Below are positions 1 to 64,000 of a stretch of 64,000 bases of DNA, piece by piece; position 1 is the stretch's first letter, and each line of letters begins with the position of its first letter. The notes beneath the pieces were generated by a model. The model ran no database searches. It was given only the letters and a program-made list of their open reading frames with translations, and was not told where the DNA came from. Source of the stretch: Oikopleura dioica (Eukaryota; Animalia; Chordata); assembly GCA_907165135.1 (NCBI GenBank), contig OU015568.1, positions 15,573,208 to 15,637,207 on the forward strand, read 5' to 3'. The position numbers and the translations under genes are program-made.

Positions 1-752
1 TCTCTATAAAGTCAACGTGAACTCTTTCAAAGGGGCGAGATCCCTTTATGGTTGGACGGAATCCTGGGTCCACGTGATGTCCGCGAGCACCTTTCCCGTG
101 CACGCAGAAACATGAACGAACGTACTGAGTCAGATCGTCACTGAAATTTGGCCATGTTAAGTGGCTCATGCTTTCAACCATCCGGTCCTTTCCGGCGTGG
201 TTCTTTCCATCATGGAATGTTCTCAGAATCTCTGGGCGCATTCCACGTGGCACGTATATTCGATTTTTGAACATGAGCGCGCCAGTTTCAGTGCACAACG
301 ATAACTGTTTAAAATAACGCGAAAGAAATGCTGCTTCCTCACAGTTCGAGTCGAAACGCATCTCTTTATTGTGAGTCAGAGCTTCGATTGCCGCTTTACA
401 GGGCTCATCGTGAGCCTGCTCAGAGATGAGTGACATTTTCGCGTAGATACCCTTCTCAATGGGAGCTTTTTCAGTGACATGAGCGGCTATGTCACTTGAC
501 ACAAGTGCTGATAGACCTTCAGGTGAGGTCAAGTCATTTGCGTTGAACTTTACCTCTGGGGAGTCTTTAAGTGACACCCACGATGGAACGTAGATATCAA
601 AATTGTGAAATTTGTGGAACGTCCCAGCTGGGCCGTTCTCGCCCTTGTAAGTAGGACGAGACATGTCCAAGTTAGCTGGCCGACTGAAGTAGTCAGCGAG
701 CGCGTTTGCCTGACCTTCGATATATATACAGACAAAGTTGTACTGTGACAAA
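1..752 (-). CDS. pol: End of RNase H, tether and integrase N-terminus (zinc finger and start of catalytic core)
   Basis: A -1 shift at the A5 run 750-754 gives an open frame to base 1: WWHFLSQYNFVCIYIEGQANALADYFSR...FHDGKNHAGKDRM...WPNFSDDLTQYVRSCFC...PFERVHVDFIE. Confidence 0.9.
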
Positions 753-2430
753 AATGCCACCACCTTGCCAGTTTGTCGTTTTTACTGATCCGCTGATCAA
801 TAAAGGTCAAGGCTCTGTGATCTGTTTTAATGATAAATCTACGTCCAAGAAGGTATACTCTACAGTCAGTAACAGCCAATAAAATAGCATTGGCTTCGCG
901 TTCGGAAGCCGAATACCTTGACTGGCACTCTGTAAATGTTTTTGAACCGATTTTAACGATTCTGGACTTACCGTCCACAATTTGGAGAAGACTCCATCCT
1001 GCCGCCGATGCAGAAGCGTCGGTTACAAGAATGAATTCCTTCGAAAAATCTGGAAACCAAATCATTGACTCCGAGGCAAGCTTGACCTTGATTTTATTGA
1101 ACGCTTTCTGCGCACTCGAAGGCCAATCAAACTTACCCCGTGGTCTATTAGTTTTCAGAACTTGATTGATGGGCTTCATTAGATGTGAAAAATTTTCGGT
1201 GGCAATGGGGTCGCCCGGTTTAATTGATGCAAAGTTGCGGCACCAATTTAACATCCCCAATAAGGACTGCAGCCCTTTATAATCTTTTGGGGGCTGCATA
1301 TCGACGATGGCTTTGACATTATCTGGGTCGGCTCGTTGGCCCTGGGCGTCTATGATCCGGCCTAGCCACTTGTTCTCGGGGAACAATAATTTCGTTTTGG
1401 ATCCTCCACAAACGAAACCGTACTCTGCGAGTTTGGATAATAACTCGTCAAGAGTAGCGCAGTAAGTATCAAAGTCATCGCTGAACAATAATATATCGTC
1501 AACAAATAACATGATGTTCTTCCTGTGCTTCATGTCCCGGAGAGCGTGCGTAATTGCACGGACGAATAAATGACCTGAGCTACGTAATCCAAATGGAAGA
1601 CGAGTGAATTTCAAACACTCGTCGTTCCAGAAAATAGACAATTTTACCTGGTCCTCCTCCCTTACCTTGATATTCCAAAAACCCGATGCAATATCTAAGA
1701 GGCCGAAGTATTTCATTCCCACTGGGACCTCCATCGCGGCCTCGATATTCGGAATTTGGTAAGTGTCTGCATCTACAAGAAGGGGATTAACCGTGAGGTT
1801 TAGATTAAGTATGAGGCGGGAACCCCCGTCGTGCTTGCTAACAGCACCGACGGGTGTATTCCACCCCATACTATTCTCACAAATCGCCAGAACCCCGATT
1901 TTCTTGAGCATTTCAATCTGCTCAGTGATGGGCCCCACGTGTCGCTCGGCGACCCGAAACTGTGGAACGTGACGAGTCTTACCGGGCACGGTAAGGATTT
2001 CTGCCTCATATGCCTTATACTCACCGATTGGTCTTTCTGACGTCTTGAAAGTTGGCTCGTTTTTAAGCACTATAAGAGCTACCTTTCTCGCCTTATCGGA
2101 GCACTCAGTGTTAATGGCCGCCCCGATTCGCTCGAGTACAGTCTCAACCAGTTGAGCTGTGCTCTGCGGATCAGTGGCTGCATTAATATTACCGAGTCTC
2201 GTGCGACGAAGAGACTGTTGCCGCGGATGACTCATATAGGGGATAAATGCCCACTCGTTCCTTTGTGAACGAAAATCGATGGTTCTCTCTTGTAGATTCA
2301 TGTTGATCTCTAAGCACCGCTCATTGAGCGGACGCCGTCCTAGAATACACGGAATAGTCATACATTCCGCCGGTAGAACGAAAAATTCAACGTTTGGCCA
2401 AGTCGTGTTACCAATATTGATCTCAGTCAC
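550..2430 (-). CDS. pol: Reverse transcriptase and RNase H
   Basis: LDIASGFWNI, FTRLPFGL, LFVDDILL (YxDD-type), KWLG, LVTDAS, YSASEREANA, IIKTDHRAL motifs. Confidence 0.97.
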   Translation of the reverse strand: MTEINIGNTTWPNVEFFVLPAECMTIPCILGRRPLNERCLEINMNLQERTIDFRSQRNEWAFIPYMSHPRQQSLRRTRLGNINAATDPQSTAQLVETVLERIGAAINTECSDKARKVALIVLKNEPTFKTSERPIGEYKAYEAEILTVPGKTRHVPQFRVAERHVGPITEQIEMLKKIGVLAICENSMGWNTPVGAVSKHDGGSRLILNLNLTVNPLLVDADTYQIPNIEAAMEVPVGMKYFGLLDIASGFWNIKVREEDQVKLSIFWNDECLKFTRLPFGLRSSGHLFVRAITHALRDMKHRKNIMLFVDDILLFSDDFDTYCATLDELLSKLAEYGFVCGGSKTKLLFPENKWLGRIIDAQGQRADPDNVKAIVDMQPPKDYKGLQSLLGMLNWCRNFASIKPGDPIATENFSHLMKPINQVLKTNRPRGKFDWPSSAQKAFNKIKVKLASESMIWFPDFSKEFILVTDASASAAGWSLLQIVDGKSRIVKIGSKTFTECQSRYSASEREANAILLAVTDCRVYLLGRRFIIKTDHRALTFIDQRISKNDKLARWWHFCHSTTLSVYISKVRQTRSLTTSVGQLTWTCLVLLTRARTAQLGRSTNFTILISTFHRGCHLKTPQR

Positions 2431-2720
2431 AACGCGGCCGAGTGCTTTTGACTTTTGCCACCGACCCCGCGGACCGTTTGGTTTACAGGGCTCATCTTTA
2501 GCCTAAGATCAGTAACAACTGTTTCACTTAGTAGTGAGGCAAAACTACCGGAATCTAAGAGCGCTGAGATCCATTTATCATTGAAGTTATTAAATCTTAT
2601 TGGAAGGAAGAGAGGACTAGAGTTGCCAGGGAAATACATCGAAAAATTTGGGGAAGTTTGTCCGGCCAGATCATTTTCATAGCCGGACTCGTCTAGTTTT
2701 TGGCTCACAATCGAAGGTAA
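2427..2720 (-). CDS. pol: Retroviral-type aspartic protease (C-terminal part of ORF 2427..3206)
   Basis: ALLDSGSFASLL active site and VRGVGG flap; joins the RT frame by one added base in a T4 run at 2446-2456. Confidence 0.9.
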   Translation of the reverse strand, partial: LPSIVSQKLDESGYENDLAGQTSPNFSMYFPGNSSPLFLPIRFNNFNDKWISALLDSGSFASLLSETVVTDLRLKMSPVNQTVRGVGGKSQKHSAAL

Positions 2721-4082
2721 CGTATGATTCTTCGAGACCGGAGTAATCATAGTTAGCATCTGTGGCGTAGTTATTACCGAGATCGTAGAACTGCCCATTA
2801 TCAAGCTCATCATTATATTCGCCGAGAGGCTGATATTGTGCGTCATGGAAAGTAGCGTTAGAATACGAAGGACCGTTTGAAATTGCGTACTGGTAGCCGC
2901 GTGACATTCCCCGGCTCCGATCGGAACCGTGGTGATATCCTCGACCGCCACTTCCATTTGATTGACCGCTGGTACCACCTTGGTAGTTACCCCCTTGTTG
3001 GGAGCCACCAGAAGTGCGGTTGTTTTGGGAACCATTAGAATTTTGGCCACCTCGGTGTCCACCCCGGCCACCGCCTCGGTTTCCTCCACGGCCACCTCGA
3101 CCGTGACCTTGATGTCCACCGCGGTTCCCACCTTGTTGGTTTTTCTGGCCGTTGTTTTGGCCACCTTGTTTAGGTTGAGACTGGCGACCGTCGCCGCCAT
3201 TCCCATTTTGGCGGTTACCCTGGTTCTTCTTCTTGTTATTCTGGTTTGAAGAACCCTGGCTACCCCCTTCGGCAGTATTAACCGATTTGAAAGAAGTCTG
3301 AGTATTCAAAGCTTCTGCGCGCTGAGCAATTTGCTCGGAAGATTGAAAACTTTTAAGCTCAATGATAATTGAAGAATAAACGTCGTCACTATCTTGGCGA
3401 ATTGATTGGAGACACTTCAAAATCTTGAGCGCACCGAAGGCATCCCGGAAATCAGGCTTATAATCGTCCTGACCGGTGGCCTTTCGCATTTTGATAAGCT
3501 CCTCTCGGAAGCTATCGATTATTGGTTCTAGGGCATTGGAAGTTTCGCAGTGATGCTGCGTGAAAGAAGTGCCAGTAGGCTTAGGGGCTGTCAACCAATT
3601 TTCTAATCGCTGATAGACATTTGAGAACAAACCGTAGTTTTCTTCAAGGCTATCTCGAGAGACTCAAAATCCTTAACTTGCGCATTATCCAACGTTTTAA
3701 GAACATTGGGTGCGATGTGGGCCTTAACGGCTCCGTAAATCATGTCAAATCCGAGAGTCGGACAAGCTTGAATGATTCCCTTCACTTTCTGAAGGAAAAC
3801 AGTCGTAGCCTCACAGTTATTACCTGTGAATTTTCCGAGTTTCCCGAGATGAGACATGAGAATTTGACTCTGAATGTAATAATTTGCACTGCCGACGGCA
3901 CCCTGAGATGGATTGCCACTCGGCTGTTCTAAAGCCAAGGCGACATACTTCTCATTAAGTTCCGCCAGCTCCTTTTTCGCCTTCGCAAGCTCGTCCTGCT
4001 GCGCAGTGTCAGCTGGTGGACGGCTTTCGTAGGTCTTGATTAATTGTTGCTTCAGAAGAATATCGATTTTGATAGCGTCCAT
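2677..4082 (-). CDS. gag: Gag, split by a frameshift at about 3640, with a Gly/Arg/Gln/Asn-rich C-terminal region
   Basis: Position upstream of PR; KFTGNN...FLQKV capsid-like motif; ORFs 3603..4082 and 2677..3630 join as LKKNYGLFSNVYQRLE if one base is restored in the T4 run 3638-3641. Confidence 0.85.
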
Positions 4083-4527
4083 GTTGTCCGTTGATCACAC
4101 TCGTAGTATGATTGACTCTTTTAACGGGCATGAACATTGGTTGACAGAAAATATTTGAAAAAAAAAAATTTTATTCTAGAACTCGAGAAAATTTTCGGGG
4201 AAAATAACCTATTTTACCCCCTGCACTCAGGTATATCGTTTTTCACGTTTAGAATGCTCGTAGTTTATTACCGGTAGAAAACTAGAGATTCTAGGCGGAT
4301 GTAAAAACTAGTATTTCGCCGAACATCGCCTTAGAGTGCATTTGAACGTAGCCATAATCGGTTTTCTAACCGTAAACACCGTTTGGTGCGCGCGCGGTCC
4401 CTATCTGATCCTCATCAGGCCGGCTACGTGGCAATTTAGCCGTTGAAAAATTTGGTGGCTCTGATTGGCGGATAGGTTCCGCGTGCCTAGCGCGCGGCCC
4501 CTCTATTGGGCGCGAACAATTTCAGAA

Positions 4528-4536
4528 CTCTTACCA
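4528..4536 (-). promoter_or_regulatory. Candidate primer-binding site TGGTAAGAG
   Basis: TGG directly follows the ...AACA LTR end on the minus strand; primer tRNA not identified. Confidence 0.5.
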
Positions 4537-5065
4537 TGTTCTGAACCCTATCTGTGACTCGACGAGGGTAGAACTGCCGGTCGTCGACACAGAGTGCATC
4601 TTATTCTAAGATTTAGAATATTTATTATGATTAAAATTATTTAAAATTACCCTAGAATAACTCTAGAATAATACTAGTCCAGAAGGACTAGTTGTCAGGA
4701 GGTTCATTTTACACTTCAACACCACTAATAGTTCTCAAAGCTGCTAACTAGGAACTATCATCTAACTAAGTATGCCCTCTGAATCGACCAAACGCGACAG
4801 TCCTGCAATATACAATAAACACACTGTAACTCTCAGAAATCGTTTCTCTGTCTCTATTATTCCAGTCGGGGAGGCAGAGGATAAAACAGTATTTTTTGTA
4901 AATTGGGCTGCTCGGCCCGTGCCTGTTCGTCGAGTGGAGTGGCAGCGCCGAGCTGAGTGCAATTCGGAAAATTTTGTGCCGAGTCACGCCCGGGCCAACC
5001 ACTGGTTGGTCAGACGTGGCTCGACACTGACTAAGCAATTAAGAGGGAATCGTCATTACGTAACA
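4537..5065 (-). repeat. Putative 5' LTR (about 529 bp)
   Basis: TGTT...AACA termini, AATAAA on the minus strand at about 4621-4626, PBS-like TGG adjacent; the 3' LTR is outside the window so the boundaries are unconfirmed. Confidence 0.6.
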
Positions 5066-5452
5066 TCTAGGAGAACTATTAAATGAAATTAATAATTGCC
5101 AGAAACATTCCATTTCCGAATATATTTTTCCACTTTTTTGTGTAACATGTTTTTGTTTCACATCTGTAGTTACAGATTTTGACGACTGTAGCTTGATAAA
5201 AATAATCAAAATCCGACTTACTGCCAAAACTAACCATCGGTCCATTGGGACGGTATTTTGCTGTGTTTATTATTTTAGGAAGCAATTAGTATTCTTCAAA
5301 ACATTTCTGTAGCTTCAGTAGAAACTGCTGATATGAGTAATTACAATTCGCAATTAGCGAAAATACAGGCTACCCGACAAAAGATAAATTTATTCTTCAG
5401 TCTTCTTTTCGGTAGACTGGATGGATTCTAAGGGGTAACAATTTATCTTCAG

Positions 5453-7048
5453 AAAAACAGGACTCGCCTCTTGCTCCAACGTGGACGCGTTTTTCTGTGC
5501 ATGTTTGACGTTCGGGAATGCCTCGCCGATGCTCTTGCCGCAATCGAGATCGCCACGAGGTCACAAATATTTAAAACTCCGAATGTCGCATTTTCTGTAT
5601 ACAAAAATCTTCCGCGAGTTTTTTCTCGTTCACGTTACTCAATTTTTGAACTCGACTTTGTTCAAAAAGAATTTGTGACCCCATTCAAAGGCAAATTAAA
5701 CGCCGATGCTTGGCTACTCAAGGCAGCGGCGCTAGAATGCGATAAAATGTACGATCAAGCGTCGAATGCCTTTCAAACTGCGCTGAAAATTCAAGCGACG
5801 TCTGAAGAAGGTAGGCGATTATTTTTATTCATGTAACCTATATTTTTATTTGAGACTGGTTATTTTGAGATTTTTTCTATTTTGAGCAAGGTTGAAAATC
5901 GACCCAAGTCTAAATAAAAATTGCCTGTTTCTTGTTCATCTGAGTTATCATCTATTTAAAGAGCGGACTTCTGTTACGAGAATTACGAGAAATGTTATTT
6001 AATAATTTCTTTCCTAGCAAAACGCGGTCTAAAGCGCTGTCTAAAGGCTTCCTTCCAAGTCCGAAACAACCCGACACAGCTCAAATTACGCAAAAAGTAC
6101 AACGAGAATATTATGGAAATTCTAGCAGGTAAGCCGGGCCTTTACTGTAAATCCTCCGCATTAATAATCCCTTTTAGAAAGGGACTTATCAGTAATTTGT
6201 TCGATATTTACAGTCAGCACGTTTTTACGCTCCGGAGAGCGAGAACAAGTGTTGGCGGTAATAAAATTAAATACTGCATAAACGGCCAATTATCATATTA
6301 TAATTTCTTTATATACAACTGGCAATGTTCCGTAATAGAGTATTTGGATGATCAAGGTCAAACGTTTGAGACGCCTTTGGTTAGGCGACGACGCGAAGAC
6401 GCTTTTGGTTAGATTTCCTTTTATTCGATCGTATTTGGGGCTGGGCTTTGCAGCCTGAGTAGAAAACCTGAGTCAGGCTCTGGAAGAGCTAAAATGAAAA
6501 ACCGCGTCTCATTTTAGCTTTTCCAGAGCCCGACTCAGGTTGCCGAGCCCAGATTTGGGGATCTAGGCCAGTTCTTTCTTGTCACGAGATTCGTATGAAG
6601 TCATGCTTCCATTGAGTGTAATTCCTGCTAAGCATCATGCGTACAATTTGATTACCGGCGGATTAAGCTGCTATTATCTTAATTTCTACACAGACGTGCA
6701 ATACCGTGGTAGTATCATGCATCGCCGAGAGTGGCTTAACAGCGTCTAAAAACTAGCTCCGTAGATTTATGCTGTAAGTAACTATTTTTCGTAGATCCGA
6801 AAATCAAGGCCCTGCTGAAGGATCTTTCGCTGCGAGATCAGAGCGATTACCTGCGCAATCCGGAAATGGTGGAAAAAGTGCAGACGCTCATTGATGTCGG
6901 CATCATCAAGATGCGATCAGCTCACTCGGAAGTTTATCCCCAGCATAACTTGGACCCTGACAACCCGATATTAGTTCTGCAAAAGAATGCGCATTTTGAG
7001 ACGCACGATGACGAGCCCGTTCAAGAGCCAAGCGAAGTTCAAAGCTAG
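5453..7048 (+). CDS. STI1/HOP-like protein (TPR2B-like repeats plus DP/STI1 domain), multi-exon; 5' exons uncertain
   Basis: Exons give RLLLQRGRVFLCMFDVRECLADALAAIEI...ADAWLLKAAALECDKMYDQASNAFQTALKIQATSEEAKRGLKRC...DPKIKALLKDL...LRNPEMVEKVQTLIDVGIIKMR, aligning to the STIP1 C-terminus ([28 protein letters not shown]). Confidence 0.8.
6441..6552. mobile_element. Family-A MITE, short internally deleted copy, intronic
   Basis: CTGGGC...GCCCAG termini, perfect 8-bp TSD ATTTGGGG. Confidence 0.9.
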
Positions 7049-7889
7049 AAACATGTCCTGCTCCAATACACTGCCCAAGAAATACACTCTCACTGATAAA
7101 ATTGTGTCAGTCATTTTTCAGTCAAATCATAAGCCTATTTCTAAGACAGCAATCCCACAATTTCGAAAATCGAATCAGAATATTTGACTTTCTCACGTTC
7201 CCTGTCTGACATCGACTGGGTATGAAAATATTGATGCTGCAATTCGCATAATTATAAGCTACGGCGAAGGCGTGTATTCTCACAGATTTCATTTCACGGA
7301 TCAAAAAATTTTTAAACATGATTTCTTTTTTAGCGATTTTAGGTCGTACAAATATTAAAGTTCAGTAGCAGATACAGTATCTAGGGTTAGGGTTAGAGTT
7401 AGAAGGTCTTTCCCCCAATTGGGAATGACTTTTTCAAACACCAATTTCTGGTGGACACCCTTAAGATTTTTTGAAAAATTCAGTCTTCAGAGAAAGCGAT
7501 TCGTTCTTTAGTTTCTTTGATTTATGCAAGCGTTCCGTATCTTGTCTCCTAGGGATTGATTGAGCATGTCTTAGATAGCATGTTTTTCAAAAAATCTGAT
7601 TTCATTACTTATCTAGCGCTGTCTCCCGAATGTGACATCTTGAATTTTCGCTTCCGCTACTCTTATTACGCTCTTAGTTTTACCCGACATGCGTTTAGGT
7701 TTATAACGCGTTCTCATACTTGGGTACTTGCTCCAATTTGTTAATTATTTCACTCATCTCATTTTTCGTAAAAGAAGAATTCCTTCATCTAGAATTGTTT
7801 ATTTACGAAGAAAACTCGTATTATCCAAGCAAGAAAGTAGCGCCGGTTGAAATCTAACGGGTCGACCTCCCGGCCATAATGGATCAGCT

Positions 7890-9640
7890 ACTTCCCATGA
7901 GATCAGGATCGCTGGATGCAAGATCTCTTAGAGGATGCTTCTCCCAGCGCAGGTCACGAGTTCTAGCTTCCTGTTTTTCTGTTTTCGTATTTGCGCATTC
8001 CGCGTTCCATCTTCTGTACTTTGGTTTTGAGCAGGTAACTCGGTCATTCTAAGCTTGGCAACCTGTAAAGAAAACCTGATTCAGGGTCTGACTTTCAGAA
8101 TCTGAAACAGCTTCAATTCAGGCGAAGCCGCTTCGCGGCTTCGGTACATAAAAAGCCGCTTCGCGGCTTTATTTTTATAAAACCCGCTACGCGGCTTTTC
8201 CATTAAGTTCCTTCAGACCCGGACTAAGGTCATTTACACAGGTTGCTGTCCTAGTGGTCATTATAATCTATAAACTTTCGATTCAGTATGGTTCATAGAG
8301 AAGATCTTCTAACAGCAGCTAAGAAATGGTAGCGTATTTCTGTGGCAAGGTCAAGAGGAAAAACGTGGTTACCGGAAGCAAGAAAAGATTGCGAAGTTTT
8401 TTCCAGCGCTGGTGAATATAAATTGCCCCCTTTGCCAACTTGCGCGGCTCATCACCAGAGCATCGCTTATAATCGGCTTGAAAGGCTTGAAAGCAGACTT
8501 CTAGTGTTGCTTTGTTGGACTCTAAACACAGTTCGTGACCCTTGAAAATCGCAAGAGGAACGAACTGTGTTTATATTCAAGCTAAGTTTACCTGGAAAGG
8601 TGGTTCTACTTTCTGATCTAAAAGCCGCTTATTTCTTGAAAAACTACTTTTAGACAAATTTTTCCTGAGACATTTTTACGCCTGGAAAAACCCGCAAAAT
8701 GTCCAAAAAAGATAAGTTTCAGTCTTTATCTGATTCGGCAAAAACAAAAAGCCACAACAAAAACGGACTGAAAATTTCACCCCTTTTTGAAGAAGTTCCA
8801 AGTATGTTCTTACGAACGTTCTCGGAATGTAAGTGATCATACTTCAGTTTGCCATCCCTATTTTTTTCAAGTGTTGGGGCCAAAAATACTCATTCTCATG
8901 AATTTCCGGAAGAATTCAAGCAGGAAGTCTCTTTCTATGCCCCGTTCACTCCTCACTGCTAATCCCATTTGCCCCTCTTACTTGGAAAAAACTGCCAATA
9001 AACGTTCTTCGCATTTCTTTTCTCCAAAGGTACATTCCTTCCATTGTTTTTAGAACATTTCTGATCCTTTTTGGAAATCAGAAATCTTCTGCGATGGTCA
9101 TTTTCAAAGTTGAACTAATAACAATGAATTGACTAATTGCTACGAATGAATTGGTAACAGGCTTATCTTTGGTTCAGTCGTATTTATTAAAAAGCAAAGT
9201 GGTCAAGGGGGTCTTGAATGAAGGGTAACCTATGATCGCAATTGTCAATTAAATCTCAATTTTAGATCTCTTTTTAGAGAAATGGCGGGAGTTCGATTTT
9301 TCACTGTATTTTTTTTTCTGTTATCGGCAGAATGGAACTCCAAGGAACAGGAAGTAACTAACGCCCATCCTCATTTGTTGTGAAAATTTTGGACATTATT
9401 GATTTTAAAAGTTCATCGAAACTTTTAACTCGGCAGTAGTTTTTTCATCGAAGTTGACTTCATTTTTCCATGCTCGCGTCCTATAGTGGCTTCTTCCTCT
9501 TTGTAATCATTTCTTGCAATCCGGAAGATAGAGTGAGCTTATTTTGCTTACGTATGCAAGCGGTTAGAGATGAATGCAACCTCGCCGCACCAAGCAGTGA
9601 CGCCAGTTCCTCCTTTCGTCTCTTTCTTGGTATCTAGCTG
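7890..9640 (-). CDS. Probable exons of an unidentified multi-exon gene
   Basis: Short open segments with splice-like ends (DTKKETKGGTGVTAWCGEVAF; VCFQAFQADYKRCSGDEPRKLAKG; DRVTCSKPKYRRWNAEC); no family recognised. Confidence 0.3.
8049..8254. mobile_element. Family-A MITE, degenerate
   Basis: Degenerate TIRs, AAGCCGC hairpins, TSD (C/T)GGTCATT. Confidence 0.85.
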
Positions 9641-10792
9641 TGTTTTTACAAGGCCGCTTTGAACCCAGCATCGGACTACTGTCCAAAAAATAGCTCAACC
9701 GCAGCTCAACCAGACGGTAATCGCGGTTTTGGCGCCTTCAAAGGAGCAAACTACAAACTATCCACAAATGAGAACTGCTTTTGAGTATTTTTTAAGAGCA
9801 TTTTTTTTCTGATTAAGCCTTTCTCAAGCCTAAAGCTTCAATTCAACGAACTAAAGGTTCACACTTCATACAACTTCGAAAAAGAAAAAAAGCTGCGATA
9901 AGCTCCGTTACGGTTTACTAGACTTAACCGTAGACTACATTAAAGTGAGTACTTCTCCGGTAAAAGTACTCGATACTGCCCTAGTTTAAAAAATTTCGAC
10001 GGAAGATACAGTATTGAGGCGCTAATTGCGAGAACGTTTTTGCTTCTAGTGCGCTCTCTTCAAATTTGAGGACGTTGACGATTGTGAACTGCAGTCTATT
10101 TTTGTGTGTTCGACTTGGGAATAATACTCGTGTACTAGTAATAATTGACACCTAGAAAAGTGATGGTTCGTGTTCACACCTCAATACGAAAACCGCTCTC
10201 TTTCATGTTTTGTAAAAACAAGGTTGTATGCTATGTATTGGTGGAGCTTGGTTAGAAGCTTTGAATTGTTACTGTATATTCATTTTTTAAATATAGAAAT
10301 CCAGGGTCTTTTACGAAGCTTTATCGATATTTTGAGGTTGAAATTTGGATTTTTTACTTTATTTTTTATCGATTTTTTCTGTCTAGAATTTGATGAGTTG
10401 AGCGTAGAAGAACAAGTTCAAGCCGCAGACAAAAAAATGGACAATTTCGTGTGTCGTTTTTTTACCATTTCAAAAGAGTGGCCAATTTTTCAGCCCGTCA
10501 AAACGTTGTGTAAGCGCGGCTCGGTCGCCAAAATGCAGTATGAATCTGGCTACTGGGCACGTTTATTGTCTGCTCCTACCCTCAGCCTGTCGTCTGATGA
10601 CCACTGCGCACGCATAATGCAATATTCTGAACTGATTGGCGCCAATTTTTCGCGCAACGCGCATTTTTCTGAATTTGGGAAAATGCAAAATTCGCAATCA
10701 TCAGGCATAATGAGCACGATCAGCCACTGCCCTTGATTTCCAAGAAGCAAAGAACTGTCAGAAAATTAGTCAAGATTCAGGACTATTTAGGC

Positions 10793-11035
10793 CTGGACTC
10801 GGCAACCTGTGTAAAAAACCTGAGTCAGGCTTTGAAGAGCAAAAGTGTAAAGCCGCGTAGCGGCTTTTTTGAAAACGAAGCCGCAAAGCGGCTTCGCAAC
10901 ACAATCACTCTTTTTTATGTATAAACATTGGCAAAGCCGCTTCGCGGCTTCGTTTTTAAAAAAGCCGCTACGCGGCTTTATATTTTAGCTCTTCAAAGCC
11001 TGAGTCAGGTTTCTTGCACAGGTTGCAGAGCCAAA
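10793..11035. mobile_element. Family-A MITE
   Basis: Full palindromic structure with four AAGCCGC-N3-GCGGCTT hairpins; TSD degenerate (6/8). Confidence 0.9.
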
Positions 11036-11708
11036 ATTCAGGACTTGACATTGAACTCTGCTCCTTCTTCCTAATTATTCCGTTTCCAACGGACATTTCT
11101 TCTCCTTGTTTATAGAAAATATATTCATAATTACCTACAACGAAGCACTACGGTAGTGGTTAACAATTGAAAATCGCCCTTACTCTTGCGTAGATTCCGG
11201 CTTAGCAAAGTGGTTCTTCAGAAAAATTCCTCAAAAAAAGTACCTGAACTTCATAATAACTGCATGCAAAGATGCTTACGTTCGAGTGTAATTTTGACAA
11301 AAATAACAATCATAATAACGAAAAAACCGCAAAATCAAGTCGCTACTGAACCTATACTTTAATTGCCTATTTAAATAGGTAAACCTATCTTAGCTTAACT
11401 TTCTCGCCCGTGCTTTGATAACCAGCGCGATACTCGACGGAAAATGATTGTAGTTCGGTCTGTTCGCCTCCTCGTAAATTTACTAGCAGACGGTTTCACC
11501 GGGGATAAACGATAGCTACGTTGCGGTTCGGATCGCTTGAAGTAATCAATTTTGCTTGGCTCTTACTAAAGAGGTCCTCTTGAAGAGGAGAGATATGAAA
11601 AAATTGACTGCCTGTTGTTGGCCCAACAACTTGTTGGGGGAGTTTGAATTAGATTTACTCCGAGTAATACTACCGTGTCTCGTAAATATTTTGGAGGGCC
11701 CTGGTCGG

Positions 11709-11933
11709 CGACATTCACCGACATTCGGCGAGATTCAGCGCCATTTGGCGACATTCACTGACATTCGGCGACATTTGATGGCATTCGGCGACATTCAGCG
11801 ACATTTGGCGAGATTCAGCGACATTTACCGACATTCGCCGACATTCACCGACATTCGCCGACATTTGACGACATTCAGCGACATTTGGCGAGATTCAGCG
11901 ACATTCGCCGACATTCAGCAACATTCGGCGACA
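11709..11933. repeat. 10-bp minisatellite, about 22 units of CGACATT(C/T)(G/A)(G/C)
   Basis: Strict 10-nt period visible in the sequence. Confidence 0.95.
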
Positions 11934-12966
11934 TAAGAAGTGTCGCTCAATATTTTTATGCAACCGAGGCAGTCTGCTTCTTTTGCTAAAAAGTAGTTTT
12001 GGAATTTTGGCAATTGGTAAATTGTAAATTTCCGGATTAAAAAACGCGCTTCCACGTTGCGGACTCTAGCCCTTCCTCAAATTATTGACCAATGTTACGA
12101 TCTAGCTTGCTAGACAAAATTACAAAATCTGAGATTGGTGCGGATTTTGGAGCGGAAGAGGTTATTTCAGATGAGGGCGCGAACACAAGAGGATGGTGAC
12201 CACATTTGAGAGGAACCAGATCTCCGAGGCTGAAGAATATGCGGTCGCCGTTTTTGAAGAAAATGATAGCACAGTGCTTTGAGTACTTGCGTTTATTACG
12301 TTTAAACGTGAAGGGGGGCGAACTCGTAACAATTCAAACTCCGTTCGATGACTTTTAAAGCAGGGGTTCTCTCATTGAAATTGTCGACTTAGAGTTTATT
12401 CTTCGTCCATAAACATGATCGCTAGAAGCGTCTAAATATCTCATTATCAATTTGCGAAGTTGTCGATCGAAACGCCATGTATGATTATTTTATAGCCAAT
12501 TATCGCAAATTTACCAAACTCAAGTTGAAACAAGGCTAGACATGACTTACCGCTAGTAGTTTATGTTCGTAGCCTTGTTCGTAGGCGATACCGGATCAAA
12601 CAATTTCCTCTGGAACAACTTGCGCTAGAATTAATAGTAGTAATGAATTTGAACCTGTTTTACTTGAGCAAGTGTAAGCAAGGTCATTCGATGTTCTATC
12701 CTACCGCAATTTTACATACCGCCCAAAATAATAATCATTCTCGACGAGATCGCGAAATGCGCGGAAGAATTCGACGAGGTCAGCGTTACCCAGGGTCATC
12801 TTCGTGCTTTACCGGTATTTCTTTGGCTTGAGCGTAGAATTTTAGAACTTCTTTCTTGCAATATTTTCAACCAAAAAGGTTAATTTTAAAGTCTTTTTAT
12901 CAATAAATAAGTTTTAACAAAAATCTTCTAGATAAAAAATAGCAATTTTTGCATAAAGGATTCTAG

Positions 12967-14796
12967 ATGGAATTCAAGCTTGTTTTTGAGTCCAAAAAAT
13001 TCATTCAAAAAATGACACAAACATCAAAAAAGAGATCATCCGACGAAGGAGAAGATGGTGATTATCGCTCCCTAAAGTACTTTGGGAATATTCCAGAGGA
13101 AAAAAGATACGATTATGTTTCTCTGTCCCTCGAAACTGCTGATACTTTTGGGTGAGTTCTACTTGGCTAAGATCGAAACTGAACTTTGTTTAGCCAGGAA
13201 AAGGTGCTTGTAAGAGCGACTGTAGTCAACGCGCATGGCCGGACAGTTCTCGGTAAGGTTGCAGACGCGAATTTCTAGTGACTCTTTTGCTTAGACGAAT
13301 TTTGCATGCCGCAGTCGAAATACATCATTGACATGCGAACATGGCACCATGGAATCAAAGTCGAAGAGATCCAAGACGAGCAGTGGGAAGAAGAACTCAT
13401 CGACAAGGTTCGCGAGCTGCTGCGCAACAAAATCGTCGTCGGCTTCAACCTTGAGCCGTATTTGAAAGTGCTCGGAGTTACGTACGCCGCTGGAAAGATT
13501 ATTGGGTGATCCACATTTGCTTATTTGATGGACATTTTTCGAGCATTCGCATGAGGATGAAAGTGAATGTGGATTAGATGCAAATGTGGATCACCTTTTA
13601 GTTGCGCGATATTTCCAGAAAGTATACCTTTACTTTGGGATTGGAGGCTCCCACTTTGACTGATCTGGCTGATGAGCATTTAGGAAACAGAATCAAATAT
13701 TTTTTTTAATTTCGAATTGGAAAATTGCGTTTATGAAATGACCGTAAAAATCTACCCGTTTTTGATCCTGTAAGATATGGACTATCCAGCTGAAGATCAC
13801 CATGATTCAATTGAAGAAGCCCGGACTGTCATGAAAATTTTCGTAAGTTCTTTCTTTTTATTTTGAAAAATAAAACTTTTTTTTATCAAGGCAAAGGACT
13901 TTGATAAGTGGGAGAATTCGAAAGAAACGTTGGAAGAAGAGGAAGCTAAGCGAAAGAAAAACTTCAGCCAGGAAGTGAAGAAAGAAGCGTACTACTATTG
14001 CAAGTACTGCGATGTGGCCATGAACTCGCGAGACCAGGAAGACGCGCATCTCGATGGAAAGAAGCACCGAAAGAAACGAAAGCAGTACAACAAGTTGCAC
14101 GGAATCAAGGATTACTCGCCTCCACCAAGACGAAAGAAGGTTACCCCGCCGAGATACGACTCCCGAAGCCGTTCTCGAAGCCGATCGTACTCGTCTTCTA
14201 GCTCTCGATCTCGATCACGAGGTCGAACACGCGGACGCTATCGAAGTCGCTCGCGATCTTACTCCAGCAGCCGATCTCGAAGCTCCTCGCGTGGCCGATC
14301 CAAAGACCGAGTCTATGAAGAGTACAGAAAGGAAAGAAAAGAAGTGGCGAAAGACACCGGCAAACCCCAATACAACAAGTTCGGCGAGCGGATCAACACA
14401 CGGGGATCATCGCCAGCGCCTTCGATGATCGAGAACATGGGCGGCGCAACACCAGCCGTTCATCGATCCCGAACGCCGAAACGATCTCGCTCGCGATCGC
14501 GAACTCCAAGGCGAAAGACACCGCCCCGGAAAGAAAAATCGCGCAGAAAGAGGCGGTACGTCAGCTCTTCTTCGAGTGAAAGCGAAGAATCAGAAAGCTC
14601 GGAAGAATCGATGGCCAGCGATGATTCCATGGACACGATTTATAATAGAAAGCGCTACTCAAAGAAGAAGAAAGCGAAAGCGAAGAAACAGGAAGAAAGT
14701 TCGGAAGAGTCGTTTGCTAGCGATGATTCCAACGATACGATTTATAATAGAAAGCGGTATGCGAAGAAGAAGAAGTCGAAGAAATCCAGGAGATGA
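12967..14796 (+). CDS. Degenerate DEDDh exonuclease (REX4/ISG20/AEN family) fused to a matrin-type C2H2 zinc finger, RS domain and Lys-rich tail; 7 exons
   Basis: Exons 12967-13151, 13194-13252, 13295-13505, 13544-13562, 13602-13683, 13775-13842, 13891-14796 join in frame. Exo motifs YVSLSLET, VRATVVNAHGRTVLDEF, IVVGFNLEPYLKVL, HHDSIEEARTVMKIF; zinc finger YYCKYCDVAMNSRDQEDAHLDGKKH; SRSRSRS tracts. Confidence 0.85.
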
Positions 14797-15862
14797 ATTA
14801 TCTCTCCCCGGAACGCGAAAAATACTCATTTATCTACAAATAAACAGTTACCTTTACCAATCTTTGACATTGTCTGCCCTCCATTGAATTTATCACACCA
14901 GTTCTAGAATCTGACAGATTGTATTTTCTCGCTGCATTTAGAGATGCGTTCTCCTTGCCGCGGAATTTCTCATTCAACGTTCACTACAAAGTGTTACTTA
15001 CCGTTTACTCTTGTTCAAATCTGCTGCCTCAAGCTCTCTTATAAAGAGTACTTTTGTAAAAAGGGTGAAATTTTTTGGGGGGAGTCGAGAAATGCGGAAA
15101 TATTTAAAGAACGATAAGAGAAAACGCAATCGATTTTAGTCGATTTTAAATGGATAAACTCTAGGGTTTCGATCTTCCGGTTTTCAGAAAAGGTAAAATC
15201 CGGTAGCTCTGCGTCGTAAGAAAAAACAAGATCGTAGGAGATAAGGGTATGTATAGAGAAAAAACGCTGGGCAAGCTAGAACAGGGCGGAAAAAAATTAC
15301 ACTAGTGGCTGAGTCATTATTTTTAATGTCATTATTTTCGGCTGAAGAAGAAATTTCATAAGATTTTGATTTGGGCGAGGGTATTTTCATTCGGTTGAGA
15401 TAGGCGCCAATGTTTTTTCAAAAGGTGAAGCTAAGTTTCCTCAAAGCTGAGGTTATCGCCAACGCGGTTGCGGAAAAATATCAAACTCGCATAACCACAC
15501 TGGTAGTCAACCTTTCTTACATCTTCTTCCTTCTCATTATGTAGATGTACATAGAAAACGAAAATTTCAATGCAAAATTTCAGCTTGAATTTAACAATTC
15601 TTCCCTCAGAAACCCTAACCCTAACTCTAACCCTAACCCCTTGACTAAGGGGCCCTTAGTTAGGGCCACACTTCGAGAATAGCTAGTTACAGTAAAAATC
15701 TTACTGTAAGAAGAAAAAATAAGCTGAAAGTAAGTAAGTGCAAGACTACTCAAGTACGGTGTTCTTACTCTTATCTCGATCCGATATGCAAAAAGGGAAA
15801 ATATTTTTACAGCGATTGGGGATGCCACAGTCTGGTGCCGGCGGACAATTTTCAACCCGCTT

Positions 15863-16190
15863 TCAAGTCTTTCTTTTGGTGTTTCCGTCGATCCACGTTG
15901 AGCGAAAATATTGAGAAATTTTTGAAATTTTAGAAGCAGGAAGATAACGTAACACTTTTTGGAGTCCTGGAGTCACCTTTCTTCGTGGAATGGCTCGAAT
16001 CTTGCTAAGGGCCTTGCTAACGTAGTAATTGATATGCAAATGTGTGAACGCACTCTTAACCGCTCGGAATCGGCATATTTTGATAGGCGAGGTGTCATCC
16101 TCAGTGCGTCCTTCGGGAAAGGTGATCGATGTTTCAGCTCTCGAAGCGGTAATTAGCGCCATTCAGCGGCAACCGGTTATTAGACGGCCC
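15863..16190 (-). pseudogene. Decayed Mutator-like (MULE) transposase fragment
   Basis: LITGCR*MALITA (cf. ITDFExALINA), PIKICRF (cf. CxFH), YFRSTWIDG (cf. YFExTWI); internal stop and catalytic residues lost. Confidence 0.6.
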
Positions 16191-16288
16191 AAGCGGAGCC
16201 ACTCAGACCCAATCAATCTGGAAAAACAAATCTACTCTTCCGGTACCGTAAACTCCCAATATTCCCGCTCAGATCAATAAGATTGACT

Positions 16289-16580
16289 CAGGGGTCTGGA
16301 TTCGCTTAGCGATTTCGCTCATAAGCGATTTCGCTTTTTGTAATTTCGATTCGCTTCGCTTCGCTTTCGCTTTTTGTTATTCTAACTCGCTTTCGCTTTT
16401 CACAATTTTAGCCAATTTTAGCCTCCATAGAATTGGGAAAGATTTCGCGATTTTTCGCTTTTTGAGAAAAATTTTCGCTTCGCTTTCGCTTTTGTAATTT
16501 TAATTCGCTTCGTTTTCGCTTTAAATTTTCAGAAAATTTTCGCTTTCGCTTTTCATTTTCGGCCAAAATCCAGATCCCTG
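16289..16580. mobile_element. hAT-like MITE with TTCGCT subterminal arrays
   Basis: TIR CAGGGGTCTGGA / TCCAGATCCCTG, flanking duplication ATTGACT (7-8 bp). Confidence 0.85.
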
Positions 16581-17288
16581 ATTGACTCATAATACTACCT
16601 TCTTGATCCGTCATTTTAACTTTAACCTGCCATGAACACATCCCAGACGCTCCAAAAAAACCGCAAGATGCAAGCTCTTATCCATGTCTACGTAAAAAAT
16701 CACGTGATTAATGTATGTATATTGACCGTTAATCTAATCACGCGTACTTTGGACGACAGGGGGATGTGGTCATGTGATTTAATCACCTTTTATCGGTATA
16801 TGTAACGTCATACGAAACTATGATAGTATGATAGTGTTCCATGTTACCGCATTTTTTTCTTGAATATGCATTTTTATCTACCCTGCTTTTACATGCTTGT
16901 TTTCAGGTCATTTGAGTTGAACCGGGAAATTTTAAATGAGGACACAGTATTTTGAGCTTGTAGTAAATTTGTTTTATTCCAAAGAAAAACTGGCGTGAAC
17001 AAGTGTATTTTTTACAATAAGTTTGAATTTACATTTGGCATTTCGCACTGGAAAAATGCAAAAAATCTGCGTTGAAGTCATGTTTTACAGAAAAATTGGT
17101 ACAACTTTTTTTCGCTCCACGGTCTTTTTCGAAGCTGGTAGTGATTTTCTCACCAGAGCTTAGTGAAAAAAAGGTTGATGGAAAAAAAGAGGAATCGTGG
17201 TGGCGGATGTCGGATCGAATTTTCGGCGATTTCGTCCGACTCGGCCGCTAAAAGGTCGAAATAAATTAGAAATCAGGCGCAATTCTCT

Positions 17289-20200
17289 TTAACTAAGGCC
17301 GAAGAGCACAGAAAAATCGTCGGAGAAGGGCGAGTTTTGGAAAAGAGACGATTCCAAATCCGAGCTTGGAACTTCTGAACTCGAGAAGAAATCGGATGCA
17401 CTGTTTTGTGATGAGTTAAGTTGGCTCGAAAGTTGATTATTTTGATTTTGACTATTATGGTTGTTGTGATGATTTTGATTTGGTTGGGAGTTGTTTAGGG
17501 AGTTGGCATGACTGTGGTGGTTGTTGGTCTGATGCTGTGAGAGATTGTGATTGTTTGTTTGTTGTTGTTGAAGATGGAGAGGAGGTTGGCTGTTGTTAGA
17601 AATGATCGTGTCATTGTGGAGCATGCTGTGCCACGGCGACGAGTTCTGCTCGACGGAGGACTCCATAGATACCACCGGCCGGGAGTTCATATCGCGGCTT
17701 AAACACGGTTTAGGACGGAGATAATAAAAACCCTCGTGTAAACGAGCAAATATCGAAACTGCGTTTTGATAAAATTAGAAGTTGATGATTACCTATTGCA
17801 TGTGACCGGGCTCCGTCTGCTGAGCAACTGATTGATCGGATCAAGCGTGTTCTGTTCCTGGATAATCCCTATTCGTCCGGCTCGGGTCAAATTGTAATCT
17901 TTTGATTTAAAAACTTTACGTTCCTCTTTATCTATTATTTCTTTCCTCGGGGCGATCAGAGAGATGAGAGAATATCGCTAAATTTAAGCCTCCTGAAATG
18001 GGAAGAAATTAAGGGTATACGCCCCGATCGAGCGGGTTTATGGAAAATGGCCTTTCCGGAAGAACAGTGGGTAATCCTTTCCTGAGGTTGAGGAGGCTCG
18101 TACCAGGAGCCGTTTGAAACCATCGTGTCTACTTGCGACAGCTGATCAAGCTCGAAGCTCTGCGACTTGAGCGGGCTTAGCTCAGAGCCAATGCCGGAAT
18201 TGGAGCGGTGGCTCGGTGTTGTTTCAGAGCCAGATCCGGAATAGGCAGAATCGGACGCCGGCGAGCCGGAGGCAGACCACAGGGGAGATACCGGCTGATA
18301 GACGTAGACACTGAAAATACGAACGTCAGATAAATGTCAAGAAAGCCGCCAGATGCGGTAGCTACGATTGATTAAAGCAGAAATTAGAAATTAGATCAAT
18401 TAGAAAGTTGTCTGTTTAATTTTTCTCAACTCTCGGAGAAATTAATCCGCCCTAGAAAATCCCTTTAGAATTGGCATTTGGAGAGAGCGTTCTCTTCGTT
18501 CACCCCAGGTGGCAGAAGACTGCAAAAGGTGATCCCGCGTTCAACCCCGAGCTCATCGCCTGCTATTTCTAGCCACGTTTTCTAATCCCTTTTACGGCTC
18601 GGCAACGGCTCCGAGCTTCTAATGCATTGCTTTCATATGTTTATCCGTCTTTTAGAGGTGTCTTACGTGGTTGAAAAGTTCACTCTACCGGTCGGCAATT
18701 ATTTTTTATTCAATCAGCCAAAATTGTTTCCAAAATTTAACCTCTAAAAAGATATCGGGAAGAAACTTTAATTGCCGTCAAAATATGAGTGTAATTAAAG
18801 AAAAAGTCCCTGTAGATTGTTTGACTCAAAACAGCTCTACACCTTTGTGATTGCAAAAATGACTAGAATTCCCAAAAGAAAGAGGCGTTTTTAGATTGAG
18901 TATGTACAAACTATTGGGAGCTGGGCTCGGCAACCTGTGTAGAAAACCTGAGTCAGGGTCATACAGAAGAGAAATGAAAAGCCGCGCAGCGGCTTTTTTA
19001 AAAGACGAAGCCGCGAAGACTTTTAAGGTTAACGAAGTTTTCCAGCACACTTCCGGCTTATAAACCCCAGAACACCATACCTTTTCAGAATCAACAGAGA
19101 ATTTCAAGAATTTTGACCCTTTAAAATTCTAGAAATCTCCACTTCCGGTCGATTCTAGAGCCGGAAGTTGACGAAATTTGGGAGTATGGGCAACTTGTGG
19201 CTTATCAAATTGATTCTCAGAAGATTCCCTATCAACTTAGAGAAGAATCAATCCCGGTCACGGTGAAATCAAACGCTTAAAACTGAAAAAAAAATTCATA
19301 AATCAATGCATATTTTCGTAGTTTTGGCGGTCGGTTTGACCGCGGTTGGATTTGTTTCTTTGAATGAATCGATAATGAGATGACTCAGAATCTTCTGAGC
19401 ATCAATTTGATGGGTCACACTTTATACATATTCGAAAATTTCGTCAACTTCCGGCTCTAGAATCGACCGGAAGTGGAGATTTCTAGAATTTTAAAGGGTC
19501 AAAATTCTTGAAATTTTCTGCTGATTCTGAAAAGGTATGGTGTTCTGGGGTTTATAAGCCGGAAGTGGGCTGGAAAACTTCGTTAACCTTAAAAAAAGCA
19601 CGTCGAAGCGGCTTCGCCAGAATTTCTGATAGTTTGTAATGGAAATATTAGCAAAGCCGCTTCGCGGCTTCGTTTTTAAAAAAGCCGCTGCGCGGCTTTT
19701 CATTTCTCTTCTTTATGACCCTGACTCAGGTTTTCTACACAGGTTGCCGAGCCCAGATTGGGAGAAAAGTTGAGATTGAGCTGGAATTGATGAAGCTCTC
19801 TAAGCTTGTTGACTCAAAATATACGAAGCTGACACGTCTACACGGTTTTTTCTAGCTCCCATCATTTGATTTTATTAAAATTCACTTTGTTTTTACCTTT
19901 CACTGCTCGTCGAAGGGGAGGAGGCGTGCTCGGGCGTTCCCACATCTGACCCGTCAAACCTAAAACCCGTTAGTCCGTGTGTTCTAGAGCAAATCCCCTT
20001 TTCGAGGGATTTGAGGGACTCGATTTCGAGAGTTTGAGGAGTCTCGTGGTACTTGTTGAAGTTGGTGTTGTTGTTCTGATTGTTGTGGCCGGCGGAGATC
20101 TGAGGCTGATTGTCGGGCTCTTGTTTGACCTGCTGGTTGTTCGGAGTTGCTGTTTTGTGCGCTTGGATCTGCGCGCCCTGCGCTTGGAGCTTGTCCAGGT

Positions 20201-22436
20201 TGACTTGCGCGGTGGCGATGACTGGACTTACCCGCTGCTCGCCCGAGCCAGCGTTTGACATTTCCATCCTTCGCGCCACCGGCTGCACTCGACTATTGTG
20301 GCCATTCAAAGTGTGGCTGCTTTGATGAATCGAAATAGGCTGCTCGCTTGTGGTCGTCTTTGGTGCCGCAGTCGCGATTTGGCAGCGCTTTATATTCGCA
20401 GTTCCGAGTTTGAAGGGATTGAACGCCAGCACCACTTGTTTGCGGATGACTTTACCGTTTACTGTCGCTGTCGTCGTGGCAGTTGTTGGCGTGCCAGTCG
20501 TAAGCGTGACTTTTGGCAGCTTGATTGGCGGTGGATCGGACTCGCAAGGCTCGGAGAATCCAGCGTCTATTTCTTGCTTGATGACGACTGGAACGGCCGC
20601 TTTTCGCTTTGGAGCGGCGGGTTTCTAGCAATTTCAGGTTAGTCTTCGTTGAACAAACAGTCTGGATCTTACCTGGATGACCGGCTTGGTCTCGAGCACT
20701 TCCTTCTTAATTGTGACGTTCTCCGTTAACCTCAGGGTTTCATCGATCTCGGACTTTTGGGCGCCGTATCTACAAATATGATGTTACAAAAACATGTACT
20801 AAAAATATTGACAACATGGGTAGAGGAGGTCACAATCTCTCGTTATAAAAAAGTAAGGTTCAAGGAAAACTGGGCTCGGCAACCTGTGTAGAAAACCTGA
20901 GTCAGGGTGTGAAAGATCTCAAATGAAAAGCCGCGTAGCGGCTTTTTTGAAAACGAAGCCGCAAAGCGGCTTCGCCAAAACTCGTAAATTGAATGAAAAA
21001 TATTTTTTGCGAAGCCGCCTTGCGGCTTCGTTCTCAAAAAAGCCGCTACGCGACTTCTCATTGAAGATCTTCCAGACCCTGAATCAGGTTTTCTACACAA
21101 GTTGCCGAGCCCAGAAGGAAAAGGTTCAAAATTATGAAAATTGAGCGTTCAAAATTGAGCTCCGGCAAGATAGCGGGTGTTATTTCGCAAATTATGGTTT
21201 TCACATTACCCAAAAGAGACTAACCAAGTCACTTGAATATTTTGGTATCGGGCCGGGTGCGCTACTTAGCGTTCAGTATAAATTGCTTTTTCTCAGAAGA
21301 TTTGATATTCTACCGGGCGAAAATTGCATTTCAGCCTCTCTTGCGACCGCGGGAATGTTTTATTTCAAACTACAGGCCATCAAATTAGCTACATTCTTGC
21401 TAGGAAGTTGAAAATGGGTAGTTTGGTGCTTTTCGGTTTAATTAGTTTCAACACGTTTTGGAAGCCTGTTCAAAGCAAGACCACGAGGGCGAGGTGAAAG
21501 TTATTCACTACACGATAAATTAATTGGCGACTCCCAAATGTTTAACACAAAAGCAAGGAGATGGGAAAATTCTACAACACTAAACATGGGCGAAAGAAAA
21601 AAGTACAAAATCAGTTCATTTGAACTTTTTTTCTCAGAAAAAATGCTAAATTGCGAAAATGACAAATTTAAATTTCAGCCCTTTTTTTAAATGCTTCTCA
21701 TGACAACTCATTGTTACGCAAATGGCGCGCTCCGTTGAACGCACGCTGAGTTGCCCTGTTATCAAGACGTTTGCTTTTGGCGAAAATGTGCAGTTAGGGA
21801 GGCTCAACCGCAGACGCTGGGAACCAAGCCAAAAATCAGCATGCGTTTTTACGTCCTCTCAGTCGGAAAAAGGGGGAATTGGAGAATCGCAACGCTCAGA
21901 AAAGAAGCTGTAATTCGAACTTTTTCAAGAACCTTACGGACTAAAAATTAAGGGTGTCTATAAGTTAGAGGGTTAGCTTTTACATAAGACTTAAAATAAG
22001 GGTATCCGATCAAAAAGAAAAGTCTGAAAAAAAATTTAATTTAAAAAAAAAATAATTAAAAATAAAATAAAAAAATTAAAAATAATTTTTGAAAGGTCAG
22101 GAACTCTATTGCCGAACTTTTTTTCATGTCGAATAAAAATTCTAAAAAATATGAATAAGCGACTTACTTTTGCATAACCGACGTGAGCGTGCCCCTTAGA
22201 GCGCAATTTTCCATTTTGAGAATTGAGTTGTTCCTGGAAAGTTCAGCAACTCTTCTTTCGAGCTCTAGCATCTTTTGCTTCTTTCGTTCTCGCGCTGCAA
22301 GAGCAGATTCTCTGTTCCTCAGCTTTTTCTTCATTTCCTTGTCTTCGATCGCCGACAAAGCGGGTCCATTTCGACCCGGTCCATTTTGCGGCTTCGGCAG
22401 GACCGGCAGGACCTGCTGCGCCGTTGGAAACGGCAT
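17289..22436 (-). CDS. XBP1-like (ATF/CREB class) bZIP transcription factor, 7 exons, about 586 aa
   Basis: bZIP KKLRNRESALAARERKKQKMLELERRVAELSRNNSILKMENCAL. Exons 22436-22168, 20769-20673, 20624-19996, 19959-19897, 18310-18082, 17857-17793, 17697-17289 have matching phases and total 1761 nt; two introns are GA-AG. Confidence 0.85.
18921..19756. mobile_element. Family-A MITE in a bZIP intron, carrying a nested element
   Basis: Intact TIRs, perfect 8-bp TSD ATTGGGAG. Confidence 0.95.
19027..19588. mobile_element. Kolobok-like MITE nested in the family-A copy
   Basis: TTAA on both sides, GG...CC termini, TIRs of about 153 bp. Confidence 0.88.
20870..21114. mobile_element. Family-A MITE in bZIP intron 1
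   Basis: Intact TIRs, perfect TSD AAGGAAAA. Confidence 0.95.
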
Positions 22437-23234
22437 GTGTGTTTTTGTTGGCTTTTTAGCTTTTCCTGTCTTGCTGTTCGTCTGTTTTCTTGGGAGAAAG
22501 AAGATGGGCTAGTAGTGGTGTCGATTGGTTATTTTCGTTTTACTTCATGCGGCCCAATCTGCCCCAATCTGAAATATTTATTAGCTCGGAAGTACGCGGG
22601 GGAAGCTACTAAAAGGGCTATCTGATTTTTGATTCTCTGAATTAACTGATGTTATAACTGTCCATTTTTACGAAAGTTTGAAATAATAAATAATCCAAAT
22701 AGAGTCTGAATTATGAAAGTGCTGAATAAGATTTGTCACGTGGGAGTGGCCGGCGCCAGATTTTCAAATTTTCAATTAGTGGTCTCTTTGAAATTTCTCG
22801 ACCCTAACTCTCTCTTGTTTTATAGAAGAAATTATCTCAAAAATGCAAAGAAGGGATCAAAAGAATCATTGCGAAGTTGTCAACGCGCTGCCCAGCTTGG
22901 GACAGCTCTGCGGTCATTGCGTCGCAGTTCAGAACAGCTAACGCAACGTAAATCGCGCTCAACGCACTCATAATCTTTTCACAGCTTAAAGCTTAATCAC
23001 AGCTTAAAGAAATTCTTTTCGTATTCATAAGCCAATTACATGCATTATCTATAAGAATAATTGCGCATCGTCTTCATTTTTTAACAAGAATTTCTTCAAA
23101 AAGGGGGGTTGAACTCGATTTTCAAGCATAAAAATTTTCTCACTAAGTTTACAATCAAAGCGATACCCTTATTTTACCGTCTCAAAGGCAAAAATTTCAA
23201 AATCTTGAAGTAATATGATTCAGATTGCAATTTC

Positions 23235-23344
23235 GGCGAAGCCGCTCCGCGGCTTCGTTATCAAAAAAGCCGCTCCGCGGCTATTTTTTGGACCTCCTCC
23301 ATAGTTTTGGTTAGGGTTAGGTTTTCATGCAGTTAACCGAGCCC
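23235..23344. mobile_element. Family-A MITE right half, degenerate
   Basis: Two AAGCCGC hairpins followed by a degenerate ...CCGAGCCC end. Confidence 0.65.
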
Positions 23345-23350
23345 CTATTT

Positions 23351-23454
23351 TGGTAGTGTGGGGTTATCATTTGAGCAACCCCTAACCCTAAACCTAACCC
23401 AGGGGGCTCTTAAGAGTTCCCAGTCCCTAAGTTAGGGCCTTACCCTAACCACTA
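23351..23454. mobile_element. Family-G small element with CTAACC motifs
   Basis: GTAGTGTGGGGTTATCATT start homologous to the end of 26610-26860; CCTAACC tracts. Confidence 0.5.
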
Positions 23455-24292
23455 TCCCAGATTCTAGAGATATTGGATAGCTCGAAGGATAACCCCTCTC
23501 TTCGCCTATTTTTGTACTCTCCGGTACTCATAATTTATCAGAGGCCGAACACTTCCCCTGATAGCCGCCCTTGATTGAGTAAAATGGAAACGTCAACCGA
23601 GAAACATCAAAATTTCATGATAATACGTCAAATCTTCCTGTGACATTTTCCGCTCTTCCTTTATCATTCAACTTGCTAACCAAAAGTACACAAAGATAAT
23701 TTGTTCTTTAGCGGTCCAAGTCGGCGGAAATAGCAAAGTCGAGAGGCTGGGACGATTAGCATTCGTAAAAAAGGAACTTGCGATTCAGCAAGAAACGAAA
23801 AAAATGTCGCCATTCGGTCATTAAAAGATCGGGCATTTCCGGCTCGTTATTTTTTGGCCTCGGAAGTAGCAGAACTGTTCATTTGGTAAATATCACTAAG
23901 CGGTTTAGAACCTAACGGTATTCTAGTGCTAGTTATAATTCCTTTCCAGAGTATAAATTTTTAGAGAAAATTTTCCTTCCGTTAAAACGCCAAGTTCGGA
24001 GGTACCGCCTGCTAAGCCCAAATACCCAAACTACTCGTGCAGGTGATTAGCTTCTTTTCGCTTTCTTCCGCTTTTTTGTTGAGTTGAAATTGACAAAATT
24101 TCAAAAATGCGCTTGAATTTTATTCACGTTTCTAGGTCAAAAGAGGGGAAAATTTATGCAAGGGTGGCGAAATTGCTTGACAGCCTTTACGCATTCAGAA
24201 ATCGCTAATTACCAGCTCTATTCCAATTCGATATTACGGACATAATCAGCTTAGAATTTAATAAAACTGGTTCTTTGACAACTTTGTCTTAA

Positions 24293-24423
24293 GGGGGTCC
24301 CCCACGATTTTTTCGATTTTTGAGCGCCAGTCGAAAATGGCCAATTTCGGAAAAATCGCTAGGGGCCCCCTTAAGGGTGTCAACATTGACCGAGGCAAAA
24401 TGGCAAAATCGATGTTGACACCC
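24293..24423. mobile_element. Two tandem TTAA-flanked mini elements (24293-24370 and 24375-24423)
   Basis: TTAA-GG...CC-TTAA-GG...CC-TTAA; each unit has its own TIR; partial copy of unit 2 at about 51767-51797. Confidence 0.8.
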
Positions 24424-25996
24424 TTAAGGATTATGTCAAAGGAATTGTCATAAAGGCTAGATAAAGACAGTTTTCTTTTCGAGCAAGAATATCGTAAAAG
24501 AAAGGGCGGAAGAACGGATTAACCCCCCTTGAGCTTTGGTGAATAAGGAGAGCAATTAAAATATTTTGAATTTGTGTGATATATTATTTGGTCGGCCGCG
24601 GAGCACCGAGCGATCTCGATGTAAATAATTGCGTTGGTCTGAACGCTGTATTATACAAATTTGAATCATCCCTCGTTCCCTGCTTTCTCTTTCGGGAAAC
24701 TTCAGTATTGAAATCTTGGGGACTTGGAGTTCACTTAGAGGCGGCGCTTTTATCCGCAACAGGTTGCGGTACCACTTTGGCTTAGCCAAATTTTGGACGA
24801 GAGGGGATTTTTCATAATTTCATCGAGTGCTCGCCTTGATCTTATGAGTAGCTGGACCCTTAACTTGCAAGATCCAGGAGTTAGAGAGAGGGGCACGGGA
24901 ACTGCTAGGTCTGTAATTTTACACTGAAATTAAAGATGGAAAATTTTTCAAAAGACAGTTTCAAGCAATATATTTTCTAATTACTTTCTAGGAAAGGTAG
25001 CCCCTTAAGACATTGACGAAGAGTGATCTCCACCTGGCACGCCTCTCCGAATAATTCTAGAGCCCTTAGAAGATACAAAGTACCCACGGGCCGGTAATAG
25101 AACGCGCCCAACAAACCTTGAACTCGGCCGTGAGCTGAAGTTACTGCCGTAAATCCGGACTTGCACTAAGTTTAAGAAGGCTTAGGTGCATTAAACAAAG
25201 CTCAAAGCTCAATCATAGCATTCGCAGAGACCTCCTTCCTATTCTATAGAAATACTATTATAAAGTTCGAATTTCCGGCTTTTCAAGTGTCTTTCACATT
25301 TTCCCTTCTTTGCTTTTTAGACAAAAAATACTGGTATAATAATAATGGTATGCAATAGTAATAATGATCATTTAATTAAATAATCTCAATCTTTGATTAT
25401 TGACAATATTGTTCCCCGACCCCTAAGCTTCTTTGCTATTGTCATATAACGAAATTAGATTAAATTAAATTGTCTATTCGCAAAACTTTCTTAATGGCTC
25501 AACAAGTTATGGCAAAACACAGCCACATTGTCTCCAATAGAAGGGGGCAGGACGGTATGTTCGTTTCAAAATGACTCGATTTTATTTCTAATGAGAAATA
25601 AAAAGAGTGAAAATCTGGCGCATGTAATACCAAAATTCCAGCGCTGGTTGATAACATATTAAACTTTTTTTTCATCAGCGGGAAATTTGGAAATTGCTCG
25701 CATTCCAACATGATTATTACGTTTTATTTTCTCTCAGTCGATTTTCGAACTCTGGGTTTTTAACTTACCGATTTCTTTGAAATTTTTTCTTATCAAAAAA
25801 TTGATAAAAATTGGATTCTTCTTTGTTTCTGATTTCTTCTTCTTTTTAAAAAATCTCTTTTGTGTTTTTTTAAAAAAATGTTTTTTTAATTTAAAAAAAA
25901 GTTGTTAAAAATGAAATTGAATGTAAAATGTACACGTTGGATTCGGAACGTATTGGCCGACTTATCGGTTCTTCTCAAAAGGGAGGATGACGAGAT

Positions 25997-26260
25997 CACG
26001 AAAATGGCGCAAGTTGGATGGGCCATTTTTGCGCCCGCGAGTGCCACCTGAGCAGCGCGGAGCGGTCTAGGTGGCGCGCGCGAGTCGAAGCACGCGCGCG
26101 CTTGTAGGGGTGCACCGTGATCGATAGAGAGCTTTCACGATTATGCGTGCCCCCTATGTTGCTAACGGCGAACGTTACCGACCACTGCCGCCCGGCGTTT
26201 CTGCTGATTCCACTTACTGGAGACAACGCTGCTACTTTTGTATAACGATGTTTGCGCAAA
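25997..26260. other. GC-rich multi-hairpin island (candidate structured ncRNA or promoter)
   Basis: At least four consecutive stems in an otherwise AT-rich region; no known RNA family recognised. Confidence 0.4.
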
Positions 26261-26609
26261 ACAAAAGCGACTTCAGAATCGAATTTATTATTAAATAAAT
26301 CAAGTCAATGCTAAATTTCTAAGCAAAATCGTACATTTCAATTGAACTCTTTTTGTTTGTATCAAATTAATATTTCCGGATCTTATCATGATCCCTGGTA
26401 AATTACAAGAATTAATTTTAATCCAGTTATTTGTGATCACGATTGTTTTTTGGAACTATCATAATTTCTTGGGATTTATATTTGATTGCTACATTGAGCG
26501 ATCGTATTATGATTACTTTTTGTCTAATAACAAGGAAAAATAACAAGCAATGGAGACATTTATAACTTATAAATTATAAGCTTATATAAAACAACAAAAT
26601 TCTCAGACT

Positions 26610-26860
26610 GTAATAGGGGTTACCGTTCAGCCGGCCTCTTACCCGGGGCCCCCTTAGACGCTAAGGCTTAGACCTAAGGCGGCGAACAGTGTCCAAGTTC
26701 CTGTGCCATCTGCTACTAGTTGCCGCCTAAATGCGACCCTCGCGACAACTAGTAGCAGTGAAACGGACCCTAACCCTAACCAAGACGAGGGCTCAAACGT
26801 ACAGGCGTAGGGGTTAGGTTTAGGCCTAAAGGGGCAGCCCTAATGATAACCCCCTACTAC
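26610..26860. mobile_element. Family-G MITE with an internal 13-bp hairpin and telomere-like hexamers
   Basis: TIR GTAATAGGGGTTACC / GATAACCCCCTACTAC; CTGCTACTAGTTG...CAACTAGTAGCAG; CCCTAACCCTAACC. Confidence 0.7.
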
Positions 26861-27499
26861 CGTAGCCCCTGGGTAAGCGGCTGTCCGACTTTAGGACCGA
26901 TAACCCAAATCATCCTAAAAAAGGCATTTTGATAATAAGATGATGTTTTTTTCTGATGAATAAATATTGGTTGTATTTTATATATTTTTGGAAACCACCT
27001 TATTCTATTAAATTTTTTTGCATTCATGAACCTCTTGTTTTTAGTTAACTCCATCGAGATAATTTAAAAATAGTTATTCTAGCTTGGTACTATTAAATCT
27101 CTCCGTCCAAAATCACGATTGACAAAACACTCGTCAATTTCTACTCGTTTCAAGTAAAATTGTTTTCTGAAATATAAACGCGTTCTAGCAGCGGTTTTCG
27201 GCGTTTCGATCAAAACAGAATTTAGGGCGGATTTCTTGGCAGCGCCGTTTTTATAAATCGCAATCGCATAAATTGTTACATGCTAATCCGCTCGGCATTA
27301 CGCTCAAAAAAAGGTGACTACAGCTTCCGAGAAGCTAAGACGCTCCCCTCATCCAGACGTTACCCGCAAATAAGCACCTCGAAGGGTGAGACTTTTTCAA
27401 CTCGATTTCATGCTGCTGATTTACGGAAGATTTACACTTTCACTCTTTTCGGCTCTTCCGGGATAACGACTTTTCGGGCGAAATACAGTGTTTCTTCTT

Positions 27500-27726
27500 C
27501 TTAGCTCGAAAACCTGTATAGAAAGCCTGAGTCAGTTTGCAAAAGAATTGAAATGAAAAGCCGCTACGAAGCCGCAAAGCGGCTTCGCTGAATTATCTTC
27601 CCAATCCTTTCTAAAATTATGGCGAAGCCGCTTCGCGGCTTCGTTTCTAAAAAGCCGCTACGCGGCTTTTCAATCAAATTCTTTTAGAACCTGACTCAGG
27701 GTTTCTACACAGGTTGTCGAGCCCAG
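27500..27726. mobile_element. Family-A MITE
   Basis: Family TIRs and hairpins; TSD not clear. Confidence 0.88.
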
Positions 27727-28149
27727 TTTTCTTCCCTTCTTGCCCGTTTTGAAAAGAGAAAACCGTGAGCAACCGGTAGCCCCCACTTTGTCCAGCTAAA
27801 CCCCGGGCGGCTTATAAAAATCGCACCTCAATAGAAATTGAACTCTAGTTAAGCTTATGGGCCGGAAAGAACCAGCGCATCAGAGGCCGGTAATCTGCCA
27901 AGTCACCATAACTTGTGAGCTCGCTGACGAGCCAATCTCGTCAACCCAACCTTGATTTTGCATTAGCTCTAATTCCACTACAAAACGCCCCGACGGATCA
28001 ATTTCAGCATAAATTCGAATTCTTCTGTTTTTAAACTAGATTTTTTACAAATGGTTTTCAAAAATAGAAATTCTGCAATAAAATTTTGACTCGAAAAATT
28101 TTTTCTTTGAAAAAAGAGCGAAAGTGAAAATTTTCGTATTCGGGTGAAG

Positions 28150-30390
28150 TTATTTCTGATGAGCCTGGGATGAGCTCACGCGTTTCCCATGCTACTTATA
28201 AGATGCTCAGGGTGCTAGAGTAATGCCGAGATGAGATGACTGGCGACGGCTGAGCCGGAAACAGCCGCCAGACGTGGTCCTTGACAGCTTTCAGGAATGT
28301 TCTATCCAGCTCTCTCTTTGCTGCTGTGGGTTTTTGAGGCTTGTGCATTTCTTCATCTGTCTACCAGTAACTTGGACCGTATTCTACCGCGATTCTGAGG
28401 TTAAACACCGGTAGAAAATTGAGAAGCCGCTCGCGGCTTCGAGAAAAATGAGACGAAAAAGCCGCGCTTTGCGCGGCTTACGCTTTTTTACTCGAAGCCG
28501 CAAGCGGCTTCTCGATTCTCAGCCGGTATTTTACCGAGAATCGCGGTAGTAAGTACTATATCAGGATATATCTATTTAGAAAGTCTGCTAGACACAAACA
28601 AGAGATTTCCTAGTTAATCTTTTTCTATGAAAAATAATTCACGAAACAGCTTCTAGTTTGAAAATATTCCAACGAAGATCAAGCTAAGATCAGAAGGCTG
28701 TTCAAAAACAATATGAGTCAATGTCGTCTGCTAGCCTGTTTGGGGAAATTTAATTCATATGCAGCTCTCAATTTGCATTTCTTTTTCGTGAAACTTTTGT
28801 GTCGAAATTGACCATGCTTTGACTGGTTATTCGAATGGTAGATCCGAACTAAGTTTCGCTTTGTGATCCGGGGTAAGCATGGCGCTTTGTTTTCAGTATA
28901 AAAGTAAAACAGGGAAATTAGATTATCTATTTGAATGCAAACAAAACATGCAAAAGAGAGACTTTGCTTGACACCATCTGCTCTTTTTGCCGGTACTTAG
29001 TACTAAGTAGCCGGTAAATTGATTAATTGCGCATTTTCGCGGGAAAAATAATTGATATCAAGAAATTACAGTGAATTTCTAGCTAAATCTATGTCGAAAA
29101 AGTAAGGGAAGTTTATTCTAAGAGCATAAACAGACAGATAGAAAGATAGAAGGTCACATGAGAAACAGCTGATAAGGGAGAAGAACGGGTCATTTGACCA
29201 GGTCTTTAGCCGCTTGAATCGTTTTGTTAACTTTTCGCGAGGCCGAGCGCAAACTTTGTCGGAGTTTACTTCCGCGGCTTCCATCTCGAGCGATAAGGTC
29301 CTAGAATACCACGTGATAGTGAAAACATCTGATAAAAGCGTAGAACTGTTTCTTCTCTCTGAAGTCCTTTTTAGAAAACCCCGTGGTTGAGTCAAGTTAG
29401 CTTAATCTCATTCAATCAACTTTTATTTTTATCATTCTAAGTTTACTTTATTCCAACGTTATCACTCCGTCAAATCCCCCATGCGGGGGATCAAGGACGA
29501 AAATCATTCTATCCTTTACCGTTTACAACTGTACCTACGATTTAATCTCAAGGCAAACTACAGTTTATTCCCTTTTTAAAATTATTTTACTACTGTATTT
29601 CAAAGCGATAATTTATCATAATAACGAAAGAAGCCTTATCGTAGCAGCTAGTCATATCAGAACTAGTCATAAAAAATATCACGACTTCTACGCAAGCAGA
29701 AATTCATCATAATTGCGCAAGGCAAAACAAGGCAAAACTACTCGCAAAACAAATGATATCTGATCATTTCAGCTTTGCTTGTTAATTTGAACGGAATTAT
29801 GATAAATTCTTGTAGTGTAGAAGGCGTGATTTTCTAAATGAATAGTTCTGCCATGACTAGAAGTAACGAGAAGCAAAAGAGGCACTGTAATTTTGCCTTC
29901 TCGTTGACATCCAGGCATAAGAAAATATCTCTAAAATGGAGCGAATCGAAGATAAATCCCGCTGTTCTAAAAACGGAGTCAAAGAAAGACATCCGGATTT
30001 ATTTAGGACCGCGTAAACCCAAATGATACGGTAGCGAGCAGTCTCCTCGTCAGACCTCCTTTTCGTCAATGGTCTGACTCTAAATAGAGCCGGAAACGAA
30101 GGACTTCCAAAATGGGACTCTCTTTAAAAGTGACTTACGTCATCGTCTGTCTCGTCGTTTTCAAATGCAAGTCGGTAATTGGCGGCCGAGTTGTCCCAGG
30201 CTAGGTCGACCGATTGCATATCGCACTCGTCGAGGTTAACTATGCTGAGCGGGATAAGCAGAAAACGATAATTTATGCGATCGAAAAAATAGCTCAATTG
30301 ACCCGCCATTGATGTGACGAATGTTTTTTTAAAAGCTGAAGTCGTCAATTCCGGGTGGAAGTAATGACTCGTATGAGTTCGATTCATGAA
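28150..30390 (-). CDS. Probable exons of an unidentified gene
   Basis: Open segments with splice-like ends (LDECDMQSVDLAWDNSAANYRLAFENDETDD|gtaagt; EEMHKPQKPTAAKRELDRTFLKAVKDHVWRLF); no family recognised. Confidence 0.3.
28384..28549. mobile_element. Family-C palindromic MITE
   Basis: TIR CTACCGCGATTCT / AGAATCGCGGTAG; three AAGCCGC...GCGGCTT hairpins inside. Confidence 0.75.
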
Positions 30391-31992
30391 CTTTTTGGTC
30401 GATCAAAACTCGGAATCGACGATTTTATGATAAATTATGGTCAGAGTGGCTGCATTAGGTAGCTGATTTTATTGGAGAAAACCATTGTTTCATGTTTAAT
30501 TACTCTAGCTCGATTTTTAATTTACCGAAAAATTTATTTCCAAACAAAAATTCTCATGATTATGGTTTTTCAATGAAAGTGCGTAGAGATCGGTCTATTC
30601 CATATCCCTTCCTATTCCTTATCCAGGCGGAGCCCCCTTCCGGCAGCTCCATGGAAAGGTTATTCTGTGGGTGAGGTTTTTCGTCTGAACATTTTCGATG
30701 AGTACAGATCATTGAGATCATTAAGAAAAAATAGACTTGTGGAAACAAAATTCTTCTAGCAGTAAAAGAACTCTTATTACCCGGTACTAGAGAACTATTT
30801 GTGGTTACTACAGCTTCCTTCTTGCGGATTTACACTAACAGGGGTCCATCTCCGCAGAAAACTGTTGACTTATTAAAAAACGAGATGAATTCGGAAGGGC
30901 CCAGCTGCGGGGAAAATCCGCTCCTGTTTGTTCCACCAGCTTCGGATAATTTTGCTAAAACCGCACGTCAACCCAGACATTTTCTTTTCGCCTTCTTTGT
31001 TCGTTATTTTCAAAATGACTAGCCTTGAGTTCAACTTTCAAAATCCTTTTAGCTTAGTTTTCAAAGCTCAGGTCAACGAAAAATCATCTTTTTTTACGAA
31101 CAACCTTTATTTCTTTTCAAAAAGTTGAACCCCTTAAATCCATTTCTATTTCAAGCTTCTCTTCCAAAAATTCACGGGACGGGATCTTGCATTGTTTGCC
31201 ACTCATTTTTTATTTGCTTCATAACTTCGTCACGCAAACAACAAACTTCGATCTCGCCAGATTCATTTGCCAAGAAGAAAAATAATATTTTCACGTTATA
31301 AAGATGCTCAATCCAATTACAAGCAGACTCAGTAATCCGACCATAAGTTGCAGTTCTCCTGATCGCGGTCCTGAACTCAGCCTAGGCGATTTTAAGCTCT
31401 ATTCGGGGGCAAAACTGAACAAACCCTAGGATGAAAATAAGCATTGAAGGAAGTGAAAATCAGAACAAATAAGAGTAGCGCTCATTTTTGCGCATATTCA
31501 ATGAGTTAAAAAAAGGCCAAAATAATCAAGCGACTTCCTTTTGTACTCTAGAAACAAGGTTGACGCTACTCAGGTCATTTCCTCCACTCACGTGGTACTT
31601 TTTGTTATTTAACGAACGCATTCTGGGCCGAGCTCTCTTATCTAGGCAGCAAGTTTAACAGGCGAGAGGCACTGAAAATCACGTGCCAAAAAGTTGTGAC
31701 GTAGACAAGATCGGCTAACCTAGTGATTTACAGGAACCTGAGAAAGAGCGGACGACCAAATATTTTGCAAAAATTCCAAACAAGGCTGCACAATGTACAT
31801 ACAGTTCTGGTAGCAGGACTTGGATTATCCAAGGCTGCTATTTAATTAATGAACTCGTGAATGCTCTTGCCCAAACCCTAAGGACTTAACCAATTTATGG
31901 AAGCGCATTTTTGGATTACCAATAAGATTGCTTAATTTGGCGTACCGGCCAATCAAAAACCTGATCTATAAGATCACTTCCGTTGATTGGTT

Positions 31993-32025
31993 AAACCCAA
32001 CCCAACCCTAACCCTAACCCTAACC
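31993..32025. repeat. Short interstitial telomere-like tract (CCCTAA)n
   Basis: AAACCCAACCCAACCCTAACCCTAACCCTAACC. Confidence 0.8.
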
Positions 32026-33992
32026 ATAACTGAAGAAGTTTTTTGTAATTTATTATTGAAAAATCGTTAATTTTAAATATTTTTTTGAAAAATAATAATT
32101 TCAGTTTTTGGCAAAAATTTTGGCGTTTTCTCGGGAACGTTTCTTATGAAGTTATTTAATTGGTATTTGTGTTTGTTTAGGGCGTCATTTATTAAATTAA
32201 AGATGTTAATGGAAGGGCAATGAGTGAAATTGTTGATAATAAACATGTTCCAATTGCAGCTTTTTTCTTGCAGCGACAGTAGAAATGGCAGAAAAAGGAG
32301 GGCCAGGGAGGAAAGGATCGAGATGATTGAATATGTCTTTAGTTTGATTATTATGACTGAGAAGTAAAAGCTGGCGTAATAAACGCGACGGAAGCTGCTT
32401 CGAGTGGCTTTTCATTTTCAAACAAGGCCGGGGATGATTGGAAGGCCGGGCATCTGCGGCGCAAACAACTCGCCAAGTTTGTTCAAAAGCTAAACACTTT
32501 ACGTTTGTCAATTAACTGGATCAGCCACGTGACGCCCAGCAGAAGCTGAGATGAGCTGGCACGAGCGAATTGAGCCAAACAAACATATTGATAAATTTAA
32601 TTTTCTAGCTTCAGCTCAAATCGCAAATCCCACTATTCTCGATGCTACTTTCGCACTTTCGTTTGAAGTCATTTTTGACGAAAGAGCGATTCTTCTCTTT
32701 GTTTGAGAATTTCATGCAAATTACATTATTCGCGCTTTGTTAATTTGAAAATGAAAAACAAACTGATAGTAATTAGAGTTGCCCTCTAAAGAGCACTTTT
32801 TCATAGAAGAGCTGAATTTTTACGCTTGCGATTGTTTTGGAAATTACACTTTTCGAGGTGGTTAATTTGTAAATCGAAAAATAAATCGACAGAACTATCA
32901 TTTTTTAGAAAGAAGAAAGTCCGAATGGTAAGTTTGTTCAGTGACCGAGGCTTAGTTTGAGCTTATTAAATAAGTTGACCATGCTTATACCGCGGTCAAT
33001 GGCGAATGCAAACCGCCATATCTCTAGGATTATCTTGTGGTCACAGCCAATGTCACGTTTCCGTATTTTACGAAATGCGCTTGAACTGTTCCTGACTACC
33101 AGTATGAGCAGGGTTTGACTGAGTTCAAGAACAGGAACAAGTTTCCAGCGTCTATTTTTAGAAACAGTACTTGAGCAAAAAGAAAATGTTTCAAAAAGCC
33201 TCTTATTTGAATGAAAAGAGGATTTTGAAGTTATTTCATGAAAATTTGAAACACGAAATTACAAATTTTCTTCGGTTAGAAAACGGCTTCTATTTGCTGT
33301 CTCCCAATTTCGCGGTGATGTTGAACGGACTGTCTGCCAGACGAGAACAGAGCTATCCGCTTTACACGCCGCAGAATTATTCGATTCACAGAGTGTCATC
33401 TTTGTCGACAAGTTACAACTTATGCAATCGCTTACTCGAACACTTCTGATTAAAACAGCTCATCTCACGGTCAGGGTTCTAAACGGACATGTCCGTGTAC
33501 GGATTTTATCCGTGTCTGTCCGGTCTTATCCGTACGGACAGACTAGACTTTTAGTCTTTTGGTTGAGGAAAAACGGACAGCCTAGACCGGACTTTCGTCA
33601 CGATCCGGACAAAATCCGTATTTGTCCGTATCCGTCCGTGGAATCCGGACAACTCCAGACTTTTGTCCGTGTCTGTAAAATCCGGGCAGAATCCGAAAAA
33701 GTCCGTAAAAACGCACGATTTGAGCTCGAATTCGTCTTGAACCAATGTGATTTTTCGTTAGAATAAGCCAGGTTGTCAGTTAAAAATTAAGAAATATCAA
33801 AATTTTTGATTTTTTGCCGGAAAATATCGATAATGATTTTTAATAAATAAGTCTTTTTGAAGTTGTCAAGCCGGAACTTTGAGGACCGAGTCTCAAGGAA
33901 AATTGGTTAAATATAGAATATTAGGTCCTTCATTGTTCCGCTAATTAATTGCGAGTCCTAATTTGCCAGTGTTGCAAATTTATTGAGCTGAG

Positions 33993-34193
33993 CAAGGCTG
34001 TTGATTCCGGGTCCTTTCGGATTACCCGCGACTAAAAAAACCATTTAGGTGTTAATTAATCTCACAAAAATATTTTCACCTAAGATAAGGCAGCCCGAGT
34101 AATTATTGTGAAGCGTAAAAACGCGTAAAAACTCGCGGGTTACCCGGAAAAAAGTCGCGGGTAATTTGAAAGGACTCGAAATCAACAGCCCTG
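33993..34193. mobile_element. Nested hAT MITE (201 bp) with ACCCGCG motifs
   Basis: Imperfect TIR of about 41 bp starting CA(G/A)GGCTGTTGATT, perfect TSD GAGCTGAG. Confidence 0.92.
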
Positions 34194-34277
34194 GAGCTGA
34201 GTGAAATTAGCAATCTTTCAGCTTGAGCTGAAGCAATATTCGGAAAAAGCCAGCTCAAGGTGTAGAGGGGTCAGCGG

Positions 34278-34389
34278 CTGGCCTCGGAATTCTGACCTGT
34301 CTAAAAACCTGAAACAGGTCCTGTTTCCTGTTTTGCAAATGGGCCAAAAAATAAAATCCCTATTCCTGTTTACAGGATTCCGAGGCCAG
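34278..34389. mobile_element. Nested 112-bp MITE with CTGG termini (related to family A)
   Basis: TIR CTGGCCTCGGAAT / ATTCCGAGGCCAG, perfect TSD GTCAGCGG. Confidence 0.9.
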
Positions 34390-35489
34390 GTCAGCGGGCG
34401 GGCTAGCCGCTCAGTTATTTAGCTCTATCATTTCGAGAGAACTCAGCTCAGACCAATGATTTCCTTCACAAAGCCAGCTTTAGTCAGCATGGATAACACC
34501 AGCTCTAAAAGGCGTTTGCTCAGCCCAGCTTGCTGACATCAAGAAAAGGCAAGGTCAGCTCGGTTTAGCATATTTTCATACAGCTTAGCTCAGCTTTGAG
34601 AAATTTTCGAAGGTCAGCTTCAAAAAGCTCGTAGGCTACGAGTCGTAACTAAAAAATCGTTTTGAAAGTTCTAGTTTGACACCTTCAAAAAGACAGTTCT
34701 CTTACACGAGAAAATCATTCACTTCTCTTCAAATAAATTTTTATCCATTCCGAGACGAGCTTGTTTAAACCAACTGATGCTGAGCTAAGCTAGCAAATTG
34801 ATAAAGTCTTTGGGCTGAGCCTAGCCTCTTCTGAAAAAAAGCAGTCGCTCATTAACCCTCTCTTGTCCCAGGCCAGTCCCTTGATCTTGTAAAATTGTCT
34901 TGAGAAGAACTCGATTTTTCGATGTATTGTCTGTCCAATTTATTTGTAAATAATTTTTCTTTGGTCTTCTCGGGTTTATTTCGATAAAAATTAGTTTTTC
35001 CCATGAAATTTTACGGACATTTACGGACAAGACAGACTAGACCAGACTTTTTCTTTAAAAAAAATATGTCCGGATTATACGGACAAAAACGGACTAAAAC
35101 GGACATGTCCGGGACTAGACCGGACAAAAATCCGTTTTTTCGATCCGGACACGGATAGACTAGACTTGGGATTTTGTCGGAGGGCACGGACACGGACAGA
35201 CTAGACTTTCAGATTTTGCGTCAAATTTAGAACCCTGCTCACGGTCATGGTGTTCGCTAACTCGCTTACCTTACTGTCCATGGTCAAGCATGCCGGCAAA
35301 GCCAATTGCTTGATAATGAGCTGCATTTTTTCTATTTGGCGCTTCAAGTTCACGTTACTTCAACAAACTTGCAAAAGCATAATCCCCGCAAGCTCGGATT
35401 TGAGTCAGGCGGACACTCCCTTTTCAAATTGAAAACTTTTCAATATAATTTTTTCTTTATCAAAAATTCTTCGAAAAGACTCAATTTTA

Positions 35490-35882
35490 TAAGCTAAAAC
35501 TGAGCTCAGAATTGTTTTTTGAGCTGAGCTAGGCGACTTATTGGCTCAGCGAATTCGAGCCGAAACTGACCTCAACTCAGCTCAGTCGTCCTTTGAAATG
35601 AGCCAGCTCAGCGTAGCCTAGCTTAGCCCAGTTCGGCTAGCTCAGCTCAATAATTTGGAAGAAAGTCTGCTCGGCTCAGTTCATTTGTGGCACAGAAAAT
35701 CAGCTCAATTGAATCAACTGGCTCAGTTTCTAGCAAGCTAAGCTCAGCTCAGCTAAGAAATTCTGAGGAAATGTTGGTCTCAGACTAAGCTGCTCAGTTT
35801 TTATCACAGCTCGGCAGGCTTAACTCAACTCTGCTCAGCTCAATAATTTTCAGTCTGATTTGAGCTCAGCTCAGCTCAATTT
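35490..35882. repeat. GCTCA(G)-rich array, probably the remnant of a family-F hAT element
   Basis: Same pentamer as the MITE at 50906-51273; no termini found. Confidence 0.6.
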
Positions 35883-36594
35883 CGAGTCAACCATTTTTCC
35901 AGCGTGAAGAGTAGGATGATTGATTTTTTAGAATTATCCCTTATTTTCCATCTTTCACCTTGTTATTTTGTTCAACGAGATCAAGCGGTTGTTAATGTTT
36001 ACCGATAAAGGGTGAAACATTTGCGGCGGGAATAATATTTTCGCTAAAAGGCAATCACAGAATCACGTGGTCAGATTCCAACTTCGAGTGACCGCTGCGT
36101 TAAAAAGCGCGAAAATATAGCATCTGAAGTCGCTTTCGGAGCCAGAGCGGAAGAATAAACTCGAAGCGTAACCTTCTGGCAAATGACGTCCTTTCAGCTG
36201 CGAAATTGGCACGGTTCAATATCTACTTGCTACAAAAGCGAAATTGCCGCCTTCTCCAAATCCCAAGGAGATCCATCAAAACCAGCTGCATTAGAAATCC
36301 GCATAGAGTGTTTTCACTATGTGCTTTATCTTTTTTTTTGTAGAAGTAGACAGGAAATTTTTAGAAAAAACGAAATAGCAACAAGTTCAAAACATAAATA
36401 AAACTCAGTTTTAAAGCATGTGGCTTTTTCATAGAAATATTGCTTTTCGGAAATATTTTGTGACTCACATAGTCGAGCTGTGAGTGGTCAAAAGAGAATT
36501 TTCATTTCTGTCAAATTTGAAAGTTATTGTCAGCAGTTTTATCAAGGAATTATTAGTTAAAAAAATATTTTTTTTAAATTAGCTTCAGAGAAAA

Positions 36595-37551
36595 ATGAAT
36601 TTGGATGAATATGTTGTTTCTTACGGCGAATTTGGAAAGTGCGACAACTGTGAAAAGTTTGTCCCCTTTTTTAAACTGAATATTATATTTATTTGATATT
36701 ATTAAAGTGCATCTGAAGAAACTGCTTGCATAAGAGGAAAAAGATATTGCAAGGACTGCAAGAATGAGAAGCAGCCGAAATCTTCAGCCGAATTTCAAGA
36801 GTCGGATGCAACATTCAAATGTCGCGAAAGAGCCTGTTCTGCGGACAACCTTTCATATCGAGAGTGTGCGATTGGTGTTTGCTGTGAAACTGCATTGAAG
36901 AGTGATCCTGGTAATGATACTTGTAAGTCTAGGAGGCTCTTCAGAGGATGATGTCTATGATTGCGCTTCATAATTATCAATTATAGATTATTATCATTGT
37001 GATGATGACGGTATTCATGAAGAGCATCAACTGGTCAACAAAATCCTAGAACATGCACGAAAAGAGAGAAACTCCGCTATGGACAAAATCTACGAGGCTG
37101 AAGATAAACTGACTGATGCAAAAAGGGAACTAAGAGACCTGGAAAAACTCCTGGCAAATGCAAGAAAAAGGTGGAAAATGCGGAAAAGGACATCCAAACT
37201 GAAAAGCAAAATAAAATTGCTGCTGATACATTCTTTGGAAAAGTTAAAAACGAGTTCTCATTGTGACGAAAGCTACAGTCGGTGACTCAGGTAACAAAGA
37301 AACGGAGACCCTGTTATTTCTCTTTTGATTAAGATGAACCAGAAGCAAAGAAGAAGAAGCAAAATGAAGACAACGAAAAGCCTTCTTGCAAGGTCTGCTT
37401 CTTTCCCTTCGACAACGATCATCCTGAAGCTGTGATCATCCCATGCGGCCACAAAGCCTGCTTCAACTGCATCTCCAAGCTTCCTGAGAAAGACTGTCCT
37501 AGCTGCCGCGCAAAGTTCTCCGATGAGAATGTTTACAAGGTTTACAACTAA
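36595..37551 (+). CDS. Cys-rich N-terminus, coiled coil, C-terminal RING-HC protein, paralogue 1
   Basis: MNLDEYVVSYGEFGKCDNC...ATFKCRERACSADNLSYRECAIGVCC...CKVCFFPFDNDHPEAVIIPCGHKACFNCISKLPEKDCPSC; two -1 shifts in A runs (37165-69, 37246-50). Confidence 0.85.
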
Positions 37552-37881
37552 GTGTTCTTTCCTGAAAGAACTCATTTATCGTTGCACCAGAATAAAGAAA
37601 AAATGCTTCATACGCTTTTGTTTGAAAATTCTGAAGAAAAGTTCCAGCAACTTTTATCTCATCTTAATTCATTGGTCTATCCTCCATGAGACCATATCAG
37701 AGGCGAAGAAATACTGTCAAAAATCACATTATCAAAATGACAGTCGCTTCCTGAAGTCAATTTCGCATTCTAATCAGACAGGCGTTTCAAATTAAAGGCT
37801 TCAAGGGGATCATTTCAAATCATAAGGATTCCAAGTCCAAGCTGGCGGAGAGGGGGCTATTCGAGAACAAAAGTTGTTACG

Positions 37882-39295
37882 TTGCTTCGCGAAAGAATGG
37901 TGCTCCAGAATTCCAAAATTTGGGATACCGCGGCCGCCGCTCGACCTCAGAATTATCTCTTCAGCGAATCGAGCAGTTTATGGTTCTACCAAATTTGCAT
38001 TTTAATCCCATCGGCGTTACTTGTCTACGCCCCAAAAATTACATCAATGGCGGTTTCTGCTCCCTTTTTTATGTTGGGCAAAATGCTGTTTTCTCACCAC
38101 TAGAATTCCTTTTTTGGACTTGAACACTTCTTAGGATCATCATTTTTCTCCTATCGACTAAAATCGAATAAGCAAATTTCAAATAAACTTTCAGAGGAAA
38201 AAGAAGAGTTCACGGTTTCTTGAACTGATTTAATATTTTCCCAGATGAGGGGCCGCAAGTTAGACAGCAGCCTAATATCTTTCCATTAATTTTACGAATG
38301 GATCAAGTGCTTTTCGCCATCGACAGATTCGATTTCGACAAATTTATTTCGAAAAAGCTGAATTTGATTATTAATTGAACGTCATCAACTAAGAAGAAAA
38401 ACGTAGGAAAAATACCATGATGGCATAATTCCCTAATTTTGCCGCATAATAAATATCGTCATCTGAATGTTTGGTCGAACAATAAAAATCTTAGTAAGGG
38501 TAAAACAAGTACGGACAAAGAGTCAACTGGAGTTATTCTTGTTTGGGTTCGAATTAAGGGATCAAGGATCGTCGATTCTCCGAAAAAGAAAGATCGAAAT
38601 CATTGTAATAGCCCAAGTTCGGACATGATGTTTCTGGTCGTGAATTACGATCGTTTGCCTTCGCTCAGCTTCTCTGCACATGCCGACAAAACGTGCACGC
38701 GTTTGATCATTTCTTATTGGTTTGTAATCAGCGTGTCAGAAAAATCGTTGATGCGCGGTTTAGAATCGCTTCTTTTTTGAACGTATTTGACCTTTTTATT
38801 CAGCAGATGATCATCTCTGCTTTTGCAAACGTTCAGCAGAAATAATGAAGTTCTAGAATAAAAAAGTTATGAACTTTCACCTTTCATAACAGGCTTTGAG
38901 GATGCAGTTTATCGATAAATGACCACAGACACTGATGATTCTTCAGATCATCATGGGTTGGATCGAATACCACAGCAGCTCATCCCTCTTACAGTTAATT
39001 TCAGTACGATCAACTGCCCCTACCTCAACGCCATTCGCGCTAGAATGTGGCTCACGCTAATTTACTTCATCGTTTTGGTAACGCATTTCTTCAGAGTAAT
39101 GGCTCCGCCTTATTCTTGTCCCAGGAAACGGCTCGGCGGGGCTAAGATTTTTTAGAGCGCTATCTTCCTCGAGCCAGCAAAGCATGATAATGTTATCGAC
39201 CGCACTCGGTGTTCCTTTGGCGTTTTTGTTGGGTGGGACAGTATCTCTGCAGACTGGCTTTTCTTATGTCCTCGTGGTCTTTATTTTGACCGTTA
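37882..39295 (+). CDS. Possible multi-pass membrane protein exons
   Basis: Hydrophobic open segments with splice-like ends (MWLTLIYFIVL|gtaac; MLSTALGVPLAFLLGG...YVLVVFILTVIHMYVQ|gtg). Confidence 0.3.
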
Positions 39296-40162
39296 TCCAC
39301 ATGTACGTGCAAGGTGAAATTGAAGCAAGCAGTGATAAAATGGTTCCTTTGTAGAGGCGTTACTTACGGTTCTTTCTTCTGGCATAAACGAGTGTTTGCT
39401 AGAACAGGCTAGGGTGGCCAAAATGCTCGCTGAAAATTGGGCAGTAGGGGGCACCTTCTTCAAGGGCCCCTAGAGGCCCTCGACTGGAAGGGGGGCTTTG
39501 TTGGGCGAAAATTTTCCGGAAACGGGGGCTAACAGCGTCATCTCCAATCGACGCAGCCCCCACCAATAATTGCCCACCCTAAGAAAAGGTGGCGAACAGC
39601 TTCGGGGATGGACGATCATTTCGAACACACAAGTAAGTTTACTGCTATTTAGCTATGGAAAAATTGAATTTGATTCAAGGGAATCTTACTGATCTTAAAT
39701 GCATTAATTTGCGCGATTTGGCAGCTCCCGAATATGGACGAAATTGTCAACGAAAGTGACCCCGCCTGTAAATCATCTGGAATGCCTGGCTTTAACTTCG
39801 AAAAAAGCATCTACGAGCACCATTGATTTTAGATGATTGTAATAAACATATTTATTTAAATTTTCGTTCAAATTGCTACTTTTGACGGGTTCAATAAGCG
39901 CTTTTGCGTCAAAGTATTGTTCTTGCTGACAGCGACGGTTTATAAGCAGGAAACGAGGAGAAGCCCGCATTTCTGAGAACAGGGATCAAAAACAAAATGC
40001 CTAATATTTTGTCCGCATGTGATACCGAGGAGTTTAAAATGAAGCAGCGAATGCTCCTGGAGCTGATGGACTTGAAGAATCATAAAGAGATGGATAGACT
40101 GTTCGTCAGCGATGCTATCAAAGGAACGCTCTTTCCCAATTCTGCCCAATATGCCCACAAAT

Positions 40163-40352
40163 AAGAGCTAAAATGAAAAGCCGCGTAGCAGCTATTTCGA
40201 ATATCAATTATCGCCATCATTTAGAAAGAAATTGTAAAGATTATTTTGCGAAGGCGCTACGCGGCTTATATCTTATAAAAGCCGCGCTGCGGCTTTTTAT
40301 TTAAGCTCTTTAAAACCTGACTCAGGTTTTTTACACAGGTTTCAGGGGCCAG
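40163..40352. mobile_element. Family-A MITE, left-truncated and degenerate
   Basis: Hairpin remnants and CCTGACTCAGG...ACACAGG right arm. Confidence 0.75.
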
Positions 40353-40865
40353 CCAAGAATATGGAGAGAAAGAGCGGAAAACAGACATTGTTAGCTTTGC
40401 TACGTCACATGATGATCCCCTTCTGAAGCGGAAAGAACTCACGAACCCCTTTGACAGGTACACAAACATTTCAAGCACAGTTTCTTATTTTCTTCTTTTC
40501 AGCAACAAAATGGACGGCTTGAAAAAATTCTTCCGATGCTGAGCTTTAAGAAATAAATGTTCCTGTGAGTCTGACTTGTAAAGATTTGTTTTTCTGTTTT
40601 GATACCGTAGTTTCTTTCAGCTGGCTTGTACTACAAGCACTACTAGGAGTTTTGCTGCTAGACGAGCAAATTTGAGTTACAAGGAAATCTCCTTGAAGAG
40701 ATAATCGTAAAACAATCTTGAAACTTTTTGTGAAAGAGGAACTTTATTTAGCTAAACTTGCACCTAAAGAGAAGGAAATCGCTTATTTTGACGGAATCTT
40801 GTTATTTACGCCCCCTCCCCCATTTTTCAACCAAAGCGATTTCAAGTTCTTAAAACCTAGTTTAA

Positions 40866-41942
40866 GGATATAGCCTTGAATATTGAACTTTCGTAGCGCC
40901 GAATCCCTGTTACGAATTCATTCATTTTTCAAATTAACCCTACCTAAAATTCATCGTAGATTTCGAAAATGACCTTATTTTTAGTACTTTCTATGGTGTT
41001 TGTACCTAAAAATCGCCTTCAAAATAAAACAGACCGTCGTTCTCTGAAAATTTCCATTAAAAAGGTAAATCTGGATTGATGATATGAAAGATTGAAGCCT
41101 TATCTCCAATCTAGCGGTGGATTTTACAAAAATATTGAAGATTACGGCTTCTAGGAACTGGTTTTTGATTGTACTTTGAAAAGGAGAGTGGCGCGCGCAG
41201 CCAATGAGAGCGAGGGGAAAATCTCACTCAGCCATCGCTCATCCTATTTTACGCGAGTAATTTTGTCGACAGCTTGGACGAAATCTACCATGAAGTTTTA
41301 CTCTTTGGGGAGAAAGCCCCTGGCCCCCTTCCCCGTATCCCGCGCAAATCAGTGTCGGGGAAGTCTAGAAGATTTCTGAAACGCTTGCTTGGCGGCTTAG
41401 AAGAATCTCGAGATTCTGAAGAACAGAATCTGGAAAGTCTGAACCAATCAGAGAGCCAACAAGAGTTTGCGCGGCTTCTCACCCAAATTAGGCGCGCCCA
41501 GAATGAGCTACTGAAAAAGTCAGTGCATTTTTCAGTAGCTCAGATTCTCGATCTCCCCTTTGAGCTCAACTTCATGGTAACTGAGATTCTCCCCTCGCTC
41601 TGATTGGCAGCGCGCGCCACTCTCCATTTCGAAGTACAATCATAAACCAGTTAGTAGAAGCCGTAATCTTCAATATTTTTACAAAATCCACCGCTAGATT
41701 TGAGATAAGGCTTCAATCTTTCATATCATCAATCCAGATTTACCTTTTTAATGGAAATTTTCAGAGAACGACGGTCTGTTTTATTTTGAAGGCGATTTTT
41801 AGGTACAAACACCATAGAAAGTACTAAAAATAAGGTCATTTTCGAAATCTACGATGAATTTTAGGAAGGGTAAATTTGAAAAATGAATAAATTCGTAACA
41901 GGGATTCGGCGCTACGAAAGTTCAATATTCAAGGCTATATCC
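40866..41942. mobile_element. Kolobok-like element with about 361-bp TIRs and a 355-bp core containing an open frame
   Basis: TTAA|GGATATAGCC...GGCTATATCC|TTAA; arms 40866-41226 and 41582-41942 are near-perfect reverse complements. Confidence 0.93.
41208..41603 (+). CDS. Open frame inside the Kolobok-like element (captured or relict coding fragment, coiled-coil-like)
   Basis: Stop-free across the whole core; no in-frame ATG at the 5' end. Confidence 0.4.
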   Translation, partial: ERGENLTQPSLILFYASNFVDSLDEIYHEVLLFGEKAPGPLPRIPRKSVSGKSRRFLKRLLGGLEESRDSEEQNLESLNQSESQQEFARLLTQIRRAQNELLKKSVHFSVAQILDLPFELNFMVTEILPSL

Positions 41943-42755
41943 TTAAAATAAAGGATCGAATAAAAGATTTCCAACGGAGGCGAACTGTAAAGCTTTTCGA
42001 GAGAACTGTCGTCTAAAGCCTCGTTTTTCACGGATTCTAAAAAGTTGTTGCTTGGCGAAATTCGAGGCAGCTCAAGACCGGAATTAGCGTGGTCAAGGAA
42101 ACCGGTCAGAAACGCTTTAAAAACGGTTTAGGGAAATTATTTGTTCACGCCTTTTTGAGATCTTTTGACTCAGCCACGCTCGTTTCAAGTGAGCTAGAAC
42201 AATACTTGCACGTAAATTTAATAACTGACTTCGGAACTTAGAAAGAGTTTGGAATGTGTCGAAATATTTTAACGGAATTGTTTCTTATATCAAGTTTTGC
42301 AAGGCGCTGCTGGCCGTTCTTAGAGGGCTCTTCGGGCGTGTCTGGGCTGAATTCTTGAGGTCAGACAGAGCTTTCGTTAGTTCGTGTAATGAAAGGAAAA
42401 ATTTCACCGCGAAAATTTCTTCAGCTGTGTCTATTGCTTCTATTGCTCCTTCCCGCAACTTGGACGTGACTTTTTGACATGTCAACAACGCATAATTTGT
42501 GTATTTTGCTGAAAACAACCTTCTTTCTAAACAGAAACTTACAAATAGATAATGACGGTTTTGGATGTAAGTTCGCTCGCGCGTTATCTGCAAGTTATAC
42601 GGACATTACACTCGTTATTCTCGCCGATCATCGCATCTACGCAATTTATAGCTGGATAAGTTTTCTGCTAGAAATGACAAGTTGAGACTTTTTTTTTTAT
42701 TGTTTGTGGTTTATTAAAAAATTTCAATAAATAAAAATCGAAGCAAAGGGAGTTT

Positions 42756-43700
42756 CTAAAGATCGAAGACCTTGACGACTTTTGACGCGGCAAATCGTTT
42801 ACGACAGAAAGGACAGTTCTTCTGTTCAAGAGAGGTATAGCACACGCTGCATAACTTGTGAGAACAAGATGTGATGATTGTTTCTTCGCGAACGTCGTTG
42901 AACAGTTCATTACAAACTTTGCACTTGAGCTTGTCACTCAACTTCGCCTCGTTCACGAAAGTCATTTCCGCTGAAAAACTCTTTATTTTGTAGTAATTAG
43001 CATACTCTTACCTAAATCTTCGTTGTCTTCTTTCATGGCAATTTCGGAAAGGAACAAGTGACGTTTCTGAACCTTTCTTCTATAATCTTTCGTGCGAACC
43101 CGCGTTTCTTCAGTTTCTGTTACTGCTTTCTTCGCTTCTTCGAGAGCTTGTTCCGCGTCAATCAGATCGATTTTTGCTTGTTTCGCAGCTTTTTCGGCAT
43201 TTTCTTCTTCTCCTCTGACACGTTCGTAAATTTTTTGCACATTGGCAAGATGAGCGTCTTTTGCTTAAAACAATTAACTATATTATCGGCCAAGTAATAC
43301 ATATACTTACAGTTGCAATTTCGCTGGGCTGCTTTGTTGCAGCAAGCTCCGATCCAATACTCCTCAAAAGTAAGTTGATCCTCGGAGCAACCTGAATCCT
43401 TCGCTGCGCATTTGAACGTCGCATCAGATGGCTTGAATTCAATCGGCCCCAGGTCCAATATCCATTTGTATCTCTCCGAGGAAACGCAAGACTGACAGAT
43501 GCGGAGGCCAGTCGCCAGTTTAGCGGTCGAATCTGGGTAACTGAAATATCATAATTATAGTAATATTAAATATATTATATCATAATAAAAGTTCAAAGCC
43601 TATTTCTTGTCACTTTCATACCGTTTGCAGTGGTGGCATCTACCAAATCGTCCAGCATCTACCACCCGGTCAGAATCCGAAGGAATAAAAAAGGTTTTTC
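42756..43700 (-). CDS. Cys-rich, coiled coil, RING-HC protein, paralogue 2 (start uncertain)
   Basis: GRFGRCHHC...RICQSC...DATFKCAAKDSGCSEDQLTFEEYWIGACC...coiled coil...CKVCNELFNDVREETIITSCSHKLCSVCYTSLEQKNCPFC; GT-AG introns in phase. Confidence 0.88.
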
Positions 43701-44053
43701 TTCATTTTTTCCAAATGAACCGACCACGTGTTTAAAAAAACAAATAACAATGTTCTCGAAAAAATATTGAACGTAAATACTAAATGATATTTCAATCACA
43801 CAATAACAAGCTTCAAAACCTTCAAAACGTTACATGAAGTATTCCCTGCAGAAGTTATTTTCATGCGCGAAAAAGTCCTTGGGTCAAAGTCATTGTAATG
43901 ATAAAAATCTGATAAAGAAGAAACTCTGTCCGACAGAGTCCATCTCCGCTGATAAGACCTTTATTACAAAATCCTCTTCTTTTTAGACGCAATCTATAAC
44001 CACGTTTATTTCTGCACAGTACAGTCAAAGCAGGGAGGTACAGAAAGGTTGTT

Positions 44054-44520
44054 TTAGAACGTGTTTTTCATCGGATAAAGGTTGAAATCCGACGATTTTA
44101 AATCCGGAAAGGAATACTGGACGTTCGATAATTTACTTTTTACGGTCGATTGGGACGGGATTTTCGCGTCCCTGACCCGATTTAGTTTCCGTTCTCTTCT
44201 CTGCTGCTGCTCTTGAAAAACGCGTAATCGCTCCTGAATCAGAGGACCTTTGCGCACGGCAGAATCTGATCACGCGAATCTTTGATTGAGTTACATCGGC
44301 GCATTTAGCGCTCTTTGCGAGTCCAATTTAAATTCCAGCTTTTGTCTTTAATCTACTTGCAAACACGTTCTTTCCTTTCCTCGACGATTCCACAGATCCT
44401 GCACTAGAACTTCTTCAATCTTTGAATCTACAGAATTGCCTTTGATACTTGAAATACTGTCTGTTTTGCAGAAACTGTTCTGAAAGCGTCGTCCTTTCTT
44501 ATCGGGCGTTTTTGAACCGC
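44054..44520 (-). CDS. Probable last exons of an unidentified gene
   Basis: Two open segments (KTPDKKGRRFQNSFCKTDS...LQ|gtag; RKGPLIQERLRVFQEQQQRRERKL...*). Confidence 0.35.
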
Positions 44521-44876
44521 ACGAAATCGGTCTTTTTGTAAAGAAAAGTGCTCACTCTAACGAGATGCAATTATCTTCTGTTCGCATTTGCCACACTCGA
44601 ATATTCATTAAAGTATCGTGGAGTCGATTCTTATCAGAAAGCATCGTCTCTCCGTGGCATCACTTCTATCCGCCGCGCGCTGATGACCAGAGAGCACACC
44701 TGAGCCAACTTAGCCTGTCAGTAAGTTATCTAACAGTTCATGTTTGACCTGCCCAGCTTAACATAATGAAACAACTACGGCATTAAAAGTTCAACGGAGT
44801 GCTAATTTACGGAAAGCCGTTGAAGTTCGGGTTAAAAAAGCCGCGATTTCTAACTCAATTTTTTTCAAAGTTTTCA

Positions 44877-44970
44877 AAGTGACACCCTTATTTTTCCCTT
44901 TAAAAAGGGGCTTGGATTCATCATCTAGCCTAAGATAAAATTTTGGATCGAAAAAATAAGGGTGTCACTT
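44877..44970. mobile_element. Small palindromic MITE
   Basis: 19-bp TIR AAGTGACACCCTTATTTTT. Confidence 0.7.
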
Positions 44971-45490
44971 CGTAAATGATGGAAAAAGAGCACTTTTCCG
45001 ATTCATAATCCGGTTTTGGTGACTAAGCCCAAAAGCAAATTTCTGAATGTGCTAGCTCTTCTTGAATGGAAAAATAGAGATTGATAAGTGCTCGAGTCGG
45101 ATGTCATGTTAATTGATTGCACTTGAAATCAGCGACTGCTCCTTCACATTTATGATGAATTGCTTCATTTGTGGAGCCTTACGTCGTGATTGCGTCTTTC
45201 CCCTTATTCCGGAAAGCAAAAGTTCTTTGAATTAAATGTCCCAGAGTTCGTTTCCTATAATTTATTGGAACGAGTCATGAAAAATATTTTTACTTGCATA
45301 ATTTATTTGATTATTGCGAGGTTAACGGGACTTTGCCATCAAATAACGAGTCGATTTATTTAAACAAAACTTTTATTTGAGGCCGAACTTTAGGGCATTT
45401 AAATCATCTACTTTGATCATATTTCTCGGTATCTGCTTCTAAAGGAAATATAAATTTTTCTCCGCAAAAAGTCCCGTGCTCCTAAATTAT

Positions 45491-45883
45491 GAAGGTGTCT
45501 TATCAAAAATTTTCTGACCGGCGCCGTTTTTGTTCTAGAAAAGCTGAGGTGATGCTTGACCCCGGAAAATGATCCTCATGGGCTGTTCTATTCCGGCAAA
45601 AATTTCAGCTCGTCATCATTTACCCAGCCGAGTTTATCGTTGAATTTCATTTTCCAAGGAAAATGGGATTAAAAATGGGCCGGAAACTAGGAACGTGCAG
45701 CGACAATAAAATGCACTATTTTTTGATTTTTCGCTGATAAGCACAGCAGGATATGTGAGGGCGAGCTGAAATTTTTGCCGGAATAGACCAGACCATGAGG
45801 ATCATTTTCCGGGGTCAAGCATGACCTCAGCTTTTCTAGAACAAAAACGGCGCCGGTCAGAAAATTTTTGATAAGACACCTTC
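45491..45883. mobile_element. MITE with about 130-bp TIRs, Kolobok-like GGTGTC termini
   Basis: 45491-45620 is the reverse complement of about 45755-45883; TSD degenerate. Confidence 0.85.
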
Positions 45884-46491
45884 TTATCACTATTTTTGGC
45901 GGAAAATCTTAAAACTATCTGGAGTTTTATATATCGTTCGACTCGTCTCGACGAGCTCTTCAAAACTAGACAAGAAGTTTTTTGACGATTTCCAGGCCCG
46001 CGAAATTTTTTTTGAAATCATCAAAGGAGTTTCAGGAGAGCAAAGAATAAAGAAAAAAACGCATAAATGATCAATCAAAGTTCAGACTAAGCACAGGATT
46101 AAAGATGATTAACGATCATAATCGTTAATTCAGTCAAAGTAGGCTTCTCTCGTCCATAGTAAATAATGATTCATGTAAAGAGCTTTATTTTGTTAAAAAG
46201 ATTCTTTACACGATTTTACGAATCTGCGAATTCTCTTATTTTGCACTAGAATCTAATGAGAACATATCAAGCGACGAAAGTGAGGTACACTTGTCGGCAC
46301 TGAATTTTGAAAAAGATCCGAAATTTTGACGAAACGTTATCTACTGGTACTTACAGCAGCGAATGCAACCTAAGGTTTATTCTTACACTCTTTAGTGAGA
46401 GCTATAGTGATAAGGCAACGTGGGCTCAGTTTTTTTTTGATATGAAAGCAAAAAAATCGGGGCTTTTCTGCTTCATTTGAAGGCCCGGAAT

Positions 46492-46640
46492 TTTGGCTCG
46501 GAAACCTCTAGGTCCTAAAAAAGCGAAACTTTAAGCCGCGTAGCGGCTTTTTTTTTAACGAAGCCGCGTAGCGGCTTTGTTATTAAAATAGCCGCTACGC
46601 GGCTCTTCCCTTAACTCATTCAGGACCCTGACTCGGGAAT
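46492..46640. mobile_element. Family-A MITE, degenerate
   Basis: Three hairpins and partial arms. Confidence 0.75.
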
Positions 46641-47432
46641 CCGATTTTTGGCAAAAGCAAGAATTCAAGGTGTTTGAAAAAGTCAAAAAATGAAAGCTCA
46701 ACAAATCAAGAACGGAAACGCTCGGTCGAGATAAAAGCAATTTCGAATTCACGATTTGAGCTCAACTTTTTCAATCATCGTAAAAGGCGCTGTCTATCCC
46801 TTCAGAAGTTTCAAAACTAATTACTTTTAAATGGCATTCATTTCTCAGTGACGCTTTTCAGCAGGGGGTCCCACACTCGTCCTATTTGCTTCGTTTTAAC
46901 TTCACTAGGAGAGCTTTCTCTTGGCATACATAAGTTCAAAGGGAAGAAGATGTATGTGAGATAATCCGGCGAGCTTTCGGTTTACGATTTTTACTACACG
47001 CCATTAGGTAGTGCGTGTGTTTTTTCTGCAGAAGCACACGAGAAGAAGAATCACAATCAGCGCCAGAAAATTTCAAAAAAAGAGAGAATTATCAGAAGAA
47101 AAAAAGAGGATTTGAGAATTCAAAAATGAAGGAATCTGCAGAAGACACCCTTAATTAAGTGACGAATACGTAAGTCCTTATTTTCATGGAATTTTTAAGA
47201 GTATAAATAATTGATGATTTTAATGGGGTTGCTGATTTTTTAGAGAAGCAAGATTATGCTCTGTGGACATATAAAATGTGGGAACGAATCGGCTCGATAG
47301 TAACTAGTAAATTAGTGGCCGGTTTATAGCCTTGTAATCAGCGTTAGTTTTCGCTTCACGCATGTCCAATGGTTTTTCCACACCTCGCCAAGTTACTGTT
47401 ATGCAGTTTTCATTTTGAAATGGAATGTGTGG

Positions 47433-47777
47433 TTGTTCTCGGCAACCTGTTTAAAATACCTGAGTCAGGATCTGAAAAGCTTAAATGAAAAGCCGCGTAG
47501 CGGCTTCGCCAATATTTTAACATTGATCATTCGGCGGCCATTGTTATGCTGCCTTTATAAACTTATATTCAATGTTTCCGGAAGTCTTTCCTGCTTGCGG
47601 GTCTGACTTGCCAACACACTTTCAAAACTGCATCCAATAAAATACCAAAAAAAAAAAAAGAATGATGGTTTCGCGAAGCCGCTTTGCGGCTTCGTTTTTA
47701 AAAAAGCCGCTACGCGGCTTTTTATTTTAGCTTTTGAGATCCTGACTCAAGTTTTTTACACAGGCTGCCGAGTCCAG
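47433..47777. mobile_element. Family-A MITE with a longer unique core
   Basis: TIRs, TSD ATGTG(T/G)GG. Confidence 0.9.
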
Positions 47778-48693
47778 ATGTGGGGTTTTTAAGGGTTTTA
47801 GAAGTCAATTTTTATTTTCTCGGCCAATAAAACTTTCATTGCTTCTGAATGATTAAAAAGCCAAAACCCAAGAACATCTTTAAAAAAAATTCTTTTAAGA
47901 GCAAAGAAATGGTATACAAAAGTAAAAAGCAGATTCGAGAAATATTCAGCAAAAAACAAGAGGTCTTGGGGTATTTATTTTTCTGTCTTCACAGACAAAA
48001 TCGTTTCTACTTCTAATTAACAGAAGTCAAGAGATCATATTGCTGGACCGGTAGAGCACTCACTTCTGTATTGAAAGTCAAGATATAGAATTCACGAAAA
48101 CGGCCGCGCTGAGAATCTTCTTTTTTATACAAATCATCAGCGGAAATAACCTTTTTCTGATTGCTTCAATAAATGTGGGGGGACCAATTTTCGTTTGAAC
48201 TTTAGAATGAACGCAGAAGAATGAGCAGAGTATTCATAAGATAGCGGTTCGCTGAATGTAAAACAGGGCGCTTCAAAACTTGCACGAGGCGTGTCCGAGT
48301 GGTTTGTTTCCTTCTCCTCGGTCAAGTTCTAAAATTCTAGAGCACGTGTCGAGCACGCGCTAAAACAGACCACCTACAAATACTTGACTCTGATAATTTT
48401 CGTCGCTCTCATAACTCAGTAAATCCTCTGGAAGTTGTAAAGAATCTTAAAAGGGTCAATAAAAGCTTAATGTTTCGGACTTTATGATTCGTAAAACCTA
48501 AATTCTGAGAAGTCTGCAGGCCAGAGAATAGTCCAGTTATTCATCTTTACGATCTGACTAGGTAAATGATCAGCTATTCAGACACATTTTCTCTCTTCTT
48601 TTCTCGCCAACCTCAAATGTCACAAAGATTTTCCGGAGTAAAAACGCTCTCATGACTAGCTCAACGGAGCAGGTGGATAAATTCCATCTGGCA

Positions 48694-48936
48694 CTAGGCT
48701 CGGCAGTGAGTCAGGAGTCCTGAAAGACCTTGATTGAAAAGCCGCGTCGCGGCTTTTTTTAAACAAAGCCACCAAGCGAGCTCAAATTTTTCATTCATAA
48801 TTGAAATATTGAATATATTTTTAAGTTTTGGGAAAGCCGCTTCGCGGCTTCGTATTTAAAAAAGCCGCTACGCGGCTTTTCAATGAAGATTTTTCAGAAC
48901 CTGACTCAGGTTTTTCTCAGAGGTCGCCCAACACAG
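48694..48936. mobile_element. Family-A MITE, degenerate
   Basis: Arms and hairpins recognisable. Confidence 0.82.
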
Positions 48937-50250
48937 TCCTGGTATTTATAATTTTATCTCGGAAGAAATCCGCTTCGGTTCTGGATTCGTAAATTGAATC
49001 GGAACAACACATAAATCATGCCGACAACTTCAGTCGTTTTTAAGCCAATTTTGACAACGGTAAATATTTCGATATTTCCGCTCGGGCCCGAATCATTCTT
49101 GGGAACCTTTTGGGACAAGCAGACGGCAGATGCGCCCCAGGATAATCCATGCTTAGCTGCCATGTTCAATACAAAATGTCAGAATTACGTTGTGACCTTT
49201 TTTGGTATTTGAGACTGTTGCGAATTAAACGTGTTTCTAGCGCGCGACCGTACCCGAAAATTCGGGTTTTAAAGCTGTCTTTTTTGATTTTTCGCAAAAA
49301 ATAGGAAAGTAGATTTTTTATTTTTTTACCGTAGAGATGATGTCTGCGTTAAAGTTTCATTTTAAGATTGTTCAGTTAGGTTTAGTTCTTCTGAAGAGCA
49401 GTGTGATGAGAAGGGAAGGTCTTGACTTCTGTCGGTTTTTTGATGGCAATCTTGGTGTTTCCTTGGAGACTATTGCTGAAAAATATTCTTAGTTGTTTCC
49501 ATCGTATTGTTTCTCTTACCGAGTGACTGGCAGCATGAGAGGAGTACTGGCCGTCAAGTATCGCATGTGCTTCATCTTTCTTTTTCTCTTGGAAACGACC
49601 TTTTTTCTTCTCGTGGACAAATTTTCTCTTCAAAAAACCTTGTGAACCTTGGGCGATGACCCTGTGTGTGTCAAGAAGAAAATTTCAACCTTTTTAGGGG
49701 GCAATAACCACCGCGGTGCGACTTCTGTCGCAGCTGATTCTGATCAGATAAGGGCGTCGTGACCCTTTTTTATTCAATCGCGGCCGATTTTACGCCCTCA
49801 ATATTTCACATATCCGCCGCGGGAAATATCATGTTATAAAACGATTCATATCTCTACGGCTCTCCATCTATTTTTACGTATTTTAGACAGTCTTCCTCTT
49901 CTTTTCTTCATCTAAAAATGAGTGTATTCGGAGTTGGAAGATTGACTCAACCTTTTTAACCCCTTCCTTAAAATTCTGGTGTCGCAATCAAAAACCGAGC
50001 GGAGACAAGAAAATAGAAGGATGCTCTTTAGATCCGCTCGAAAACGTGTTTGATTTACTGGTAGAAAGAACAACCATACGGTGCGTGAGGCATGATACTG
50101 TCATTGATAAGGGAGCGTTCGGTTTAATCGCAACCAGGTGCTTGGATATTGAAAGAGAACGCAATTGTGCGTCAGCGTTTTTTCGGGAGGTTTTTCTTGT
50201 ATAATTTTTGAAATGAAAATCTAAATAGAAATTTTCCATAAAAACAGAAT

Positions 50251-50499
50251 TTATTTTTCGATCACATATCTGAAGAACTGCCTATCAAAATAGGCTTGGA
50301 ACTTGGCAGAGTTGTTGAATTTCGGGTTGATTTTGTTTTTCATCCATCCGTATTGCTTCTGGATAAATGACCCTGAGCCTCGTCGATGATGGTCAGTTAT
50401 TCTGCCAAGAGAGTTTTGGTGATACTGCAGGAAAAATTCTGACTTTGTAAACATGGCCATGCTGCTTGCTAGAAATTGGAGGAGAAGAAAGAGGTTCAT
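50251..50499 (-). CDS. Small secreted protein (82 aa), single exon
   Basis: ATG start, signal-peptide-like MNLFLLLQFLASSMA, basic and aromatic mature part, internal RR. Confidence 0.6.
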   Translation of the reverse strand: MNLFLLLQFLASSMAMFTKSEFFLQYHQNSLGRITDHHRRGSGSFIQKQYGWMKNKINPKFNNSAKFQAYFDRQFFRYVIEK

Positions 50500-50905
50500 T
50501 TTTCCTTGTTGTGATTTCTTTGTCGACCCGCGTTATTTTTTATTTCAATTGTTACAAGGTTTTATGTAAGCGTTGGTAAGAAATTGGAAAGGAATATGTT
50601 CCTGTCTTTCTCCCAGCTAGAATCACACTGGAATAAATTTTCTGTGTTCATGAATGATTTGCATACTCGTCATCAGCGGCGAGCACATTCAGACATTTAC
50701 ATATAATCATTGGAGCTTTCCGAAATATGGGCTAGGAGAATTGTTTGCGTAGATCGTCAAGAAATTCTCGTGCATGTAGGATGGCTCATCCTGGATGGGG
50801 AAAATTATAATTTTGATATCCCTCCTTTCAAATTCCATTTCGTCTTCAATGATGTAAGCTAGAAGATCGGTATTTGCTTCCTCAAGGGTTTGAGCTTGTC
50901 AGAAG

Positions 50906-51273
50906 CAGAGTTGCAAATTTGCTGAGCTGAGTGAGCTGAGCTGGCTAAGTGAGCTGAGCAGTCGCTCAGCTTAGCTCAGCTCAGTGATTTTGGAAAATGA
51001 TCTGATCTGCTCAGCTCAGCTCAGCTCAGACAATTATCACTTAGCTCAGCTCAGCTCAATCAGCTCAGTTCAGCTCTAATAAGGGTCCGCTCAGCTCAGC
51101 TTAGCTCAAATCTCTTAAACAAAAGGTCTTCTCAGCTCAGCTCCGCTCAATGACCTCTGAAAAGGGCCAGCTCAGCTCAGTTACCTCCAAAATTGGCCAG
51201 CTCAGCTCAGAGAAATTTTTACTAAGGTCAGCTCAGCTCAGCTCAGAAAAATTAATCAAAATTTGCAACTCTT
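50906..51273. mobile_element. Family-F hAT MITE with GCTCA arrays
   Basis: TIR CAGAGTTGCAAATTT, perfect TSD GTCAGAAG; arrays invert polarity within the element. Confidence 0.92.
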
Positions 51274-51799
51274 GTCAGAAGGCTTAGTCAGTCTTATCAA
51301 TATTCGAAGTTGATCTTGGGAAATTGATGCTATCAAATCAATAAAATTTACATTCGCGAGGAGAAATCTGCTGTTCGAAAAGTCACAATGTTCCAAGCAA
51401 ATATGCATTCATTTTCTTATCTTGCAACTAAAATTTATTTTGTTGAAAGTTGCAGAAGACGGTCTATTTTCGACAAATGACTTTCAAATTTCGGCCAGCC
51501 GCGGCATCGCTTCTCGGAGAATTCTCCCAGGATGTCCATAAACGGATTGATAACTTAATTATTTTTAATCAAATAAAAACTAGAATTGAGCACTACCGTT
51601 TTGTTTGATTGTTTTCGGAGTATTATTAAAGCTGTTTAGTTTGCTTGAAATGCAGCCCAAACTTTGTCCTCGATTAAATCTCCTCACAAATTTGATTTTT
51701 AAGATTTTTACCAGTCGAATCGCTCTTAATCCAAGTTCAGATTTGATCAAAATGAAGACATTGTAAAAAATGGCAAAATCGATGTTGACACCCTTAAAC

Positions 51800-53180
51800 T
51801 TGCTGTCTGAACGCTTCCTGGGTTTCTTGCGATTGCCGCTGATGTTTTCCTGAATCCACAAGCTTGCGTTATTCTGATAGTTATTAAGATAATCAAGAAA
51901 TGTCAAAGGCGTCGAGGTAGACGTCGCGCTTGCTGTCGTCGTAACTATTAGCGGGTTTTTAACGATCTTACGTTCTGCAATTATTCACGCGTCTCGCTTA
52001 ACTAACAGAGTAACCCAGTCTCTGTCGTAATCGCCGGGCAGCAGTATCGAACTCCGAAGTCGTTGCATGATCCATCAAGCGCTACATCCTTGCACATGAT
52101 CCCGATGAAATCTGGAATGACAGCGCGTTCCGCTCCTTGCGACGCGTTCAAAGAACTCAGCAAGGACTCCAGTTGCTCGTCAGAAAAATTTCTACAAGTA
52201 AAAATTAGCGATTGGACATATTATGGGCTCTTGCAATGGTCTGGGCTCGGTAGACCTGAGTAGAAAACCTGAGTCAGGGTTTTAAAAGAGTAAAATGAAA
52301 AGCCGCGTAGCGGCTTTTTTAAAAACGAAGCCGCAAAGCGGCTTCGCTAGTTAAAATCATTCATTGAGTTGGCAACTTTGGCGAAGCCGCTTCGCGGCTT
52401 CGTTTTGAAAAAAGCCGCGTTCAATGTAATCTTTTAGAACTCTGACTCAGGTTTTCTATTCAGGTTGCCGAGCCCAGATTATGGAAAGTACCCAAGTACT
52501 TTTTATATTGAAAAATTAGCGATCGGAACTCATGATCACTGATCAAGTTGAAAAACTATTTTTTCTTTGTGGTTCAAACAACTGCCGTTCCTAAAACAAA
52601 GTCTATCCCAAATCGCCGTATCATTAAAAACATCCTTATCCCCTTTTTTCTAAAAGGAAAGAGTCACTTTGGAAGATCTAATTCAATACAGAGAGCGGGA
52701 AAATTATCTTCGATCTGAATTACTCGGCGAAATAGTAGCCTCACCTTATTTTGGAAGGCGTTGTTTTACCGCTAATCGAATTAAATACAACATGATTTTA
52801 CGATGTTAGATGTTGGCATTAATATCAATTTCCACTCACGATTATCTCGTGTATATAATTGGGAAAATCGATATTTAACCAGACTTCAAAATACGCTCGT
52901 ATGTACTACGTACTTCTTTGTCCACTTGACTTTCATGCTAAACGGTAATTGCCCGCTGCTACGATTTCCGCCGCATTGTTCGAGACTTGCCTGATGGTCG
53001 TGCACACTGTTTGTCGAGCATCTTCACTTTGAACCTGCCCGATTATAGAAGCGGGCACGTCGATAAAGTGAGTGAGGAAATTGTCGGTGTCCTTGGGATT
53101 CTCTATCAGTGGAACGGGGAAAGGACATGTGGCTTCGATAACGGCGCCAGATGACCAGTCAATTTCGATCAATTCGGTTG
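51800..53180 (-). CDS. Exons of a probable secreted protein with a WxxW/mucin-2-like Cys motif
   Basis: GIMCKDVALDGSCNDFGVRYCCP resembles the GxxCxNxxQxxxCxDYEVRxCC end of WxxW domains; flanking exons include a Thr/Ser-rich linker. Confidence 0.45.
52241..52477. mobile_element. Family-A MITE, intronic
   Basis: Intact TIRs; TSD not matched. Confidence 0.9.
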
Positions 53181-53213
53181 CTGAAAAATGATGATGAAAA
53201 TGAAAAGGTCCTC

Positions 53214-53343
53214 GAATGTCCCCAATGTCCCTTAATAGCCCTGAATGCTCCTAAATGTCCCAGAATGTCCCCAATCTCTCTTAATGTCCCCAATGTCCCA
53301 AAATGTCCCTGAATGTCCCTGAATGTCCCCAAATGTCCCGAAT
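53214..53343. repeat. 9-10-bp minisatellite AATGTCCC(C/T)N (reverse complement GGGACATT)
   Basis: About 13 units visible. Confidence 0.9.
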
Positions 53344-54304
53344 TTTCCGCGGACTTTCGTAAAAAGAAGTGAAGCCTGTTTAAAGCTAGAATAGCCATAC
53401 AAGATCCTCTACTCCTAATGTACCTCCAGGTATCTCCAGGAATCACTTTTTTTGAACAGCATAATTATTCAGCCTCCAATGTTACGCCCGTATGTAACCT
53501 TGGAGCTTGAAATTGAATAATCTTGCAAGAAATTGTTCTTTACTCCATACAAGTACCGGTTCTGGGCACTTTTCACAAAGTGCTCTTACTGAAAACTTTA
53601 CCTGAACTAGAGAGCGCGAGAATCAAACAAGTCCAAAAAGTCGGAAAAGAAATCATTTTTTGCTTTATCTCTTTTTGAAAATGGAGAACTGATGGAAAAA
53701 GTGTTTTAATTATGAATAAGAAGCATTGATCCAATTATTTAATCAAATTAGCGCCATTAAACTAACCGAGAATTGAAATTTCTTGTGAAGCGCGAACAAC
53801 GACTAAACATTTGGCGTCTGATTTTCTGACTCAGATGTTTCCGAGTTCGTTTTCTAAAAACCCACTCTTTTGATCTTGAAAAATAGTACTAAAAGACGAT
53901 TTCTTCGTCGGATTTTGCGGTAGTTTGGACATTTCCTCCGCGTGAATTTCATTACGCTATACTTTCTGCTCGTATTTTTAAATAGAATCTTTGCCTTATC
54001 TGGGCTCGTTTGTTCGACTTTTTTAGGAGAAACGAGAATTAAGGATTAAAAATAAAAAATTTGGAAGTAAGTTCCATTGGCGGACGATTTCGCAAGCTCG
54101 CATTTTTGGCGAACCGCGGTGTTGGGTCGCAATCAACCCGCAAATATCGAAAGATTCTCTTGAAATGAAAACTAACAGAAATGATCGTGAATTTACAAAC
54201 ACTCACAGCATTCCCAGAAGCGATTGAACATGCACGTTACTGTCATTTTTACAGTCGATAACAAGTTTTCAGAAGCTTTCTGAGCTTGATTTTTGAATCA
54301 ATTT

Positions 54305-54485
54305 TGAAGCAAAATGAAAAGCCGCATAGCGGCTTTTTAAACATGAAGCCGCGAAGCGGCTTTTAAGAATTTTAACATGATTAAAAAGGTATATTTGCGA
54401 AGCCGCTTCGCGGCTTCGTTTTTGAAAAAGCCGCTACGCGGCTTTTCATTTTAGATTTTCCAGAGCCTGACTAAGCAGCAGCCAG
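54305..54485. mobile_element. Family-A MITE core, termini lost
   Basis: Four hairpins and a partial right arm. Confidence 0.8.
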
Positions 54486-55119
54486 CTAAAATTATGCATA
54501 AGCTGTAAACATGCCTCTAAAATGCAGCTTTCTTTTTGACTCCAAAGAAAAAATCTGCATGGCTAGGTTCTTTGTTGATTAGTTTGTTTGGCGCACGTGC
54601 ACGTTTTGCACGGATTCGCTTTGTCACGAGAAAATCGGAAGTGCTAATTCCGGGGCAAAAGCGCTTTAGCTCAACGAACATCATAAGCTCCTCAAGCGCG
54701 TCAAGTTCGACAGCCGTCTCCGAAACAAATGCGCCAAATGGTCTTAAACGATGTTCGAACTTATGCCTTCTGCCCGGTCTCTTGATTGTTGCTCTTTTGA
54801 CCGGCCGCAAAAGACAACGTGAAAAGCAGTTGTAACCAACTGAAACTGTCTTCTCACGACGCTTTACTCGAGCAGATTATGGCCCATTCTAGGCTATTTT
54901 GAGATTCAGAAATGCGCGAAAAAATCCCGCAAAATTCGCCCAAAAATACGATTGAAACTGTTTTGAGCGGAGCACCGCGGAATCTCGGGTTAGGTTCGAG
55001 TTCACAACCGTCATGAATTTCAATCAGATTTAATCAACTTCTCAAATACGCTATTTTTTCTCAACATTTTTTCAGAAATACTTCCCGCTAATAAAAAGGG
55101 TTGAGCTCGAAAATTGCTC

Positions 55120-55248
55120 ATGAGGTCGGAAACCTGTGTAGAAACCTGAGTCAGGGTCCTGAGAAAGCATAAACGAGGCCCCATAGAATATGGGGCCCTA
55201 GCTCTCTCGGACCCTGACTCAGGCTTCTGCACAGGTTGCCGAGCCCCG
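55120..55248. mobile_element. Family-A derivative lacking the hairpin module
   Basis: Family arms around a different GGGCCC-containing core. Confidence 0.8.
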
Positions 55249-55481
55249 GATCATTTTTTCTGGGAAGAAGGAACCTTCTCTTATCTTCCGTTTTCAATGA
55301 ATTCAGGGGGCGAATGCGGGGCTCGACTCAGGCTTCATCCGTCTAGATTTATTGTAGGAATTAACCGCCTTTTATTTAGCTCGTTTTCGCCGCTTCAAAA
55401 CACGAGAAAGTCCCAAAACCCAACGAATCTTCAACCCTTCATCTTTCTTCAAAAAGTCAAAATTAATCCTCAACTGCCAAA

Positions 55482-58400
55482 ATGTGGAACGACCTCAAGC
55501 AAGAGGTCAAAATGCTGCGGCAGTACAGTACGCCACTGGGAAATATTTGGTATGTAATTCAGGTAAGAAATCGTGCTTTCAAAAATATGTAAAAATATGA
55601 AAAAATTTTTCTTGAGAAAAAATTACGAAAAAGGCTTTTCTTGTTATTTGTTTAAAGAAAAATCAGACATAAGAAAGCTGCAACGTGGCTACTATTCTAC
55701 AGTCAATAGTAGTTAGCTAATTATTTACAGGAAATCTCTAAAAAGCAACGTCGCATTTTCCAGGCAATAGCGATTGCATTCTTGCGCCATAGCTGGTCCG
55801 CAGCGGATCAAGTGCATTGCTGCCCCGGAACTACCGGAAAGCATCCATTTTAACCTGCTTTGACAATACCACTCACTCTTACAAAACCACAAACATCAAC
55901 TACAAATTGAAGTCTAGTTTTCCAGCTCTGAATACCGGCATTTCTCTGTTTGTTTTTACAGAGAAACATAATGTTAGATTTTCTTTAATTGATCCTTGAT
56001 TTTAGCCACCACAGTATCTCAATTTTAACAGGCCGCAAGTATTAGCATCCTCATACCAAATTGTTGCCAAAATAGGCAATGTGGGTTAATACACGTTCAT
56101 AGTCACGGCTCGCATATTTCTCGGGTTAAAACCCTCAAACCCAACATAATTGTTAAATTTAGGGAGGCCCCTGTATCAGAGCAAAAAGGGGGAACCGACA
56201 AAGAAATTTCGACAAATTTTACGTGGAAATTTTCAACCAATCAGAAGACTGCAATCGCCTAACCGGCCAATCAGCAACCAATAGCCGCCCACGCAAAATT
56301 TGGCGAATTTTTTTGTCGGTTCCTTAGGCCATCCCACAATAAGGGTGTCCTTAATATTTTTTATTTAGTTCATTTTCCGACTCCTGATAGTGTCGATGAT
56401 CGGAAGCCAAGTGTATGGTGATGAGCAAGGACAGTTCAAATGTGATACCAATCAACCCGGCTGTCAGAACGTTTGCTACAATAGCCAAGGATAAAAAAAG
56501 AAGAATTCACCTTCCGGAATATATGATTTCCATTTCTCATCCTTGATCAGATTCTCGCCAGTTTCCCACATGCGATTTTGGTCGATTCAAATGCTTTTCC
56601 TTTCCATGCCGAAATTCGTCTTCCACGCGTACATCACCTTAGGACGGTCACGTGATCAACCACAGTTAAACAATAGTTTAAAAAGTTTAATCCTAAGCAA
56701 TTTTTCTTTGCAAACGTTTATTCTTTCGAAACGTAAATATAAAATAAGCGACCGGTTCCGTTGTTTGACCCTCTGAATAGTCATAAACAACAAAAAGTAT
56801 TAGATCGAGCGTGGGAAAAGCTCAAAGAAACGGAGACTGAAGCTCGCGCAGGTTCGTGATCCTTCATTTTAAGGGGTAGGCCTCGTAATGGCTCATTTCG
56901 GCCGACTTTTCTGCATGAATTTGGACCCTTATTTCTTCCGAAAATAAGGGTATATCAATCCTAACTCACGAAGAATAATCAGCCGAAAATCGGGTTTATG
57001 ATGTCTGGTAGACATTCTGTCTAGTAGACAACTAACAACTTCATTAAGATTTCTCCGATGATGAGAGCACTACAAGGAACTCGCAACTATCCGACTTAAA
57101 AGCCGCTAGGTAAGCTGTTTATTTTCATCAACACGGGTGACTAGCGATTAATTTAATTTCAAGGGCGTATGAGAAAATCGAAAAGCAGAAGAAAAAGTAC
57201 ATGATTCGTGAAAGCCAAATCAAGGCGGGCATCTCTCATAATTATTGCATCAGTATTAGGTGGCTCAAGCGGCCGCGTAAATCGGATACTGTGGATACCC
57301 GCAGAATAGAAAAAGAATCACGTGGATGATCGAGGAAACTTAGAGGAGGTGATCTGGACGCCCGGCATTAGACTTGGATACTTGGTGCATCTTTTTTTCC
57401 AAGAAAGGATCTTTTGAATAACTAACCTTTTCCTAAAAGAAATTTTTGATGATCCGACGGTCTGAGCCGCCATTGAAGGCCTGTTTTTATGGCTAGCCTA
57501 CAAATTACAACAGAACCAGACGCGAAAATCCGGCTGGATCGCCTTTCGGGTTCCGGAGCGATACGACTGCTTTTCCGACGAACACGTGAGTACCTACACT
57601 AAAAAAAAGGAGTATCGTTAACCGGTTCAAATGACTGGTAGACTGAATATTTACCATGCGTTGTAAACAGTACTTAGTTGTCTTTAATAGCTTATTAGTA
57701 AATGTGTTAATGATCTTTTCGGTGGAAAAATAATTACAGCTTTTGTCTAACAAGTTAAACACTATGTTCAAATTAAAACGCTAATGATGATAATAACCTT
57801 GGATTATCCCCTCACCATAAATAACACCAAACATTGAATTCTTCGAAAATTTAATTGTCTATCTTTCCACGGCAGACATTGTTTTTTGTAAAAAAGAAAC
57901 GTGTCAAAATAAACAAATTATATTCTCCCGTTGAGGGTGCTTTCACTGTCTGCCAGAAAAAAGTACTTTGAAATTCAGGAATTCAGATTATGAGATAAGG
58001 GTTGAAGATTGCTTTGCTTTTGTCTGTTGTTTATCGCATATGAACTTCAAAGAGTAGATTTTTTACAGTGAATCTCTATAACGGGTTGTCTTTCAGACGA
58101 AACCGCCATGGGGCGATGAGACTGTAACTGCTTGTGGACAGAGCAAAGAAATTCCTTGCTGGGTTTCTCGACCTTGGGAGAAGACGCTCTTCGTTTTTAT
58201 ATGAGTAAGTTTTTGACAGGGAATACTGTGTTATAATTATTTAAGGCGGAATGGCAGGGATTTCGATTATAATTTCTATTGCCGAGTTTTTGTATATGTC
58301 GACTCATATGGGCGTCAAAGGGTACAAGGTACGTATTGGGAAGATTAAAGGGAGTAACGACGATGATTAAAGAGGAGGAAAATTTTAAACAAAGAAAAGA

Positions 58401-58606
58401 ACCTTTTGTGGACGCAGGACAAGATTTGGAATCCTTACGAGAATCCAGATTATCAACAAAAGCTTAGAGAGCATAACATAGAAAATGGAAGTCTCAGTAG
58501 GCGGCGCATCAATTCCAGGTCAGTGAAACTCCAAAACTCGCAAAGAAATTTTAAATTTAACTCGAAATTGGAAATTTGCATGAACAACAAGTGCACTTGC
58601 GGGTAA
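55482..58606 (+). CDS. Connexin (gap-junction protein), intron-rich; 3' end uncertain (may reach about 58800)
   Basis: MWNDLKQEVKMLRQYSTPLGNIWYVIQ|FIFRLL...[38 protein letters not shown]; EL2 VPERYDC...ACGQSKEIPCWVSRPWEKTLF; TM4 IISIAEFLYM. Confidence 0.95.
56191..56323. mobile_element. Small MITE carrying three CCAAT boxes, in connexin intron 1
   Basis: TIR GGAACCGACAAA / TTTGTCGGTTCC; CCAAT at about 56238, 56267 and 56277. Confidence 0.7.
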
Positions 58607-58820
58607 AATGAACAGAGCTAGTTGTTTGTGAAGTTCAAATTATGCGCAGTGAAAAGAGGCCGGAATTGATCGTTTAACATAAAGCCTAGATCGACGTCTG
58701 GCTACCAGACACCAACGCGCAGAGAGAGGCCATTTTCTCCGCCGAAGAACAATCAGCACGAAACATCAGTGCTCATTGAGCATCCTCGATCGAAAGGACC
58801 GACTCTTCCTCCCTAGCCAT

Positions 58821-59063
58821 CTGGGCTCGGCAACCTGTTAAGAAAAAGAGTCAGGGTCTGAAATAGCTGAAATGAAAAGCCGGGCAGCGGCTTTTTTAAA
58901 AACGAAGCCGCAAAGCGGCTTCACCTGAATATTTCTTTGATTAAAACGGTAATATTAGCGAAGCCGCTTTGCGGCTTCGTTCTCAGAAAAGCCGCTGCGC
59001 GGCTATTCATTTCAGCACTTTAAAGCCCTGACTCAGGTTTTCTACACAGGTTCCCGAGCCCAG
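58821..59063. mobile_element. Family-A MITE
   Basis: Intact TIRs, perfect TSD CTAGCCAT. Confidence 0.95.
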
Positions 59064-59694
59064 CTAGCCATAGCGATCAGCTTGCTTCATGAAAGAAAAA
59101 AAAAACTATTTCAGAAACTGCTCATTGAAAATATTAAAAATAAACGCTTCCAGTAAACTCTTCACTAGAAATAAATGAACCTCGATTCTGATTTCCATTT
59201 CCGGCAGATTGGAACATGAATAATTTATTTTTGCGAATTTTCATTTCAAAAAACACGGTGAACACCTGTTGTAGAAATTTCAAAAATTCAGTTTCAATTA
59301 TACATTGCTCGCGGAATTCGCTGAATTGGATATTTCACCGGCATTCATTAGCATAAACGCTGGCAGTAGAGACGTGAAAGTACAGTCAAGGGTAAAGAAA
59401 TGCTGACAAGCGATTATTCTGAAAGACAATTTGAAGCTGGTATAACTATTCTTCTATGCGAAATTTCGTCTCTTTTGACATGCTGATGCATAATTTGAAA
59501 TTTCCAAACTCTCTGAGAGATGATGAGACATTAATTGGGGTTCTGATAATATATTTCATGGATAAGTTATTATTTGTACAAGCATATGAGCTATATTCAA
59601 TAAAAATAACTTGTATACAATAATTATTTACAATTACAATTATTCACAATAAATTGTCAGAGGCATGTTGAAAATCAAAGGTGATGAGGACAAA

Positions 59695-60627
59695 TCAGTT
59701 AAAAACTTTGAAAACACGGTTCTTAGTGAACTTTACGTGGCAGCTTGGACATTTTTTCTGTGGAAGATTGGAGATGCAGTTGAAGCAGGCTTTGTGACCA
59801 CATGGGATGATTACAGCTTCAGGATGATCGTTGTCGAAGGGAAAGAAGCAGACCTTGCAATGAGGCTTCTCATTCTCAGTTTTTGGTTTTTTGGATTTAG
59901 GCTCACTTTCTAAAGACCAATAAATATTTATACAAAATAATAAAGTTTTTAAGTTCTTACCGACAGTTTCCAAAGCAACTTGAGTCACAAAAAGAACTCG
60001 CTTTGCACTTTTCTCACGTAGTTTTCTTAAAGTTTTTCCTTTTAATTTCTCCGACTCCAATTCTTTTTTTGCGATTGCGACCGCTTCTTTGGCCTTTTTC
60101 AGATTTTTCTTTGCATCAGATAGACTCGACGTAGCGAAACCTATCCTTGCATCACAATCATCATCTTCCTTTCTAATTCTTTGATAAAGATCATTGAAAT
60201 ACTCGTGTTCATTGTCAGCATCTATAAACAAAAGTCTTCTTATTTTTATTGTATGAAACTGATACCGTCAGGCTCAGGTTTAAGCATTAATGCGGCTTCG
60301 CAACAAGTTCCAATAACCAACTCGAGATAAGACAATTTATCCGCAGCGCAGTTTCCTGCTCGACATTTGAATGTTGAGTTACAGTATTGAAACGTGGCTT
60401 TTTCATCCGGAAAATCCAAATCTTTACATGGTTTGCAAAGTTTGAATTCTTGTATAACAGTCGTTGATTCGGAGATTCTTAAATATATAAGGGTACGAAT
60501 GTTGCAGTGTAATCAATATTTTTTGAATAAAATTGAACGTAAAATCATCTTTAGCCTACCCGCATTCATCACAGTTTCCATGTTCACCACGATAAGTGAG
60601 AAACTTATCAAGGCCCACCAATTCCAT
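59695..60627 (-). CDS. Cys-rich, coiled coil, RING-HC protein, paralogue 3
   Basis: MELVGLDKFLTYRGEHGNCDEC...KLCKPC...STFKCRAGNCAADKLSYLELVIGTCC...coiled coil...CKVCFFPFDNDHPEAVIIPCGHKACFNC...CPSC. Confidence 0.88.
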
Positions 60628-62956
60628 CCTCGCACTACTTTTAATTTTTTCCCGTTCACAAATTTCTCTCTACTAAACTTCAATGCAACCACCGCAAATA
60701 AGACCTCGTTGGACGATCTTTCAAGATCAGATAGTTACGAACTGAACCATTTCCCGATAAGACCGATCCATTATCAAAGATTCAAATCCTTTTTACGAAG
60801 CACCATAATATCTCGATTCGCTAGAATATCCCTACTTCTTTTCTGCCAAGTAGGGGCGAGAAAGCCCTAACTTGTCCTTCAGAGAAATCTGTCGAATTCG
60901 GGTGGGCGAGTATCAACAGCAGTGATGACGGATCCCACATTCGCAGTTTCCACGCGAATAATTTACCCCTTCGCAAGGGTGAGTTCATGTGCGGAAAACT
61001 TCCTTAGATGTCTGACGCGCTCCTTCCAGAAAGAAATTTCCATCATCGAACCATAACCTTTTGTAAGAGAAAAACTACCGAATATGAACAGTCCAGCGCC
61101 GGTTGAACTCACCAAATACGGCTGTTATTTTCAGATTCCGCAGATGGACAAACCGTCTGAATGGGCAAAATGTGTGTTGAGGAAAATTTGTTGTAATTTT
61201 CTGATTTCATTATTTTTTTCAAGCGTTCCAAGCGCTGTCTGGTAGCCAAAGCTAAACAGTTTAATTGGCACAAAGCAAATTAAATTAAGAATTCGGAAAA
61301 GCATGTTAGGTCGAGAATTCCCGGAAGAGATTATGCTTCTTTTATGTAAAATTCTTCCAGTAGAGGGGGTCCTCCAGGCACGAAAGAAAATGGAATCTAC
61401 TCGCTTGGTGTCGCTTATTCAGGTTTTAGTTTTTCGGACAGTCATCAAAATTAATCGGTAGATACGGAAATACAGAAATAACTGTATTTTAAAAAAAAAC
61501 TTTGAAACTTTGAAGCATTCTGTTTCTAAAACAAAAAGTTCGTTTTTCTTGAAATCTAGGGTGCGGTGGGACGTTATCACATCCCGAGGATCTTGTGCTT
61601 AGCTCCGGCCTCGTCTTTTGTTTGAAACACGTTTCTTTTACAAAAAGAAAAAGAGTGCAAGAAACGGGTCTGTTTATCTAACGTGGTCACCCGCCCCGGA
61701 CAGCACCGCGCAGATATGACAGTTTGCGGCGGAAAAATACTTTTGTCATTTTTTTAGATCGATTTTAGAAATGATGGAATGTAGACTATTTCATCCGAAT
61801 TTCCGGGCTTTTAAGGTTTTCTTAGTTGTTTTTTTGATCCTTTTATTGTTTGAATTTGTGCAGGGAAATTTCAAATGTTATTTACATCAGGTGGGAAGAG
61901 CGAGCTTCTTCTGCGGTCACTATTATTCAGCAAGTATGTATCGGGGGCGAGGGAAGCGCGGCGATCTGTCAAAAAGGTCGAGCGAATTCACTATTTTTGC
62001 GCATTCAAGGCTTCATTCTTGCACTTTATTTACTTTCCAAGGAGTTGTTCGGTATTAACGATTGGCAGGGAAGAGCTAGATGGCTCAAATGGGATTTCAT
62101 ATGATTTATATTGTTCACCATCAAATATTATTTTTAAATATAAATTTTGCAGATTTTTATCAATATTATGGTTTTGCTTTTTTTCGTATTTTTCGTGCTC
62201 GAACCTTTCCTGGGCAGGAATTGACAGACGAAGATTGGCAATGAGGAGTTGCTTCGCTTCGCATGAGTTCCGAATAATATCATTATCTTTTACGCCATTT
62301 CTACTCGATCAATCTCAAGAGTAACTGAGCATTTGCAAGGTGTCCTTCTCAAGTGCTGGAAAATAATGCACTTTCTTCTAAACGAATATTAGCCCGAGTT
62401 GCGCAACGGCTCTTGAATTCGAAAACCCCACGTAAGGTTAACAACACTGCTAAAAGCTAAAGAGCTAAACATAAACTTTTTTCTTTCTTTCGCTTTTTTC
62501 GAACCCGACTTCTAAAACACAAAATACAGACTCTTCGTTTATGTTTTTCGAAAAAAAAACAATTATTATCTTTGACCTTTGCTCCTTCATAGAAAGTTGT
62601 CTGCTAGGTACTACATAAGGTTTTGTAAAAATACTGGAAGGCCCGTTAGAGAGTCGCCAGTACATAACACCTTCTTAGGGTTAAAAAGTCTGTATGAGGC
62701 CAATTTAGGGACCCCCCTAGAAGTGCGAAAGTATGTCTTCTTGGAGCAAGTTTTTCTCCAAAACTATCCTAGATACACCCTTAATTTTTATTGGCACTTT
62801 TAGATCTAACCCTCGACTACAACCGTTCCCAATATGATGATTTCTCGATATCAAACTTAAGGATATACAGGCCGTTAATGCTCAGGTTGCTAGGAGCAAG
62901 CTTTTTTGGGTTTTTAGTTGAGGTATACGGTATACCCTTAATTTTTTCTGGATAGC

Positions 62957-63200
62957 TTAACAGCCCGAGAAAGAGTAGTTCTTAATCCAGTTTATCAGAA
63001 CTCCGGGCCCACTGGAAGAGGTAGATGAGCTTGGAGGAGGTAGAATTGAAATACGACGGCTATTTTGAATCGCTTGATCCGTTGGCCGCCTTTTAATTGT
63101 TTCAGCATGGCGGCGTTTTGTTTCTTCTAACTCTCTTTTGGTGATGCTCATGGCGATGGCGAAGGCTACTGGAATCAGGAAGACGTTGGAATATGCTTTT
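62957..63200 (-). CDS. Possible exon: hydrophobic segment followed by a charged tail
   Basis: VFLIPVAFAIAMSITKRELEETKRRHAE...; no family recognised. Confidence 0.3.
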
Positions 63201-63705
63201 TTGAGGATTGTTAAGAAAGGGTCTTTTCGACAGACAGTTTTGTTGAGTTTTTTAGATTGTGGCTTCCAGTAAATCCACTTTGCCTATCAAAACAGCACAG
63301 AATTCGATTTTCTTCCAGAGCATGTTCTGACTTTCGCCGTGAATGAAGCGGTAGAAGAGAATGTTCAGAAAAGTGATAATCTGCCGCGGTATCCAGCTCA
63401 GGAAAAACGCACCCGTGACGAAGCGGGTCTCAATTTCATTTTTACAAGAAATTATAAAAAAATTGATTGCTTTGCAATTTTTTTAGCCTACCTGTCGCGT
63501 GATGGATTCGGACGACTTTTGCCTCTTTCGAACTTCTGCGTCCATTATTGAGTACGAGTTCTGTGATACCACCCCGCTGATTAGCGCTGGAGATCTGATA
63601 AGGCTTTGGATTGTTGAAGTTTGCTTCCTGACGTTGACTTCGATTTTGATATTCACCTTTCAGTGGGGATAAAAACGATGAAAATTGCTTGAAAAACGAG
63701 AAGTC

Positions 63706-64000
63706 TAAAATTGTCACGAATGTAACGAAGGTCACTAAAGTCAATAAAAACATTAACCCTTACTCTAACCCTAACCGAATACGTGACATTCGTGACAATT
63801 TTAGTCGCCATTGAATATGTCACGAATGTCACTAATGTCACGATTTACCTGAATATGTCACTAAGAAAAGACATGTTTTCGTTACATTCATGACATTCGT
63901 GACATTCGTGACATATTCTGTGGCGACCAAAATGTCACGAATGTCACGAATTTGGTTAGAATTAAAGTTAGGGTGACGATTTATGCTGATTTTATTGACT
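63706..64000. mobile_element. Foldback element with GTGACATTC 9-mers and TTAGGG-like motifs, running off the window end
   Basis: 63770-63845 pairs with 63880-63960, and AGTCAATAAAA near 63737 pairs with the last bases of the window. Confidence 0.8.

Follow-up and report, generated by a model that had tools for sequence, protein, structure and literature searches.

REXO4 (Rex4 in yeast) and ISG20L2 are nucleolar enzymes of pre-rRNA processing. In the Drosophila proteins Exuperantia and Egalitarian the exonuclease fold has lost its catalytic residues and functions as a nucleic-acid-binding module. Classical SR splicing factors are composed of one or two N-terminal RRMs and a C-terminal RS domain. 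The PXL domain of PML-1 has been described as a pseudo-exonuclease domain that binds nucleic acid (PMC13659232). In ISG20 the substitution D94G was shown to remove the exonuclease activity, while the mutated protein can still bind a stem-loop RNA, for which it competes with a second protein (PMC5388505).

The gene studied here, PAR.g12856 of Oikopleura dioica OKI2018_I69, is annotated without a name. It is a multi-exon gene on the forward strand of the analysed window (64,000 nucleotides of contig OU015568.1), and its last exon is 100% identical to the public model Oidioi.mRNA.OKI2018_I69.PAR.g12856.t1. With a probability of about 0.62 we consider PAR.g12856 to be a pseudo-exonuclease, confined within the present sampling to the O. 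dioica species complex, which arose as a diverged duplicate and holds RNA rather than cutting it; this estimate refers to the joint reading.

The gene model was revised by comparison with the Norwegian orthologue, the active paralogue chr2.g4262 and L004, a spliced transcript contig from a sister lineage that covers both halves of the gene (Table 1). The original prediction of a single gene was borne out by this contig, which joins the exonuclease half and the finger/RS half in one RNA. The predicted exonuclease-to-finger junction (KIF|AKDF) is likewise real, as L004 shows it spliced, an intron of identical position and phase interrupts the paralogue, and the residues on the 3' side of the junction align to the W-E helix located downstream of ExoIII in REXO4 proteins. 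The intron at 13684-13774 was correctly recognised as GA-AG; Norwegian O. dioica, a cryptic species, carries it in an identical position, and it is absent from L004. However, two parts of the predicted model were not confirmed: the start at 12967 is followed directly by a stop in Norway, leaving 13012 as the conserved start, and the seven-exon structure depended on a 19-nt microexon (13544-13562) that is in frame in Okinawa, whereas its Norwegian equivalent of 20 nt breaks the frame, so that the microexon was rejected as a conserved solution.

Table 1. Features of PAR.g12856 and their positions in the window
Feature	Position	Strand	Characteristics
Exon 1	13012-13151	+	Conserved ATG; N-terminal NIPEE-R-DY motif; degenerate ExoI S-L-S-L-E
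Intron 1	13152-13193	+	GT-AG, 42 nt; removed in L004; same position in active paralogue
Exon 2	13194-13252	+	Beta strands after ExoI
Intron 2	13253-13294	+	GT-AG, 42 nt, phase 1; removed in L004; position and phase as in active paralogue
Exon 3	13295-13503	+	Degenerate ExoII VGFNLEPY; 3' end uncertain by a few bases
Conserved hairpin element	13504-13601	+	Simplest reading a single GG-AG intron, phase 0/0; in-frame stops
Exon 4	13602-13683	+	RD-x-S/T strand and next helix
GA-AG intron	13684-13774	+	91 nt; GA-AG also in Norway; removed in L004
Exon 5	13775-13842	+	ExoIII H-D-S-I-E-E
Intron 5	13843-13890	+	GT-AG, 48 nt, phase 0, at exonuclease/finger junction; removed in L004; position and phase as in paralogue
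Exon 6	13891-14796	+	End of ExoIII helix, charged linker, zinc finger, RS domain, acidic Ser/Glu patch, Lys-rich tail, stop (TGA 14794-14796)
C2H2 zinc finger	13993-14070	+	C-x2-C-x12-H-x5-H; JAZ/matrin/U1-like class
RS domain	14122-14301	+	24 RS/SR dipeptides per 60 residues
C-terminal motif, two copies	14623-14673 and 14725-14775	+	D-S-x-D-T-I-Y-N-R-K-R-Y-x-K-K-K-K

The N-terminal domain was modelled by AlphaFold2 (mean pLDDT 82.6) as an ISG20/REXO4-type DEDDh fold of the RNase H-like DnaQ kind. Foldseek matched it to ISG20L2 (7yw5; E 3e-11, TM 0.83, rmsd 2.2 Å), ISG20 (1wlj; E 1e-9, TM 0.75) and SDN1 (5z9x), the same three structures were retrieved from the PDB by phmmer (ISG20L2 with E 4.5e-4), and a structure search of the ESM Atlas gave a TM of 0.80 to RNase_T clusters. 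An exhaustive phmmer search returned 627 matches at E<=1e-3, of which the best 150 are REXO4-like in length and match range; those looked up bear the name RNA exonuclease 4, and the best sequence relatives are Rex4-like (P0011, 39% identity, E 2.5e-13). When the nuclease part was used as query in a word-indexed search of proteins, nothing was recovered beyond the protein itself and the orthologue from Norway. The annotated, internally shortened protein scored 14.2 bits against Pfam RNase_T (cut-off 24), and the single exons of the nuclease part, which are too short, had no Pfam match.

In the alignment Ser (13126-13128) replaces the Asp of ExoI while the Glu is kept (13132-13134), Tyr (13459-13461) stands in place of the catalytic Asp of ExoII, and ExoIII retains its His (13801-13803) and carries Glu (13816-13818) for Asp. 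The motifs therefore read S-L-E, Y and H-x4-E as originally claimed, and the same losses are found in Okinawa and Norway (S/A-x-E, Y, H-x4-E). Fold, homology and substitutions agree with the predicted degenerate REX4/ISG20-type exonuclease. By its sequence PAR.g12856 is a DEDDh homologue and not a functional member of the family, the catalytic D-E-D-H-D having become S-E-Y-H-E. This reading of the site as dead is supported by ISG20, in which the loss of the ExoII Asp (D94, the equivalent of the Tyr position) alone abolishes activity. Judged from the Okinawa and Norway sequences the dead domain is nevertheless under strong purifying selection, with pN 0.13 versus pS 0.71 (synonymous sites saturated) and 79% amino-acid identity; the finger shares 86%.

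The same genome encodes an intact paralogue with exonuclease and finger, chr2.g4262 (CAG5109770.1, 240 aa), which forms a clade with the dead pair of Okinawa and Norway and the marine-metagenome sequence L002 (SH-aLRT 98) and has three intron positions and phases in common with PAR.g12856. Judging from the tree and these introns, the ancestor presumably was an appendicularian REXO4-type DEDDh exonuclease that already possessed a C-terminal dsRNA-type C2H2 finger, a state kept in chr2.g4262. After the duplication the PAR.g12856 copy would have lost the aspartates of ExoI and ExoII, exchanged the ExoIII Asp for Glu and gained a tail of ~240 residues rich in RS, acidic Ser and Lys stretches.

The ESM Atlas furthermore contains plant and Ascomycota clusters that pair RNase_T (PF00929) with zf-met or zf-C2H2_jaz, and no plant or fungal protein of this type was detected among the best 150 of the 627 sequence matches. 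Since exonuclease and finger are combined in chr2.g4262, in the metagenome sequences L002 and L003 and in these clusters, the architecture cannot be regarded as one without precedent; only the combination of the dead site with the RS tail appears to be restricted to O. dioica. Among the papers searched, none linked Oikopleura with REXO4-type exonucleases.

The finger had been predicted to be of the matrin/U1C type. Its assignment to the JAZ/matrin class holds, as it passes the Pfam cut-offs for zf-C2H2_jaz (23.9 bits, cut-off 22.6) and zf-met (23.3 bits, cut-off 21.2), whereas zf-U1 remained at 18.1 bits (cut-off 22), so that it is not of the U1C type proper. Among the PDB matches the dsRNA-binding ZFa ranked best (E 0.001), ahead of U1C (E 0.04), beside which ZMAT2 and ZMAT5 were also weakly matched. 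The RS domain is a true one, as predicted, with 24 RS/SR dipeptides within 60 residues in Okinawa and 30 in Norway. Since this domain is present but Pfam detected no RRM, PAR.g12856 would be at most SR-related and not a classical SR factor. Norway has one related copy of the C-terminal motif, located at the C-terminus: TIYTRKRYAKKKK.

Given these features, the most likely function of PAR.g12856 is to bind RNA and not to degrade it. The dead nuclease cleft and the duplex-binding finger may together hold structured RNA or RNA 3' ends, and the RS/Lys tail would place the protein in a nuclear RNA-processing compartment, either the nucleolus or the speckles. Substrates, possibly those of the active paralogue, could be shielded, competed for or delivered there. 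A nucleolar role is presumed to be at least as likely as a role in splicing, because pre-rRNA processing in the nucleolus is the task of REXO4/Rex4 and ISG20L2, its closest active relatives.

Alternatively, PAR.g12856 might, as originally proposed, be a splicing factor whose finger sits on a splice-site or snRNA duplex like U1C and whose RS domain recruits spliceosomal SR proteins, thereby aiding GA-AG and GG-AG introns. The U1-like class of the finger with U1C, ZMAT2 and ZMAT5 among its weak matches, the true RS domain and the two non-GT introns of the gene itself, one of them a strong conserved hairpin, are in line with such a role. It seems unlikely, however, considering the zf-U1 score below the cut-off, the better match to ZFa, the missing RRM and the nucleolar pre-rRNA processing performed by the parent family, and RS-like and Lys-rich tails occur in nucleolar proteins too. 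The gene is seemingly lineage-restricted, and 11% of the introns of the O. dioica genome are non-canonical (PMC8008620), which would again suit a splicing factor, but in a 2026 study of non-canonical splicing in tunicates (PMC13326754) U2AF paralogues and m6A on snRNA are held responsible, and no exonuclease is mentioned.

The element at 13504-13601 is closed by 15-bp terminal inverted repeats (13506-13520 and 13580-13594) and has a folding z-score of -7.1. It shares 76% identity between Okinawa and Norway, compared with 44-55%, the shuffle level, for the other four introns. GG-AG is its only reading that is in frame in both lineages, with a conserved pyrimidine-AG acceptor and phase 0/0, and the homologues read straight through the site without an intron. 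From this we infer that the element is probably removed by productive splicing. The two public models fail at precisely this place: 13 conserved residues are deleted in the Okinawa annotation, and the Norwegian annotation splits the locus into genes of 136 aa and 344 aa with the break exactly at the element, both errors arising at the putative hairpin-shaped non-GT intron. The annotated GT-AG intron 13482-13618 was rejected, as its donor is missing in Norway (CT for GT) and its excision would remove the conserved R-D-x-S/T strand.

Other explanations of the element were dismissed as well. Read-through of the TGA at 13507-13509 would encounter several more in-frame stops downstream, and for ribosomal bypassing no matching take-off and landing codons were seen by eye, the pyrimidine-AG acceptor being conserved instead. 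Copies of a transposon are not indicated, as within the 64-kb window the hairpin arms have no copies other than those that terminate the element. No Rfam family, microRNA models included, matched it at E<=10. A comparable terminal hairpin on the GA-AG intron was also discarded, since its 10-bp closing stem in Okinawa is at shuffle level and is missing in Norway.

L004 was the sole transcript found, and it retains the element with an in-frame TGA after G-K-L-T-G. Four RNA runs carrying the species label yielded 0 reads at 90% likeness; they probably originate from another cryptic lineage. The retention in the only transcript seen suggests regulated or inefficient splicing of the hairpin intron, whose removal from the pre-mRNA would be required for the protein. 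This intron is also conserved much more strongly than the third codon positions of the coding sequence around it, which likewise points to control of the gene through its splicing.

The retained element, the split Norwegian annotation and a conserved downstream ATG (M-D-Y-P) could also be taken to mean that the gene is an artefact or decaying, i.e. that the element is never spliced and the locus yields a ~130-residue N-terminal fragment, or two products as annotated in Norway, and no protein with exonuclease and RS domain. We regard this as improbable. Exon 4 lies between the element and the M-D-Y-P ATG with no in-frame start upstream, and still 21 of its 27 residues are common to Okinawa and Norway, 11 of these 21 codons differing synonymously. 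Moreover, the fold would be halved at a site across which the homologues are continuous, the AG acceptor is conserved together with phase 0/0, purifying selection acts on both halves, and both are contained within one RNA.

Even more doubtful is the assumption that PAR.g12856 is still an enzyme with an active site remodelled from the surviving Glu, His and Glu, perhaps together with the nearby Asp of E-T-A-D. Okinawa and Norway both keep the ExoI Glu, the ExoIII His and an acidic residue at the final position, which leaves a little room for weak or altered activity, and the domain is strongly constrained. However, both lineages have lost two of the four carboxylates that bind metal, a single ExoII Asp substitution suffices to inactivate ISG20 (PMC5388505), and purifying selection would equally be expected for a binding module. 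Least probable of all is a role as a trans-acting factor dedicated to the hairpin-closed non-GT introns of O. dioica, in which finger and dead cleft would recognise the terminal stem joining the splice sites, the spliceosome would be brought in by the RS domain instead of through U1-GT recognition, and the own hairpin intron would serve autoregulation.

As an RNA-holding pseudo-exonuclease, PAR.g12856 would represent a natural pseudoenzyme case, in which a finger-bearing RNA exonuclease was duplicated and one copy, without catalysis and with an RS tail, is strongly constrained. With an intact and a dead paralogue in one small genome, the role of a nuclease fold that has stopped cutting could readily be studied by direct comparison. 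If the protein acted on non-canonical introns, it would, purely as a hypothesis, bear on the tolerance of O. dioica for ~11% of such introns.

Among known systems, PAR.g12856 resembles in organisation chr2.g4262 and the marine-metagenome sequences L002/L003 (39-44% identity), in which the exonuclease is likewise followed by one JAZ/matrin-type finger. Unlike PAR.g12856 these have an intact DEDDh site (D-C-E, G-H-S-L-x-x-D, H-D-S-K-E-D), end soon after the finger without an RS tail and lack both the hairpin and the GA-AG intron. For the plant and fungal clusters ("RNA exonuclease 4", "C2H2-type domain-containing protein"), compared by their cluster summaries only, no RS tail is reported.

With REXO4/yeast Rex4, ISG20L2 and ISG20 the protein shares the fold, the T-x-x-x-G-I motif, the R-D-T strand and the W-E helix after ExoIII. 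However, the basic nucleolar region at the N-terminus of REXO4 and ISG20L2 is missing from PAR.g12856, and it differs from all of them by its additional C-terminal zinc finger and RS tail. A dead exonuclease fold is also found in PML PXL, Exuperantia and Egalitarian, where it serves as the nucleic-acid-binding module. These proteins are of independent origin and have other partner domains (RBCC, SAM-like, dynein adaptor), and they all lack U1-like fingers and RS domains.

The finger carries the C-x2-C-x12-H-x5-H and H-x-x-G-K-K-H signature of ZFa, ZNF346/JAZ, U1C, ZMAT2, ZMAT5 and LUC7L. It differs from the U1-like, matrin and JAZ proteins in being single and placed after a nuclease fold. In LUC7L such a finger is paired with an RS-rich tail too.

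The last exon of PAR.g12856, the gene under study, is 100% identical to the public protein Oidioi.mRNA.OKI2018_I69.PAR.g12856.t1 (474 aa, unnamed), so the window belongs to the pseudo-autosomal region of the Okinawa O. dioica assembly. The Norwegian O. dioica locus (L001, FN655447.1) shares both the exon layout and the GA-AG intron. L004, a sister-lineage contig of 1575 nt found in a JGI sample, aligns colinearly with the Norwegian exons and lacks introns 1, 2 and 5, all of which have GT-AG ends in PAR.g12856, as well as the GA-AG intron, and is thus derived from spliced RNA. This single RNA carries both the nuclease-like and the RS part, with the exonuclease-to-finger junction (K-I-F/A-K-D) spliced, as expected for one gene rather than two.

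Features of PAR.g12856 and of the corresponding sequences
Feature	Window position	Strand	Active relatives	Okinawa	Norway	L004	Basis
Exon 1	13012-13151	+					sequence reading
Exon 2	13194-13252	+					sequence reading
Exon 3	13295-13503	+					sequence reading
Hairpin element	13504-13601				L001 728-838	396-506	
Exon 4	13602-13683	+					sequence reading
Exon 5	13775-13842	+					sequence reading
Exon 6	13891-14796	+					sequence reading
Zinc finger C-x2-C-x12-H-x5-H	13993-14070	+					Pfam
ExoI			D-C-E	S-L-E	A-L-E		alignment
ExoII			G-H-x-x-x-x-D	G-F-N-L-E-P-Y	G-H-N-L-E-P-Y		alignment
ExoIII			H-x4-D	H-x4-E	H-x4-E		alignment

The predicted GA-AG intron (13684-13774) has the ends claimed for it, and its junction, E-H-L/D-M-D-Y, was confirmed by the sister-lineage transcript. 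Introns of the Okinawa genome have a median length of 49 bp and 11% of them are non-GT/AG (PMC8008620); GA-AG introns have been documented as abundant in O. dioica (PMC7072748). In Okinawa about 10 bp close to either end of the GA-AG intron can pair as a closing stem (13687-13697 / 13761-13771); the fold is not better than that of shuffles (z 0.66), and the stem is missing in Norway.

The original prediction was largely right in its observations except for the start codon, a microexon and the uniqueness of the layout. The proposed start at 12967 is not conserved, as the Norwegian ATG there runs straight into a stop; the conserved start codon, also used by the public model, is located at 13012. 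The upstream in-frame ATG directly follows T-T-C-T-A-G and adds 15 codons in Okinawa only (12967-13011), and judging from the sequence its context (T-C-T-A-G/A-T-G) could represent a trans-splice acceptor. Downstream of the gene an ORF with a high content of Gln, Asn and His was detected on the - strand (17289-17690); it may be the orthologue of a bZIP gene, which in Norway is the downstream neighbour on that strand.

The sequence between exons 3 and 4 forms one long hairpin with perfect 15-bp closing arms (13506-13520 / 13580-13594) and an energy of -45.5 kcal/mol (z -7.1; none of 200 shuffles as good). The arms do not occur again anywhere in the 64-kb window, and no Rfam family matched the element. 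Its identity between Okinawa and Norway is 76% with indel columns counted, compared with 44-55%, the level of shuffled sequence, in the other four introns, and it is more conserved between the cryptic species than the third positions of the flanking coding sequence.

With the canonical-looking GT at 13506 as donor, exon 3 would end in phase 2, out of step with exon 4, for which the AG at 13600-13601 sets phase 0. The 19-nt microexon (13544-13562) predicted between two GT-AG mini-introns (38 and 39 nt) is in frame in the window, but its Norwegian equivalent of 20 nt causes a frameshift with 12 stops. The public Okinawa GT-AG intron (13482-13618) drops 13 conserved residues including the family-wide R-D-x-S/T strand, and its donor is not conserved, being CT in Norway. 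In the Norwegian annotation two genes of 136 aa and 344 aa are divided exactly at the hairpin (L001 240-733 / 803-1940). Neither public annotation is thus correct here: one loses 13 residues and the other splits one gene in two. The sole reading in frame for both lineages is a single non-GT intron, either GG-AG (phase 0/0) or, equally in frame, TG-AG three bases later.

We infer that this element has to be excised to make the protein, since exon 4, which lacks an upstream in-frame start, agrees between the lineages at 21 of 27 residues despite 11 synonymous differences, the pyrimidine-AG acceptor is conserved together with its phase, two homologues have no intron here and read straight through, and a break at this position would split the fold between ExoII and ExoIII. 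The otherwise fully spliced L004 retains the element, with a TGA right after G-K-L-T-G, and splicing of the element may be regulated, or it may be a detained intron. Four RNA runs labelled as O. dioica, probably from another cryptic lineage, yielded no reads at the locus.

Single exons of the nuclease-like part, being too short, found nothing in Pfam, and the annotated protein reached 14.2 bits against RNase_T (cut-off 24). The predicted REX4/ISG20-type domain was nevertheless borne out by phmmer against the PDB (ISG20L2, E 4.5e-4; ISG20, E 1e-3; SDN1, E 1.2e-3), by an exhaustive protein search yielding 627 relatives at E<=1e-3, those looked up being RNA exonuclease 4 of fungi, algae and animals, and by an AlphaFold2 model (mean pLDDT 82.6), which superposes on ISG20L2 (E 3e-11, TM 0.83, rmsd 2.2 A) and ISG20 (E 1e-9) and agrees with the ESM Atlas model.

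Alignment with active relatives confirmed the degenerate motifs; due to these substitutions, Okinawa and Norway have both lost two of the four carboxylates that bind metal. Although the two lineages have reached saturation at synonymous sites (pS 0.71-0.79), the domain retains 79% amino-acid identity (pN 0.13). It appears to be a non-catalytic module under constraint rather than one in decay.

The finger, 86% identical between the lineages, passes the Pfam cut-offs for zf-C2H2_jaz and zf-met. The class name matrin/U1-type is fair, but zf-U1 stays below its cut-off and the duplex-binding JAZ/ZFa type is closest: among solved structures the dsRNA-binding ZFa matches best (E 0.001), ahead of U1C (E 0.04) and then ZNF346, ZMAT2 and ZMAT5. 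The RS domain is genuine, with 24 RS/SR dipeptides in 60 residues in Okinawa and 30 in Norway. The tail also contains a second basic patch (R/S/P/K), an acidic one (Ser/Glu) and a Lys-rich end with the motif T-I-Y-x-R-K-R-Y-x-K-K-K-K (two copies in Okinawa); no RRM was detected by Pfam.

An intact paralogue, chr2.g4262 (CAG5109770.1, 240 aa; D-C-E, G-H-S-L-D-A-D, H-D-S-K-E-D), is encoded in the same genome. Its locus (L006 1501-2337, OU015567.1, chr2) falls wholly inside the span of a chitin synthase gene (1422 aa) annotated on the other strand; the two genes are nested or antisense. Another intact exonuclease with a finger was found in two identical marine-metagenome contigs from independent samples (L002, L003). 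An in-frame TAA separates the exonuclease helix from the finger exon there (L002 1840-1850, identical in L003), which could reflect a short intron that went unrecognised, recent pseudogenisation or a variant genetic code. A tree of 145 REXO4-like domains, built by a quick search under LG+G4 and midpoint-rooted for drawing only, placed the Okinawa and Norwegian proteins, L002 and chr2.g4262 in one clade (SH-aLRT 98).

Among the best 150 of the 627 matches a C-x2-C...H-x-H finger follows the exonuclease domain only in O. dioica proteins; in the ESM Atlas, clusters from plants and ascomycetes are listed as combining RNase_T with zf-met or zf-C2H2_jaz. Contrary to the presumed uniqueness, the exonuclease-plus-finger layout is therefore older than PAR.g12856. 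From the sequences compared, its distinctive trait appears to be lost catalysis together with an RS tail, so far seen only in the O. dioica complex. The top matches of the exhaustive search were spittlebug-type proteins of 730-800 aa (P0004 and P0010 of Clastoptera arizonana, UniRef A0A1B6DAF0 and A0A1B6E1S5; P0006 and P0009 from Logan contigs). Their N-terminus resembles a signal peptide, and four ISG20-like domains follow one another in tandem, of which most have degenerate catalytic motifs. These proteins seem to form a separate family of pseudo-exonuclease repeats that arose independently and is apparently secreted.

The protein is presumed to be a non-catalytic nuclear RNA-binding adaptor, a function plausible in outline. 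Its putative ligands, structured RNA or 3' ends, would be bound by the dead cleft together with the duplex-type finger, targeting to a nuclear processing compartment would depend on the RS/Lys tail, and the protein might protect the substrates of its active paralogue or hand them over. Since the members of the parent family (Rex4, REXO4, ISG20L2) process pre-rRNA in the nucleolus, a role there is no less likely than one in splicing. The predicted splicing factor linked to GA-AG introns is plausible only as far as non-catalytic RNA binding is concerned, its splicing specifics being unsupported. A study of non-canonical splicing in tunicates implicated U2AF paralogues and snRNA m6A and mentions no such protein (PMC13326754). 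That the protein recognises hairpin-closed non-GT introns, its own included, has a low probability.

As for the presumed RNA-binding adaptor, pseudo-exonuclease binding modules have precedents, e.g. PML PXL (PMC13659232), and ISG20 D94G, in which the ExoII aspartate alone is replaced, has lost its activity but still binds stem-loop RNA and competes with another protein for it (PMC5388505). Like PAR.g12856, chr2.g4262 carries one finger of the same type after the exonuclease and shares introns 1, 2 and 5 in position and phase; unlike PAR.g12856, it lacks an RS tail and is uninterrupted where the hairpin element and the GA-AG intron would lie.
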